Assembly (NCBI GenBank): GCA_026398415.1
Contig: JAPLSY010000032.1
Location: 15,197-79,196, forward strand
Reading direction: 5' to 3'
Length of the DNA stretch: 64,000 nucleotides
From: Kiritimatiellota bacterium
GTDB lineage: Bacteria; Verrucomicrobiota; Kiritimatiellia; JAAZAB01
A model generated the notes under the pieces. The model saw nothing but the letters and a program-made list of their open reading frames with translations. It ran no database searches and was not told the DNA's origin. Made by a program: the position numbers and the translations under genes. The first letter of the stretch is position 1. Every line of letters starts with the position of its first letter. This document shows, piece by piece, positions 1-64,000 of the stretch.

Positions 1-1
1 T

Positions 2-2134
2 GCGCGCTATTTTGCGACCAGACTAATCGGGGGTTTTATTGCCGGTTTTGGAAATGACATCGTGCAGACAAAGCCGATCCAAGATTACTGCCGATGCAGC
101 GACAGTAAAGTTGCCGTGTTGTGTCGGAGAGGAAAGAAAACCGCTTTTCTATTTCCTCGGAATCTTACCAATCAGGATCGAAAAGTTAGCCTGGCGCTGA
201 CCTGCCCCGGCGAGACCAGCCACATCCGCATTCCTTATCGAGGCCATTTCCTGCAACATGCCTACTCAATGTCAATAATTCCCGTCAAGATAAGATTAGG
301 CAGTCATCTGATCTACTACACCACTTCCCAGGTGTTTACTGTCATCCGTAATCCGGGAGAGAATATTCTGATATTGCATGAACGCAACGGTTTTCAGGGC
401 GAAGTTATGCTTGATACAGCCGGAACGGCCGAAGGCAATGTCCGGTGTGAACGGACACCCCAGCACCGATTGCGCTTGAACTATCGCCACGGGGAAAGGC
501 TGCGCCATGTAACGATAACAGGCAAAGACAAGCTCACCATTTTGATAATCAACACCTCAAAAGCAGAACGCACCTGGATAGCGTCCCATGCCGGCATAAA
601 TATCCCGATTATCTCTAATGTCTATTTTCTGCGCGGATGGACTGAAACCGAGCGAAGCCTTACCCTGCAGATGGAAATAAAACCGGAAGAAAACACCATC
701 ATCGAATGTCCGTTGCGATCCAAGCCCAAAAAAATAGTCGTCGATGATCTGGATTGCGTTTCCAGTTACGATACCCGCTCGCAAATATTGAAACTTAAGA
801 TTGAAGCCTCGTCGGGACAAGTTCCTAAAATTGATCTTTCCGGGATATGGAAAATTAAGGCCGGGACGCCAGAGATTGCCCCCGACTATGACGACAGCGC
901 GTGGACTGACTTTAAACCATGGCAATCCGCCGAGGCTCATGGCGCGTTGACAAACGGGCACCTGTGGTATCGAACACAATTTGATCTGACCAATATCCCG
1001 GACAACCTTTATCTTGCCATGACTGGGTTCTATGACGAAGCCACGATATACATCAACGGGATATCGGCTGGTTGTGCCAATGGCACTTTTAACAAAGACA
1101 TCGCTTCTTATGTCAGGCCCGGCCGGAATTCGCTCGTTGCCTGCCTGGAGTGTATGGGGCACCACCATTCGGGCTTCAGAATCCCTAATGGCATCGTTTC
1201 GCCCGTGTATCTGACTCGGACGAAGCGAGTGCTGGCTATTGAGCAATGGAAAAGATCCTTTGCCTCCCGGCCGTTGGCCGAACAGGATCTTTGCAAATGC
1301 CATCCGGAAGTGAGCGTCGCGTATAATGACCGGAACTGGGAGCAGGTTGCCGTGAATGAGAAATGCGACGACCGGATTACGACGAACCGTACCGAGAAAA
1401 ATCTTATCTGGTATAGAACCGAGCTTAAAATACCGGCGAATTTCATCGGGAAATACATATGCCTGGAAATTGGCCAGGCGCTCAGCGAGGCCTTTGTTTT
1501 TGTAAACAACAAATTTGCCGGAAGACGCTACGGAAAAGATTTTCTGGGCATGGGCGCCTATGACATAAATTCCTTTGCCGTAGATATAACGCCATTTGTA
1601 AAACATAGCGGGCCCAATACAATTGCGATCGCCGTGCTGGGCAAGGATATTTTCAACACCAAACTAGGATTGCATCAATACGTGCGGCTGGCGGCATATG
1701 ACAGAATATTAAACAAGGGCTGGAAGATAAGAGAAGGATTGTATGACAAAAAAGCCGAATGGCATTTGCCAAGTTACGATGATTCCAAGTGGAACACCGT
1801 GAAGGTTCCTCAGAAAAAGCCATTGAAGATACCCGGTTGGGTATGGTATCGCAAAAAAATTACCTTCGTTGCGGACAATAAATTTATCGCTCCCTGGCGG
1901 GTCACGATTCGAAACACTGCGGCCAAAGCACTGGTCTATTTCAACGGTCGCTTGATTGGACGCTATTCAAACATCGGCCCACAAGAACATTTTTATATCC
2001 CCGAAGAGTTATTACAAAAAAACAATGTCTTGGCAATTGCATTGGATCCAAGGGAACAAGCAGCAATTCTGGGCGAAATCCATATTTCCCCTTATTATGT
2101 AACCCGGAAGCTGAATATAGGATTTCATTTCTGA
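2..2134 (+). CDS. Beta-galactosidase (GH35-like), C-terminal part; 5' truncated by window edge
   Basis: Frame is open from position 2. Repeated galactose-binding jelly-roll motifs (WYRTQF...DEATIYING; WYRKKI...ALVYFNGRLIGRY...PQEHFYIPEELL) are typical of GH35 C-terminal domains. The catalytic barrel is not in the window. Confidence 0.7.
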   Translation, partial: ARYFATRLIGGFIAGFGNDIVQTKPIQDYCRCSDSKVAVLCRRGKKTAFLFPRNLTNQDRKVSLALTCPGETSHIRIPYRGHFLQHAYSMSIIPVKIRLGSHLIYYTTSQVFTVIRNPGENILILHERNGFQGEVMLDTAGTAEGNVRCERTPQHRLRLNYRHGERLRHVTITGKDKLTILIINTSKAERTWIASHAGINIPIISNVYFLRGWTETERSLTLQMEIKPEENTIIECPLRSKPKKIVVDDLDCVSSYDTRSQILKLKIEASSGQVPKIDLSGIWKIKAGTPEIAPDYDDSAWTDFKPWQSAEAHGALTNGHLWYRTQFDLTNIPDNLYLAMTGFYDEATIYINGISAGCANGTFNKDIASYVRPGRNSLVACLECMGHHHSGFRIPNGIVSPVYLTRTKRVLAIEQWKRSFASRPLAEQDLCKCHPEVSVAYNDRNWEQVAVNEKCDDRITTNRTEKNLIWYRTELKIPANFIGKYICLEIGQALSEAFVFVNNKFAGRRYGKDFLGMGAYDINSFAVDITPFVKHSGPNTIAIAVLGKDIFNTKLGLHQYVRLAAYDRILNKGWKIREGLYDKKAEWHLPSYDDSKWNTVKVPQKKPLKIPGWVWYRKKITFVADNKFIAPWRVTIRNTAAKALVYFNGRLIGRYSNIGPQEHFYIPEELLQKNNVLAIALDPREQAAILGEIHISPYYVTRKLNIGFHF

Positions 2135-2195
2135 AATATGGCATAAAACACCTGTAAAGAACTATAGCCTTGTTAACATCGAAAGGGATAATTTC

Positions 2196-3260
2196 ATGAA
2201 TTCACGGGAAAGAGTAATTACGGCGATGAAAAGAAAAGTTCCGGACAGGGTGCCGTTTTGCGTTTCAGGATTCGCGGGCAGGGCCTATGAGACATTCAAG
2301 CAAAATTCCGGATCGGATGATCCCGTGGATTATTTCGGTTCAGATGTAAGAAGCGTAGGTTTCCGGAACCCGGATGTTCTACCGGATTACAGTAAATACC
2401 ATGTTAACGAAAAATTCCCGGAAGGAACCAGCTTCGACAGTCATGGCGTCGCGTATACACCGGGTTCCGTCGAACATTTTACGCACATAGTTTCGCCGCT
2501 GCGCAATTCCAATGAACTTAAGGAACTGATGGATTACCCGCTCCCGGATTTTACCGGACCGGAATGTTTCGGGCATCTTAAGGAAGAGGTTGAAAAACAT
2601 CACAAGAACGGGTTCGCGGTATCCGGAGGGATGGAGTGCACGCTGTTCGAATGGGCGTGGCAGATAAGGGGCATGGAAGAATTCCTTGCCGATCTTTGCA
2701 CGCGGCCCGAATGGGCGGAAGTACTTGTAGATAAATGGTTTAAGGCAAGGCTTTTTATGATCGAAAAAATTGCGGCTGCGGGCGCGGATATTATAAGAAC
2801 CGGCGATGACGTCGGCATGCAGACGGGAATGATGATCAGCCCTGGAATCTGGCGCAAGATCTTCAAGCCCCGCATGGCAAAGCTGGTAAGCAAGGCAAAA
2901 AGCATTAACAAGGATATCCTGATATTTTATCACTCTGACGGGAATATTGAAAAAATAATTCCGGACCTAATTGAGATCGGAATCGATATTTTAAATCCCG
3001 TCCAGCCGGAATGTCTCGATCCGGTAAAGATGAAAAAGCTTTATGGGGACAAGCTATCTTTCTGGGGGACTATCGGGACCCAGTCCACGATGCCTTTTGG
3101 AACCGTTACAGATGTGAGGAACACCGTGAAAGCAAGGATCAAGACTTGCGGTCAAAACGGCGGGCTTCTCCTGGCCCCGACGCATGTGCTTGAACCTGAA
3201 GTCCCGTGGGAGAATATCGTGGCCTTTGTCGAAGCGGTCAAAGAATATGGGAAATACTAA
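2196..3260 (+). CDS. Uroporphyrinogen decarboxylase (URO-D/MtaA-like) family protein
   Basis: N-terminal MNSRERV...PDRVP, GDDVGMQ, YHSDGNI, LNPVQPE, FWGTIGTQ and LAPTHVLEPEVPWEN motifs. Confidence 0.88.
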   Translation: MNSRERVITAMKRKVPDRVPFCVSGFAGRAYETFKQNSGSDDPVDYFGSDVRSVGFRNPDVLPDYSKYHVNEKFPEGTSFDSHGVAYTPGSVEHFTHIVSPLRNSNELKELMDYPLPDFTGPECFGHLKEEVEKHHKNGFAVSGGMECTLFEWAWQIRGMEEFLADLCTRPEWAEVLVDKWFKARLFMIEKIAAAGADIIRTGDDVGMQTGMMISPGIWRKIFKPRMAKLVSKAKSINKDILIFYHSDGNIEKIIPDLIEIGIDILNPVQPECLDPVKMKKLYGDKLSFWGTIGTQSTMPFGTVTDVRNTVKARIKTCGQNGGLLLAPTHVLEPEVPWENIVAFVEAVKEYGKY

Positions 3261-3269
3261 GGTGGCAAG

Positions 3270-4301
3270 ATGATGAACTCCGTTGAACGCGTTAAGAAGG
3301 TCGTTCATTTTCAGAAGCCGGATAAAATCCCAATCCGGAATCTAAGTATGCGCGCGGCTTTATACGAGCACGGCCGGAAACTCGTAGACCTTTACAAGGA
3401 ATATAAAGGCGATTTTGGCGATCCTGCTCCGGCTGAAATACCAAAACCCGAGCCGCAGAATATTTTGCCTGACGGAAGCTTTCACAGGATAGAAAAAGAC
3501 GCCTGGGGCGTGGAATGGGAATTCGTAAAGTTTGGGATAGCCGGGCATCCGCTTAGCAGGCCTTTGGATAACATGGAAAATTTAAGAACATACAAGACGC
3601 CGGAGATACCCAAGTTAAGCGGCAAAGAATTTGAGGAAAAAAAAGCTGCCGTAAAAAAACGCCGGGAAACCGCTTACGGCCTCGCCGGCTGGATTAATAT
3701 TTTTGAAATCATGCATGCGGTCAGGAATTTTGAAGACGTATTAATGGATATTGCAGATAATACCGAAGAAATAAACCGTCTTGCCGATATGATCGTCGAA
3801 TATCAAGCGGGCGTTGTAAAACACCTTGTTGCACTTGGCGTCAACGGCATCATGATGGCGGATGACTGGGGCAGCCAGAATTCCCTGCTGATCAAAAGGG
3901 AAACATGGCGCGCGTTTTTCAAGCCAAGGTACGCAAAACTGGCTAAACCCATTAAAGACGCCGGTATCGATGTTTTTTTTCATTCCTGTGGGCATATACT
4001 CCCGCTCTTTAACGATTTTGCGGATTTAGGCGTAAATGTTATCTGGCCGCAATTTGCCTCAAATGATCCGGAACTACTCGCAAAAAAAGCTATAGAGCGG
4101 AAAATGTGCGTGGAACTCCACATGGACCGCCAAAAATTGATGACTTTTGGCACACCCGATGAGATTGACGCAGCCGTGAAAAAGGCCCGCGGGATTTTCG
4201 GGAACAAAGACGGCGGAGTGATCTATCACGCTGAGATCGACAACGGCTTTCCTTTTGAGAATATAAAAGCCCTTTTAAAAGCGTTCAGGAAATATGGATG
4301 A
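3270..4301 (+). CDS. URO-D family protein
   Basis: MNSVERV...PDKIP, DAWGVEW, ADDWGSQ, FFHSCG and PFENIKA motifs. Confidence 0.85.
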   Translation: MMNSVERVKKVVHFQKPDKIPIRNLSMRAALYEHGRKLVDLYKEYKGDFGDPAPAEIPKPEPQNILPDGSFHRIEKDAWGVEWEFVKFGIAGHPLSRPLDNMENLRTYKTPEIPKLSGKEFEEKKAAVKKRRETAYGLAGWINIFEIMHAVRNFEDVLMDIADNTEEINRLADMIVEYQAGVVKHLVALGVNGIMMADDWGSQNSLLIKRETWRAFFKPRYAKLAKPIKDAGIDVFFHSCGHILPLFNDFADLGVNVIWPQFASNDPELLAKKAIERKMCVELHMDRQKLMTFGTPDEIDAAVKKARGIFGNKDGGVIYHAEIDNGFPFENIKALLKAFRKYG

Positions 4302-4379
4302 GTGAGGGTAAGAAGATGAACCCAAGTGCACGCGTTAAAAAAGCGATTTTTGAAAAACCGCGATAGAAAGGGATAAATT

Positions 4380-5411
4380 ATGTTAGCGGCAGTGTTACAT
4401 AATATTAACGATCTGAGACTGGAAGACGTAGCCATGCCGGAGCCGGAACCAGGCGAAGTGGTTGTAAAAATAAAAGCCTGCGGGTTCTGCGCCACCGATT
4501 ACAAGGCCATCAAGGGCATACGTAAAAACGTAAAATTCCCATGTATCGTGGGGCATGAGCCGGCCGGAGTTATAAGCGCGGTCGGCAAGTTCGTTAAACA
4601 CATCAAGGAAGGCGACGAAGTGGTGGTCATGCCGTCAGGCTATTGCGGTTACTGCAAATATTGCCGCAAAGGAAAAACGCATTATTGTGAACATGCCTAT
4701 ACGACTGGAGGCGACGGCCCGGAAGATGTCCGTCCGGGGGCGTTTGCCGAATATATGAAGACCGCCGCATCAAGTATCTTCCCAAAACCGGCAAATGTTT
4801 CATTTGAAGCCGCGGCGATTACCGAGCCGTTATCCGGCGCATGGAAGGGGGTCATTCAATACAGTGAAATGGAGATCGGTGACGATGTGGTGATTATCGG
4901 CGTCGGAAGCATCGGCTTGCTGTGCATGATGGTGGCCAAAGCAGCGGGGGCCGGACGGCTGATTGCCATTGATGCCAGCGATTATGCGCTTGGAAACGCG
5001 AAAAAACTGGGGGCCACCCATGTGGTGAATCCGAAAAAGGAAGACCCTAAAAAGCGTGTTTATGAAATTATTCCGGATGGGCCGGACTTGATCGTGGAGG
5101 CCGCGGGCCCCGTCGCTGCGGTAAAACTGATGGTGGATCTCAGGCGCCGCGGCACACGGTGGAATGTCTTCGGCATCACCACCCACGAAAAATTCGAATT
5201 GGACGGGGGCTTGACTCATTTTATGGAAGGCCGCATGGATGCCAGTTTCGGCACCACCCCGTTGGCCATGTCAAAGGCTTTGCGCCTGATGGAAACCGGA
5301 TTGGTAAACCCGGAAAAAGTTATTTCACACCGGATCGCTCTCAAGGACATTCACAAGGCGGTCGAGATTATGGGAACTCCGGAACGCAATAAAATAGTGA
5401 TTCTACCATGA
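4380..5411 (+). CDS. Zn-dependent medium-chain alcohol/polyol dehydrogenase
   Basis: CGFCATD, GHE, structural Zn lobe C-x2-C-x2-C-x7-C, Rossmann GVGSIG. Confidence 0.92.
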   Translation: MLAAVLHNINDLRLEDVAMPEPEPGEVVVKIKACGFCATDYKAIKGIRKNVKFPCIVGHEPAGVISAVGKFVKHIKEGDEVVVMPSGYCGYCKYCRKGKTHYCEHAYTTGGDGPEDVRPGAFAEYMKTAASSIFPKPANVSFEAAAITEPLSGAWKGVIQYSEMEIGDDVVIIGVGSIGLLCMMVAKAAGAGRLIAIDASDYALGNAKKLGATHVVNPKKEDPKKRVYEIIPDGPDLIVEAAGPVAAVKLMVDLRRRGTRWNVFGITTHEKFELDGGLTHFMEGRMDASFGTTPLAMSKALRLMETGLVNPEKVISHRIALKDIHKAVEIMGTPERNKIVILP

Positions 5412-6382
5412 AAGCCATTATCGTTACCGCTCCCCATAGATTGGAATTCAAAGACCTGCCCATGCCCGCGCCGGCGCCGGGGCAGGTCAGGATCAGGACG
5501 ACGGCCTGTGGCATTTGTGCCACGGATTTTGAAATGATCGCCGGCTGGGAAAGAACTTCCTTCCCCGGCATTCCCGGCCATGAATGGTCCGGGATCGTGG
5601 ACGCCGTGGGCGATGCCGGCGATAAAACCATTATTGGACGCCGTTGCGTTGCTGAAAATGTTCTACGGGACGGCGGCGAAGTGGGCTTTGAACATCCGGG
5701 CGGATATGCCGAATATTTTATCACGGAAACGGACAAGCTTCATTTTCTGCCGGACGATTTTCCGATGGTTGTTGCCGCACTGATCGAGCCGCTGGCCGTG
5801 GCTACCCGGGCATTGCGCCGTCTGCACATAGAGAATAAAAGCTCGGCTTTAATTGTGGGCGATGGCCCGATCGGTTTGCTGATGACAATGTTACTAAAGC
5901 GGGCAGGTGTCGGCAACATTACGCTCATCGGAGGAAGGGAAAACCGGCTGGCTTTGGCGAAAGAACTTGGCGCTGAACGGGTGCTTAACTATCATCATTT
6001 CGGCGAACGCGGAATGGAATCGGCCCGTGCAGTCCTGAATTGTTCGTTTCCCAATGTCATCGAAGCCAGCGGCGCCGCAGCGGCCATAAAGACGACGGTT
6101 AAACTTGCCTCCAAACAGGGCAAGGTCCTGATTATCGGCGATTATAAACAGGCTGAGGCCGACTTTCCCTGGAATCATCTGCTCCATAATGAGCTTGAAC
6201 TAATCGGCAGCAATGCCAGCGCCCAGGCCTGGCCCGAAGCCGTTCAGACGGCAATTGCCGTCCAGCAAAGTTTATCGAAATTGATCAGCGCGGAATATCC
6301 GGCCGGACAATTTGCCGCTGCTTTGGACGCCGTAAAACATAACCGCGATACTATCAAGGTCGTATTACGCTGGGATACATAA
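5408..6382 (+). CDS. Zn-dependent alcohol dehydrogenase family protein lacking the structural-Zn lobe
   Basis: CGICATD, GHE, EPLA, GDGPIG; 4-Cys lobe absent; ATGA overlap with the upstream gene. Confidence 0.88.
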   Translation: MKAIIVTAPHRLEFKDLPMPAPAPGQVRIRTTACGICATDFEMIAGWERTSFPGIPGHEWSGIVDAVGDAGDKTIIGRRCVAENVLRDGGEVGFEHPGGYAEYFITETDKLHFLPDDFPMVVAALIEPLAVATRALRRLHIENKSSALIVGDGPIGLLMTMLLKRAGVGNITLIGGRENRLALAKELGAERVLNYHHFGERGMESARAVLNCSFPNVIEASGAAAAIKTTVKLASKQGKVLIIGDYKQAEADFPWNHLLHNELELIGSNASAQAWPEAVQTAIAVQQSLSKLISAEYPAGQFAAALDAVKHNRDTIKVVLRWDT

Positions 6383-6384
6383 AA

Positions 6385-7203
6385 ATGAAAACAGGCCAGG
6401 AACTTGTCAGGGACGTTAATGAATGCACGTTGCAAGAAGGCGAATGCGCCCTTTGGTGGCTGGGACAGCACAGTTTCATTGTCAAACTGGGGAGCAAGGT
6501 TTTATATTTCGATCCGTTTCTGTCCCCCCATAAAAAGAGGAGAATTCAGCCGCTTATCGCCCCGGCGGATGTGACTAACGCCGATTTAATCCTTGGCAGC
6601 CATGATCATACGGATCATATTGACCGCCGGATTTGGCCGATTTTGGCTAAGTCGTCGCCGAAAGCAAAATTTGTGGTGCCGGCTTTGCTGTTATCTTCCC
6701 TGGCCCGCGATTTAAAAATTCCCGTAAACCGGTTTGTCGGGTTAGATGACAACAGAAGTACGCGCATAGGCGGCATTAAAATATCCGGCGTTGCCGCCGC
6801 GCATGAATTCCTGGACCGCGACCCGGTCACGGGACGTTATCCATACCTTGGCTATATTGTTGAGGCGCATGGCGTTGCCGTTTATCATGCGGGCGACACT
6901 TGCATTTATGAAGGATTGCAGACCAGGCTGCGCCGCTGGCGCTTGGATATCGCGTTTTTACCGATCAACGGCCGCGATGCCCGGCGGCTGGCGTCCAACT
7001 GTATTGGGAATATGACTTATCAGGAAGCGGCCGATCTGGCCGGGGCGCTTGCGCCCCGGCTGACGATTCCGGCCCATTTTGACATGTTCCCCGGTAATCG
7101 CTGTTCTCCAAAATTATTCATGGACTATATGCGCGTCAAATATCCCGGTTTGAAAACTACAGTCTGCAAATACGGGCAGCGGTTGATTGTCAAACGCCGT
7201 TGA
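6385..7203 (+). CDS. Metallo-beta-lactamase-fold hydrolase, UlaG-like (sugar-phosphate lactonase family)
   Basis: WWLGQHSF, SHDHTDH, YHAGDT, LPING...GNM, IPAHFDMF. Confidence 0.85.
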   Translation: MKTGQELVRDVNECTLQEGECALWWLGQHSFIVKLGSKVLYFDPFLSPHKKRRIQPLIAPADVTNADLILGSHDHTDHIDRRIWPILAKSSPKAKFVVPALLLSSLARDLKIPVNRFVGLDDNRSTRIGGIKISGVAAAHEFLDRDPVTGRYPYLGYIVEAHGVAVYHAGDTCIYEGLQTRLRRWRLDIAFLPINGRDARRLASNCIGNMTYQEAADLAGALAPRLTIPAHFDMFPGNRCSPKLFMDYMRVKYPGLKTTVCKYGQRLIVKRR

Positions 7204-7245
7204 TGCCATGCCCATACAAGTGTCGCCTTTAAAGGGAAATGCAAA

Positions 7246-8622
7246 ATGAATTTTATCGGCATTGATATCGGAACAAGTTCAATTTGCGGGGTCGTGCTTG
7301 ACGCGCGCAGAGGAAAACTGCTTGCATCATTAACCTTGCCAAATAACGCCTGGCTGCCGGCAAGGCATCCGTGGGAGCGCATGCAGAACCCTGCCGGCAT
7401 CGTCGCGACCGCGCTTAAAATAGTAGACTCGTTATCGGGGCAGGTCGGCAATGCGGCCGGCATCGGCGTTACCGGCCAGATGCACGGCATTCTTTATGTC
7501 GACGCCCATGGCCGAAGTGTAAGCCCTCTTTTCACGTGGCAGGACGAACGCGGGGGCCAGGTCGTCAAAAAAAGCATGACCTACGCGGATGTTCTCGCGC
7601 GTCTAACCGGCTACACGCTTGCGCCGGGTTTCGGCTTGGTTACCCATTTTTATAATCTCAAAAATGGACGCGTGCCGCGGGCCACCGCATCCCTGTGCAC
7701 GATTGCCGACTATGTCGGCATGCGCCTGGCGCATCAACGCCATCCATCTATTGACCCGACCAATGCGGCCAGCCTGGGAATATTCGATCTCCGGAATCTG
7801 TGTTTTGATGCAAACATGATCGGATCGGCGCGGTTGCGGACCGGCCTTCTGCCCCGGCTGGTGCCGACCGGAACAAAAATCGGAGCGACGCCGGCAGGGA
7901 TTCCCGTCTATGCTGCGCCGGGCGACAATCAGGCCAGTATGCTCGGTTCGGTACGTGATGTTAAAAGATCGCTTGTTGTCAATATTGGCACCGGCGGGCA
8001 GATTTCCGCGTGGATGCCATCCTATCAACGCATCCACGGACTCGATCTGCGTCCTTTTCCCGGCGGCGGATACATTGCCGTAGGCGCTGCGTTGTGCGGC
8101 GGCAAGGCTTATGCCTTGCTGGAGCGCTTTTTCAGGGAGGTGTGCCTCCGGTTTACCGGCGCCGCGCCAAAAGATTTGTATGCGATTATGAACAAACTGG
8201 ATGCCGCTGCGGCAGAGCCGCTCAGTATCGATACGCGTTTTTCCGGAACCCGGCGGGATCCTTCAATCCGGGGGACGATTGCCGGAATTTCAATGAGCAA
8301 TTTCACGCCCGGTCGTCTGGTAGATGGATTTCTCCGGGGGATGGTGGAAGAACTGAACGCGTTTTATCGTTTAATGCCGCCAAAGACCCGCCGGCAAATG
8401 CGTGTCCTCGTCGGCTCGGGTAATGGCCTGCGCTTGAACCGCCGCCTGTGCACCGTGGTGGAGCAGGTTTTCGGTATGCGCGTGAACATTCCTGCCCACT
8501 GCGAGGAGGCGGCGACCGGCGCCGCGCTGACGGCCGCCGTAGGCGCCGGTTGTTTCCGAAACTATTCTGAGGCCGGAAAAATAATCAAACATCGCAAGAG
8601 TCAAAATTTTCCGGCCATTTAA
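7246..8622 (+). CDS. FGGY carbohydrate kinase, sedoheptulokinase-like
   Basis: GIDIGTSS, TGQMHG, TWQD, GDNQAS, NIGTGGQ, SGNG. Confidence 0.85.
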   Translation: MNFIGIDIGTSSICGVVLDARRGKLLASLTLPNNAWLPARHPWERMQNPAGIVATALKIVDSLSGQVGNAAGIGVTGQMHGILYVDAHGRSVSPLFTWQDERGGQVVKKSMTYADVLARLTGYTLAPGFGLVTHFYNLKNGRVPRATASLCTIADYVGMRLAHQRHPSIDPTNAASLGIFDLRNLCFDANMIGSARLRTGLLPRLVPTGTKIGATPAGIPVYAAPGDNQASMLGSVRDVKRSLVVNIGTGGQISAWMPSYQRIHGLDLRPFPGGGYIAVGAALCGGKAYALLERFFREVCLRFTGAAPKDLYAIMNKLDAAAAEPLSIDTRFSGTRRDPSIRGTIAGISMSNFTPGRLVDGFLRGMVEELNAFYRLMPPKTRRQMRVLVGSGNGLRLNRRLCTVVEQVFGMRVNIPAHCEEAATGAALTAAVGAGCFRNYSEAGKIIKHRKSQNFPAI

Positions 8623-8674
8623 CAGCGAGTAACCGTGTAATTTTTTTCGGCAAGAGCATAAAAGGCAACCGAAT

Positions 8675-9562
8675 ATGGAAATGAACGATCACCGCGAACT
8701 GTTAGCCCTATTCCCTCCGATCAACATTTTTCCCGACGCCAAAATCTGGGTGGGAGACGTTGGATTTCAACGGCTTGACGAGCGTTCGCGCACCGTAATG
8801 CACATGCACACGTCGCCGGATATATTTTATGTATATCAGGGTAAAATGACGTTACGGGTTTATGGACGGCGTTTTGTCGTGGAGGCGGGCAATATGATTC
8901 TCTTGCCCGCTGGCGTTTTTCATTCGTTTGAATGCCGGAAGCCGGCGGAATATTATTATATCAATTATATTGCGCGAATTGATAAAACCCTGAACAAATC
9001 CGATTCGAAGTCTTGTGCGCGTTGGATGCTGTCGCCGCGGGTTATGATAGGACAAAATTCCAAAAATTTGCGGCCGTTATTTGAGGCAATATTGGAGAAG
9101 GAATTCCAGGACAAAAAGGCGGTGATGAAAACCCGGTTAAACAAGTTGATCAAATTGATGGTGCGAGGATTTAAGGACAGCATTGAATTATCAAGGGGGG
9201 GGAAAGCCGAAAAAGCGGACGCGACAGCATATGACCGTCGCATTGCGGAGTGCATCAGGTATATGCGCCGGAAAGACTTGGGACATTTTGATTTAGCCAA
9301 ACTATGCTGGGATAACCTGGGAATGAGCCAAAGGAATTTTTCCCGCATTTTTAAACGCGCTATCGGATGTTCGCCGCGGAAATACATTTTACAGCTAAAA
9401 ATGGAAAAAGCCCGGGCCATGTTGAATAAAAAGATTCCGGCCAAGATCGCGGCCGAAAAGCTTGGATACGAAGACATTCATTCCTTTTACCGTGCGTTTC
9501 ACAAGGCCACCGGACACGGCGTACTCGCCTGCCGCAGATCGCGATCTTCGCTCTCCGGATAA
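8675..9562 (+). CDS. AraC family transcriptional regulator
   Basis: N-terminal cupin (HMHT...H) and C-terminal double HTH (FSRIFKRAIG..P; LGYEDIHSFYRAFHKATG). Confidence 0.9.
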   Translation: MEMNDHRELLALFPPINIFPDAKIWVGDVGFQRLDERSRTVMHMHTSPDIFYVYQGKMTLRVYGRRFVVEAGNMILLPAGVFHSFECRKPAEYYYINYIARIDKTLNKSDSKSCARWMLSPRVMIGQNSKNLRPLFEAILEKEFQDKKAVMKTRLNKLIKLMVRGFKDSIELSRGGKAEKADATAYDRRIAECIRYMRRKDLGHFDLAKLCWDNLGMSQRNFSRIFKRAIGCSPRKYILQLKMEKARAMLNKKIPAKIAAEKLGYEDIHSFYRAFHKATGHGVLACRRSRSSLSG

Positions 9563-9563
9563 C

Positions 9564-9592
9564 TTGGCCGAATGTGTTACAATTTTGGCCGA
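9564..9592 (+). promoter_or_regulatory. Putative AraC operator: direct repeat TTGGCCGA x2 at 21-bp spacing
   Basis: TTGGCCGA at 9564-9571 and 9585-9592, immediately after the AraC stop and upstream of the 9646 gene. Confidence 0.5.
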
Positions 9593-9645
9593 TCAGGCTA
9601 TTGGTGTTTTTGTGCGCTTGTGAATAATGGCCGGCAGTTGACCAA

Positions 9646-11082
9646 GTGAGGCGCACACTGAAAACTCAATACTTGCAACGGATATTGATCGGATTGGGGC
9701 TGGCGATGGTCCTGGCAGTACCCTGGGCATCGGCGACGAATTATTACGTGGTGACATCGAGCCAGCAGCCGTCGCCGACCCCACCATGGACCAACTGGGG
9801 ATGGGCTCACACCAATCTGATCGAAGTCGTTGCCGCCGCCCGCGACAACGACACGGTGTATGTGACCAACAACGCCACCTATTATCTAACGAATCAAATA
9901 ACCGTCAGCTATGCCATTACGGTGCGGAGTTGGGGGCCGGGCGGAATCCTGGACCCGACCAACACGATCATAGATGCCAACGTTCCCGGAGCGGCCACGA
10001 CTAACCGGCATTTTATGCTTAATAATTACGGGGCCATGCTGGCGGGCTTTACGCTCACAAACGGGTGGGACAGGTCATACGAAAGCAACTCCGCCAGTGG
10101 CGGGTCCATATATTTAAATTACGGAATAGTGACGAACTGCATTATCATGCGCAACTATGCGTTAAACCCGCATTCTGTTGCTGCGCGCGCTGGCGGGGGC
10201 GGAATATTTATGGGGGTGAGTTCTGCCAACAGCGGGGGGGTGTGGAATTGCACAATTAGCGGTAATTCGGCATATAAAAATGGTGGTGGAATTCTCATCT
10301 ACGCGGGGGGGCCTTGGCGGATTGCAAATTGCACGCTCTCCGGCAATTCTGTGGGATCTCAAGGAGGGGGAATCTACGCCGATGCGAGCTCCGCCGTCGT
10401 GAAGACGATAATCAGCAATTGCTGGGTTGTATCCAATTACTCGGACAATTATGCCGGTGGAATATATATGGATTATTACGCGCTATGCCAAAATTCCTTT
10501 ATCATGGGCAATACGGCTTCAAACGTTTACGGTGGCGGCGTTCGTATGGGCGATTATGCCGTGCTCAGAAATTGCTTAATTGTTAATAATCTTGCTAAAA
10601 CCAAGCGGGGCGGCGGAATCGAAGCTAGTCAAAGTCCTTCAATTCAAAACTGTACAATCGCCAGTAACGTAGCAGTTGGCGAGGGAGGCGGATTCAACTT
10701 TTCTAATTACGATGGTTATCCGAAAATAGAAAACACCATAATATGGGGCAATAGCGGAAGTGGAACTGCCTCTAATTATTACATTAATCGCAATCCATCG
10801 GTATCGTCTGTCGCATTTACTAACTGCTGCACATCGCCGAGCATTGTTACTAACACTGCCACCGAGGTCAATACCGTCACCAACGATCCGCGGTTTGTGA
10901 ATAACGCCACTGATTTCCGGTTGCAATCGGATTCGCCCTGCATCAATGCCGGCGTGAATCGGGCCTGGATGGAGGGCGCAAATGACTGTTACGGCAATCG
11001 GCGCATTGATAATTTCCGCAAAACCGTTGATATCGGCGCCTATGAATACCTTGGTAAAGGCACAGTGTTCGGCTTCCAGTAA
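9646..11082 (+). CDS. Secreted right-handed parallel beta-helix protein (choice-of-anchor-Q-like C-terminus), copy 1
   Basis: Signal peptide, repeated GGG-I/V...NC-x-I-x-x-N units, C-terminal DFRLQSDSPCINAG...VDIGAYE. Confidence 0.85.
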   Translation: MRRTLKTQYLQRILIGLGLAMVLAVPWASATNYYVVTSSQQPSPTPPWTNWGWAHTNLIEVVAAARDNDTVYVTNNATYYLTNQITVSYAITVRSWGPGGILDPTNTIIDANVPGAATTNRHFMLNNYGAMLAGFTLTNGWDRSYESNSASGGSIYLNYGIVTNCIIMRNYALNPHSVAARAGGGGIFMGVSSANSGGVWNCTISGNSAYKNGGGILIYAGGPWRIANCTLSGNSVGSQGGGIYADASSAVVKTIISNCWVVSNYSDNYAGGIYMDYYALCQNSFIMGNTASNVYGGGVRMGDYAVLRNCLIVNNLAKTKRGGGIEASQSPSIQNCTIASNVAVGEGGGFNFSNYDGYPKIENTIIWGNSGSGTASNYYINRNPSVSSVAFTNCCTSPSIVTNTATEVNTVTNDPRFVNNATDFRLQSDSPCINAGVNRAWMEGANDCYGNRRIDNFRKTVDIGAYEYLGKGTVFGFQ

Positions 11083-11131
11083 GAAATAGACGCGATGCAA
11101 TATTGGTGGTAAAGCCAAAAGTTCTCGGTCC

Positions 11132-12307
11132 TTACGGCGCTGACCGATCGGCAACATGCCGGCGCAGGTCGGCCAGGCGCCGCGTGGCCTCGCGCAACGT
11201 GGCCTCACGCTTGGCAAAGTGGAAACGGATAAATTGTCGAACCGGTTCCCGGAAGAAGCTCGACCCCGGCACTGCCGCCACGCCCACGGTGCGCGCCAAC
11301 CATTCGCAGAAAGCGGTGTCGTCGCGCACCCCGAATTCGGACACGTCCACCATGACATAATAGGCGCCGGCCGGACGGGTGTAGCGCAGGCCGGCCGCAT
11401 CGAGACCCGCCAGGAACAGGTCCCGCTTGGCCGTGTAATCCACCTGCAATTGCGCGTAGTAGGCATCGGGAAAATTCAGTGCGGTCACCGCCGCCTCCTG
11501 CAGCGGGGCCGCCGCCCCGACGGTAAGGAAGTCGTGCACCTTGCGGACGCCATCAATGACCGCGGCCGGGGCAATCACATAGCCCAGCCGCCAACCGGTA
11601 ATGGAATAGGTTTTCGAAAGCGAACTGCAGGAGAGCGTACGCGCAAACATTCCCGGCAGGGAGGCAAAATAGACGTGCTGGTGGGGCGCATAGACAATGT
11701 GCTCGTACACTTCGTCGGTGATGACGAACGCATCGAACTCCTCCGCCAGGCGCGCGATGGTCTCCAGTTCCGCGCGCGTAAAAACCTTGCCGGTCGGGTT
11801 GGCGGGATTGCATAGAATCAGCGCCTTGGGCCGCTGTTCGAAAGCGCGCCGGAGTTCAGCCGGGTCGAAACTGAAATCCGGCGGACGCAACGGCACATAA
11901 ATCGGCTCCGCGCCCGCCAGGATCGCATCGGCACCGTAATTCTCGTAGAACGGCGAGAAGACGATGACCTTATCGCCGGGATTGCAGGCCGTCATCATCG
12001 CGGCCATCATCGCTTCCGTACTGCCGCAGGTCACCACGAGATGTTCATCGGCATCCACGGGAACGCCCATCCACCGGCTCTGCTTGCGGGCCAGGGCCTG
12101 GCGGAAATTGGGCGCGCCCCAGGTGACCGCGTACTGGTGCGGGCCAGCGCGGCTGACCTGTTCAAGCGCCGCCTGTAATTCGACGGGTGGATCGAAATCC
12201 GGAAAACCTTGGGACAGGTTAATGGCCCCGCAGGCATTGGCCACCCGTGTCATCCGCCGGATGACGGATTCGGTAAAATGACCGGTTCGCTGACTGGTTG
12301 TTGGCAT
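11132..12307 (-). CDS. PLP-dependent class I/II aminotransferase (YbdL/DapC-like)
   Basis: INLSQGFPD, CNPANPTG, DEVYE, SLSKTYSITGWRLG. Confidence 0.93.
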   Translation of the reverse strand: MPTTSQRTGHFTESVIRRMTRVANACGAINLSQGFPDFDPPVELQAALEQVSRAGPHQYAVTWGAPNFRQALARKQSRWMGVPVDADEHLVVTCGSTEAMMAAMMTACNPGDKVIVFSPFYENYGADAILAGAEPIYVPLRPPDFSFDPAELRRAFEQRPKALILCNPANPTGKVFTRAELETIARLAEEFDAFVITDEVYEHIVYAPHQHVYFASLPGMFARTLSCSSLSKTYSITGWRLGYVIAPAAVIDGVRKVHDFLTVGAAAPLQEAAVTALNFPDAYYAQLQVDYTAKRDLFLAGLDAAGLRYTRPAGAYYVMVDVSEFGVRDDTAFCEWLARTVGVAAVPGSSFFREPVRQFIRFHFAKREATLREATRRLADLRRHVADRSAP

Positions 12308-12364
12308 AATTGGACGTCCTAACTGAATTAGTTACCTTGGTCACTCGAAACCGCTATAAAGAAC

Positions 12365-12499
12365 AAGAATTTCACCACGGATAGCACGGATGTCACTGAT
12401 ATGGAATGAGTTTCCGCCTGAAAGCGGACCCGCCAAGGCGGGAACTATGGTCACACTTGCCTTTCTATCCTTGTCATCAGTGTCCGTGGTTAATTTCTT
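12365..12499. repeat. Inverted 9-bp-period arms enclosing a REP-like double hairpin
   Basis: AAGAATTTCACCACGGAT-AGCACGGAT-GTCACTGAT ... ATCCTTGTC-ATCAGTG-TCCGTGGTTAATTTCTT, with TTCCGCCTGAAAGCGGA-CCCGCCAAGGCGGG (12412-12442) inside. Confidence 0.7.
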
Positions 12500-13122
12500 T
12501 GGGTTGTGGGCAACGCCCGCATTAGCAGTTTATCCAATCGCTCGGAAACAACCTTGCGCCGACAGGAGGAGTCAATGCGACGGGTGAATTTCAAGGCAAG
12601 GGGGCGCCGAAAGCCTTTTGGCAATTCCAGTTCCGGCAGAGCGGCAAAAAGCCGGGAGCGTGTGGGGCTCAGATAGAGGAAATCCACGAGCGCTTTTTCC
12701 GGTGTGGCCATGGCGATACCGGTGCGGGCATTCACTTCAAAGCCTCCGAAAAAGGAAGGCTTCACATGATGAACGGATACAGCCCCCAATGGCGTGCTGA
12801 ACGCCTGGGTCCGCGCCAACGATACCGCATAGATCCGCAGGGGCACTTGGGAAATCATGCCGTGCGCATAGAGCGCGCTCTGGAGGGAAATGTAGCAGGG
12901 CGCCGGCACCGTCAATAAGGCCGGCAGTATCAGGGGATCAATCTTGTCCGGGAAACCCCAGTAACCGCGTCGGAGCCGCAACACCTGCCGTGCCATCGCC
13001 AGGCGCGCCAAGGTCTTGCTGGCATGAGGCCGCGTTAACTGGAGCGCCGCGGCGGCGTCGTTGGTCGTGAATGCCGGTGCGTGCAACTCCACGAGCCGGG
13101 TGAGGGCGTCAATCGTTTTCAT
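12490..13122 (-). CDS. Type IV toxin-antitoxin AbiEi-family antitoxin / transcriptional regulator
   Basis: N-terminal wHTH (RLRRGYW), YISLQSALYAHGMISQVP, ATPEKALVDFLY; start MKTID overlaps the toxin stop (ATGA 13119-13122). Confidence 0.85.
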   Translation of the reverse strand: MKTIDALTRLVELHAPAFTTNDAAAALQLTRPHASKTLARLAMARQVLRLRRGYWGFPDKIDPLILPALLTVPAPCYISLQSALYAHGMISQVPLRIYAVSLARTQAFSTPLGAVSVHHVKPSFFGGFEVNARTGIAMATPEKALVDFLYLSPTRSRLFAALPELELPKGFRRPLALKFTRRIDSSCRRKVVSERLDKLLMRALPTTQRN

Positions 13123-13886
13123 CGTTGACCTCGCAAGGCTTCCATCACGCGTAAAACCATATGGTCCCACACCGCGGGGTCATCATAAGCGGCCTGATGG
13201 TCCGGGGCAAGATACGATAAGACTTGGCTCTTAAAATCCCCAAACCGCATCGCCAGGCACCGTTGTTCAGCCTCTTGGAGCAGGTCGGCCGGAAGGGATA
13301 CGGTTTCGTTGGCGGGCACTACTGCACCGGAGCTCAGCAAGAGATCCAGATCGAAAAGGTCCCGGGCTTGTGTTATCGACCGGGTTGCCAGCGCTTGGAT
13401 TTTCTGGCGCCAAGCCACGGTTGCCGGATAATGGCAGGCCAGGATCGGCGGAAGCCCCAGCGATCGAACCAGCAACGGATCCACGTTTTCCAGAATGGCA
13501 TCGTCAAAGGGTCGGCGGCGCGAGAACTCGATTTTTGTGGGGACAGGTATTACCGATACAGGGGTCAGCAAGCCGAATTTCCATCGTTGCGTTGTTTCGG
13601 TTTGCTTGGCCTCGGTAACGTGTTCAATATTCATCCCGTAAACCGCCAGCGCTTGCAGGAACGGGACCGATTTTAGAATACCGGCGACCCGGCTACGCAA
13701 CTCGCTAACCGGGATGGTCTGAACATCCAAATCCATATCTTCCGAATAACGAATGCTCTTAAAAAAGAAACGCAGATTACAGCCACCTTTCAGGGCATAG
13801 AAACGCTTGTCGAGCTTCTGCCCCAACTGGGACAGGAACAGCAGGTGGAAACGCTCGATATATCCGATTTGTTGCAGGGTATGCAT
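13119..13886 (-). CDS. AbiEii/AbiGii family nucleotidyltransferase toxin
   Basis: LKGGCNLR...RYSEDMD, KIEFS, KIQAL..R, ARDLFDL. Confidence 0.9.
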   Translation of the reverse strand: MHTLQQIGYIERFHLLFLSQLGQKLDKRFYALKGGCNLRFFFKSIRYSEDMDLDVQTIPVSELRSRVAGILKSVPFLQALAVYGMNIEHVTEAKQTETTQRWKFGLLTPVSVIPVPTKIEFSRRRPFDDAILENVDPLLVRSLGLPPILACHYPATVAWRQKIQALATRSITQARDLFDLDLLLSSGAVVPANETVSLPADLLQEAEQRCLAMRFGDFKSQVLSYLAPDHQAAYDDPAVWDHMVLRVMEALRGQR

Positions 13887-14032
13887 GCTTGCCTCCGCAT
13901 TGTTCGTTGGCAGATATAATACGGTAAAAAGACCTTGGCGTCAACAACCTGTATTGGCTCTCAAAAAGATGGACAGGGCTGTTGTCATCTGGAACTGCAT
14001 ACCGGCGGAATTGACACTGCTCACTGGTTGCA

Positions 14033-15709
14033 TCATTTATGCGACACGGGGCGAAACTGGACCCGATGGGGGCGATCGGCGGCATCGCCCAACAGGGTCC
14101 GGCGATGCTCATGGTAGGCTTCGTAGTTGCCCTCGAACCACGTCACCCGGCTGTCGCCTTCGAACGCCAGGATGTGCGTTGCCACGCGATCCAGGAACCA
14201 GCGGTCGTGGCTGACCACCACCGCACAGCCGCCAAAATTGATGATGGCTTCTTCAAGCGCGCGCAGGGTATTGACATCGAGGTCGTTGGTCGGCTCATCC
14301 AAAAGCAAAAGATTACCGCCGCCCCGCAGGAGCTTGGCCAGATGCACCCGGTTACGCTCGCCACCCGAGAGATTACCGACGCGTTTCTGCTGGTCAGAGC
14401 CCTTGAAATTGAACCGGCCGCAGTAGGCACGCCCGTTCATCTGCCGCCCGCCCAAGTCCAGGAATTCCAATCCGCCGGTGATTTCCTCGTAAATCGTGTG
14501 GTTGGGATCCAGGGTATCGCGGCTCTGATCCACGTGCGCGGGCACTACCGACGTCCCCAGGGCCAGGCGCCCGGAAGTCACCGGTTCCTGGCCGAGGATC
14601 ATGCGGAACAACGTGGTCTTGCCGGCGCCGTTGCCGCCGATCACTCCCACGATGCCGCCGCGGGGCAGGTCGAAATTGACATCCTCCATGAGCAGGCGCT
14701 CGCCAAAGGACTTGCTTAGCGCTTCGGCCCGCACGACCAGGTCACCCAGCCGGGGCCCCGGCGGGATCTGGATCTCCAGCGAATCCTCGCGCGTATCCAC
14801 CTGCTGGCCGGCCAGCTCCTCGTAACGTTTCAGACGGGCTTTGCCTTTGGCCCGCCGCCCCGACGGATTCATCCGCACCCAGCTTAATTCCTGCTCCAGC
14901 AATTTACGCCGCGAGCTGGCCTGCCTGCTCTCGCGTTCCATCTGGGCCTGTTTCTGTTCCAGCCAGCTCTCGTAATTGCCCTTGTAAGGATACGCATGTC
15001 CGCCATCCAGCTCCAGGATCCAGCCGGTCACGTTGTTCAGGAAATAGCGGTCGTGCGTCACCACCACCACCGTGCCCTTGAACTTTTGCAGATAGGCCTC
15101 GAGCCAGGCAACCGATTCCGCGTCCAAGTGGTTGGTAGGTTCATCGAGCAACAGCGCATCGGGATTGGAAATCAGCAGACGGCACAGCGCCACCCGGCGT
15201 TTTTCACCGCCGGAGAGCTTGGCCACTGCGGCCTCGCCCGGCGGCAGGCGCAGGGCATCCATGGCCAGTTCCACGTTATGATCGAGTTCCCAGAGATCAT
15301 GCCGGTCAATCAGGTCCTGGAGCCGACCCAATTCGTTATTGAGTTTCTCCGCTTCCGCCGTTGACGGCTTGGCGCCCAAGCGGTCACAGATTTCGTCATA
15401 TTGCTTGATAATCGCGCGCTCGCCGGCAATGCCCTCCTCGACAATCTCCGCCACCGTCTTGGCAGGGTCCAGTTGCGGCTCCTGGGGCAGGTGCCCCATC
15501 TTGATGCCTTTGGCCACGTAGACCTCGCCCATCACCTCCGTATCCAGGCCGCCGATAATTTTGAGCAGGGACGATTTGCCCGAGCCGTTGGCGCCGATGA
15601 CACCGATCTTGGCGCCGAAGTAGAACGCCAGGGTTATATCGTCCAGGACGTTCACACGGTTGTACTGCTTGGTGACCCGCTGCAAGGTGAATATGTATTC
15701 GCCGGCCAT
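14033..15709 (-). CDS. ettA: Energy-dependent translational throttle ABC-F protein EttA
   Basis: Two ABC domains ([16 protein letters not shown]), [22 protein letters not shown]-terminus. Confidence 0.95.
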
Positions 15710-15745
15710 TGTGTGTCTATACCTCTTTCACGGCAATTTTAGGAT

Positions 15746-15856
15746 ATCCGTGTCAATCCGTGCTCAACAGTGTCGATGATCAAACTTTTTTTCTATGGCC
15801 TTCCGGATGTTTGACAGCGAAGCTGTAATTTCGCGTCCTTTCGCGTGTTTAGCGGG
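15746..15856. repeat. Short 9-10-bp-period repeats between typA and ettA
   Basis: ATCCGTGTCA-ATCCGTG and TTCGCGTCCT-TTCGCGTGT-TTAGCGG. Confidence 0.5.
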
Positions 15857-15870
15857 CAAATTATTTGGAG

Positions 15871-17652
15871 TCACGGCTTGAAATCGCGCTTGCGCAGGCG
15901 GACGCTTTTCGGCGTGACCTCCACCAGTTCGTCGTCATTGATGTAGGCGATGCAGGCATCCAAACTCATCTGGGTGGGCGGCGTGAGAATGACATTTTCA
16001 TCGGAACCGGCGGCGCGTATGTTCGTGAGTTTCTTGCCTTTGGCCGGATTAACCACCAGGTCGTTGTCACGGCAATGCTCGCCGATAATCTGGCCGCGGT
16101 AGATGCGTTCGCCGGGGCCCATGAAGAGCCGGCCACGATCCTGCAGGTTAAACAACGCAAACGCCACGGTGGTGCAGTTCTGCATGCTGATCAGCACGCC
16201 GTTGCGCCGGTTGCGCATCTCGCCGACATGCGGCCCGTAGCCGAAGAAAATATAATTAAGCACACCCATGCCCTTGGTGTCGGACATGAATTCACCCTTG
16301 AACCCGAACAGGCCGCGGGTCGGAATCTTGTAAGTCAGGCGCACCATGTCCGCGTTGCGGTCCATGGTCAGCATCTGGCCCTTGCGGCCGCCGAGCTTCT
16401 CGATGACGGTGCCCATATATATTTCGGGCACGTCGATCGTCACTTCTTCGTAAGGTTCCAGCAGTGCGCCGTTTTCTTCTTTCGTGATCACGTGCGGACT
16501 GGAAACCTGGAATTCGAACCCCTCGCGCCGCATCGTTTCCACCTTGATGGAGATATGCAGTTCGCCACGGCCGGAGACCTTGAAGCCATTGCCCTCCGGC
16601 AATTCTTCCACGTGCAGGGCAACATCGCAAAGCACTTCGCGCTGCAGGCGCTCCGCCAGGTGGATGCTGGTCGAAAACACACCTTCCTGGCCGGCGAAAG
16701 GAGAGTTGTTGGGCAAAAAGTTCATGCTCACCGTGGGCGGATCCACCGGCAAAGGCGGCAGGGGACAGGGATTCTCCGGGTCGGTATAGGTGTCGCCAAC
16801 CATCACGCTTTCGAGTCCTGCAACGGCCACGACATCCCCCGCTTCGGCGGCGGCAGTTTCAATCTTGCGGTCGCGTTCGTAGCGATAAATTTTGGTAATG
16901 CGGGCGGCTTCATGTTTGCCCCCGGTCGTGGCCAACACCACGGGCATGTTGGGGATCAGGCGTCCCGCCGTGATTTTGCCTATCCCTAAGCGGCCGAGGA
17001 ACGAGGAATGATCGATACTGGCCACCTGCAACTGGAGCGGCGCATCAGGCGAGCCTTTGGGAGGCGGAATGTATTTCAGGATGGCATCGAACAAGGGACG
17101 CATGTCCGTGCCGAAATGGTCCGGGTCCAGGCTGGCATGGCCATCGCGGGCCGAGGCATAGACGACATGAAAATCGAGGATGCGGTTGGAGGCGCCCAGC
17201 GTGACAAAGAGATCGAAAACCTGGTCCACGACCCAATGGGCGCGCGCCGCCGGTTTATCGATCTTATTGACGACCAGGACAACCGGCAAATGAAGCGCCA
17301 GGGCTTTTTTGAGCACGAAATAGGTCTGCGGCATGGGCCCTTCCTGGGCATCCACCAGCAGCAGAGCGCCGTCGGCCATTTGCAGGACCCGTTCGACTTC
17401 GCCGCCAAAATCGGCGTGGCCGGGCGTATCGATGATATTGATGGTATGGTCCTGGTAGCGGAAGGAGCCGTTTTTCGATCGGATCGTGATACCCCGCTCG
17501 CGTTCGAGATCGGAGCTGTCCATCAGCCGTTCGGTAATCACCTCGTTATCGCGGAACGAACCGCTCTGGCGCAGAAGTTTATCCACCAGCGTCGTTTTGC
17601 CATGATCCACGTGCGCGATGATCGCAATATTTCTGATCGTATCGGTGTGCAT
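15871..17652 (-). CDS. typA: Translational GTPase TypA/BipA
   Basis: [50 protein letters not shown]; start placed at MHTDTIRN. Confidence 0.96.
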
Positions 17653-17759
17653 AATGCCCCCTAGGGCGCACACGTATTAGCAGAAAATCGGGCAGATGCA
17701 AGCCATAGAATTAACACCGGGGTGCGCGTGGGTACGATTATACAGTTGCGTTCATTTAC

Positions 17760-18821
17760 TCAATAGCCCCCATGTTTCCTGGCCAGATCAACTGCCAGCC
17801 GATAGGATGCAAAGCTCACGGTCGGCGGCACGGAATGGTCGCTGTGGAAAATGTAGCCCCCGCCTTCCTTGGCAACCATGACTTTTGAAACCACTTCTTC
17901 CTCTATCTCCCGGGCAATGCCACGCGCCAGAACATCCATATTGATGTTCCCGAAAAAAGCAAGGTCTCTGCCGTATTCTTTTTTTAATTTCCTCACGTCG
18001 TTGCCGGTCCTGGCTTCCAACGGCTGGATGCAGTCAAAACCCGCCTTGATCACCAACGAGATGAACTGCCGGACATCCCCATCGCAGTGCAGAATAAGAA
18101 ACAAATTATGTTTCGAACAGAATGCGCGGATTTTTTTGTGATACGGCATCACCATTTTCTGATACACGGCAGGGGAGAACAACATGCCGTTTTTGTAACA
18201 CAGATCGGCAAAAAACCATACGGCGTCAAATTTAAGTCCTTTATTCAATCCCAATTCCAGCATGGCGAGAATAAAATCCGTCTGGGTGGCAATAACATCC
18301 TCAATAAATTCCGGCTCCATCAACATCAATTCCAGCGTTTCTTTCAGCCCAATGGTCCTTAAGGCATACCAGCATGGTTCCACAGGCGATATGGTTACAA
18401 ATTGACCATTCGGTCTGCTCCGGTGCATGGCTTCCACGGTCTCATTGCCATAGCGTTGCCAATCAACATCCAGTCCTTTTTTAAGTTGCTCCCAATCCGC
18501 GCGGGTCTTTACGGTAAAATCCATCTCCAACGGTGTCGCATAGTTGGTTTTCCAACTCTTCATCGTAACCCCGTTTTTATCAACGGCCACCGTCCACTCG
18601 GGGGTTTCTTCCAGAATTTTTTCCGGAAGCCGCAGGCTGCAATCGAAACTAAATTGCGCTATCTTATCCAAGCCAAAATAATCCGAGGGCGCCATTTCCG
18701 CCGGCAATCCTTCTTTCCGCCACCGTTCAATGGTTTCCGGCCAGAAACAGATTTCCGCCATTGGAATTCTATCTGAAGTTTTATGAGCAAGCGCGTCCTG
18801 GAATCTTTCCTTGCTGGTCAT
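17760..18821 (-). CDS. URO-D family protein
   Basis: MTSKERF...DRIP, DLCYKNGMLFSP, LHCDG, IQPLE, FHSDHSVPPTVS; start placed at MTSKERF. Confidence 0.85.
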   Translation of the reverse strand: MTSKERFQDALAHKTSDRIPMAEICFWPETIERWRKEGLPAEMAPSDYFGLDKIAQFSFDCSLRLPEKILEETPEWTVAVDKNGVTMKSWKTNYATPLEMDFTVKTRADWEQLKKGLDVDWQRYGNETVEAMHRSRPNGQFVTISPVEPCWYALRTIGLKETLELMLMEPEFIEDVIATQTDFILAMLELGLNKGLKFDAVWFFADLCYKNGMLFSPAVYQKMVMPYHKKIRAFCSKHNLFLILHCDGDVRQFISLVIKAGFDCIQPLEARTGNDVRKLKKEYGRDLAFFGNINMDVLARGIAREIEEEVVSKVMVAKEGGGYIFHSDHSVPPTVSFASYRLAVDLARKHGGY

Positions 18822-18935
18822 AATGTTTTTATCCTTCGCCGTAATGGAGCAATTATGGGGAAATTTATGGTCGGACGGTTTCGCCAAAACCATCGTGGCA
18901 CGCACGGCAGGCGCACCCTGCCCATTTCATTGCCC

Positions 18936-19934
18936 TCATGAAGCGTTATGAAAAAAACTGTCTTCCGGGATCGGACGCGAAAGGAAATTACGTCTTTCTT
19001 CCCGGGACACCTTGAAGGCGCCGTCAATGCGGGTATGGCACCAGGTAAGCGCAATTTGAGGTTTAAGCCATTTCTTTTCATCGCCGGACAATGCCCCAGC
19101 GCTTTCTTCGTACGCGTCCAGGAAGCTTTTCGTCGCCTCGGCATTGAAATACGGCGCCTGGGTCAGTGCCCAAATATCGCCTTTGCCGACCGGTTGTTCG
19201 TGGGAAGAACAGCAGCAGAGGATCGCAAAGGCAAGGTCGTAGATTCTGGGGCGCCACGCGCACCAGTCAAAATCCACAAACGCGCGAACACCGTCCTCGC
19301 CCATGAGAACATTGGCCGGTTGGACGTCGCCGTGTACCAGCGTATGCGGCAGGGCACGGTAGGCGTCCGGCGGTAAATCATGCGATGATTGCGCAATGAG
19401 CCGTTCGTAGGGTTCCAAGACCGGACCGGTTTCGGGATTCTCGTTCCTCAACCGCTTGGCGTTCAGTGAAAGCCGCTCCGGATCAGTTTCACCGCGCGCG
19501 CCCATCTTTTCATAGCGGAGCATGAACCCGCTTCCCGCACGGTGAAATTTTCCCAAGACCGTTCCAAGCAACGCGGTATCGGCTTCGGCCCCATCGCGCA
19601 TGTGCCGTCCTTCAACGAACTCAAAAACTTCCCACAGCGCATCGTCTGCGCGCCACCAGGTGTTCCCGGCTGCGGATACCAGCGGCGGCTTAACCGGAAC
19701 GCCTGAGCACGCAAAATGAAACATGGCCTGATGGTCGAACTGCACACGCTTTTCGTCGCAATAATCGGCATGTCTCCGGCGCGCAAACCATTGTCCGGTG
19801 CTTGTGTGGAAAACATAGCATGTGTTCCGGCTGCCACCGGCTACGGAAGACGAGACCAAACGGCCAAGACGGTAGGCATCGCAAATCCGCTTCTCAAGAA
19901 TCATGTTCGCATCTCGTAAAGCGTCTCTCGCCAA
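18936..19934 (-). CDS. APH / homoserine kinase type II-like phosphotransferase
   Basis: HGDVQPANVL catalytic loop, VDFD, DLA; exact start uncertain. Confidence 0.82.
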   Translation of the reverse strand: MARDALRDANMILEKRICDAYRLGRLVSSSVAGGSRNTCYVFHTSTGQWFARRRHADYCDEKRVQFDHQAMFHFACSGVPVKPPLVSAAGNTWWRADDALWEVFEFVEGRHMRDGAEADTALLGTVLGKFHRAGSGFMLRYEKMGARGETDPERLSLNAKRLRNENPETGPVLEPYERLIAQSSHDLPPDAYRALPHTLVHGDVQPANVLMGEDGVRAFVDFDWCAWRPRIYDLAFAILCCCSSHEQPVGKGDIWALTQAPYFNAEATKSFLDAYEESAGALSGDEKKWLKPQIALTWCHTRIDGAFKVSREERRNFLSRPIPEDSFFHNAS

Positions 19935-19970
19935 GTTCGCAAGAAAATGTGGAATTGATTGAGCAAAGAA

Positions 19971-20804
19971 TTACAGCAGCTTATGCTTGTATTCATCGGG
20001 CAAATATATGTCGACTTCCGGTCTTCCCACACATTGATTCCCGCCTTCATAACCATAAACTGTATTTAAAAAACGGCGGTAAGTGTCGATAAGATCATTT
20101 TCATCCTTGCCCCGATATTCATGCTCCGATCCATCTTTGGTATATGTAAAAAAATAAGGTGGCAAGATCTTGTAAACGGGGATATTTTTCCGGTTTTCGG
20201 CGGCTTTTTTCGCTTTAAGATACATTTCCTCGCAAACGGCCTGTGGAGTGCGACTTTTGATTATGAACGGCCCTAATGCCTTTTTCGACACAACCCGCTC
20301 CATCTGAGGAACAAGCTTCAGCATTTCATCTACCGCCGCCTGATCTCCTGAAACCATTATTGTCGGAACACGGCGCGAAGCCAGTAGGTTAATAAACATT
20401 CCGCCCTCTCCGTATGCCTTGCCGTTCAGCACCATGCGCGTATGCGGCAGGCACGCAAAGGGCGTTCCCGCCATTGCATGCGCACAAAGGTACATACCGG
20501 CATCATATTCATCTTCCAGAAAAAACGGAAGCCATGGCGCTCTGGAATAGTTGCCGGTGATAAGTTCCACTCTTTGGTCAAGTTCCTCAATAATGATACT
20601 ATTTCCCGCTCCATGCGAATCCCATATAGTGACGTGTTTCGCGCCACCAGCGAACGCGCCACGCGCTGCCGCATTGACTTCATCCGTATAAAGCTTCCGT
20701 AAACGCAAGCGCCGGTGAAGGTTTTCCGCCGACTGATCGTCACGATTCTCAAATTGCGCCATCCCGGCAATGCCTTCAATATCGGCTTGAATATAAAGTT
20801 TCAT
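19971..20804 (-). CDS. M55 family metallopeptidase (D-aminopeptidase DppA-like)
   Basis: MKLYIQADIEG, DSHG, HAMAG...HT, GEGG, VSGD. Confidence 0.87.
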   Translation of the reverse strand: MKLYIQADIEGIAGMAQFENRDDQSAENLHRRLRLRKLYTDEVNAAARGAFAGGAKHVTIWDSHGAGNSIIIEELDQRVELITGNYSRAPWLPFFLEDEYDAGMYLCAHAMAGTPFACLPHTRMVLNGKAYGEGGMFINLLASRRVPTIMVSGDQAAVDEMLKLVPQMERVVSKKALGPFIIKSRTPQAVCEEMYLKAKKAAENRKNIPVYKILPPYFFTYTKDGSEHEYRGKDENDLIDTYRRFLNTVYGYEGGNQCVGRPEVDIYLPDEYKHKLL

Positions 20805-20851
20805 AAGTAGCATCTGCCTGGATCAGTGAGAGGATTTCCCGTCGCTTGTTT

Positions 20852-20897
20852 CCGCCACAGGCGGTTCCCGCTCCGAACTGAACAAGTTTTTCGGCGG
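20852..20897. repeat. REP-like palindromes
   Basis: CCGCC-ACA-GGCGG, then TCCCGCTCCGA-N14-TCGGCGG; both motifs recur in the tRNA-like shell at 35755-35995. Confidence 0.6.
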
Positions 20898-20935
20898 TTA
20901 CTTGCCTGCTTCGCAGAAAAGTGCAAAATTAAATA

Positions 20936-21874
20936 TCAAATATATATCTTTTTTGCGGCGGCCGCATAGGCGCGTTCAAATTCGTTGCCGTCATAGCCGG
21001 GATCATTAGCGGGGATATCCGCCAGGTGGCATTCGCGCCCTTTCTGTTCGCGGGAAATACGCCCGGCAAGCATAATCCTGACCGATTCGTTCAGCGCCGG
21101 AACGGGCGCAATGGCGTTCTTTTTCGTCTCCATATAGTCGCAGATTCTGTCCAGAAGGGCCGCGTAAATCTTCGACGTATCCACCCGGAACTGATGGGTC
21201 GCCTTGGTAGTCATGATCACGAATTCGAATGGTTGCCAGGTGCCCTGAAACGTGTTGTAGGTGGCGGTAACGCCATTGGCGTATTTTACAAAAAAAGTCT
21301 CGCAAATTTTTCCATCTATGTTGCTTCGCCCCATAAATGCGCAGGACTGGGCGCCCGTCCCAACGATGCCTTCAATGCCCTCCACTACGTGGACCGCATA
21401 ATTGAACTCGTCCACGCCGGCGGTTCCAAAGACATTCAGGATTTTGCCCCGTTCGGATTCCGGCTGGGCGGCAAAATTGACAATTTCCTGCGCATAGCGC
21501 ACCGAAGAACTGCCCAGAATCACGGCGCCGTCGGCCGCAAGCGTCTCAATGGCTTTACAATCCCTGATATTGCCGACAATCGGCTTGTCAATAAATACCG
21601 GCTTGCCTTTTTTGATGAACGGCATGGCCTGCTTGATGTGATTGTCCCAATTACAGCTTTGTACAAAACCGATATCCACCATTTCCGCCAGCTCTTCAAT
21701 GCTCCGGCAGCGTTTTTCCAAGCCCTGTTTGGCTATAAACGCTTCCACTTCATCGTCGCCCCGGAAGCCGTCATTATATACGGCCACATAACGCGCCCGA
21801 TTACCCTGATGCAGGTATTTCGTAAACGACAGCGGATGCGACACATCCAGATTTACTCCACCGATTCTGATCAT
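20936..21874 (-). CDS. Gfo/Idh/MocA family oxidoreductase
   Basis: Rossmann N-terminus, PVFIDKP, SSSVRY, YAVHVVE. Confidence 0.82.
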   Translation of the reverse strand: MIRIGGVNLDVSHPLSFTKYLHQGNRARYVAVYNDGFRGDDEVEAFIAKQGLEKRCRSIEELAEMVDIGFVQSCNWDNHIKQAMPFIKKGKPVFIDKPIVGNIRDCKAIETLAADGAVILGSSSVRYAQEIVNFAAQPESERGKILNVFGTAGVDEFNYAVHVVEGIEGIVGTGAQSCAFMGRSNIDGKICETFFVKYANGVTATYNTFQGTWQPFEFVIMTTKATHQFRVDTSKIYAALLDRICDYMETKKNAIAPVPALNESVRIMLAGRISREQKGRECHLADIPANDPGYDGNEFERAYAAAAKKIYI

Positions 21875-21896
21875 AGCGTGATCCTTTCTTGAAATT

Positions 21897-22901
21897 TTAC
21901 CATTTGTATTCGGCTTCGCAAACGGGAACCGGCGCCTTATTTTTGATTGACTCGTTGACTTTAAAACTGATTACCGCAGCCCGGGCGGCCTTCACCAAAC
22001 CATTCGGCGGTTCTGTGTCATTAAGAATGGCATCCGCCAACTGATCAATCTCGGTTGCCTGGCCCTTGTCCACAACACCATACTCCAGACGGGCGCGTTC
22101 CTGAGCCTCAAAGCCGAAATAGCTCATTTCCCGAAAATCATTGATATATATCGCCTTGCCGGCACAGTAAATTTCTGTGGCTTCTTTCGGAAAAGCGGCG
22201 CATCCGGCGCTGGCAATCAGCGTTGTCCCCACGGACCCATCGGCAAACGTTATTGTGACTATGCCGCTATCCGGGATCTTGACCTTGGCCGGATCGAGAA
22301 ATGTACCGCCCGAGGCATAGACGGAAACCGGCGGCGCTTCCACCAATTCACAGAGCAGATCGAATATATGGCATCCTTCGCCCACAAAACGGCCGCCGCC
22401 GACTTTTGGATCATGGGTCCAACTGTTTTCCGGAAATGGCGCCTGGATCCGGTGATAAATCATTTTTTTACCCGTTACCTGCTTGAGTAATCGCCGCGCT
22501 TCGCCGACCAAAGGAGCCAAGCCGCGGTTATAGCCGACCGTATATTTCACACCGGCTTTCTTTACCGCCTCAGCCACGGCCCGGCATTCCTCCCGATTCA
22601 GTCCCATGGGTTTTTCACAGAGGATATGTTTGCCGGCTGCGGCCGCCTGAATGCTTAAGGCCGCATGGGAATCGTGGCGGGTCGTAATAAACACCGCATG
22701 AATCGCCGGGTCCGCGAGAAGCTTATGCAGATCGGTGGTGGCGTAGGCCGCGCCGGTATCCTTGGCCACCTGATCCGCGGCGGCCTGGTCAATATCCATG
22801 GCAGCATAAATCCTGAATTTAGGATTTTTCTTAAGATTAGGGATATGCATGCCGCGGGCAAATCCACCACAACCAATCAGTCCAACATTGATCGTTTGCA
22901 T
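21897..22901 (-). CDS. Gfo/Idh/MocA family oxidoreductase
   Basis: GLIGCGG, HILCEKP, VGYNR, GGGRFVGEGCHIFD. Confidence 0.92.
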   Translation of the reverse strand: MQTINVGLIGCGGFARGMHIPNLKKNPKFRIYAAMDIDQAAADQVAKDTGAAYATTDLHKLLADPAIHAVFITTRHDSHAALSIQAAAAGKHILCEKPMGLNREECRAVAEAVKKAGVKYTVGYNRGLAPLVGEARRLLKQVTGKKMIYHRIQAPFPENSWTHDPKVGGGRFVGEGCHIFDLLCELVEAPPVSVYASGGTFLDPAKVKIPDSGIVTITFADGSVGTTLIASAGCAAFPKEATEIYCAGKAIYINDFREMSYFGFEAQERARLEYGVVDKGQATEIDQLADAILNDTEPPNGLVKAARAAVISFKVNESIKNKAPVPVCEAEYKW

Positions 22902-22991
22902 CGAATAATCCTTTTTGGATGGTTTGTTCCATAATAACGCGGTTAAGGTTGCATCGTACCCATCCCTGCGCGATGCTCCTTTTTCTGAAGC

Positions 22992-23063
22992 TAATCTAGC
23001 ATATGGACCGGACCAGCGTAAATGTTCGATCCTGCAATTCTATTGCACTATTTTGCACCTTTA
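22992..23063 (-). promoter_or_regulatory. Promoter/operator, copy A of a 72-bp duplication
   Basis: 66/72 identical to 26516-26587; on - strand three TGCA boxes, TTTACG-18bp-TAGATT with extended TG. Confidence 0.7.
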
Positions 23064-23170
23064 ACCCGGGATATTTCCCGCTTGGTGCCAAATATCCGCC
23101 AAACTGACGCGATGCAAAATGAAGGTCAATCCTTGTTCCATTCGCCGATAATGCGTATGGCGTCTATTTC

Positions 23171-24588
23171 TTAATGGCCGATGAACACTGTGCCTGGACA
23201 GAGATACTCGTAGGCGCCGATATCAACGGTTTTGCGGAAAGTATCAATGCGCCGATTGCCGTAATAATCCAGCGCACCCTCCATCCAGCCTCGATTTACC
23301 CCGGCATTGATGCAGGGCGAATCCGGTTGCAACCGGAAATCAGTGGCGTTATTCACATATCGCGGATTGTTGGTGATGGTATTGATCCCGGAGGCCAAAG
23401 ATCCCTTCGCTGTTCCAGTAACATTGTTGCTATAAATGTCCGGCGCGGTGCAGCAGTTGGTAAATGTGACCCATGTTGTTGATGGATTTGAGAAATTAAC
23501 GTACCAATTAGAGGCACCGGCTGTGCCTGAGCTGTTGCCCCATATTATGGTGTTTTCAATTTTCGGGAAACCAGCATATTGCGAGTAATCGAATCCGCCA
23601 CCGCCACCGCCAACTACGTTACTGGCAATCGTACAATTTTGAATTATAATACCATAATCACCTTTGATTCCACCACCACCAGCAACCGAACTATTATTAA
23701 CAATCAAGCAATTTCTGATCAAGGCACCGTCACCAATCATACGAAGGCCAGCCCCACAACCGTTGCCAGGATAATTAGCTGTATTGCCCATGATAAAGGA
23801 ATTATAGCATGCCACGCCGCCAACCATACGTATTCCGCCGGAGCCCATGATGCTAAATTAGATACAATCCGGCAATTACTGATAATCGTAGACGCGTTGA
23901 CGGCGCTGATAGCCCCGCCCTCCCCGCCGTATACAGTAGAATTGCCGGAGATTGTACAATTTGCAATCCACCAGGGCCCCCCGGACGCGACATAAACCCC
24001 TCCTCCCGACGAGTTTGATGCCCAGTTGCCGCTAATTGTGCAATTCCACACGCCTCCCGCACCGGTTATCATATACACACCACCTCCGGCGGAGGAATAT
24101 GTAACGTTGCTCACAATTATACAGTTTGTCACCAGTCCATTCTGCAAATAGATTGACCCGCCGGAACTCTCGTACCCCTTTTTGAGCGTCAAGCCCGCCA
24201 CGGTGGCCCCGGCATTGTTAAGCGTGAAATGCCGGCTGATTGCGTTGGGATATCTGCCGCTCAGGATCGTATTGGTCGGATCGTAGATTCCGCCCGGCCC
24301 CCAACTCCGCACCGTAATGGCGTAGCTGACGGTTATTTGATTCGCGAGGTAATAGGTCTGGTTGTTGGTCACATACACCGTGTCGTTGTCGCGGGCAGCG
24401 GCAACGACTTCAGTTAGATTGGTGTGGGCCCATCCCCAATTGGTCCACGGCGGGGTCGGCGACGGCTGCTGGCTCGACGCCACCACATAATAATTCGTCG
24501 CCGATGCCCAGGGCGCCGCCAGGGCCATCGCCAGCCCCAGCCCGATCAACATCCGTTGCAAGTATTGAGTTTTCAGCGTGCGCCTCAC
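23171..24588 (-). pseudogene. Secreted beta-helix protein copy 2, split by a 1-nt frameshift
   Basis: ORFs 23737-24588 and 23171-23848 together align end to end with 9646-11082; adding one G to TCATGGGCTCC near 23844-23846 restores the frame. Confidence 0.8.
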
Positions 24589-24630
24589 TTTGGCAAAATG
24601 CCTCGCGTTGTCCTAAATTACCATTCCAGC

Positions 24631-26346
24631 TCAAAAGTGCAACTTTGATCGCACGAAATCACGGAAACTTTGAAAAGCACGTACCACGGCACAGTTGGAT
24701 GTTTTCACTTTCGGCTTTACCGTGATAAAAGTGCCAATCACATCGCTGACTATCTTGCCTTTTTCGGTATCTAATACTCCTATCCTGGAATAAATCAGAA
24801 GAAATGTGTCTTTGTCCACAGCGGCGATAAAATCATAGAAGCTGCTCGGTTCCTTGCCGAAGCATAAATGCCCTTGCCAGGTATTGCCGTTATCTGCGCT
24901 GAAAGCAACCCAGTTCCCGGGTCGGCCATAAACCACGGCCAAAATCCCGCTTTGGGCACGGGCAACATTGGGATAAACGCCTCGATCGGCAATGGGTGCC
25001 GGCTTCGACCAGGTTTTGCCTTCATCCGTTGAACGGGAAAGATATAATGGCGTGTACTTAATCCCCGCAATCGCCGCGCCGGTGCGCATGAAACACAAGA
25101 TTGCTTTGTTCGGAAGTTGGAGTAAGGCTGATTCATTGGCGCCTTCTATGCCGATTTCCGGATCATAAACGACCGTGGCACGATAATTCCAAGTCTTGCC
25201 TTTGTCCGTTGAATGCATTACCCATACACGGTTCTTGTATATTTTATAGTCATACCCTAGCATCTGGACCTTATCATCCTTGAAATTACCGTACATGACG
25301 GATAACAGGCTGCCATCCGAAAGCTGGATGGTGCCATGGTCAAAAACACCTACCCATTTATGCTCAATATTCTGATCATCGACAATTGCGTCAGTTCCAT
25401 CTGGAATAGAGGCCTTCACCTTTTCCTGTGATAGTTTCCCGTCCGGCGTCCATGTGGAAAGGTCAACTTCGTATACCCCGGGGGATACATAATTGGCCGT
25501 CCACCCCGGCTGGACAATTGTTCCATCAGAAAGCTCTACGGCGCTAATTCCCGGGCTGGACTGACTTCTTTTATTCCAGGTGTTGCCGCCATCTTCCGAC
25601 CAGTAATTGTCATGGACCACCATCCGGCCGTCCTTATAGCGGAAGAAAGAAAAGAATTCCGGCGCATCAGAGGGAACGATGATTACCGTCTTGCCCATAC
25701 TGATGTCCAGATCCGGCGCCTGTGGAATTTCGATCTTCGTTTCTCTTGCGGCGCCTAAGCTCCTAAAACGAACAAACTTCCATACGCCTTCGCCGGTGGC
25801 GGTAGAAGATCCAGCGCCAAAACACACACTATTCCGGTTGTCAGTGACCGGCTCGACAAATTGTCCTTTCCCATCCCAAATGAGTTTCCCGTCAGCCAGG
25901 AGTCTCACATCTTGACCTTTTATTTCGATGCGATAGGTGTGAAACACGTCGTCGGTCTGGAAGGGAACTTCGGCCGAAGGCTGGGAAAATACAATTCGAT
26001 TGGGGAAAAACGTAAAAGAACCTCCATGTACTCCATCAGAAAAGCCGATACAATTACCGGACTCGCCGGAACAATTAATGGTTTTCATGTTGGCTTCAAC
26101 AATGGCGCCGGCCGCCGGATCTATATTCCATTTAACTGTGTAAAGGCGCCCGCTGCCTGCATTCGTAGATGTATCCATGATCCTCAGACCTTCCGCAGTT
26201 GCCTCGTTTGAAGTCTGAGACCCCATCCAACCGCCGATGTTTTTGGTCAATTCTTTGCCATCAAGCAGGGAAATCCATCTTTCCTCTGCGGCAAAAGCCG
26301 CTGCAAGAACAAAGATTCCGCAGATCACGTAAAGGACTTTTTTCAT
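24631..26346 (-). CDS. Secreted sialidase-like (BNR/Asp-box) protein with N-terminal lectin-like domain
   Basis: Signal peptide; Asp boxes SEDGGNTW, STDKGKTW, STDEGKTW, SADNGNTW; substrate not determinable. Confidence 0.8.
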   Translation of the reverse strand: MKKVLYVICGIFVLAAAFAAEERWISLLDGKELTKNIGGWMGSQTSNEATAEGLRIMDTSTNAGSGRLYTVKWNIDPAAGAIVEANMKTINCSGESGNCIGFSDGVHGGSFTFFPNRIVFSQPSAEVPFQTDDVFHTYRIEIKGQDVRLLADGKLIWDGKGQFVEPVTDNRNSVCFGAGSSTATGEGVWKFVRFRSLGAARETKIEIPQAPDLDISMGKTVIIVPSDAPEFFSFFRYKDGRMVVHDNYWSEDGGNTWNKRSQSSPGISAVELSDGTIVQPGWTANYVSPGVYEVDLSTWTPDGKLSQEKVKASIPDGTDAIVDDQNIEHKWVGVFDHGTIQLSDGSLLSVMYGNFKDDKVQMLGYDYKIYKNRVWVMHSTDKGKTWNYRATVVYDPEIGIEGANESALLQLPNKAILCFMRTGAAIAGIKYTPLYLSRSTDEGKTWSKPAPIADRGVYPNVARAQSGILAVVYGRPGNWVAFSADNGNTWQGHLCFGKEPSSFYDFIAAVDKDTFLLIYSRIGVLDTEKGKIVSDVIGTFITVKPKVKTSNCAVVRAFQSFRDFVRSKLHF

Positions 26347-26515
26347 TGCCGTTTGCCTTTCTTTCGCTTTTGTTTTTCAATTTCACGCTGAACCAGGATA
26401 AACAAGGGATTCATCACGGATAATCGGGCTCTGCTAGCTGCACGTGAGCTTACTTTCAAGAGGGTTGCTCCACGTAATTACAGCAGCGTAGATAAGACAA
26501 CATTCCTCTACAAAT

Positions 26516-26587
26516 TAATTTAGCATATGGAACGGGCCGGCATAAATGTCCGATCCTGCAATTCTATTGCACTATTTTGCACCTTTA
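26516..26587 (-). promoter_or_regulatory. Promoter/operator, copy B of the 72-bp duplication, abutting the AraC stop codon
   Basis: Same motifs as copy A (TTTATG-18bp-TAAATT); includes the TAA of the AraC gene. Confidence 0.7.
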
Positions 26588-27433
26588 GGATGCAGGATAG
26601 ACGCGGCGGTAATATTGGCCGGGTGATACGTGATAGCGCTTTTTGAATTGCCGGCAAAAATAATAAGGACTGGCAAAACCGGATGCTTCGGCAATTGCGC
26701 CCACTTTCATTGCGGTGTTGCCCATTAAGACCACGGCCTGCGAGAGCCGGTAATTAATCAGGTAATTGATCGGCGAAAGTCCCGTGAGCCGGCGAAATTC
26801 GTGGCTTAAGGCGCTGACCGACATCGCCACAACCCGCGCCACGTCCGCCAGTTTGACATGGTCGCGGTAATGCTGATGCAGGTAACGCACGGCGGCATTG
26901 ATCCTGGCCTGTTGGACGGAAGGCGAACGATCAGGCTGATTGGCCCTGGTTCGCCGGCGCACATTCCCGGTCAGGTCCCGAGCCATCAGTAACACCAACT
27001 GCGCAAATAGCAGCCGCATCGTCATTTCACGATAGGGCCGTTGCATATGATATTCATTGATCAACTGTTGGAAGATATTCAACCATTCATTAGGCGTCTG
27101 GACAATCATGACCACCGGGAAACGGAATGGCGGACACATGGATACGGCGAATTTAGTCTGCGCCAAGTCCAAGCGTTCACACTCGTCCGGCCGGCAGGAA
27201 CCATGCCAGGTCTTGGGCGGCAACCATAACACATGCCCATCCCCTACCCGATACCGGCGGCCGGCAACGATGACATCGGTCCGGCCATTGACGATATAAC
27301 TCATCTGATAAAGATCGGGGTGTTGATGGGATTTACCGAGAAAGGAACCCGTCAAGGCAGTATGGTTGGGCCCCTCAATCCGGGCCGAACGATAGATCGC
27401 CTTCAGGAAGCGCTGTAATGCGAATTCATCCAT
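26585..27433 (-). CDS. AraC family transcriptional regulator
   Basis: Cupin HQH...WH and double HTH (LSHEFRRLTGLSP; SGFASPYYFCRQFKK); start MDEF follows GGAGGAG SD. Confidence 0.9.
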   Translation of the reverse strand: MDEFALQRFLKAIYRSARIEGPNHTALTGSFLGKSHQHPDLYQMSYIVNGRTDVIVAGRRYRVGDGHVLWLPPKTWHGSCRPDECERLDLAQTKFAVSMCPPFRFPVVMIVQTPNEWLNIFQQLINEYHMQRPYREMTMRLLFAQLVLLMARDLTGNVRRRTRANQPDRSPSVQQARINAAVRYLHQHYRDHVKLADVARVVAMSVSALSHEFRRLTGLSPINYLINYRLSQAVVLMGNTAMKVGAIAEASGFASPYYFCRQFKKRYHVSPGQYYRRVYPAS

Positions 27434-27500
27434 AGATCGCTCCTCCCCTCGCAAACGTCCAACCAGCAGAGCTGAGACCATGGTCAGGCTTCATCCTGCT

Positions 27501-27610
27501 TTCACCCTTCTTCGCCAGGAAGCCCTGTGGCTTGCCACAGGGAGGAATGGCGTTCTTGGCTTCGCAGGGTTCCGCAAGGATGCCACGCGGCTTGCCGCAG
27601 GGTGCTTCAC
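27501..27610. mobile_element. Non-autonomous IS200/IS605-like double-hairpin element (PATE/REP-like)
   Basis: Hairpins CCCTGTGGC-TT-GCCACAGGG and GCCACGCGGC-TT-GCCGCAGGGT, 60 bp apart, bounded by TTCAC at both ends. Confidence 0.55.
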
Positions 27611-27916
27611 CAATACTTGTGCCGGGCGTTAAATAAATCAAGAAAAATGAATTCCGCCGCCAAAATCACCGATCCCTTTCGAAAGAAATACGTGGTGTAT
27701 TTGCACCTCCACTATACCTTACATTCGTCATTATCAAAATATTTATCCTGCACCCAACCGGCCCAATCATCAAGTCCCGCTTGCAATCCAATGCCGCTTT
27801 GATAGGCTTTTTTCCCGCGTGGTAGTTTTCTGCCTTTAGTGATCCCGTCCGGATGTAAATCGGCTTTATTGTTCGAACAACCAAACGCGTAAAATTTTAA
27901 AAAAGAATGAGGTCGT

Positions 27917-29728
27917 ATGCCGGACGATTTAAAATTGATTGTCGATGAACGCTTCAGCGGTGGGCCGCGTCCTTATCAACTACCCCTGCCCCATGATCTG
28001 CTGATGCACAATAATTTCTTCGATTTGTATCCCCTGGACGGCGGCGGTGGACTGGCCTCCCACAGCATGATCGCAACGATTAATGACGCGGACTATGCGT
28101 GTCAAATCATCACCAAGCAGGCCTTGCGCGATTTCGGCACATTACCCCACCTCGACCACCAACGCTTTGAACAATGGCGGAGCATTGAAAAAAGTTGCTG
28201 GCTGAACCGGTTTTATTTCATCGTGCCGCTGGCCAAGCAGTATGCCCAGACAAAAAACGAGACTCTGGCCCGACTGATCATAGATACCCTGCTCCATTTT
28301 ATTGCAACCTGCCCGCCGCCGGTCGGCAAAGACAATGTGCTGAAACATCAGCGCTACGTCTATCATATCCGCGACGACAATTATAACCGCCAGACCTTTG
28401 AACAAAATCTGGCTGACAAAACCGATGTCCAATATATCTGGTTCGACTTCCAGCCGGCCAGCCGTGTTCTGCATTGGATGCATGTGTTCCATTTTCTCAA
28501 GGATTCGCCGTCCATTTCAAAAGACGAATGGAACATCATTTGCCAATGTTTATATCAACATGGCGAAGCGATCTATTACGGCGAGCATTTTGGATTAGAC
28601 CTGATTCCCGGCGACAATCACCAGAGTCTACGTGGCCTGGCATTGCTTCTGGCCGGCACGTTTTTTAAGGGATTCGGACTTTGGCAGGAATTCATCAGTG
28701 AAGGCGTTAAAATCATCAATTTCCACAGCCGCGCGAGCTTTGCTCCGGATGGATCGGAAATCGAGAACAGTCCTTCCTATCACATCTTCACCACCTGGCA
28801 TATCCGGGATGCCTACCTGCTCTCGCAAATCCATGGCTTCTCGCTGGAGGCAGAGATTAAAGATCGCTTAATCCGGCAAGCCGATGTGGTCAGATGGCTT
28901 ACGGATCCACAGGGAATGACCGTGGTGCTCAATGATGGCTACACCGTCAACGGGGCCGCTTTCTTAAAATCAATGTCGTTCTTACCGGTCCCCAGGGAGA
29001 AAGAAACAGCGCATTATTTCCCCGATGCCGGCATCGCAATATTACGACGGACGCCATTTTATCTTTGCCTGGACGCCTCGCCTTATACCGGCCAAAACTC
29101 GCATTATCATGGCGGCAAAAACGCCCTGTCCTTATGGGCGGGCAAGCTCCCGTTTTTAATTGACAGCGGGTGTCCGCCCTACGACGAAGAAAAGTTCAGT
29201 CAATGGTATAAACTGTCGCAGGCGCATTCGTCCCTGTTGATTAACGGCGCCGGCGACAGCACTTTGACCGGCACCTATGACTGGCAGCATCACGCCTCCG
29301 TTGTCTGCGCCGGCTGGCAAACAACCGCCGACTCACTGCGCATCGCCGCCAACCTGCAAAGTTCCGTCCCGGCCTGGCAGGGTGTGCGCTGGGAAAGAAC
29401 GGTCGCAATTTTACCGGACGCTTCACTCCGGATCGACGACACGGTAAAGGCTCCCGCCAACATTTCGGCAACCTTCATCCTGAATCTCCATCCCGCCATC
29501 CAGGTGCAGCCGAAAAACAGCACGGATTTCCTGCTCGCGCATCCGGACGGATGCGTTCTGGAAATGGGATTCACCAGTTCTATGCTTAACAATATTGAAG
29601 TCGCCGAAGGTCTATGTTATCTTGATTTTAAGCACAGGCAAACCATACGGATTTTAATCAAAATGCAAGACGGCAAAAATGTTTTCTTGACAACCCTGAT
29701 CGCAAGAAAGTCTTTGGCGCGCAACTGA
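27917..29728 (+). CDS. Heparinase II/III family polysaccharide lyase-like protein
   Basis: WLNRFYF, DNHQ, DGSEIENSPSYH, H-x-H, LIDSG..Y, AHS. Confidence 0.8.
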   Translation: MPDDLKLIVDERFSGGPRPYQLPLPHDLLMHNNFFDLYPLDGGGGLASHSMIATINDADYACQIITKQALRDFGTLPHLDHQRFEQWRSIEKSCWLNRFYFIVPLAKQYAQTKNETLARLIIDTLLHFIATCPPPVGKDNVLKHQRYVYHIRDDNYNRQTFEQNLADKTDVQYIWFDFQPASRVLHWMHVFHFLKDSPSISKDEWNIICQCLYQHGEAIYYGEHFGLDLIPGDNHQSLRGLALLLAGTFFKGFGLWQEFISEGVKIINFHSRASFAPDGSEIENSPSYHIFTTWHIRDAYLLSQIHGFSLEAEIKDRLIRQADVVRWLTDPQGMTVVLNDGYTVNGAAFLKSMSFLPVPREKETAHYFPDAGIAILRRTPFYLCLDASPYTGQNSHYHGGKNALSLWAGKLPFLIDSGCPPYDEEKFSQWYKLSQAHSSLLINGAGDSTLTGTYDWQHHASVVCAGWQTTADSLRIAANLQSSVPAWQGVRWERTVAILPDASLRIDDTVKAPANISATFILNLHPAIQVQPKNSTDFLLAHPDGCVLEMGFTSSMLNNIEVAEGLCYLDFKHRQTIRILIKMQDGKNVFLTTLIARKSLARN

Positions 29729-29955
29729 TTCGGAACGGAATAAATTGGGGCACCCATTAAAGGCCGATTCCGAAGCCCAACGATTTTTGATCATTCCACT
29801 TCGCGATGCTGCGCCTTAAAATTCTAAGGCTAGCGGTTGGCGGCTTCGCCTGTAATCTTAAGGTCGCACCTTTTGTCGTTTACCACACCGGCCGCGCTAA
29901 ATTCGATTGACAATTTATACGGGCGTGGCAATTAAGGTATATGTTTAATTCTTGC

Positions 29956-29990
29956 AGACCTTTGACTGCTGACGCCTGACTTCGGATTCA
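29956..29990 (+). repeat. Degenerate heptamer tandem repeat just upstream of mfd
   Basis: AGACCTT TGACTGC TGACGCC TGACTTC GGATTCA. Confidence 0.6.
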
Positions 29991-29992
29991 CC

Positions 29993-32900
29993 ATGTTGAC
30001 TCTGCCCATCACGCCGGAAATGCGCCACAAATTGGAAGCCGCGCTGGCTGAAAAAAACCAATGCCGGCTGGCAGCCATGTCCTTTTCCGCCACGGCCTTC
30101 CTGGCCCTGGACTTGCTGGCCGAATTCCGGCGCACAGTGGTGGTTGTGTCCGACAGCATGCACTCGCTGGACGAACTGCGCCGGAACCTGCTGGCCCTGG
30201 CCGGCGCTCACCCGGAGCGCATTTTATATTATCCCGCCTGGGAATCGCTTCCCGGCAGAAAAGACAGACGACAGACAGGAGAAGATGGACACCGGAAGCA
30301 AGCCGCTGTTCAAACGGAGATGGTCGGCGAACGCCTGCAGACCCTGGAACGGCTGATCGCGCTCCAGGCGAGATGTCGCCTCCAGGCGCCGGTGGTCATT
30401 GCCACTTGTGTGCAGGCCCTGATGCAGATGACGCTCGCGCCCGCCGCGCTCAAGGCCCACACCTTCCGAATCGCGCTCGGCGAGGAGCATGATCCGGAAA
30501 CGCTTGTCCCGCGCCTTGAGCAAACCGGCTATGCCTTTGAACCGGAAGTCCAGGCCAAGGGCCAGGCCGCCTGGCGCGGCGGACTCCTCGATGTCTGGCC
30601 GCTTAACGAGACATTTCCCTTCCGGATCGAATTTGTCGGATCCACGGTAGAAACGATCCGCTCGTTCGATCCTGCCAGCCAGCGCTCGTTCACGCGTTTA
30701 AAGGAAGCAATACTTCCACCAGTCGGCGAATGGAATCTGATGCGTGCCCTGAAGTTAAGCACAGCGCATACTTCAGGGCGTGCCGGGACCGAGGCACGCT
30801 GTCTTTTCATGAATTACCTACCGCAGGAATTGATTTATCTCTGGTCGGAGCCCTGGCCGAGCTCCCTGGCCGGCACGAGCCCGGCGCGGGCACAGGCGAG
30901 CAGGCCCGTGACCGGCAATTTGCCATCCGCCTCTCACTACCACACCGGCATCCGCTATCACGCGGCCATATACCAGGAAGCCCTGAATGAAGCCAAGGTC
31001 ACTGACCTGACCATTCCATTCACCCGTGTTTCCCAAATCATCACGGAAAACCCACGTGCGTGGCAATGCCTGCCGGATCCGGTTTTCGAAAGCACGTCAA
31101 GCGGGGAGCGTGGAGCGGAGAGCGGAAAGCAGAGAGCGGACGCAACCGTCGCCTGGTCACCGTCCGCAGAGCGGGTAGATCTTGGCTTCCGGTCCGTTAC
31201 CGAGTTGGCTGCCCCGCGCCGCGACCTGCTGGCGCCGGACATCTTTGCTGAACGCCGCCGCCAGTGGCTGACGAGCCTGGCCGAACGCGCCCGCCTGTGC
31301 ATGGCCTCCGGCGGGCAGGCCCGTCAAGGTCTGCGCGTGCATATTTTCTTCTATACTCAGGGCGCCTTGGACCGATTCCGCGAGATTAATCCCGAACCCG
31401 CCTTCCACCTGCACGTAGGTATGCTTTCGGACGGCTTCATGCAAGCTGATCTCCAATTGGCCGTGCTTTCCGAATCCAACTTGCTGGGCCGGCCCAAATT
31501 GCTTCCCGACCGCATCGCGCGGACGCCGCGGGCGGCCCGCGCATCGGCGGGGGAAACCATTACCGACTGGACCAATCTGGAGCCGGGCAACTTCGTAGTG
31601 CACGTGGATCACGGGATTGGCCACTACCTGGGCCTGAATGAGATCGTGTTCAACGGCCAGCGCCAAGAGGCGCTGGCCATTGAATATGCCGATAATGCCA
31701 AGCTCTACGTCCCCGTTTCGCAGGCCCACCTGCTAAGCCGCTATGTCGGCGTGGGCAAGCATACGCCAAGCTTGCACCGGTTGGGAAGCGCACGCTGGTC
31801 GCGCGAAAAGGACGCCGCCGAGCGCGCCGTGCGCGACTTAGCCGCCGGCCTGCTGGAAATCCAGGCCGTGCGCGAAGCAAAAGCCGGAATCGCCTTCCCG
31901 CCCGACACCCCCTGGCAAAACGAATTCGAAGCATCGTTCCCCTACCAGGAAACCGAGGACCAGGAGCGCGCCATCCACGACGTTAAGCGCGACATGGAAA
32001 CCGTTCGGCCCATGGACCGGCTGGTCTGCGGCGACGTCGGCTACGGCAAAACCGAGGTGGCCATGCGCGCCGCCTTCAAGTGCGTCATGAGCGGCAAGCA
32101 GGTGGCCATGCTGGTGCCCACTACTGTTCTGGCCCAACAGCATTACGAAGTGTTTGCGGAACGCATGGCGGCCTATCCGGTGCGCGTGGAACTGCTCTGC
32201 CGGTTTCGCACGCTCCAGGAACAGGCGGGCGTGGTGCGCGCGCTCGCGACGGGCGGCGTGGATATTGTCATCGGCACCCATCGGCTGATCCAGCCGGACG
32301 TGCGTTTCAAGGACCTTGGGCTTGTGATCATTGACGAAGAACAGCGGTTCGGCGTCGGCCACAAGGAACGCTTTAAGCATCTCCAACAATTAGTGGACGT
32401 GCTGACGCTCACCGCCACGCCCATTCCGCGCACACTCTACATGAGCCTCACGGGCGCCAAGGAAATCAGCGTGATCCAGACCTCGCCCAAGGCACGCCAG
32501 GCAATCGAGACCATCGTGGCTAAAAACGACGACCGTGTTATTCGCGACGCCATTCTGCGCGAGTTGAACCGGGGCGGGCAGATCTATTATTTGCACAACC
32601 GCGTTCACTCCATCGAACGCGTCCGCGAGCGGCTGGCAAAACTTGTGCCCGAGGCGCGCATGGTCGTCGGCCACGGCCAGATGCCGACCTCGGCACTGGC
32701 GCACATCGTGCGGGATTTTGCGCGCGGCGATTATGACCTCCTGCTATGCACGACGATCATTGAAAGCGGAATGGACATTCCCAACGTCAATACGATCCTC
32801 ATTGACCGGGCCGATCGGTTCGGAATGGCGGATCTCTACCAGCTCCGCGGGCGGGTGGGCCGGTCCAGCCGCAAGGCTTACGCTTACATGCTTCTGCCGG

Positions 32901-33595
32901 TGCATGGGTCTCTTCTGGACACTTCGCGCCAGCGCATCCAGGCGATTCTCGAACACACGGAACTGGGGGCCGGGTTCCGGCTGGCCATGCGCGACCTGGA
33001 AATCCGCGGCGCTGGTAACTTGCTGGGCCCCGAGCAGAGCGGGCACATTGCCGCCATCGGGTTCGATTTATACTGCCAGCTTCTGCGCTACACGATTGCG
33101 CAAATGGCGAAGATCCCGACTCTCCGAGAGGTCGGGACGGTCAACCCCATGCGGATTGTGCATGTGGAAGTCAAGCTGGACTTTATCGATCTTTCGGCCC
33201 AGGCCGCGGACCCGGCGCACTCGGCATTTCTGCCTGTAACTTACGTGGAGGATGAACGCCTGCGGATCAGCGTGTATCGCCAGATCGCCTCCGCCATGAC
33301 CCTTGCGGAAATTGCCGGCCTGCGCGAGGAATTCAAGGACCGCTTTGGACCCCTGCCCCCGCCATTAGACCGCCTGCTCAAGATCGCCGCCCTGCGAATT
33401 CTGGCGGCGGAGAAAAAGATCGCGCTGATCGAGGTGCAGGCAGGCAAAGTCATCTTTCATCGGCATGTTGAACTTCTGCAAATCAAAAACCGCTTTCCAC
33501 GCTTGCACGCCGCAGGCGTGGACGCGAAGTTGGACGAAATCCAGCAATGGCTCCGCCGCGTGGAGGACCAGGGGTTCTCCCCGATCCGCGCGTAA
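29993..33595 (+). CDS. mfd: Transcription-repair coupling factor Mfd (with several in-frame repeat insertions)
   Basis: VVHVDHGIG RID, GDVGYGKTEVAMRAAF, DEEQRFG, TATPIPRTL, QLRGRVGRS, TRCF C-terminus. Confidence 0.97.
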   Translation: MLTLPITPEMRHKLEAALAEKNQCRLAAMSFSATAFLALDLLAEFRRTVVVVSDSMHSLDELRRNLLALAGAHPERILYYPAWESLPGRKDRRQTGEDGHRKQAAVQTEMVGERLQTLERLIALQARCRLQAPVVIATCVQALMQMTLAPAALKAHTFRIALGEEHDPETLVPRLEQTGYAFEPEVQAKGQAAWRGGLLDVWPLNETFPFRIEFVGSTVETIRSFDPASQRSFTRLKEAILPPVGEWNLMRALKLSTAHTSGRAGTEARCLFMNYLPQELIYLWSEPWPSSLAGTSPARAQASRPVTGNLPSASHYHTGIRYHAAIYQEALNEAKVTDLTIPFTRVSQIITENPRAWQCLPDPVFESTSSGERGAESGKQRADATVAWSPSAERVDLGFRSVTELAAPRRDLLAPDIFAERRRQWLTSLAERARLCMASGGQARQGLRVHIFFYTQGALDRFREINPEPAFHLHVGMLSDGFMQADLQLAVLSESNLLGRPKLLPDRIARTPRAARASAGETITDWTNLEPGNFVVHVDHGIGHYLGLNEIVFNGQRQEALAIEYADNAKLYVPVSQAHLLSRYVGVGKHTPSLHRLGSARWSREKDAAERAVRDLAAGLLEIQAVREAKAGIAFPPDTPWQNEFEASFPYQETEDQERAIHDVKRDMETVRPMDRLVCGDVGYGKTEVAMRAAFKCVMSGKQVAMLVPTTVLAQQHYEVFAERMAAYPVRVELLCRFRTLQEQAGVVRALATGGVDIVIGTHRLIQPDVRFKDLGLVIIDEEQRFGVGHKERFKHLQQLVDVLTLTATPIPRTLYMSLTGAKEISVIQTSPKARQAIETIVAKNDDRVIRDAILRELNRGGQIYYLHNRVHSIERVRERLAKLVPEARMVVGHGQMPTSALAHIVRDFARGDYDLLLCTTIIESGMDIPNVNTILIDRADRFGMADLYQLRGRVGRSSRKAYAYMLLPVHGSLLDTSRQRIQAILEHTELGAGFRLAMRDLEIRGAGNLLGPEQSGHIAAIGFDLYCQLLRYTIAQMAKIPTLREVGTVNPMRIVHVEVKLDFIDLSAQAADPAHSAFLPVTYVEDERLRISVYRQIASAMTLAEIAGLREEFKDRFGPLPPPLDRLLKIAALRILAAEKKIALIEVQAGKVIFHRHVELLQIKNRFPRLHAAGVDAKLDEIQQWLRRVEDQGFSPIRA

Positions 33596-33681
33596 TGGGT
33601 ATGGCCTTTATCCGGATGGCTTTGGCTTGCGCGGAAAACACGACTGTGCCATAGTGCTCAAACGAGGGGAATGATATTGCC

Positions 33682-34665
33682 ATGCTAATGCGCATAAAAC
33701 CGATCTTATTGGCCACGCTGGTCTTGGCATTCGGATGCCTGCTGCCCGCCAATGCTCTGGGCAAAACGATCCCGGTGGAAGGTTGTGCGGCCCAGGTCAA
33801 CGATCGGATCGTGACCGTGACGGAGGTTATGACCGCCATGCAACCGGTCGAGCGCCAGTTGCGCGCGACCAGCCAGGGCGCGGAGCTGGATCGGAAACTA
33901 GAAGAGGCCTATGAAAAGGCGCTCCAATCCCTGATTGAGCGGGAATTGATCCTCGACGCGTTCCACCAGCAGAAGGAAATGAATTTACCGGACAAGATCG
34001 TGCAGAGCCGCACGGAAGAAATCGTGCGCACCAAGTTCAGCAACAACCGCACCGCGTTCCGCAAAGCGCTGGACGAGGAAGGGCTTACGCTGGAGGAATG
34101 GCAAGCCAATCTGAAGAAATCCATGATTGTGTCCTTCCTGCGCGAACGCGAAGTGGAAAGCAAGGTATCCATTTCCCCGCAGGATGTCCGCACGGCTTAC
34201 GAAAAAGCGGGCGATACGTTCCGCACCCCTGAGCAGGTTCACCTGCGCATGATCATGATTAACGGCGGTAAAACTGACGAAGAAATTGCCGTCAAGCGCA
34301 AGCAGGCGGAAGAGGTGCGCAAGCGCTTGCTGGAGGGTGAATCGTTCGAAGATCTGGCCAGGCAGGTATCCGAAGGCACACGCGCCCAGGATGGCGGCGA
34401 CTGGGGCTGGATTGACCCGGCCAGCCGGCGGCCGGAATTGGCCGCGGCCATCCGCGCGCTCAAGCCGGAAGATATCAGCGATGTAATCCCGGCCGGCGGG
34501 GACCTGTATATCCTGAAAGTTGAAGGGCAGCGGGGCGCCACTGTGATTCCATTCGAAAAAGTCCATGACACGCTCCGCACCGAGCTGGAAAAGCAGGAAG
34601 CCAAACGGCTTTATGACGCCTGGATGGTGCGCCTGAAACAGAAAGCCTTTATCAAGAAATATTAG
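33682..34665 (+). CDS. surA: SurA-like parvulin peptidyl-prolyl isomerase/chaperone
   Basis: Signal peptide, SurA_N (AAQVND..VT), PpiC domain (FEDLARQVSE...GGDWGW); mfd-surA-pdxA synteny. Confidence 0.8.
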   Translation: MLMRIKPILLATLVLAFGCLLPANALGKTIPVEGCAAQVNDRIVTVTEVMTAMQPVERQLRATSQGAELDRKLEEAYEKALQSLIERELILDAFHQQKEMNLPDKIVQSRTEEIVRTKFSNNRTAFRKALDEEGLTLEEWQANLKKSMIVSFLREREVESKVSISPQDVRTAYEKAGDTFRTPEQVHLRMIMINGGKTDEEIAVKRKQAEEVRKRLLEGESFEDLARQVSEGTRAQDGGDWGWIDPASRRPELAAAIRALKPEDISDVIPAGGDLYILKVEGQRGATVIPFEKVHDTLRTELEKQEAKRLYDAWMVRLKQKAFIKKY

Positions 34666-34670
34666 AAGAA

Positions 34671-34700
34671 GGCTGTGGGCTGTAGGCTGAAGACTGTAGG
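34671..34700 (+). repeat. Heptamer tandem repeat
   Basis: GGCTGTG GGCTGTA GGCTGAA GACTGTA GG. Confidence 0.7.
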
Positions 34701-34709
34701 TTATAACCG

Positions 34710-35729
34710 GTGAAAACCATTGCCATTACCCTCGGCGATCCCGGCGGAATTGGGCCGGAAGTGGCCTTGAAGGCGCTGTACCAAAATCGCTGGCCGGCTA
34801 CCTTGCGTTTTGTGCTGATCGGCAGCCGAACGATTCTGCGCCGCCAGGCGGCGCAGCTCCGCCTGCCGTTGCCGCCGGTCTGGCAGTTGTCGGATGGTAA
34901 AAATCATACCGCGCGTATTGTCAACTGGGAACCCGAGCAGGATCTCGAGCAGAAGCCGATGCCCTTGAATTGGCAGCCCGGCGTCATCGGCAAAACACAA
35001 GGTCAGGCAGCGGTGCGGTGGATCAAGGAAGCGGTTAGCGGCTGTATGGCAGGGCGCTTTGATGCCCTGGTTACCGGTCCCATTTGTAAACAGAGCCTGT
35101 ACCTGGCGGGCCTGCCGTTTCCCGGCCACACGGAATTTCTGGCGGCCCTTACCGGAACGCGCTCCTTTGCCATGATGCTCCTGGGCGGACCTTTGCGTGT
35201 AGTGCTGGTTACGCGGCATCTGCCGCTGGCCAAGGTGGCGGAAAGCATTTCGCGCTCGGCCATTCAGGAGGCGGTGCAGTTGGCGGCACAGGCATTACCC
35301 TGGCTCGGCGTAAAGCAAAAAAAGGTCGGTGTCTGCGCGCTCAATCCGCATGCCGGGGATAATGGCGTCCTCGGGCGCGAAGAAATCACGACCATCCGGC
35401 CGGTGTTGTGCGCTTTGCGCCGCAAGGGGTTGAACATTGAAGGTCCTGTGCCGGGCGATGTCATTTTTCACCAGGCCCTGCAGGGCCGGTATGGCGCGGT
35501 CGTGGCCATGTACCACGACCAGGGCCTCGGACCCTTGAAGATGATTGCCTTTGAAGAGGGGGTCAACCTGACGCTTGGCCTGCCGATTGTGCGCACGTCA
35601 CCCGATCATGGCACCGCCTTTGACATTGCCGGGAAAGGTGTGGCGCATGCCGGCAGCATGGTTGCCGCCATTCGCCTGGCCGTCCGGCTGGCTCGCCGAA
35701 AAAACCCATGGGCTCACACTGACCTCTGA
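34710..35729 (+). CDS. pdxA: 4-hydroxythreonine-4-phosphate dehydrogenase
   Basis: GDPGGIGPEV, FPGHTE, LNPHAG, MYHDQG, RTSPDHGTAFDIAG. Confidence 0.95.
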   Translation: MKTIAITLGDPGGIGPEVALKALYQNRWPATLRFVLIGSRTILRRQAAQLRLPLPPVWQLSDGKNHTARIVNWEPEQDLEQKPMPLNWQPGVIGKTQGQAAVRWIKEAVSGCMAGRFDALVTGPICKQSLYLAGLPFPGHTEFLAALTGTRSFAMMLLGGPLRVVLVTRHLPLAKVAESISRSAIQEAVQLAAQALPWLGVKQKKVGVCALNPHAGDNGVLGREEITTIRPVLCALRRKGLNIEGPVPGDVIFHQALQGRYGAVVAMYHDQGLGPLKMIAFEEGVNLTLGLPIVRTSPDHGTAFDIAGKGVAHAGSMVAAIRLAVRLARRKNPWAHTDL

Positions 35730-35754
35730 TTTCCGACATCTGTTCTCTAAAAGA

Positions 35755-35995
35755 TGGGCGAGGTGGGACTCGAACCCACAAGCCCCTGGTCGCCTGTGGC
35801 GCCGCCCCTCCTTAGGCGGGTGAACTCCGGCGGGTAAACTTGCGGCATCCCGCTCCGACAAAAAAATGCTCCCGAAAGGACTCGAACCTTCACCTCGTGA
35901 GAGACATGGTCCTAAGCCATGCGCGTCTGCCAATTCCGCCACGGGAGCGAAAACTTTTACCGGCGGGACGTGTCTGCCAATTTCACCACTCGCCT
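35755..35995 (-). ncRNA. Split Leu-type tRNA-like shell enclosing tRNA-Leu(UAG)
   Basis: 5' half AGGCGAG-TG-GTGAAATTGGCAGACAC-G-TCCCGC (35995-35963); 3' half GCGGGA-TGCCGCAAG...GGCTT-GTGGG-TTCGAGT-CCCAC-CTCGCCC-A; acceptor, D, anticodon and T stems pair. Confidence 0.7.
35867..35948 (-). tRNA. trnL: tRNA-Leu (anticodon TAG)
   Basis: GCTCCCG/CGGGAGC acceptor, GGCAGA D-loop, CATGG-CTTAGGA-CCATG, variable arm CTC-TCAC-GAG, GAAGG-TTCGAGT-CCTTT, discriminator A, no encoded CCA. Confidence 0.95.
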
Positions 35996-36069
35996 GGTAG
36001 GTAATGGTTGGAAAATATCAGATTATTCGGCGCTGGGCGATAAGAAAAGATTTTGAAGGACTATTCAAA

Positions 36070-36098
36070 TTGACTTGATATTGACGGTTCAGTACATT
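36070..36098 (+). promoter_or_regulatory. Sigma70-type promoter
   Basis: TTGACT-17bp-TACATT upstream of the 36163 gene. Confidence 0.55.
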
Positions 36099-36162
36099 TT
36101 TCAACAGTTAAACGAAAGACTTTTGCAATCAACTCGTAATTAAAAGAAAAAGGTGGTCCTGA

Positions 36163-37158
36163 ATGAAAAAAGTTAAGATCGGTTTTATCGGATGCGGCAA
36201 GATCGCGACTTGCTCACATGCGCCAGAATTCCTGAAAATCCCGGGGAAAACTGAAATTTCCGCCCTTTATGACGTGAAGGCTGAAAGCGCGCAGAACCTT
36301 AAAGCGAAAAATAAAGTGGAAGCTGAAACGTATGCCTCCGTAAAAGAACTGCTTGCCTCCGGCATCGCCGGCGTGGTGATAAGCACTCCGAACAGTTTAC
36401 ATTATGAACTGACTATGCAGGCATTGAATTCTGGAGTGAATGTTCTTGTGGAAAAGCCTATGGCGGCAACTTTAAAAGAGGCTGACGAAATGATTGCGTT
36501 GGCGCGCAAGAAAAAATTGGTGCTTCAGGTAAACCAATCAGTGAGGTTCGTTCCCGCTTATGTGAAAATCAAACAACTTATAGAACAGGGCAAAATAGGA
36601 GATCCTGTTCACATACGTTGTCTCCGCGCATCCGGGAGCACTCCTGACCAAGGATGGTCGCCTGGCGCAAAATGGTTTATTCAGAAGAAATTCGCGGGCG
36701 GGCTTATTATGGACATTGCCGTACATATGGCGGATATGCTTGGCTGGTATTTCGGCAAAGCCCGGAATGTTTACTCGATAAATCAGACAAAGATAAAGGG
36801 AAATGATGTCCCCGACAACGTGACGGCCCTGTTTGATTTTGAAAATGGCGCTACCGGAGTTCTTGAATTAAGCTGGACAATTCCAGTTGGCGGAGGGTTG
36901 CTGGAGATTTACGGAAGCAAAGGGACCATACGTCATGGTTTCAATCAAGGCAATATAGAAATGTGCCTGGCGGGTGGTAAATATAAAACCATCAAACCAT
37001 GTAAATATCAAACTTCTCAGGAATGGTTTGCTGACTCTATCAGAGGATTGCCAAGATGCCCGGCCCTCGGCGGTGTCGGCAGACATGCGCTTGCCTACAC
37101 ATTGGCCATAGCGGAATCCGGCGAAAAAAATAAAGCCGTAAAACCTTCCATTAACTAA
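36163..37158 (+). CDS. Gfo/Idh/MocA family oxidoreductase
   Basis: GFIGCGKI, VLVEKP, GGLIMDIAVHMAD. Confidence 0.92.
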   Translation: MKKVKIGFIGCGKIATCSHAPEFLKIPGKTEISALYDVKAESAQNLKAKNKVEAETYASVKELLASGIAGVVISTPNSLHYELTMQALNSGVNVLVEKPMAATLKEADEMIALARKKKLVLQVNQSVRFVPAYVKIKQLIEQGKIGDPVHIRCLRASGSTPDQGWSPGAKWFIQKKFAGGLIMDIAVHMADMLGWYFGKARNVYSINQTKIKGNDVPDNVTALFDFENGATGVLELSWTIPVGGGLLEIYGSKGTIRHGFNQGNIEMCLAGGKYKTIKPCKYQTSQEWFADSIRGLPRCPALGGVGRHALAYTLAIAESGEKNKAVKPSIN

Positions 37159-37178
37159 TTCACTGCAAGGCGGTAATA

Positions 37179-37367
37179 ATTAAAGTCGGGTTAAGCACAT
37201 ACAGTTTGGTAGGCACGATCAAGTCGGGGGAGCTTGATGTTTTGCCGGTAATTCAATGGATTGCCGATAACCACGGAAAACATGCGGAAATAGTTCCATC
37301 CGGTTTTACGCTCACGGACAATAACGAACTTGTTTCCGCAATAGTAAAGAAAGCAAAAGGACAATGA
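37179..37367 (+). pseudogene. N-terminal remnant of a sugar-phosphate isomerase/epimerase (xylose isomerase-like TIM barrel)
   Basis: Reads (ATT)KVGLSTYSLVGTIKSGELDVLPVIQWIADNHGKHAEIVPSGFTLTDNNELVSAIVKKAKGQ*; no ATG start and ends after 62 codons. Confidence 0.6.
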
Positions 37368-37383
37368 TTAGGAACAGCCCTTT

Positions 37384-38643
37384 TCAAGCGGCTGTCTGAT
37401 GTAATTTTCGGGCGGCGAGGAACCCGCTGGCAAAGGCCCATTGCAGGTTGAACCCGCCACATGGCCCATCAACGTCCAGGATTTCGCCGGCGAAGAAAAG
37501 TTCGTGGACGCGCTTGCTTTCCAGTGTCTTGGGACATACTTCCACCAAGTCAATGCCCCCTCTTGTAACCATAGCCTTATCGAATCCTTCAGTCGCCGTG
37601 ATCGTCAGGGGCAGTTTCTTAATCAGCACGATCAGCTTGCGGCTTTGCGCGCGCGACAATCGCGCCACGCTCGCGCCCGCCGGCACATCCGCGCGTTCCA
37701 GCACTACTTTCGCCAGCGCCGCGGGAAGAATGGAAGTAAGCATGGATAGGACCGTCTTGGCGCCGTGTTCCTTGCGTAACTTTTCAATATGCCCCTGCCA
37801 CGCTTCGATCGTCAAATCGGGAGCAAGATCAATCATGATATCTACGGACGCGCGGGTCATCAAGGCCGCCGAAACACAGCCGGAGACATCCAGCACGACA
37901 GGCCCGGAAATGCCCTTATGGGTAAACAGCAGGCTTCCGGTCGCGGCCGCGCGAACATCGCCGGCACACACCATGCTGACCGCGACGCGCGGGAGTGTTA
38001 TTCCCGCCAGGGTCGCCGGCCAAGTCTCACGGGTAACCAGGGGCACCAGCGCCGGACACAGCGGAATGATCGTATGACCGGCCAGGCGGGCCAGTCTGAA
38101 ACCGCTTGCCCCGCCACCCAGGCTCGGATAACTTGCTCCGCCTGCGGCAAGCACGACGCGCGCGGCTGATTCGACACCGTGTGACGTCCGGATGCTCGTC
38201 ACCTGACCGCGACTTATTTGCAGGCTGTCCACGCGGCTGTTGAATCGAAACTCCACGCACAGTTTTCGGCAAGCTTGCCGAAGGGCATCCCGGATGGACC
38301 GCGCGGAATCGGACACCGGCAAAACATGAAACCCATCCGGACTGTGGGATGCTATTCCCAGCTCTTCGAAAAATAAACGCAGCCTGTTTCCGTCCAGGGC
38401 TTTGATTGCGGGCGCCACAAAGCGGCGCTTAGCGCCGAAGCGCCTGACAAAATCATCGGTTGCGAGGGTATTCGTGAAATTGCAGTGACCGCCTCCGGTC
38501 GCAAGCAACCTTACGCCCGGCTCCGGGAGCTGTTCGCAAACCATTACCCGCGCCCCCGCCCTTGCGGCCCAAATAGCCGCCATGAGGCCGGCCGGCCCTG
38601 CGCCGACAACCACCACGGGGAAAATATCTGGTTTACGACTCAT
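37384..38643 (-). CDS. HI0933/BaiN-like flavoprotein (NAD(P)/FAD-dependent oxidoreductase)
   Basis: GAGPAG, TGGGHCNFTN, GGASYP, LFTHKGISGP, GGFNLQWAFASG. Confidence 0.93.
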   Translation of the reverse strand: MSRKPDIFPVVVVGAGPAGLMAAIWAARAGARVMVCEQLPEPGVRLLATGGGHCNFTNTLATDDFVRRFGAKRRFVAPAIKALDGNRLRLFFEELGIASHSPDGFHVLPVSDSARSIRDALRQACRKLCVEFRFNSRVDSLQISRGQVTSIRTSHGVESAARVVLAAGGASYPSLGGGASGFRLARLAGHTIIPLCPALVPLVTRETWPATLAGITLPRVAVSMVCAGDVRAAATGSLLFTHKGISGPVVLDVSGCVSAALMTRASVDIMIDLAPDLTIEAWQGHIEKLRKEHGAKTVLSMLTSILPAALAKVVLERADVPAGASVARLSRAQSRKLIVLIKKLPLTITATEGFDKAMVTRGGIDLVEVCPKTLESKRVHELFFAGEILDVDGPCGGFNLQWAFASGFLAARKLHQTAA

Positions 38644-38734
38644 TATTTTTGGCTCCGCAAATCGTTAGAAATAAGACCGCATTACTCTACCCGCCAGCTC
38701 ACGGAAAGCACCTAAAACATTATTATTTTTTGTG

Positions 38735-38763
38735 TTGACATTATATTTATAGTGCACTATATT
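38735..38763 (+). promoter_or_regulatory. Sigma70 promoter overlapped by a palindromic TetR-type operator
   Basis: TTGACA-17bp-TATATT; perfect palindrome TATAGTGCACTATA at 38748-38761. Confidence 0.75.
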
Positions 38764-38797
38764 TTCGGTGTTCTCTATAAAAAGGAACGAAATAGCT

Positions 38798-39463
38798 ATG
38801 AACCCAAACGATTATTCATTACGCGAAGTAAAGCATGCCCGGACCAAAATCGCCCTGATGAACGCTTTTATCGAGCGCCTGCGGAATTCCCGTTTTGAGG
38901 ACATTTCCATCAAGGACGTATGCCAGAGCGCCGAAATCTCGGAAGGCACATTTTTCAATTACTTTCCGGAAAAAATAGACGTCATCACCTACTATGTCAA
39001 CCTTATGACCATGGAACTCATCTGGAAGGCGCGGCAAAAAGCTGCCAAAGGCAGATCCATTGCCCTGCTTAATGCTTTTTTTGAGACATTGGCGGATGAT
39101 CTTATCAAGATCAACATTAAGTATGAACTTATTTCCATCATGATCGTTCAGCATGAAAGGCCCAAAAAAGCCGTCATTCCTGATATTGAAAAACATCTTT
39201 TTTTCCCGGATTTAGCCGGCATAGAGGATATTTCCCCTCTTTTGATCGATGAATTTTTCAGGGAGTGCATGGAGGGGGCGCTGAAAAACGGCGAACTCCC
39301 CGGGAGCGTCAATATTGATGACGCCCTGGTATCTTTGATAACGATCATGGTCGGCACGATGATAGCGATAAAATTTGCCAATACTAAGGATATTAAACAT
39401 CACTACAGGCGCCAATTGCAGGTGTTTTGGACGGAATTAGGCGTCAAGAAACAGAGAGGATAA
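38798..39463 (+). CDS. TetR/AcrR family regulator
   Basis: ISIKDVCQSAEISEGTFFNYFPEK HTH; first gene of the RND operon. Confidence 0.9.
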   Translation: MNPNDYSLREVKHARTKIALMNAFIERLRNSRFEDISIKDVCQSAEISEGTFFNYFPEKIDVITYYVNLMTMELIWKARQKAAKGRSIALLNAFFETLADDLIKINIKYELISIMIVQHERPKKAVIPDIEKHLFFPDLAGIEDISPLLIDEFFRECMEGALKNGELPGSVNIDDALVSLITIMVGTMIAIKFANTKDIKHHYRRQLQVFWTELGVKKQRG

Positions 39464-39465
39464 AA

Positions 39466-40677
39466 ATGAATACCCGACAATATGGAAATTATCTCATGGC
39501 CGCCGTTGGAGTTTTGATTACCGGACTGTTGTTGACCGGTTGCGGAATATTCAGGAAAGCGGGCGGTCCCCCACAGCGTCCCGCGCCGGAAGTGGCGGTC
39601 GTCACCGTGCAACCCGAGCGCATCGAAATCACCGCCGAACTGGCGGGGCGGGTTTCCGCCTTCCTGGTCGCCGAAGTGCGGCCCCAGGTGAGCGGCATCA
39701 TTCAAAAACGCCTGTTCGAGGAGGGCGGGGACGTCAAAGCCGGCAACCTGCTTTACCAGATCGATCCGGCATTCTATGAGGCGGCTTATGCCAGCGCCAA
39801 GGCGTCTCTGGCCAGGACTGAAGCTAATTTGCCGCCCGCCCGCTTAAAAGCCGAGCGTTACAAGGAACTGGTTGACATCAAAGCCATCAGCCAGCAGAAT
39901 TACGATGACGCAGTTGCGGCTCTTAAACAGGCCGAGGCGGACGTTGGCATTGCAAGAGCCGCCATGGAAACAGCCCGGATCAACCTGGCCTATACCGGCA
40001 TCACCGCGCCGATTTCCGGCCGCATCGGCAAATCATCGGTGACCATCGGGGCGCTGGCCACGGCGCATCAGGCCGTGCCCTTCACAACCATCCAGCAGCT
40101 TGACCCGGTCTATGTGGACGCGCCCCAGTCCAGCGCCAACCTGCTGCGTTTGAAACGCAATATGGCCAGCGGGAGCCTTACACGCGACGGCGAGGATCAG
40201 GCTCGGGTGCGGTTGCTCCTTGAAGACGACACGCCTTATCCATTGGAAGGTACGTTGAAGTTTTCCGATGTCACGGTGGATCCGAGTACCAGCTCATTTA
40301 TCTTCCGGACGATTTTTCCGAACCCGGACCACACCCTGTTGCCTGGAATGTATGTCCGCGCCGTCATTGAAGAAGGCGTGAACGAACAGGCGCTGCTTAT
40401 CCCGCAGCAGGGGATCTCCCGCGACCCGAAGGGCAACGCGCTTGCCATGCTGGTGGATGCCTCGGACAAGGCCGAACAAAGGGCCGTCAAAATTGACCGC
40501 GCCATCGGCAATAAATGGCTGGTAACCGAAGGCTTGAAACCCGGCGACCGGGTGATCATCGAGGGTGTTCAAAAAGTGAAGCCCGGCGCTTCGGTAAAGG
40601 TTGTTCCGTTCGATGCCGGCCGGAAAGATAGTCCCGGGGCCGGCCAAAAAACACCGCTGGCGGCAGAAGCGAAATAA
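39466..40677 (+). CDS. RND periplasmic adaptor (AcrA/MexA-like lipoprotein)
   Basis: LLTGC lipobox, AEVRPQVSGII, APISGRIG, LLPGMYVR. Confidence 0.93.
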   Translation: MNTRQYGNYLMAAVGVLITGLLLTGCGIFRKAGGPPQRPAPEVAVVTVQPERIEITAELAGRVSAFLVAEVRPQVSGIIQKRLFEEGGDVKAGNLLYQIDPAFYEAAYASAKASLARTEANLPPARLKAERYKELVDIKAISQQNYDDAVAALKQAEADVGIARAAMETARINLAYTGITAPISGRIGKSSVTIGALATAHQAVPFTTIQQLDPVYVDAPQSSANLLRLKRNMASGSLTRDGEDQARVRLLLEDDTPYPLEGTLKFSDVTVDPSTSSFIFRTIFPNPDHTLLPGMYVRAVIEEGVNEQALLIPQQGISRDPKGNALAMLVDASDKAEQRAVKIDRAIGNKWLVTEGLKPGDRVIIEGVQKVKPGASVKVVPFDAGRKDSPGAGQKTPLAAEAK

Positions 40678-40689
40678 CGGAGGCGCGAG

Positions 40690-43600
40690 ATGTTATCAAA
40701 ATTTTTCCTGGAACGTCCTGTCTTTGCCTGGGTCATTGCCATCATCCTGATGGTGGCGGGCTGTCTGGCCATCTACAAGCTGCCCATTTCGCAATACCCG
40801 CCCATTGCCCCCCCTTCCATCGCCATCACGGCCTCTTATCCGGGAGCATCGGCAAAAACGGTCGAAGACAGTGTGACGCAGATCATCGAGCAAAAGATGA
40901 CCGGTTTCGACAAGATGCTCTATCTCTCCGCCAGCAGCGATTCATCCGGATCTTCCCGGATCGAGTTGACCTTTGCAGCGGGCACCGATCCCGACCTGGC
41001 CTGGGCCCAGGTGCAGAACAAGCTCCAACTGGCCATGGCCAACCTGCCGGAAACGGTGCAGCGTTCGGGCATCAAGGTGGCCAAATCCACCCGGAACTAC
41101 CTGATGATCGTGGGCCTGATTTCGGAAGATGGGAGCATGGATGGGGACGATTTGCGGGATTACGCCCAATCCAGTTTGGAAAAGGTGCTTTCGCGGGTGC
41201 CGGGCGTGGGCGAGGTGGAACTCTTCGGCGGCCAATACGCCATGCGGGTATGGCTGAATCCGGACAAGTTAACCATGTATCAGATGACGATCCAGGATGT
41301 GACCACAGCGCTGAACGCCTATAACGTGGAAGTATCCGCGGGCCAGTTCGGCGGGGCGCCGGCCATCAAGGACCAGCGCCTGAATGCCACCATAACCGTC
41401 CAGAATCTGCTCAAGACCCCCGAGGAGTTTGCCGCGATCCCGATCCGCACCAACCCGGATGGCTCCATCGTACGGGTCAAGGACATAGGACGGACGGAAC
41501 TCGGCGCGGAATCGTACGATATGGAAGTCTTTCACAACGGGAAGCCTTCCGCCGCCCTGGCCATCCGGCAGTCCGCCGGCGCCAACGCGCTGGATACGGC
41601 CAAAGCCATAAGGGCCAAGCTGGATGAGATGAGCCAATTTTTCCCCGCCGGAATGAAAGTGGTGTATCCCTACGATACCACGCCTTTTGTCAAGGTGGCC
41701 ATCGAGGAAGTGGTCAAGACCCTTCTCGAGGCGATCGTGCTGGTGTTCCTGGTGATGTATCTGTTCATGGGCAACATGCGGGCCACCCTGATTCCGACCA
41801 TTGCGGTGCCGATCGTGATCCTGGGTACCTTCGCGATGCTGGGGCTTTTCGGGTTCTCCATCAACATGCTGACCATGTTCGCCATGGTGCTGGCCATCGG
41901 CCTCCTGGTGGATGATGCCATCGTGGTGGTGGAAAACGTGGAGCGGATCATGAGCGAGGAAGGCCTTTCTCCAAAGGAGGCCACGGCCAAGTCCATGACC
42001 CAGATTACCAGCGCGTTGATCGGCATCGGGTTGGTGCTCTCGGCAGTCTTCGGACCGATGGCGTTTTTCGCGGGATCCACGGGCGTCATTTATCGCCAGT
42101 TTTCCGTGACCATCATGGCCGCCATGCTGCTTTCGGTGGTGGTGGCCTTGGTGCTGACGCCCGTCCTGTGCGCCTCCCTTCTCAAGCCGGTGCCCAAGGG
42201 CCATGAACCGGCCGAGGGCGGGGTCTGGCTGCTGCGTCCGTTCTTCCGATGGTTTGACCGCGTCTTTTTCCGGACCCGCGACCGGTATGTGCAGGTGGTC
42301 GGCCACTCGCTTGCCCATAATTTCCGCTACGTGATTATCTTCGTCCTGATCGTGGCGGCGATGGGATTCCTCTTCAAGCGGATGCCCACCGCGTATCTCC
42401 CGGACGAAGATCAGGGAATCCTGATGGTGCAGGCCATGCTTCCGGCGAACTCAACCCTGGAACAGACAAAAGCGGTCATGGATCGGGTGAAGGACTATTT
42501 TCTAGAACACGAGAAGGACGCGGTGGAATCATGCATGACGATTTCCGGCGCCAACTTCGCCGGACATGGGCAGAATACTGGAATGTCTTTTGCCAAGCTC
42601 AAGGATTGGAAGCTTCGCAACCGGTCGGACCTGAAGGTTGGCGCCATCGCGGGAAGGGCCATGGGAGCTTTTTCCCAGATTCGCAACGCCATGGTGTTTG
42701 CCTTCGCACCACCGGCCGTTGTCGAACTGGGCATGGCCAAGGGGTTTGACTTTCAGCTGCTGGATCGCGGCGGCCTTGGCCACGCCGGCCTGATGGCCGC
42801 CCGCAACCAACTCCTCGGCATGGCCGCCCAGAGCCCGGTCCTGGCCAAGGTTCGCCCCAACGGCCTGGAAGACGTGCCCGAATACCGGATCGACGTAGAT
42901 TGGGAGAAGGCCGGCGCCCTGGGTGTGCCCATCTCCTCAATCCACAACACCATCTCGGCCGCTTTCGGCAGTGCCTATATCAACGACTTCATTCAAGGCG
43001 GGCGCGTGAAAAGGGTGTATGCCCAGGCCGATGCGCCCTATCGCATGTTGCCCGGCGATCTGGAAAAACTTTATGTGCGCAACAACGCGGACAAGATGGT
43101 TCCATTTTCCTCCTTTGCGGCTGGGCACTGGACCTCCGGTTCGCCGAAGCTGGAGCGCTTCAACGGCTTTCCATCCATAAATATCCAGGGCGAGTCGGCG
43201 GCAGGGAGAAGTTCCGGCGAGGCCATGACCACCATGGAAGGATTTGTCAAGAAGCTGCCCCTGGGGATCGGCTTCGACTGGACGGGCCTCTCTTATCAGG
43301 AGCGGCAGAGCGGCGCCCAGGCTATTCCCCTGTATGCCTTTTCCATCTTGGTGATTTTCCTGTGCCTGGCAGCCCTGTATGAGAGCTGGCCCATCCCCAT
43401 TTCGATCCTGCTGGCCCTGCCTCTGGGGGTCATCGGCGGGGTGATCGCCTCATCGTCCCGGGGGTTGCCCAATGACGTCTATTTCCAGATCGGACTGTTG
43501 ACCACCCTCGGCCTGACCACCAAGAACGCCATCCTGATCGTTCAGTTTGCCAAGACCCGGGTGGAAGAAGGCAAGGGACTGATCGAAGCCACTCTGGAAG

Positions 43601-43863
43601 GCGCCAAACTGCGGTTGCGACCTATTGTGATGACCTCGTTGGCCTTCGGGTTCGGAGTTCTGCCACTAACTTTGGCGAGCGGGGCGGGCGCGGGTGCGCA
43701 AAAGGCCATCGGCACTGCGGTGCTGGGCGGCGTGGTAACTTCCACCTTCCTGGTGACCATATTTGCGCCGCTTTTTTATGTGTTGATCGAAAAGAACTTT
43801 GGCAAACGCAACAAGCAACCTGCCGCCAAGACATTTGAGATCAATTCACCCGGAGATCAATGA
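40690..43863 (+). CDS. RND efflux permease (AcrB/MexB-like)
   Basis: [46 protein letters not shown]. Confidence 0.96.
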
Positions 43864-43864
43864 A

Positions 43865-45262
43865 ATGAATAAACACATGCTTCTTTTACTGGTTGGCATT
43901 GCAGCCGTCTTTGGCGGCTGCACCCTGATTCCAAAATACGTCCGGCCACAAGCACCGGTGCCGGCCACTTGGCCGACCGGTTCCGCCTACAAGGCCACGA
44001 CCGCCAAAACGAACAGCCCGACTGCCGCCGACATACCCTGGCACGATTTTTTCTCCGATGCCAAGCTCCAGAAAATAATCGATTTGGCGCTGACCAATAA
44101 CCGCGACCTGCGGGTGGCAGTACTGACTATTGAAAAAACAAGGGCCATGTACCGCATTCAACGCGCCGATCTTCTACCAACGGTTAATGTCGTTGGTTAT
44201 GGCACCAGGCAACAAATATTCGCCAATGTCGCAACTTTTGAAGAATCTATGCAGGTTGAGTATTATACGGTGAACGTCGGATTCAGTTCCTATGAGCTGG
44301 ACTTTTTTGGGCGGATCCGCAGTCTCAAGGCGCGCGCGCTGGAGCAATACCTTGCCACCGAGCAGGCCCGGTGCAGTCTGCAAATATCCCTAGTGGCCGA
44401 GGTTGTCGGCACTTACCTGAACTTGGCCGCCGACCGCGACCTGTTGCGCCTGGCGCAGGATACTCTGGAGAGCCAGGAGTCAACCTATGAACTGATCCAA
44501 CGGCGTTTTGAACTGGGCGACGCATCTGAGCTGGAGCTGCGCCAGGCGCAGACCCGCGTGGATGCGGCGCGGGTGGACATCGCCAAATACACCGGTCTGA
44601 CGGCCCTGCACGAAAACGCGCTCAACCTTCTGGCCGGGACGCAGGTACCATCAGAATTTTTGCCCCGTGAATTGACGGCGCTGAAGGATATCCGCGCCGG
44701 GTTGCCGTCGGAGGTCCTGCAGCGCCGTCCGGACATTCTCCAGGCCGAGAACCAACTCAAGGCCGCCAACGCCAACATCGGCGCGGCGCGGGCCGCGTTT
44801 TTTCCATCCATTATGTTGACCGGCACCTACGGCACAATGGACGACCAGTTGGCCGGACTCTTCAAAGGCGGTTCGGCCGTCTGGGGGTTTACGCCGCAAA
44901 TCACACTGCCGATCTTCGACACTGGCCGAAACATGGCCAACTTGGATGCGGCCAAGGCTGAGCGCGATATCTGCCTGGCCCAGTACGAGAAGGCAATCCA
45001 GACGGCCTTCCGGGAAGTGGCCGACGCCCTTGCGCAGCGGGGAAGCCTGTTGGATCAATTGGAAGCGCAAGAGTCGCTTGTGGAGGCCACCGCCGCGAGC
45101 TATTCGCTCTCCGATGCGCGCTACCGCAACGGGATTGAGGGTTATCTGACCGTTTTGGACTCGCAACGTTCGCTCTATGGCGCGCGACAGGGGCTGATCG
45201 CCATCCGCCTCGCCCGGCTTGCCAACCTGGTAACGCTCTACAAGGTTTTGGGAGGTGGGTAA
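43865..45262 (+). CDS. Outer-membrane efflux lipoprotein (OprM/NodT-like)
   Basis: GGC lipobox, [26 protein letters not shown]. Confidence 0.93.
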
Positions 45263-45385
45263 TCCTATGCGGTAAAAGCTTATTAAAGATAAAATGCAAA
45301 AGCATTATTCATTTCATGCCACTGGCCACGCGTTGAACCGATAATTGGGAAACAAACGGGATAAACAATACAAAAGGAAAAGCCC

Positions 45386-45661
45386 ATGAAACAAAGTCTT
45401 AAACGCAAGCAAGTGACATTCACATTTAAAAACGATCCCGGCAAAGAAGTATTCATTGCCGGCTCATTTAACAATTGGGATCAAAAACACGACAAGCTTA
45501 CAGAGACAAATCAGCCGGGGATATATACCATCACGATTATGGTTGCCAGGGGACGCTACGAGTACAAATTTGTTGTGGACAATGTTTGGTATGTCGATCC
45601 GAAGAATCCGGAATCTGCCGTTAATGACCGTGGCTGGATGAACAGCGTATTTACGGTTTGA
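45386..45661 (+). CDS. Stand-alone glycogen-binding domain (CBM48/AMPK1_CBM-like)
   Basis: VFIAGSFNNW...GRYEYKFVVD..W..DP.N....NS. Confidence 0.85.
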   Translation: MKQSLKRKQVTFTFKNDPGKEVFIAGSFNNWDQKHDKLTETNQPGIYTITIMVARGRYEYKFVVDNVWYVDPKNPESAVNDRGWMNSVFTV

Positions 45662-45700
45662 TGTGTCGCGACGGGCATCATTTGTAATGAGGTTCCTAAC

Positions 45701-45919
45701 TTGAGAGCGCTTATTTGGATTGTCAGATTTATGTGCCTTCTCGTAGCCGTGTGGAGCGTGTACGGTTTCGGTGGGTCAACCTTGGTCGAACTCCTGGAGC
45801 ACAAGGCAAGGTGCTCTCTGATAGGGGCCGCCGCCATTGTATCAATCCTTGTCGCCGTGCTGGGGACGATCTCGCTGATTCCAAACAAGAAATCGTCAAC
45901 GTCAAATGGAGCTAAATAA
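45701..45919 (+). CDS. Small hypothetical membrane protein
   Basis: TTG start after GAGG, two hydrophobic segments, fills the intergenic gap. Confidence 0.35.
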   Translation: MRALIWIVRFMCLLVAVWSVYGFGGSTLVELLEHKARCSLIGAAAIVSILVAVLGTISLIPNKKSSTSNGAK

Positions 45920-45928
45920 TACTTAAGA

Positions 45929-46750
45929 TCAGCCCTGGTCCGGTTGCAGTCTGTTCTTCCGATATTGAAGCGGCGAGCATCCGGTGATGGCGCGGAATAC
46001 ACGCGAAAAATGAAACTGATCGCAAAAACCAAGTTCGGCCGCGATCTCGGCCACGCCCGCGGCGGTATCATGGAGCCTGAACTGGGCGCGCTCGATACGA
46101 CGGCGCTGGAGATAATGCAAAGGGGGCACGCCGAAATGGCGGCAAAATAAATTGCTGAAATAGTTCGGCTGCAGATGCATTACCCGCGCCAGTTCGGCGA
46201 GCGTGAGACGCTCGCACAGATGGTCGTCAATGTGCGTCAGGACGCTGTGAAAACGCCCGAAGTGGCGAATACGCTGTATTAGAAACGTTTCGGTCTCCTG
46301 GGCGCTTCTCAGAAAACAGGCCAGTATCTGCCGAATAATACCATCACGCTCCACACCCGTGGCAAAATCATCCGGCGCCGCAGTGCGCATGAAGCGATCC
46401 CAAAGGTCAGAAATAAAGCCGGGATTAGACGGGGTCAGCGCCAGCGGCATTTGGACGATCTGCGTGATATCCATGGCGCCGCTGAACAATTCCGCGTTGA
46501 AATGAATCCAAGCCAGGTTGATCGGTGTCGAACAGCTGTAATCGGCCGTCTGGTTGGCGGGGAAAAGATAGAGCCGGCCAGGCCGGAGTTCCACACGCTG
46601 ACGCTCGTGAACAACCAGACCACATCCGCGATCCAGCCAGTACAGCCGGTTAAATGGACTGCGAATGCCCGGTCCGCCCCACGTTCTTGGATAATGCCAG
46701 CGCCTGAAGATGAGGATACGAATCTGCAAAGATGAAGGTAAAGTGTCCAT
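45929..46750 (-). CDS. AraC family transcriptional regulator
   Basis: WIHF cupin motif, YFSNLFCRHFG.PP, LGFCDQFHFSRVF; divergent from URO-D gene. Confidence 0.9.
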   Translation of the reverse strand: MDTLPSSLQIRILIFRRWHYPRTWGGPGIRSPFNRLYWLDRGCGLVVHERQRVELRPGRLYLFPANQTADYSCSTPINLAWIHFNAELFSGAMDITQIVQMPLALTPSNPGFISDLWDRFMRTAAPDDFATGVERDGIIRQILACFLRSAQETETFLIQRIRHFGRFHSVLTHIDDHLCERLTLAELARVMHLQPNYFSNLFCRHFGVPPLHYLQRRRIERAQFRLHDTAAGVAEIAAELGFCDQFHFSRVFRAITGCSPLQYRKNRLQPDQG

Positions 46751-46897
46751 GCATGTTTCTTAAGATAACATATTGCGACGTGATTGCATCTGTAAAAGAT
46801 ACATAAATTACATAATTCCAGCCATTCTTTTTTTACGTTGAACCATGCTATAGATGTGGACAACTGAACCGGCGTGACAATGTAGAGGAGGACCACC

Positions 46898-47911
46898 ATG
46901 AGCCGCAAGATCGCCCTGGACACCATCTGCCTGCGTCCGACGCCCCGTATTGCCCACACCGAATATTCCATGGATTACCATAAGGAATACATTGCCAAGC
47001 TTGGCCAGCCCCTGAATGACGCGTGGGATATCGACTTTATCTGGCGTACAGACAATGGACCGATCGACTGGGGAGCGCAAGGGCGTGCCACTGATATGGG
47101 CCATGCCGTTTATGCCGCCGACGGCAGCGACCTCCATCAAGCGCATCCCTGTCCCTTCCTGGATCCGGAAGAGGTTTATGAATTCGATCCGGTACGTGAA
47201 TATGGGATTCCCGCGCACCGCGAGTTGGTCAAGTACTATGCAGACAGCTATCAAAAAGCGCAGGCCGCCAATCCCAACCAACTGGTCACGGGTGGATATT
47301 ATCCAACGGTCATTTCCGGAGCTATCGCCGCGTTTGGCTGGGATATGTTGCTTCTGGCCGCGGCGGATGAGGCGCGATTTGCAAAAGTGCTTGAGCGCAT
47401 CGGCGACTACACGCGGCATTACGTTCTGGCCCAGGCGGAAACGGACATCGAAGTGTTCATCCAGCACGACGATATGGTGTGGACCGAGGGTCCCTTCATC
47501 AGTCCGGAGTTCTATCGGGGCGTTATTTTTCCCCTCTTCAAACGGATGTGGGAACCCCTCAAAAAGGCCGGAAAAAAGGTACTTTTCTGCTCCGACGGTA
47601 CCTTCGATATGTTCATGGAGGATATTGCCGCCTGCGGCGCCGACGGCTTTATCTTTGAGCCGACCAACAACCTGGATTACGTAGTGGAACGTTTCGGCAA
47701 AACTCATTGCATCGTGGGCAGCAAGGTGGATTGTCGCACGATGACATTCGGAACATGGGCACAGGTCAAGGCGGAAATTGACGCCACGCTCGTGCTGGCC
47801 AGAAAATGCCCGGGCTTTATGTGGGCCGTCGGCAACCACATTCCGGCCAATGTTTCGGATGAAATGTGCGCCAATTACATTCGCTACTTGAAGGCCAACT
47901 GGAAACGGTAA
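46898..47911 (+). CDS. URO-D family protein
   Basis: HDDMVW, LFCSDG, DGFIFEP, VDCRTM, GNHIPANV. Confidence 0.8.
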   Translation: MSRKIALDTICLRPTPRIAHTEYSMDYHKEYIAKLGQPLNDAWDIDFIWRTDNGPIDWGAQGRATDMGHAVYAADGSDLHQAHPCPFLDPEEVYEFDPVREYGIPAHRELVKYYADSYQKAQAANPNQLVTGGYYPTVISGAIAAFGWDMLLLAAADEARFAKVLERIGDYTRHYVLAQAETDIEVFIQHDDMVWTEGPFISPEFYRGVIFPLFKRMWEPLKKAGKKVLFCSDGTFDMFMEDIAACGADGFIFEPTNNLDYVVERFGKTHCIVGSKVDCRTMTFGTWAQVKAEIDATLVLARKCPGFMWAVGNHIPANVSDEMCANYIRYLKANWKR

Positions 47912-47947
47912 TCGCCGTGGGGCCGTTGCGCGGTCTGTCTCTACTGT

Positions 47948-49234
47948 TCATTGTACGGCTGTGGAGGTCTCTTGCCCTGTAACTGCCACAACCGGCCAAT
48001 TTTCAATCGGCCGGTCAAACTCAAGTTTAATCACCGGCAATTCGTTTATTAGGCGCTCGACCGGCAGATGGTAAAGACGCAAAGCGGTTTTAACCGGCTC
48101 CATATGCAGGATGGGCAGACGGTTGAGATCGAAGCCAACCGGTTCGCCGGTGTTCAGCAGCGTTGCCCGTGCCGGCAGAATATTTATCGGATTCAGAATC
48201 ACCGACGTTGTCTTGGGCTCTTCAATAAGATGAACATACAAAACATTATTCTTACTTGTCAGGATTACATCCCGGTTGGCGGTTAATCCGCAGGAAAATC
48301 CGGTATCCTGCCATGCTTCGCCAACCCGGTTGTACCATCGGCCGATTACCTGCAATATGCGCGCCTGCTCCGGCGGAATAAGACCATCCGCATCGGGACC
48401 GACATTAAGCAGAAAATTAGCCCTCTTGGACAACATCATATCCATACGGCGCATGAGATAATGGGGTGTAAAATAGTCTTCATCTTTGCGGAACCCCCAA
48501 CTCTGGGAGCCGATCGATTCGCAGGCTTCAGTTGGCCTGGCAAACGCTTCAAACGCATAAGCCGACTTGTCATAATTGCGTTCCGGGGTTCCGAAATCAC
48601 CCTCGTCCCATCCGCGGTCATTAATCACGCAGGATGGTTGAAGATTGCGGATTAATGCGTTGACCGATCGGTCAACAATGCCCGTGCGGTTGGTGTCCCA
48701 CCAGAACATATCCAGCTTGCCATAGTTGCTGCAAAGTTCCCGGACTTGGGCACGGATAAACTGCATATATTTGTCATAATCAGGTTCATCGCCGGGCTCG
48801 GCGGCTGATTCATGACCTTTGCCGGTACGCGGATAATTTTTATGAAGATTATCCAGGGCGGAGAAATAAACGCCAAAATGAAAATTACGGCGATGGCAGG
48901 CATCGGCCAGCATGCCGACAATATCTTTTTTGAATGGCGTATTGGTAATTTTGAAATCCGAAACGGCACTGTCAAACATACAGAAGCCGTCCATATGTTT
49001 GGCGATCATCACAATATAACGCATCCCGCTTTGCTCAGCCAAGTCGAGCCATTTATCGGGATTAAAGGCCTGCGGATTAAACCGGGAGGCAAGGCGGCGG
49101 TATGCATCGCGTTGCATTCCCAGGCGGTAATGTTCCTGTTCGTGCCAGCCGTTAATGGCGTAAATACCCCAGTGAACAAACATGCCGAATCGCGCCCTGA
49201 AAAACCAGTCCCTGGGATCATGAAATTGAAACAT
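47948..49234 (-). CDS. Alpha-L-fucosidase (GH29)
   Basis: WFFRARFGMFVHWGIY, AKHMDGFCMFDS, WWD, INDR, LLNVGP; start placed at MFQF. Confidence 0.9.
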   Translation of the reverse strand: MFQFHDPRDWFFRARFGMFVHWGIYAINGWHEQEHYRLGMQRDAYRRLASRFNPQAFNPDKWLDLAEQSGMRYIVMIAKHMDGFCMFDSAVSDFKITNTPFKKDIVGMLADACHRRNFHFGVYFSALDNLHKNYPRTGKGHESAAEPGDEPDYDKYMQFIRAQVRELCSNYGKLDMFWWDTNRTGIVDRSVNALIRNLQPSCVINDRGWDEGDFGTPERNYDKSAYAFEAFARPTEACESIGSQSWGFRKDEDYFTPHYLMRRMDMMLSKRANFLLNVGPDADGLIPPEQARILQVIGRWYNRVGEAWQDTGFSCGLTANRDVILTSKNNVLYVHLIEEPKTTSVILNPINILPARATLLNTGEPVGFDLNRLPILHMEPVKTALRLYHLPVERLINELPVIKLEFDRPIENWPVVAVTGQETSTAVQ

Positions 49235-49236
49235 GG

Positions 49237-51291
49237 TTAGACGCCCTCTAAAACCACCATCGCGTGCGCCTTGACCTCGGGCACAACGATGTTGCAATAC
49301 TCGCCTTGCATCGAATAGCCAAGACCAATGCGGTCGGGCGCCAGATACACGGCCGACGGTTTTTTGCCCGTGCGCACGGCAAGTGCGATATCGCGGACGG
49401 GATAGATGTCCTCGATCCACTCCACGTTGGTGTGCCGGCGCTGGGGCTGGAAGTTGACCAGGTGTGCAACAAGCCGCTTCGGGCGTGCCTGCCGGTTGAC
49501 CGAGATCTCCATTGCCGAAGGCGCCTGGGTGCGGACCAGCGGCGCCGGGAGCAGACGCTCCAGCAGGCGCGCGACCAACATCTTGTACACCGGGTAGGCG
49601 TGCTCGCGATAGTTGGTGAAGATTGCCGGGGCAATGTAGGCCATGCGGCCCTTCAATACGGCCACCGGGTTGTTCATCGGCTTGTCGTACGGCGTCTGAA
49701 AGTGCGAGCAGAAGTGTTCATAGGTCCGGTTAAAGTAACTTGAGTAGAGCTTGCCGAACGCCGTGGCGCCGGCGGAGGGCTTGACCAGCGAGCTGTCGCC
49801 GTAGAGCACGAACTTGCTGTCGGGCAGGCCCTTGCCCATGATGTGCCCGTATTCGAGGTAACAGGGCTTGAAGGGATTGGCGCCGATATAGGACACCGGC
49901 AGACCCGGGCAGGTAAAGCGGCCGTCCAGCAGGCTGGCTTGGTGCGAGGCGATGAGTACGCCACCCTGCTTGACGAACGCCGCAAGGGCCTTGGCCGTAG
50001 CAAGACTGACCTGACCCTGGTCGGGGAGAATCACAACCTTATACGCATCCAGCCGGGTGTCGGGATAGATCAAGTCAAACTGCTGTTTCAGTTCCAGGAG
50101 CATTCGCCCGGCGCCATCGGCGCTGCTCTTCATGCCGCCCGTGCAGCCAGCGGGTATGGCCGCGGCACCGGCGGCAGGGATATCGGGAAGCATCATGACG
50201 CCGATTTCCGTGGCCGGCCTGGCCTTAGTGCACCATGGCTCGCAGGCTTCCACGTGCTTGAACGAGGTGCCGATGACCTCGTAAGCGCCTTGGTCCAGAA
50301 TGCCGCGCGGGTGACACTGGTCGCCCACATTCACCACGGCGTTGGCGGCGAGGATGGTGCCCGCCTCGTACATTAGCTGGTCCTTGGTCTTCAGGCCGCC
50401 GAAGTCGGCCCAGCTCTTATGGAACCGGGCGGTCATGCCCTGGACCGGCTTGTTCATCATACGGCCGTAGCGTACATGGATGGGAAAGAACGCGTAGCCC
50501 CAGCCGCCGGTCGGCAGGGCCTCGATCTCGATGTGCGAGAAGACGTCCAGCTCCTGCCGCATATCGGGCCGCATGCGGCCGTTGAAGAAAATTGTGGCAT
50601 TCTTACGGATGCCGCGGATCACTTTCGCCAAGCGCTTCGTGTAGTCGCGCGTCAACAGAAACTCAAACTTTCGATGGTCCTCGTCGCTGGCAAAGTCGAG
50701 ACCGAGCTTCTTCATGCTGTCGAAGCAACGCGGGCAGTAGCAGCCGGGGTCGGGATTGTAGCACATGTCGAAGAAGATCCCCTCGACATCGTACCATTTC
50801 AGGACCTCCTCCGCCTGGGTAGCCAGCTCGTCAACATAGTCGGGGTTATTCATGCAAAGGTTGTACCAGCCGGCCTGTAACGGCTCCGCACCTCGCCAAA
50901 GCTTGCCGTCCTTGAGCCGGCCGATCCGTTCCGGACGTACGTGGGCATTGTGCTCGTCCACGCGCACGCTGAGGTAGGCCGGGGTGACAATCCCGCGCTT
51001 GCGACAAGCCTCGATCTGTTCGCCGAGCAGGTCGAATGTCAGGGCGGGATGCATCGTGCCCACGCGCGTGGGATAGTAGCTGAGCCCATGATGGCACTTG
51101 GCAAAGAGGGTGATCCAGTTTACGCGGGCTTCCGCCAGTGTGTCGGCGAACATGTCGGGATCGAACGCGGCGCCTACGTCGGGAATGTGTTCGGACGTGT
51201 GAAAATCGAGATGGATCTGGCGGAAACGGCTGGCAACCAGTTCGGCGGCAGAACAGCGGATCGGGCTTTTGCAAACTTTCCTGGGATTCAT
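49237..51291 (-). CDS. GH151/GHL6-like glycoside hydrolase (putative alpha-L-fucosidase) with trimerisation-like domain
   Basis: RQIHLDFHTS, ITLFAKCHHG..YYPT, GIFFD, EIEALPTGGWGY, RFHKSWADFGG. Confidence 0.8.
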   Translation of the reverse strand: MNPRKVCKSPIRCSAAELVASRFRQIHLDFHTSEHIPDVGAAFDPDMFADTLAEARVNWITLFAKCHHGLSYYPTRVGTMHPALTFDLLGEQIEACRKRGIVTPAYLSVRVDEHNAHVRPERIGRLKDGKLWRGAEPLQAGWYNLCMNNPDYVDELATQAEEVLKWYDVEGIFFDMCYNPDPGCYCPRCFDSMKKLGLDFASDEDHRKFEFLLTRDYTKRLAKVIRGIRKNATIFFNGRMRPDMRQELDVFSHIEIEALPTGGWGYAFFPIHVRYGRMMNKPVQGMTARFHKSWADFGGLKTKDQLMYEAGTILAANAVVNVGDQCHPRGILDQGAYEVIGTSFKHVEACEPWCTKARPATEIGVMMLPDIPAAGAAAIPAGCTGGMKSSADGAGRMLLELKQQFDLIYPDTRLDAYKVVILPDQGQVSLATAKALAAFVKQGGVLIASHQASLLDGRFTCPGLPVSYIGANPFKPCYLEYGHIMGKGLPDSKFVLYGDSSLVKPSAGATAFGKLYSSYFNRTYEHFCSHFQTPYDKPMNNPVAVLKGRMAYIAPAIFTNYREHAYPVYKMLVARLLERLLPAPLVRTQAPSAMEISVNRQARPKRLVAHLVNFQPQRRHTNVEWIEDIYPVRDIALAVRTGKKPSAVYLAPDRIGLGYSMQGEYCNIVVPEVKAHAMVVLEGV

Positions 51292-51478
51292 CAGGCGCCT
51301 CCACGGATAAGAGTGGTTACTCCGACACGAACAAATGGAAGGCATACGATAATCCGGCTCAGTGGGGAGGAAAAGCACAAAGTGGATGTTTTTCAACCAA
51401 CTATTTTCTGTAATAATTACCGGTGTTTATATATGCTTCATGGACGGTAGCTGGTAAGTTACAGGCGAAAGGCGGCAG

Positions 51479-52300
51479 ATGAAAACATGCGCTTGGATAG
51501 CTGGGCTGGTTTTGCTGATGGCGAGCGCCGCCCCACTGCCGGCACAGACCAATATATTCCCACGGCCGGCCGCTGTGAAAACGGCCGAACCGGCCGTGGC
51601 ACCGAAGCCGGGCTGGGGATTAGTTATCAATCTGGGAGACGATGAATTGCTGCCGTTTGTCTGGATCGGGCCTTTGAAGATGTGGGTTGGCAAATTCGAG
51701 GTCACCAACGGCCAGTACAACCAGTTCGATCTGGGCCATGAGAGCAAGACTTATTACGGCCACATATTGAACGAGCCCGACCAGCCCGTGGTCTGGGTTT
51801 CCTGGGAGGACGCCAATAACTACTGCGCATGGTTGACCCGGACCTTCGGCCATCAGATCCCAAGCGGCTATATTTTCCGACTGCCGACGGAGAAGGAATG
51901 GCAGACCTTTGCCTCCTGCGGCGACCGCCGCCGATATCCCTGGGGCAATACCTGGCCGCCGCCGGATACATTTAACTACCGGGGCAAGGAAGGCGTCGGA
52001 CTAATCTACCGGCTGTTCCAGCACGAACCCTATATCAGCGGGCATAATGACGGGTTTATAGTCACATGCCCGGTGAAACGGAGCGGGGGCAATACTTGGG
52101 GTTTATTTGGCGTGGGCGGCAACGCATGGGAATGGTGCCAGGACTGGTTCGACGACCAGCAGATCACGCGGTCCCTGCGCGGGGCAAGCTGGAATAACGA
52201 CGAACCGGACATCATCGCCGTCACCAATCGCAGTGACACCTATCCCTTGCGGAGCAATCCCATGATCGGCTTCCGGGTCGTACTGGCGCCCGTCGAATAA
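51479..52300 (+). CDS. Secreted FGE-sulfatase (SUMF1/C-lectin fold) domain protein
   Basis: KFEVTNGQY, PVVWVSWEDA, RLPTEKEW, GNAWEWC, RGASW, GFRV. Confidence 0.88.
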   Translation: MKTCAWIAGLVLLMASAAPLPAQTNIFPRPAAVKTAEPAVAPKPGWGLVINLGDDELLPFVWIGPLKMWVGKFEVTNGQYNQFDLGHESKTYYGHILNEPDQPVVWVSWEDANNYCAWLTRTFGHQIPSGYIFRLPTEKEWQTFASCGDRRRYPWGNTWPPPDTFNYRGKEGVGLIYRLFQHEPYISGHNDGFIVTCPVKRSGGNTWGLFGVGGNAWEWCQDWFDDQQITRSLRGASWNNDEPDIIAVTNRSDTYPLRSNPMIGFRVVLAPVE

Positions 52301-52327
52301 GGAATAATTCCGGCGGCTGACACCGGT

Positions 52328-52681
52328 TTATTTTGCCGTGGACCCGGCCTTGGAAGCGGTCTTGCCCTTGGATTTAGCGGGCACATTCTTCTTGGACTTC
52401 ACGCCCACAGCTTTGTTGGTCGAGCGCGACGTTTCCGTCGCGTTCATGGCCTGGAGATGCAATTTCTGGATTTCCGCCTGGAGCGTCTGATTGGCCTGTT
52501 CCAATTCCTGGATCTTGGCCTTATCCGCGGCGCCCGCCTGGAGCTGAACGTTCACATTCTGGATTTCCGCCTGCAAGGACTGGTTGGTCGCTTCCAGTTC
52601 GGCGATTTTTTTCTTGTCGGCGCATCCAAACAACAACAGCGAGGAGACACAGACCGCGGAAATCAGAATGCCGTGTTTCAT
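52328..52681 (-). CDS. Small coiled-coil lipoprotein with internal 31-aa duplication
   Basis: LLLFGC lipobox; KIxELExxNQxLQAEIQ twice; Lys-rich tail. Confidence 0.7.
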   Translation of the reverse strand: MKHGILISAVCVSSLLLFGCADKKKIAELEATNQSLQAEIQNVNVQLQAGAADKAKIQELEQANQTLQAEIQKLHLQAMNATETSRSTNKAVGVKSKKNVPAKSKGKTASKAGSTAK

Positions 52682-52777
52682 GACAACTGCCTTTCTAAAT
52701 GTTTTGTTTTTGATCTGTTGGTAAACGGGAAGCGAACTTACACATTGGCCCATAATATTGCAACAGGAAAAACATTC

Positions 52778-54220
52778 TCAATCCGCGCCGGGGATGGTGG
52801 GCGGGACCAGCGCCAGCGGCGCGGGCACGGGCTCAATGACCCGCATCCGCTTCCAGCGGCCCTGGCGATACCGCCAGCGGAATACCAGGGCCAGCACGCA
52901 GACATAGGCAGACACAAAGCCCCAGATGGTATAAAGCCCCGCATGTAAATAAACCACCCCCACCGTGACCGGCAAAACAATCAGGCCCAATGAAAGGCAG
53001 GCAATCGTCCACCCAATGAATTTAGTATCGCCCGCACCGCGAAGCGCGCCGGAATAAATGACATTGATCGTATCGAACACGCTGTAAAAAGCGATAAAGC
53101 GCAGAACGCCCACCGTCAGACGCCGGACAACCACAAACGCCCCGGCATCATCACCCGGCGCTTGAAAAATATTTATCAGCCATTCCGGCGCCAAAATAAA
53201 AAGCGCCGCCAGCGCCCACATATAGACACAGGTCAAATGCAGGGCGCTCCGCGTGGCGACCATGCCATCCTCCGGGCATCCGCGCCCAATGGCCTGGCCC
53301 ACCAGCGTGCTGACAGCGATCGAAAAACCGATCATCGGCATAAAAGCCAGCAGGTTGATAGAACAGGCAATATTGGTCGCCGCCAATGCATCGCGGCCCA
53401 GCCGCCCCACCATCAGCAGAAACATGGCAAACCCGAAAATATCCACAAACACCTGGATCCCGGCCGGCGTCCCGAATTTCAACAGGCGTCCAAACAGAAT
53501 GCGGTCAAAAGCCCACATCCGGCGCACACCATAGATTTGGTCGTTAGATTTGCGGAACACCACGCCGATATAAAGCAGGAGCATGACCGCAGAACTGGTC
53601 ACCGTGGCCAAAGCGGAGCCGGACATACCCAGTTCCGGGAAACCCCAGCCACCGTTAATGAGCAGGTAATTCAACGGCACATTGAGCGTCACGCCGATCA
53701 CATTAATAACCATGATGGGCATGGTCAGACCCCGCCCGGAATAAAAACAGCTTAGCGCGTTCTGCAGAAGTCCGAACACGGCGCCCAGCATGAGAATCCG
53801 GAAATAGATCACTTCAAGCTCCTGGATTCGCGGCGCGTGGCCGGCCAGCCGGAACAGGCTCCCGCCAATGCAAGACAAACCCGCCAGCAAAATGCCGGCG
53901 GCCAGCGCCAAATAGATACCCTGCCAGAGCGCGCTCCCAACCCGCAGGGGCAGATGCGCGCCGACATATTGCGCCACAAAGGTGTTGGTAAATTCGACCA
54001 CCCCCATGAAAAAGCACATGAACATGAAGGCTTGCAACCCCGCCGGCACGGATGCCGCCAGTGTGTCCAGCGAGTAGCGCCCCAGGAACATCCGGTCGGT
54101 GAACAGCATGACCGTATGCGAACTCATGCTGATGATCAGCGGCAGGCTGATCTTAAACACTTCGCGATAGCCGCTGGGCCGGCGCCAGGCGGTCGAAATA
54201 AGTTGGAGAAAGGAGGTCAT
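52778..54220 (-). CDS. MATE family efflux transporter
   Basis: About 12 TM; LPLIIS...DRMFLG, PELGMSGSALAT, GALRGAGDT. Confidence 0.92.
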   Translation of the reverse strand: MTSFLQLISTAWRRPSGYREVFKISLPLIISMSSHTVMLFTDRMFLGRYSLDTLAASVPAGLQAFMFMCFFMGVVEFTNTFVAQYVGAHLPLRVGSALWQGIYLALAAGILLAGLSCIGGSLFRLAGHAPRIQELEVIYFRILMLGAVFGLLQNALSCFYSGRGLTMPIMVINVIGVTLNVPLNYLLINGGWGFPELGMSGSALATVTSSAVMLLLYIGVVFRKSNDQIYGVRRMWAFDRILFGRLLKFGTPAGIQVFVDIFGFAMFLLMVGRLGRDALAATNIACSINLLAFMPMIGFSIAVSTLVGQAIGRGCPEDGMVATRSALHLTCVYMWALAALFILAPEWLINIFQAPGDDAGAFVVVRRLTVGVLRFIAFYSVFDTINVIYSGALRGAGDTKFIGWTIACLSLGLIVLPVTVGVVYLHAGLYTIWGFVSAYVCVLALVFRWRYRQGRWKRMRVIEPVPAPLALVPPTIPGAD

Positions 54221-54316
54221 AAATTAGCGGGCTACTACATTGCACTTGATTCGTATATCATATACCCGTTATTATTCAACACAACACGACAATAACATCG
54301 TTTCAAAGGACCTGTT

Positions 54317-55339
54317 ATGAGCGTTATTCGCACAGCCATCCTGGGGTATGGTCGCAGTGGCAGCACCCTGCACGCCGGCCCCATCGAAAAAAACAAATCT
54401 TTCCACGTGACCGCCGTCTGCGATGTGGATGCCACCGCGCGCCAGAAAGCCGTTGCCCGGTTTGGGTGCCGGCCTTACGACGATTATCGCCGGATGCTCA
54501 AGGAGGAACCGCTCGACCTCGTGGTCATCGTTACCCGCAGTGACCAGCATTGCCAGATGACCTGCGACTGCCTGGCAGGGGGCGTCAACGTGCTCGTGAC
54601 CAAGCCCTGGGCAGTCAATGCCGGCGAAGCCCAACGCATGGTCAGCACGGCCAAATCCTCCGGCAAGCTCCTGCTACCCTGGTTGCCTGCGCGCTGGGGC
54701 AGTGACTTGCAGCGTCTGCGCCAACTGGTGGTCGAGGAACAGGCCATCGGCACCGTGTTCCTGGTCCGGCGCGTGGAAGGCAGTTTTGCCACGCGGAACG
54801 ACTGGCAGACCGAGCGGCGCTACGGTGGCGGCTACCTGCTGAACTGGGGCCCGCACATTGTGGACCCGCCCATTCAGCTCCTGGGCAGCCCGGTAAAGTC
54901 GGTTTACGGGCGGCTTAAGCAGACGATCAACCCCGGCGATGTCGAAGATTTGTTTATGGGCATTCTGACGCTCGCCAACGGTATCCTCGTGCAGGTAGAA
55001 TACACGGTTTCAACCGAATCCCCGCCAACCTGGTTTCTTCAAGGCACGCGCGGCACAATCGTGGTGCACGGCACACAGTTGAAGATGAATGCCCGAACGC
55101 CCGCACAGCCCTCTGACCCCACGCAATACAGTACCATGCAAGCCGTCCCCGACAAGATGCTGGAGGAAAAACTTGCCGGCTCGCTGTACGGGGACGAGCA
55201 CCAGATTTACAAGGAAATTGCCGCCGCCTTGTGCGGCGAAACCCGCTATCCCGTGACACCCGCCAGCGCGCTGGAGCTCTCGCGGGTATTGGACGCTATT
55301 CGGACTTCGAGCAACGAAAACCGCGTGGTCATGATGTGA
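54317..55339 (+). CDS. Gfo/Idh/MocA family oxidoreductase
   Basis: ILGYGRSG, VLVTKP, GGGYLLNWGPHIVD. Confidence 0.9.
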   Translation: MSVIRTAILGYGRSGSTLHAGPIEKNKSFHVTAVCDVDATARQKAVARFGCRPYDDYRRMLKEEPLDLVVIVTRSDQHCQMTCDCLAGGVNVLVTKPWAVNAGEAQRMVSTAKSSGKLLLPWLPARWGSDLQRLRQLVVEEQAIGTVFLVRRVEGSFATRNDWQTERRYGGGYLLNWGPHIVDPPIQLLGSPVKSVYGRLKQTINPGDVEDLFMGILTLANGILVQVEYTVSTESPPTWFLQGTRGTIVVHGTQLKMNARTPAQPSDPTQYSTMQAVPDKMLEEKLAGSLYGDEHQIYKEIAAALCGETRYPVTPASALELSRVLDAIRTSSNENRVVMM

Positions 55340-55363
55340 GCAGAACCGCCAACGAGACCAAAC

Positions 55364-56554
55364 ATGATTAGAAAACAAAAAATCGCTGCAGCTTGGGTAC
55401 TATCTGCCACCGTAATCCTGGCGTTGGCCACCTTCGGCTGTAAACGCGCCGCGCACGCGCCCCAGATGGGAATACCGGAAGTGATGGTGATGGACGTGAT
55501 TCAAAAGGACGTCCCTATTTACGGGGACTGGATCGGCACGCTCGACGGGATGGTCAATGCCAAGATTCATGCCCAGGTCAGCGGCTATCTGATGGCCCAG
55601 TGTTACAAGGAAGGTGATTTAGTTCACAAAGGCGACCTGCTTTTTCAAATTGATCCGCGCCCTTTCCAGGCGGCGCTGGACAAGGCCAATGGCCAACTGG
55701 CCGAGTCCCAGGCAAATTTGGACATGACCGCGATAGACGTTAAGCGATATACGCCCCTGGCCAAAGACAATGCGATCAGCCAGCAAGAGCTGGACAATGC
55801 CATCCAATCCAACAAGGGTGCTCAAGCCGCGTTGGAATCGGCTCAGGCGGCCGTCCAGCAAGCCGAGCTGGATTTAGGGTTCACCAAGGTCACTTCGCCG
55901 ATTGACGGCATCTCAGGAATTGCCGAAGCCCAGGTTGGCGACCTGGTGGGACCAAACAGTTCGGAGCTGACGGCCGTATCCACGGTGGACCCGATCAAGG
56001 TTTATTTCCCGATCAGCGAGCAGGAATACATGCTGGCGATGGAAAACAGGATAGCTCAAGGAAGAGGCAACATGACCTCCGGCCATTCGACCAATAACCT
56101 GGAGCTTGTCCTTGCCAATGGTGAAACCTACCAGCACAAGGGCGAAATTTTCACCGCCGACCGCCAGGTCAATATTAAAACGGGTACAATCCGTATTGCC
56201 GGCTTGTTCGCGAATCCTGATTTTATCCTGCGGCCCGGGCAGTATGCGCATGTCCGTTTGCCCATCAAAATGCTGACCGGCGCGCTCCTGGTACCCCAGC
56301 GCGCGGTCGCCGAAACACAGGGCAGTTATCATATAGTGGTCGTGGACAAAAACAATCGCGCGTCAATTCGAACCGTGCAGGCGGGCGATCGCAGCGAATC
56401 GTCATGGATAATCACCAAGGGACTTCATCCCGGCGAGCGCGTGGTGGTCGAGGGCATCCAAAAGGCCCGCGAAGGCGCCACTGTCAACCCGAAGCCTTAC
56501 ATAATGGAAGCCGGACCGGCCCCGGCGGCGGGAACGAACGTACCGACTCCGTAA
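55364..56554 (+). CDS. RND periplasmic adaptor
   Basis: FGC lipobox, IHAQVSGYL, SPIDGISG, LRPGQYA. Confidence 0.92.
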   Translation: MIRKQKIAAAWVLSATVILALATFGCKRAAHAPQMGIPEVMVMDVIQKDVPIYGDWIGTLDGMVNAKIHAQVSGYLMAQCYKEGDLVHKGDLLFQIDPRPFQAALDKANGQLAESQANLDMTAIDVKRYTPLAKDNAISQQELDNAIQSNKGAQAALESAQAAVQQAELDLGFTKVTSPIDGISGIAEAQVGDLVGPNSSELTAVSTVDPIKVYFPISEQEYMLAMENRIAQGRGNMTSGHSTNNLELVLANGETYQHKGEIFTADRQVNIKTGTIRIAGLFANPDFILRPGQYAHVRLPIKMLTGALLVPQRAVAETQGSYHIVVVDKNNRASIRTVQAGDRSESSWIITKGLHPGERVVVEGIQKAREGATVNPKPYIMEAGPAPAAGTNVPTP

Positions 56555-56566
56555 GGCAACTGATCC

Positions 56567-59500
56567 ATGACAAAATTCTTCATCAACCGTCCCATCGTGG
56601 CCATGGTGATTTCCATCATCATGGTAATTATCGGCCTGGTGATCATGCTGAGCCTGCCCACGGCCCAATTCCCCAATATCGTCCCGCCTGAAGTCCAGAT
56701 CCAGACGATGTACGTCGGCGCCGACGCACAAACCGTGGAGCAATCGGTCGCCACGCCCATCGAACAGCAGATGAGCGGCGTGGACAACATGAAATACATG
56801 TATTCCGTCAACGCCAACAATGGCTCCATGTCGATGCGTGTGGATTTCGACATTACCACGGACCCCAACACGGATCAGATCCTGGCGCAGATGCGCGAGT
56901 CCCAGGCCGAGTCTCAACTCCCATCCGATGTCCGTAATTACGGGGTCACGGTTCAGAAATCCACATCCGCTCCGCTTATGCTCTTTTCTCTGAATTCGCC
57001 CAACGGCACTTATGACGCCACGTTCCTCGCTAATTATGCCTATATCAACCTCAACGACCAATTGCTCCGTGTACCGGGCATTGCCAGCATTCAGGTATTT
57101 GGCTCGGGCCAGTACGCCATGCGCTTCTGGGTCAGACCGGACAAACTGGCCAAGCTGAGCATCACTATCCCGGACATCATTAACGCGATCAACAGCCAGA
57201 ATACGGTCAATCCCGCCGGCCAGATCGGCAGCGAACCGGTGCCGAATGGGCAGGAGTTTACCTATGCCGTGCGCGCCCAGAGCCGCCTGGTCAGTGAGGA
57301 GGAGTTTGAACAGATTGTGATCCGGGCCGATTCGGATGGCTCCGTAATTCGTCTAAAGGATGTCGCCCGCGTGGAATTAGGTTCCCAGGCTTATAATGTC
57401 ATCGGGCGGCTTAACGGTAAGCCGGCGGCTATTATCGCGCTCTATCAACTACCCGGCTCGAACGCCATCAAGGCGGCCGACGGCGCCAAGAAACTCATTG
57501 CCGAATTGAAAAAGCGTTTCCCGGCGGATATTGATTGCGTTATCGCCCTTGATACCACCGAGGCGGTCCGGGCCGGCATGCAGGAAATCACCAAGACGCT
57601 GTTCGAAGCCTTGTTACTGGTAATTCTGGTTGTCTTTATTTTCCTGCAGAGCTGGCGCGCCACCTTGATTCCGCTGCTGGCCGTGCCGGTCTCGCTCATC
57701 GGGACCTTCATGTTGTTCCCGCTTTTCGGATTTTCGATCAACACACTGTCGCTCTTCGGCCTGGTGCTGGCCATCGGGCTGGTAGTGGATGACGCCATCG
57801 TCGTGGTGGAGGCCGTGGAACGGCATATCGAGGAGGGTATGACGCCAAAGGACGCGGCGCTCAAGGCCATGGAAGAGGTGTCCGGGCCGGTCATCGCCAT
57901 TGCGCTCATCCTGGCAGCGGTGTTCATCCCGACCGTGTTCATTCCCGGGATCACCGGCCGGCTCTACCAGCAGTTCGCCGTGACCATTGCGGTTTCCGTG
58001 ATCATTTCGGCTTTCAATGCCTTGTCGCTCAGCCCGGCGCTGGCGGCCCTGCTGTTGCGGCCCCGCGTGAAAACACGCGGGCCGGTTGGGATATTTTTCG
58101 ACGGCTTCAACCGGATGTTCGACCGCGCCACGCATGGATACGTCGCGATTTGCGGCGCCTGCATCCGCAAGACGGGATTCAGCCTGCTCTTCCTGGCACT
58201 GGTCGCCGCCAGCGTGGGCCTGTTCGGCAAGATCCTGCCGGGTGCTTTTATCCCGGAAGAGGACCAGGGTTATATGTATCTCAACGTCCAGCTTCCGGAC
58301 GCCGCCTCGCTTCAGCGCACGGATGCGGTCTGCCGCCAGATCGAGGAGATTCTCGCCAAAACTCCGGGTGTACAGTATGCTACCACGGTCTGTGGCTTCA
58401 GCATGTTGAGCTGGGTCTCGGACACCTACAGCGCTTTCTTTTTTGTTTCGCTCAAACCCTGGGAGGAGCGCAAAAAACCTGAGGAACAATATGACGCCAT
58501 CGCGATGCACATCAACCGCGCACTGGCTAAACTTCCGCAGGCCGTTGCCTTCGCCTTCCCTCCGCCGGCCATTCCGGGCATCGGCACGGCCGGCGGTGTC
58601 ACCTTCCTGCTCGAGGACCGTGCCGGCAAGGATATTGCGTTCCTGTCAGAAAATGTAAAAACCTTCATGGCGGCCGTCCGTAAGCGTCCGGAAGTGGCTA
58701 CGATCAACACCACGTTCCTGCCGAACGTGCCGCAAATATTTATCGATGTGGACCGTGACAAGGTTTTGAAGCAGGGGGTTGAGATCAGCCAGGTGTATAA
58801 AACCCTGCAAGCCTTCATGGGCGGCACGTTCATCAATTATTTTAACCGGTTCGGGCGGCAGTGGCAGGTTTACGTTCAGGCTGAGGGGGATTACCGCACG
58901 CGCGCTGAAAACCTGGGCCAGTTTTATGTGCGCAATGACCAGGGTGCCATGGTGCCGCTCTCCGCGCTGACTAAGATCAGATCCAGCGTCGGGCCGGAAT
59001 TCACCATGCGCTTCAATCTTTATCGCTGCGCCCAGTTTAACGTCACGGCGGCGCCGGGCTATAGTTCGGCCCAGACCATGCAGGCGCTGGAAGACGTGTT
59101 TACCCAAACCATGCCGATCGAAATGGGCTACGATTACCTGGGCATGTCCGCCCAGGAAAAGGAAGCGCAGCAGGGCGTGCCCGTATGGGTCATTTACGGA
59201 CTGTCGCTGTTGTTCGTCTTCCTGATCCTGGCAGCCCAGTATGAGAGTTGGGGCTTGCCCTTCAGCGTGCTGCTGGGCACGCCGGTCGCGGTGTTCGGCG
59301 CATTTCTGGCAATCTATCTGCGACACATGGACGTCAGCGTATATGTCCAGATCGGGCTGATCATGCTCATCGGGCTGGCCGCGAAAAACGCCATCCTGAT
59401 CGTGGAGTTTGCCAAGACCAGTCGTGAAGGCGGCATGTCCGCGACGGATGCCGCCCTGCATGGTGCGCGCATCAGGCTACGCCCGATCCTGATGACCGCC

Positions 59501-59728
59501 TTCGCGTTCATCCTGGGCTGCGTGCCGCTGTGGGTCGCCACAGGCTCCGGCTCGGTCTCGCGCCAGGTGCTCGGCACGGCCGTGATCGGCGGCATGCTGG
59601 CCGCCACCTGCATCGCCATTTTCATCATTCCCGTCTCCTTTTCCTTTATCGAGCACTTGATTCATGGCAAGGAACCGGAGTGTCCCGCATTGCCAAAGGA
59701 GAAGACGGAGGAAAATCATTCTCCATGA
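56567..59728 (+). CDS. RND efflux permease (HAE1)
   Basis: [43 protein letters not shown]. Confidence 0.96.
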
Positions 59729-61239
59729 AACCCGGACTGATATTTAAAACAACTTTGTCCGCCGTAGGCGGATCCGCCTCTGGCGGAAAACATATATTGA
59801 TTCTTAAGTCTTGGCTATGGCGCGCGGCAATACCGGCCGGGTTGCTTCTGGCTTTTCTGCTGGCCGGCGGGTGCGCCCTGGGGCCCAAGTTCCAAAAGCC
59901 CGCGATGGATATGCCGGGCGGGTTTCTCGGCCAGGGGGTGGTCAGCCAGCAGATGACTTTGGCCGATCTGCCGTGGTGGACGGTGTTCGAGGACGACACG
60001 CTCCACGAACTGGTTCGAACCGCGCTTACCAATAATTACGATCTGCGCATCGCCATTAAGCGCGTCGAGGAATACCAGGCCCTGGCGGCGCAGTCGCGCG
60101 CCAAGTTTTTACCGCAGATCGGCTACGCCGGCGACCTGGAACGCAGTCGCAATGCGTTTGGCGGCAATCCCACGATGGGCAACGGCGAGACGGGCAATCC
60201 CATTATGCTCGCCGGCTCCGCCACGTGGGAACTTGATGTCTGGGGCCGGGTTCGCCGCCTGAACGAAGCGGCGCGCGCCCAACTGGCGGCCACCGACGCC
60301 ATCCGACGCGGGGTTATGTTGACCCTCGTCTGCAATGTGGCCCAATCGTATTTTGAACTCCTGGAAATTGACCTCGAACTCGATATTGCCAAGCGGACGA
60401 CGCGCTCGTTTCAAGAGAGTCTGGATATCTTCAGCCGGAAACTGGCCGGCGGCGTCGCATCGCGCCTTGAGACCGCCCGGGCCGAGGCCGCCCTGGCTTC
60501 AACCGCCGCCACGATTCCCGATCTTGAACGGCGAATCGCCATCAAGGAAAATGCGATTAATCTCCTGCTCGGCCGCAATCCCGGGCCGATTCCGCGCCAG
60601 GCGACCCTGCGCGACCAGGATTTTCCGCCGGAAGTGCCCGGGGGATTGCCCTCCGATCTGCTCCGGCGCCGGCCGGATATCCTGGCGGCGGAACAGAACC
60701 TGCGCGCGGCCAACGCGCAAATCGGGGTCGCCATCGCCCAGTGTTTTCCGAAAATCGGGTTGACTTCGGTGTTTGGGCGCATCAGTCCTGATTTGAACTC
60801 GTTCAACAGCGATGCCATGGCCTGGAGCATCGGCGGTAATTTGACCGGGCCGATTTTCCAGGGCGGCGCGCTGCTGGCCCAAATCCGCCAGGCGCGCGCG
60901 CAAACCGAAGAGCAATCGCTGACCTACGAACAGACCGTGCGCACGGCCTTCCAGGATGTGGCCAACGCCCTGATCACGCGCACCAAACTGGAAGACGTTT
61001 TCACCCAGCAAGCGCGATGTGTACGCTGTTATGCGGATGCGGTCACGGTATCGCGCGATCGCTACATTGCCGGCAAGGCCAGTTATTACGAGGTGCTCGA
61101 AGCCCAACAGCAGCTGTTCCCGGCCGAAAACAACCTGGCCCAGACCCAGCTCAACCGCCTGACGGCCGTGATCCAGCTTTACAAAGTATTGGGCGGCGGC
61201 TGGAATTTGCCGGATGCGGAATGGGACGCAACCCCGTAA
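59725..61239 (+). CDS. Outer-membrane efflux lipoprotein (NodT-like)
   Basis: AGGC lipobox, [26 protein letters not shown]; ATGA overlap with the permease. Confidence 0.9.
59758..59787. repeat. REP-like double hairpin inserted in frame
   Basis: TCCGCC-GTA-GGCGGA-TCCGCC-TCT-GGCGGA (30 nt, [10 protein letters not shown]). Confidence 0.75.
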
Positions 61240-61280
61240 GGTCCGGGGATCATTCCTTAAGACAGACCGCATAGATTAAA

Positions 61281-62753
61281 ATGAAATACCGATTTTCCGT
61301 ATGCCTGGTTGCAATGATTGGCGCTGTGCTGACCGCATTCCTGACTGGATGTGTGTCGGCCCCGGCGCCGAGCAACGCGACCACCCCCTGGGCACCTCCA
61401 TCCCAGGCACAGAACCCGGACACGATCTGGAAGGATATCCGCGCCCAGAAAGCGGATTTTACCAATGACCAGTCACTGGCCGAGGCGCTGGACATTGCCC
61501 TGCAGAACAATCCGGCCAGCCGCAAGACGTGGAGCGATGCCCGGGCCGCATCCGCGCAGGTGGACCAGGCCAAGGGTTATTTCCTGCCGACTGTGGTCGG
61601 CACGGCCGCAGCCAATCGCCAGCGAACCACGGCCGAACCGGACAGTTTTGACCTGGACTACATTAAATATGGCCCCGGACTGCAGCTTAATTATCTGGTC
61701 ATCAATTTTGGCGGCGGCCGCAGCGCGGCCGTGGAGCAGGCGCTCCAGACCGTGTTCGCCGCGAATTATCTTTTTAACCGCTCCATCCAGGATATCCTGC
61801 TGGCCGTGGAGACCGCTTATTATGGCCTGGTCAGCGCCAAGGCCGGCATCGAGGCAGCCGAGGCGAACGTGAAAGATGCTCAAACGGCGCTTGAGACGGC
61901 GCAAGCGCGCAAAGCCGCCGGTGTAGGCACCGACCTGGAAGTACTCCAGGCCCAGGCCAGCTACGACCAGTCGCGTTATGGTCTGGTCAATGCCAAAGGT
62001 CAGTTCAAAATTGCACGGGGCGCGCTGGCCCAGGCCATGGGCATTCCCGCCGATATAACGGTCCAGGTAGTGGCGCCAACCAACGCTGTACCCACAGCCG
62101 TTACACCGCAGGATATGCGGCAAATGATTGACGATGCACTTGACCGGCGGCCGGATATTGCCGCACTGCGCGCAACACTGGCCGCCAAGAAGGCCGCTAT
62201 CCGGGTGACGGGCTCGGCCCTTTGGCCCTCGCTTTACGTTAACGGCAATGTCAGCCGTGATTATTATGACACCATGACTGGCGCGGCCTTTCAGGCTAAT
62301 GACTGGTCCTACGGCGCGGGCGCCACGCTCCAATGGACCTTGTTCGATGGCTTCCAGACCCTGAGCGCCAAGCGCGCCGCGGCGGCGCAGGCGGATTCCG
62401 CCCAGGCGCAACTCCAGCAAGCGGAACTGGCGGCCAGCGCCGATGTCTGGACCCGGTATTATGCCTATGAAACTGCCCTGGAACGGCATACGGTTAGCAT
62501 CGCTTATCTGATCAGTGCCTCGGCCTCCTATGACCTGGCGCTGGATAGTTACAAGAATGGACTGAGCAATATCATCGATCTGTTGAATGCCGAAAGCAAG
62601 CTGGCGCAGGCGCGGACACAATATGTATCCGCCCGGCAGGACGCGTTCACCGCCCTGGCCAATCTCGCCTATGCCACCGGCCGCTTGGAAAAGGGCGGCG
62701 CGGCACGGACCGAAGGAATTTTCTCAACCCCCGTCAGGAAGGATCAACCATGA
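61281..62753 (+). CDS. TolC-family outer-membrane protein (lipoprotein)
   Basis: LTGC lipobox, two OEP repeats, RRPDI, WTLFDGF. Confidence 0.9.
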   Translation: MKYRFSVCLVAMIGAVLTAFLTGCVSAPAPSNATTPWAPPSQAQNPDTIWKDIRAQKADFTNDQSLAEALDIALQNNPASRKTWSDARAASAQVDQAKGYFLPTVVGTAAANRQRTTAEPDSFDLDYIKYGPGLQLNYLVINFGGGRSAAVEQALQTVFAANYLFNRSIQDILLAVETAYYGLVSAKAGIEAAEANVKDAQTALETAQARKAAGVGTDLEVLQAQASYDQSRYGLVNAKGQFKIARGALAQAMGIPADITVQVVAPTNAVPTAVTPQDMRQMIDDALDRRPDIAALRATLAAKKAAIRVTGSALWPSLYVNGNVSRDYYDTMTGAAFQANDWSYGAGATLQWTLFDGFQTLSAKRAAAAQADSAQAQLQQAELAASADVWTRYYAYETALERHTVSIAYLISASASYDLALDSYKNGLSNIIDLLNAESKLAQARTQYVSARQDAFTALANLAYATGRLEKGGAARTEGIFSTPVRKDQP

Positions 62754-63898
62754 ACCGATATCTGCGCCTTGCCGTCATACTTGTCACCGGCAGCACGCTG
62801 GCCTTGGCATTGGGGGCCTGCTCCAAACGCCAGAATGGTCCGCCGCAATTCCCACCCACGGCGGTCCAAACCGCCTTGGCCGTTAAAATGGACACGCCGG
62901 TGGTTATCGGCGCTTTCGGGAATACAAAAGATCAGGTGAGTATTGACGTTGTCCCGCAGGTTTCGGGAATGCTTGTTAAAACCTTTATCCTGGATGGGGC
63001 CATTGTCGCCAACGGCCAGCCGCTATTTATGATTGACCCCAGCGACTATGCCATCCGGGTCCGCCAGGCCGATGGTCTCGTGGCCGCAGACCATGCCAAC
63101 CTGGAATTGAGCCGCCTTACGCTGGAACGCAACCGGCCGTTACTCGCAAAAAACATGATTTCGGCGGAAACATTCGACACGCTTCAAACCAAGCTGGATG
63201 CCGCCACGGCCCAGCTCCAGATTGACGAGGCGGCCCTCGATCAGGCCCGCTTGGATCTATCGCGCTGTACGGTCACCTCCACGGTCAGTGGGGTTTGTTC
63301 CAAGCGCTTCCTGGATAACGGCAACCTGGCCATGGCCAACCAGACGAAGCTGACCAATGTCCGCAGTTACGATCCCCTCTTCGTGGAGTTCTCGGTCTCG
63401 GAACAATATCTGGACATCCTGCGCCGGGAAATGGCGGCGGGGAAAGTGCGGATCGAGATCACGCCGCGCGGCGACACCAACAGTTATGCGGGCGAGCTGG
63501 TTTTCCTGGATAATGCGGTGGATCGCCAGACCGGCACGATTTTGCTGCGCGGGTTGGTGCCCAACCCGCAGATGAAACTCTGGTCATGGCAATTTGTCGA
63601 GGTGCGTATCCTGGCCGGCATCGCCCGCGATGCCGTGATGGTCCCGGAAAGCGCCGTGCAATTCGGCAAGGACGGCCCCTACGCGTTTGTCGTGACCAAG
63701 GATAACAAGGCGGAACTCCGGCTGGTCAAACCGGGCGTGAGGCACGCCAATCTGCTTCAGATTATCGAGGGCGTGGTGCCCGGCGAAAAAATGGTGGTGC
63801 TGGGCCAGTTGATGTTGTATCCCGGCGCAACGGTGATGGAAGCGGCCGCGCCGGCGCCACCCGGCAAGGCCCCGGCAGGCAAACCTGGCGAAAAATGA
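62750..63898 (+). CDS. RND periplasmic adaptor (MdtA-like)
   Basis: LGAC lipobox, VVPQVSG, DNAVDRQTGTI, VQFGKDGPY. Confidence 0.9.
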   Translation: MNRYLRLAVILVTGSTLALALGACSKRQNGPPQFPPTAVQTALAVKMDTPVVIGAFGNTKDQVSIDVVPQVSGMLVKTFILDGAIVANGQPLFMIDPSDYAIRVRQADGLVAADHANLELSRLTLERNRPLLAKNMISAETFDTLQTKLDAATAQLQIDEAALDQARLDLSRCTVTSTVSGVCSKRFLDNGNLAMANQTKLTNVRSYDPLFVEFSVSEQYLDILRREMAAGKVRIEITPRGDTNSYAGELVFLDNAVDRQTGTILLRGLVPNPQMKLWSWQFVEVRILAGIARDAVMVPESAVQFGKDGPYAFVVTKDNKAELRLVKPGVRHANLLQIIEGVVPGEKMVVLGQLMLYPGATVMEAAAPAPPGKAPAGKPGEK

Positions 63899-63938
63899 GC
63901 CCGGGTATGACGGCTGATTTTAAATAACGGAACTTGTT

Positions 63939-64000
63939 ATGACTTTCTCGGAAATCTTCATCCGGCGGCCGATTTTGACGACACTGGTCATGGTTGTCAT
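63939..64000 (+). CDS. RND permease N-terminus (MdtB/C-like), truncated by window edge
   Basis: MTFSEIFIRRPILTTLVMVV. Confidence 0.75.
   Translation, partial: MTFSEIFIRRPILTTLVMVV

Follow-up and report, generated by a model that had tools for sequence, protein, structure and literature searches.

A tRNA-Leu(UAG) gene nested in the shell of another: probable in-place replacement of an isoacceptor gene in a verrucomicrobial family

Within the 64,000-nt stretch of Kiritimatiellota DNA analyzed here (the window), a complete tRNA-Leu(UAG) gene lies between the two halves of a second, Leu-type tRNA gene, and this anatomy of a tRNA within a tRNA gene is real. Most probably, the locus is the original single-copy trnL(UAG) gene (hereafter type A), which was disabled in situ by a second tRNA-Leu(UAG) gene that is specific to the family (type B). 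The outer halves are best read as the pseudogene shell of A and not as a new two-piece RNA.

All elements listed in the first-pass annotation of this locus are present on the minus strand, at the positions given below. Reading along that strand, the 5′ half of the resident gene A (35995–35969; AGGCGAG TG GTGAAATTGGCAGACAC G) comprises the 5′ strand of the acceptor, the D arm and G26. It is followed by a 20-nt left flank, L (TCCCGCCGGTAAAAGTTTTC, 35968–35949), which replaces the 5′ strand of the A anticodon stem, then by the 82-nt inner tRNA-Leu(UAG), B (35948–35867; detected by both ARAGORN and Rfam RF00005), and by a 19-nt right flank, R (TTTTTTTGTCGGAGCGGGA, 35866–35848), with a T run directly 3′ of B. 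The 3′ half of A resumes with the start of the variable arm (TGCCGCAA, 35847–35840), which is identical to that of intact A, is interrupted inside the variable loop by a 55-nt REP-like dispersed repeat (35839–35785), and ends with GGCTT, the T arm (GTGGG TTCGAGT CCCAC), the acceptor strand CTCGCCC and A73 (35784–35755). Together, L, B and R form a 121-nt cassette (20 + 82 + 19) that stands in place of the 17-nt anticodon arm, at exactly tRNA positions 27–43 of A, with the D arm, variable arm, T arm and acceptor strands of A retained as the shell. The inner gene had previously been placed in the anticodon loop of the outer one; the nesting stands, whilst the site has to be revised, as the outer gene lacks its entire anticodon arm, in whose place the cassette lies. 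Upstream lie a leader and conserved block (..CGCCGAATAATCTGATATTTTC.., 35996–36052, minus strand) common to A-bearing and nested genomes, and the convergent neighbor on the plus strand is pdxA (34710–35729; Pfam PF04166, E = 2.9e-102), which is syntenic in G008, G009 and G001. The neighboring products are PdxA, a GFO/IDH/MocA oxidoreductase and an HI0933-like flavoprotein, and no integrase or transposase gene was found adjoining the locus.

The identity of the outer halves follows from relatives of the same genus. Four of these (G003, G004, G006 and G007) carry an intact A gene (GGGCGAG...CAAGA CTTAGGA TCTTG...CTCGCCCA) at the same locus, behind the same upstream block, and the flanking genes are common to the A-bearing and nested loci of the genus. 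The shell agrees with intact tRNA-Leu(UAG) of the genus at 26/27 positions of the 5′ half and 38/38 of the 3′ half, and the two outer pieces are therefore not a chance resemblance but the halves of a Leu-type tRNA, as had been proposed. The 26/27 match holds against all four intact genes, the single difference being a G>A change at position 1 in our genome; beyond the repeat, the 3′ half does not differ from intact A in G006 and G003, and the 3′ trailer matches that of G003 too. The arm missing from the shell is CAAGA CTTAGGA TCTTG in the intact orthologs. Both halves differ from the inner tRNA and neither has a second copy in its own genome, which upholds the earlier view that they are not attL/attR duplicates. 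The lesions that disable the shell are the replaced anticodon arm, the 55-nt repeat in the variable loop and an A1·C72 mismatch. Only the inner tRNA was called by ARAGORN and Rfam, and the expectation that the shell might be callable as a tRNA failed, since ARAGORN with its intron option returned no outer tRNA whether the repeat was kept or cut out. The first-pass annotation had also considered the shell as a tRNA-derived mobile element carrying a tRNA as cargo, and here the roles are reversed: the shell is the resident gene, and the inner tRNA with its flanks is the mover, if anything moves.

An assembly chimera joining two tRNA-Leu genes of a metagenome bin could in principle imitate such a structure, as tRNA genes share k-mers and Logan contigs break inside B. 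However, both junctions are spanned without a single difference by Logan contigs of two runs that carry no source flag (35627–35892 and 35904–37200 in run X10, and 35610–35953 in run X11), and the same junctions recur with lineage-specific substitutions in nine other copies, four of them in genomes and five in metagenome contigs. Misassembly, which had been named as an outcome that would overturn the first description, is thus refuted for practical purposes and is given next to no probability here. The X10 contigs also contain joints at 90% likeness (35784 to 35969 with 25 other letters, and 35781 to 35910); we do not take these for an alternative form of the locus, since they look like common tRNA-Leu genes from other organisms. 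Four RNA runs contain 17–22% of the words of a 2.5-kb stretch around the locus, with RNA contigs (X13 and X15) that cover parts of pdxA and B, X13 also covering 35745–35803 and none covering 35960–36043; contigs of this kind resolve neither RNA ends nor levels. Some of the RNA contig pieces run into unlike sequence and hence come from other organisms.

The inner gene B is a working tRNA-Leu(UAG) gene. It scores 55.9 bits against Rfam RF00005 (cutoff 29), has A73 without an encoded CCA, and is the only credible UAG isoacceptor in its own genome. Across the ten nested copies (own genome, four other genomes and five metagenome contigs), B is identical in nine, with 1 substitution in 82 nt overall. 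Its distribution is narrow, as it is confined to the family, where it occurs in 13 of 33 genomes (14 with G017), compared to none among 368 genomes of the class that belong to other families. Among the Leu tRNAs of its own genome, B is closest to CAG (63/86 identities), followed by 56–57 identities to the others and 55/82 to A, and the flanks of the CAG gene show no likeness to L or R. B had 0 matches in viral contigs, and its likeness to phage records reaches 82% identity at most, as expected of a generic tRNA-Leu. There is no second copy of L in the own genome, and the cassette is present there once. The core of L (CCCGCCGGTT) is also found upstream of B in G042, G043 and G024, R was seen only in the crown group of the genus, and no remnant of R was found in other B-bearing genomes.

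The shell can still pair, and the mutual pairing of its halves described in the first-pass annotation was confirmed by pairing checks: the acceptor forms 6/7 pairs with A1·C72 mismatched, the TCCCGC/GCGGGA helix 6/6, the L/R extension helix 9/9 (three of them G·U) and the T stem 5/5. The last 6 nt of R pair with the first 6 nt of L. These cassette ends, paired over 6 bp plus an imperfect 9 bp that includes G·U, fit RNA-type pairing and inverted repeats equally well. Two changes in L that are particular to G000 and L086 turn two T·T mismatches into pairs, which is weak evidence given a chance of about 0.44 by our own estimate. The fold of the whole 251-nt stretch is no better than that of its shuffles (MFE −96.2 kcal/mol, z = −0.28), and global stability supports neither side.

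Comparison of the ten nested copies shows how differently the shell and its guest have fared. The left junction was searched for in a genome collection, which returned 25 stretches, three nested (in MAGs labeled Verrucomicrobiota, Verrucomicrobia and Kiritimatiellaeota) and 22 chance matches in coding DNA, and in metagenomes, which returned 35 stretches, five nested copies and 30 chance matches. Counting minimum substitutions over the ten copies, the 5′ half of the shell has at least 9 in 28 alignment columns, L has 4 in 20, the leader 6 in 15 and the promoter block 19 in 41. Per column this amounts to 0.32 for the 5′ half against 0.40–0.46 for leader and promoter and 0.012 for B, meaning that this half of the shell changes about as fast as the neighboring non-coding DNA and shows no purifying selection relative to it. 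By contrast, among 10 functional A genes from three families, 7 share the 27 nt of this 5′ half without a difference. U8, an invariant tertiary position of tRNA, has changed in three lineages (to A in L052, to C in L061/L075/L082, and to C in G005). The acceptor and T-stem changes of L052 and L082 break pairs, as do others in the L/R helix, and the covariation check proposed for the shell stems gave 0 compensatory and several pair-breaking changes. Of eight copies with a visible 3′ side, four have lost the 3′ half (G002, G009, G005 and L061), and in the other four (G000, G008, L052 and L082) the variable loop, the T loop or both are interrupted by one or two repeat inserts; all ten copies retain the 5′ half. 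Between G000 and G008, a pair chosen after the table was seen, the shell and L differ at 3 of 47 sites and the promoter and leader at 15 of 54, a contrast that hints at some constraint on the shell or at recent exchange.

The insert in the variable loop has 79–91% identity to more than ten other places in its own genome, including tandem arrays with a 36-nt period, and its core occurs in 33 copies. With its many dispersed copies and short, GC-rich palindromic unit, it resembles REP elements, and we take this second insert (and not the cassette) to belong to the REP-like dispersed palindromic repeats. It is absent from the G008 shell. That a repeat landed in loops of the dead tRNA gene is a side matter to the main result.

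To place the nested copies in a wider setting, we consider the 33 genomes of the family, among which intact A was found in 15, B in 14 (13 plus G017), both in 0 and neither in four. A and B are mutually exclusive alleles of one locus. Flanking genes (tblastx, 900-nt flanks) are shared between A-bearing (G015, G020, G023, G044, G011) and B-bearing genomes (G014, G016, G017, G024, G042, G043), and wherever the context was readable B never lay outside an A locus. The same junction and flank occur in two genomic contexts, namely the family-wide locus and the pdxA locus of the genus. On an rpoB tree, at least five A/B switches are required among 24 scored genomes, and a single group of the genus's B-bearing genomes, named after the tree was seen, is rejected by an AU test (p = 0.0003). 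This tree was built from a single protein and from MAGs that are incomplete: G002, G005, G041, G012 and G046 had no usable rpoB and are left out, rpoB is partial in G010, G015, G014, G013, G044 and G007, and G021 was omitted from the family tree (wrong ORF, branch length 10).

Older stages of the same process are visible outside the ten copies. Upstream of B, four genomes from three other genera and one from the same genus (G001) retain decayed remnants of the 5′ half of the shell, with local-alignment z-scores (300 shuffles) of 12.4 in G042, 7.6 in G043, 6.1 in G001, 5.0 in G024 and 4.3 in G016, and the flank core accompanies the remnant in three of the five. Other DNA separates remnant from B by about 145 nt in G001 and 78 nt in G016. 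The 5′ remnant was not significant in G014 (z = 2.6), G041 (2.4), G021 (−0.5) and G017 (−1.6), and no 3′-half remnant was seen in any genome outside the crown group. The ten nested copies and the five further genomes with remnants remove the concern, raised with the first description, that the arrangement might be a one-off. They also reveal progressive decay among relatives, with B as the functional substitute. In the crown group, the shell and L are nearly pristine, the remnants have diverged by 20–35% in basal G001 and the other genera, and species with intact A branch between them; simple vertical decay from one old event is therefore insufficient to explain the pattern.

The first-pass annotation envisaged a two-piece, anticodon-less tRNA-like RNA acting as a decoy, a non-ribosomal Leu donor or a processing scaffold, and the copy in the window could indeed still fold, with its 6/7 acceptor, intact T arm, A73 and Leu-type D arm; its repeat would sit in a loop pointing away from the tRNA body, and the architecture is that of the engineered tRNA scaffold. 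We nevertheless find such a mimic scarcely credible, as the shell is a disabled ortholog that is unconstrained compared with B (at least 9/28 against 1/82 substitutions), lacks compensatory change, has changed U8 in three lineages and is uninterrupted at none of the eight visible 3′ sides, and the older copies keep only decayed 5′ remnants. A need in cis, whereby the shell would be kept, at least at first, because its 5′ half belongs to the promoter or leader of B or because its tRNA-like fold, as a natural tRNA scaffold, aids processing or stability of the precursor, would account for the retention of the 5′ half in all ten copies against loss of the 3′ half in four of eight, for the 5′ remnants still recognizable in five older copies, and for a somewhat slower pace of the 5′ half plus L than of promoter plus leader (13/48 versus 25/56 columns). 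That difference in rate is small, though, U8 and D-arm positions mutate freely, and the gaps in G001 and G016 place other DNA between remnant and B. The 5′ half may also persist without function because DNA between a promoter and its gene is hard to delete harmlessly, and we hold a need in cis to be improbable.

Other readings concern how B arrived. Mobile elements often integrate into tRNA genes, also at their anticodon loops, and the locus could be the remnant of an integrase-mediated insertion with attL and attR, in which B was cargo and the rest of the element has since been deleted. Disruption of tRNA genes by integrating elements, with gene fragments left behind, is documented in prokaryotes (van der Gulik et al. 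2023, PMC9897764; Sugahara et al. 2012, PMC3293823). Here, however, the tRNA has no duplicated part, the host anticodon stem has lost both of its strands, which would be expected to be retained at two att sites, no integrase or mobile gene is nearby, and neither viral contigs nor phage records offer a source for B, leaving an integrase origin very unlikely. A group I intron was rejected, with no intron family in Rfam even at E <= 10 and with the host anticodon stem and loop absent. The cassette is also unlike a MITE, in that 17 nt of target are deleted, none is duplicated and the own genome holds one copy. A further possibility agrees with the best explanation on the dead shell and differs on origin and spread: L-B-R would be a homing-like selfish cassette that converts intact A genes and moves between genomes of the verrucomicrobial family, either through homologous recombination via the ultra-conserved tRNA halves, whose arms would be renewed at each transfer, or through insertion at the anticodon arm that is specific for site or structure. 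Having destroyed the only other tRNA-Leu(UAG), the cassette would become indispensable to its host. The repeated A/B switches and the AU result, the recurrence of junction and flank in two contexts, the restriction of B to A loci and to one family, the fresh crown-group shell despite older remnants elsewhere, and the 27-nt 5′ arm that is invariant in most A genes all speak for such spread. Against it, no genome outside the crown group was found to offer an intact R as donor, the surroundings contain no candidate enzyme, each genome has a single copy without duplication of the target site, recombination would be equally effective in reverse (from the nested form to A), and the tree is that of one protein from incomplete MAGs. 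Arms of 27 and 38 nt are also short for RecA-type recombination. On balance, we regard a homing-like cassette as unlikely.

Under the preferred reading, in-place replacement with a dead shell, B would have replaced A as isoacceptor gene for isoacceptor gene, leaving the shell behind. A point against it is that random illegitimate insertion would rarely produce boundaries at exactly positions 27–43 together with paired ends. The conserved upstream block is presumed to be the old A promoter, which would now drive B; a sigma-70 consensus scan found no minus-strand promoter, nor was a terminator found. B would be transcribed from there through the 5′ half of the shell, RNase P would cut at its 5′ end, and its 3′ end would be finished by 3′ nucleases and the CCA-adding enzyme, and the shell halves would be simply leader and trailer, without a function in themselves. 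Since the replacement, the shell would have been decaying as a pseudogene; in our genome it carries the G1>A change (A1·C72) and the REP-like repeat in the variable loop.

Full-text literature searches found no description of such an arrangement, in agreement with the first-pass annotation, and several known systems resemble it in part. In-situ displacement of a gene, xenologous or paralogous, by a functionally equivalent one is a known concept, and the interchangeable, mutually exclusive genes at one locus seen here (15 A, 14 B, 0 both) match it; the difference is that the newcomer sits physically inside the displaced gene, which stays visible as a shell. Intron-bearing tRNA genes likewise have an intervening sequence in the anticodon region, such as the group I introns in bacterial anticodon loops and the bulge-helix-bulge introns of archaea, some of which carry another small RNA. 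Our locus is bacterial, its host gene decays and Rfam reports no group I intron; no bulge-helix-bulge motif was seen on reading the helix, and no splicing could restore a tRNA because the anticodon stem and loop are deleted. In the engineered tRNA scaffold, a cargo RNA takes the place of the anticodon arm, and here too the acceptor, D, variable and T arms are kept around a cargo-bearing helix, except that ours arose naturally, carries a tRNA as its cargo and gives no sign of the scaffold being used or retained. Integration-derived fragments (PMC9897764, PMC3293823) share with our locus non-functional pieces beside a functional tRNA gene, pieces that annotation tools ignore or mislabel, and population heterogeneity at one locus. 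The present case departs from those accounts in having no duplication and no recombinase or element between the pieces, and in an insert of only 121 nt that holds a complete tRNA with the same anticodon and replaces one arm exactly.

In-place gene replacement of this kind is unusual, and with the displaced gene left like a cast around its successor, the replacement of a tRNA gene becomes visible in unusual detail, with stages across one family that range from nearly fresh to almost erased. For annotation, the locus is a warning that att sites are not the only explanation for tRNA halves on either side of a sound tRNA gene. It is also a natural counterpart of the engineered tRNA scaffold. Finally, the domain-for-domain exactness, the paired ends and the repeated A/B switching suggest a testable idea, namely that tRNA genes may spread by converting isoacceptors.

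The nested locus lies on the minus strand at 35995-35755 and, read directly from the sequence, opens with the 5′ half of a Leu-type tRNA (acceptor strand and D arm, AGGCGAG TG GTGAAATTGGCAGACAC G), followed by the 20-nt flank L (TCCCGCCGGTAAAAGTTTTC), a complete 82-nt tRNA-Leu(UAG) (35948-35867, hereafter type B) and, directly 3′ of it, the 19-nt flank R (TTTTTTTGTCGGAGCGGGA). The 3′ half then begins with the start of a Leu variable arm (TGCCGCAA), carries in its variable loop a 55-nt insert (35785-35839) consisting of one REP-like repeat copy, and continues with GGCTT, a perfect T arm, the acceptor 3′ strand CTCGCCC and A73, ending at 35755. We refer to the outer halves as the shell and to flank L, type B and flank R as the 121-nt cassette. 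The inner tRNA was the sole tRNA called at the locus by ARAGORN and Rfam (55.9 bits). The first-pass annotation had described a tRNA within a split Leu-type shell, which is confirmed here, and the shell pairings that it listed were borne out when checked; the fold of the whole stretch was no better than that of shuffled sequence (z = −0.28). The locus neighbors are pdxA, a GFO/IDH/MocA oxidoreductase gene and an HI0933-like flavoprotein gene, with no recombinase gene among them. The oxidoreductase gene (36163-37158, plus strand) separates the tRNA locus from the HI0933-like gene in the window's own genome (G000) only, while the tRNA upstream block directly adjoins the latter in related genomes (G008, G002, G003, G007) and metagenome contigs.

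The nested locus is real DNA. Logan contigs from two sequencing runs not marked as a possible source of the assembly matched it with 0 differences (X10 over 35627-35892 and 35904-37200, X11 over 35610-35953) and jointly span the repeat insert as well as the two junctions of the cassette. The same arrangement was found in four further genomes of the genus (G008, G002, G009, G005) and, in a metagenome pattern scan, in five of 35 matches (L052, L061, L075, L082, L086), the other 30 being chance; misassembly, the concern raised at first pass, is thus answered by both bridging contigs and recurrence. When ~185,000 species genomes were scanned for the left junction, three of 25 matches were true, all in Verrucomicrobiota- or Kiritimatiellaeota-type MAGs, and the remaining 22 were chance matches in coding DNA.

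The shell is a disabled resident tRNA-Leu(UAG) gene. Four genomes of the same genus (G003, G004, G006 and G007, the last on a contig that stops inside the variable arm) carry at the corresponding position, likewise preceded by the conserved upstream block, an intact gene (type A: GGGCGAG TG GTGAAATTGGCAGACAC G CAAGA CTTAGGA TCTTG TGCCGCAAGGCTT GTGGG TTCGAGT CCCAC CTCGCCC A), to which the window shell is identical at 26 of 27 positions in the 5′ part and 38 of 38 in the 3′ part. The shell lacks the entire anticodon arm, in whose place stand the two flanks and type B. Since that arm was replaced whole, the inner tRNA is not in an anticodon loop, where it had been placed at first pass; the cassette instead replaces tRNA positions 27-43.

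Type B is conserved and is the only tRNA-Leu(UAG). ARAGORN called 44 tRNAs in the window's genome, with Leu anticodons CAG, AAG, CAA, UAA and UAG; a second UAG call (contig C59, 10175-10259) is probably false, its sequence being rich in GC and without the conserved features usual in tRNAs. Across the 33 genomes of the family (here the whole order), 15 carry intact type A, 14 carry type B (13 plus G017, whose copy has a 1-nt deletion), none carries both, and neither was found in four incomplete genomes; type B was found in none of 368 genomes of other families in the class. Flanking genes are common to A-bearing (G015, G020, G023, G044, G011) and B-bearing genomes (G014, G016, G017, G024, G042, G043) by tblastx of 900-nt flanks, and in the window's genus, where the context differs (pdxA), both forms occur, which indicates that A and B occupy one locus. 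A tRNA-Leu(UAG) in another family of the class (L023, genome G040) combines a type B acceptor stem (GCTCCCG/CGGGAGC) with the D, anticodon and variable arms of type A, a combination that may bear on the origin of type B. Outside the window, the tRNA-Leu(AAG) of the window's own genome (contig C24, 502-588) is the ortholog of relatives' tRNA-Leu(GAG). A34 is unusual in bacterial tRNAs other than tRNA-Arg, and its presence would mean that the wobble position carries inosine; among 27 orthologs or paralogs scanned (L173-L200), 13 read AAG, 13 GAG and one CAG, so the class has repeatedly switched between G34 and A34.

The shell is not kept by selection. Across the ten nested copies, type B shows one substitution in 82 nt (in G008), while minimum substitutions per alignment column reach 0.32 in the shell 5′ half, 0.20 in flank L, 0.40 in the leader and 0.46 in the upstream block; the 27-nt stretch that corresponds to the shell 5′ half is identical in seven of 10 functional A genes, which span three families. 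The changes include G1>A in the window shell, giving A1.C72, U8 altered to A (L052) or C (L061/L075/L082, and G005), acceptor and T-stem mismatches (L052, L082), and a C.A mismatch or deletion in the L/R helix (L061/L082, and G005). In the eight copies with a visible 3′ side, the 3′ half is gone from G002, G009, G005 and L061, and elsewhere it is interrupted by repeats, in the variable loop (G000), in the T loop by a different short repeat (G008, L052), or in both (L082). The functional two-piece tRNA proposed at first pass is therefore unsupported: changes are damaging, none of them is compensatory, and ARAGORN with its intron option made no call on the shell even after in-silico removal of the repeat. 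Of the 10 copies, only that in G009 encodes CCA behind its inner tRNA, and neither flank R nor any of the 3′ shell half is present in this copy; a TTTTCAG trailer variant after type B is common to G009, G002, L061, L075 and L082.

The REP-like repeat has 33 core copies of a 36-nt unit in the window's genome (GTTTACCCGCC, 4 nt, GGCGGCGCC, 2 nt, AGGCGACCAGG), some in head-to-tail tandem arrays and others in longer "double" forms, at loci including C19:48531-48661, C43:128372-128466 and C21:48560-48675. The T-loop insert core (GCCATAGGCTGATCCGCC) is shared by L009 (in G008), L052 and L082 and recurs at at least 10 places in the window's genome. The variable-loop insert stands alone in G000 and the T-loop insert alone in G008, and L082 has both; such a distribution requires that inserts arrived in parallel at identical sites, were precisely excised, or were exchanged as alleles recombined.

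Older nests were detected upstream of type B as decayed yet statistically significant remnants of the shell 5′ half in other genera, with the flank core in three. Local alignment against 300 shuffles gave z-scores of 12.4 for G042 (GGGTGAGGGGTGAAATGGGCCGACCCATCCCGCCGGTT), 7.6 for G043, 5.0 for G024 and 4.3 for G016 (ending 78 nt upstream of B), and 6.1 for G001, the basal species of the window's genus (pdxA locus; its end separated from B by 145 nt that include other repeats). None of these five retains a 3′-half or flank-R remnant, and G014, G041, G021 and G017 showed no significant shell remnant. The remnants in other genera imply that the nested form has long been present in the family, ending as "B alone". 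In rpoB trees, G001 (old nest) is followed by G003 and G007 and then by G006 and G004, all with intact A, the last two beside a crown group with fresh nests (G000, G008, G009), and the clade of other genera with old nests contains A-bearing G015. At least five A/B changes are required over the 24 scored genomes, and B-bearing genomes of the genus as one group were rejected (AU p = 0.0003, for a group named after the tree was seen).

The best explanation, which we consider probable, is that the shell is a pseudogene surrounding the isoacceptor gene that replaced it. An intron-bearing tRNA was rejected, because the anticodon arm is missing and Rfam shows no intron fold. A single old event with vertical decay is insufficient, since the crown group's fresh shells and flanks have their junction and flank in common with far older copies that sit in other genomic contexts. 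Either the nested allele passed between lineages by recombination in the tRNA halves, the arms being renewed each time, or the cassette inserted site-specifically; the replacement is exactly domain for domain and the cassette ends pair (6 bp + 9 bp), which point the same way in favoring recombination or specific insertion. A homing-like origin and spread of the cassette is unlikely; no donor with intact flanks, enzyme, or viral or plasmid carrier was found for it.

For the replacing gene, general knowledge of bacterial tRNA maturation suggests that type B would be transcribed from the promoter that formerly served A, within the conserved block that lies upstream of 35996. RNase P would cut off a ~60-nt leader that takes in flank L and the 5′ shell half, the 3′ end would be trimmed and receive CCA, as this is not encoded here, and the shell pieces would be thrown away.

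In function, the locus is an in-situ swap of one isoacceptor gene for another, i.e., gene displacement, and its architecture parallels that of the engineered tRNA scaffold. Full-text searches of the literature, covering main texts, turned up no natural case of one tRNA gene nested within another, in agreement with the first-pass annotation, which knew of no bacterial example. Among described cases, the closest are the disrupted tRNA genes, and fragments of such genes, that integrating elements produce (PMC9897764, PMC3293823); these involve duplicated segments and recombinase-bearing elements, whereas here there are neither. The finding joins two known kinds, the disrupted tRNA gene and gene displacement, with the cassette's origin and spread as its interesting part.
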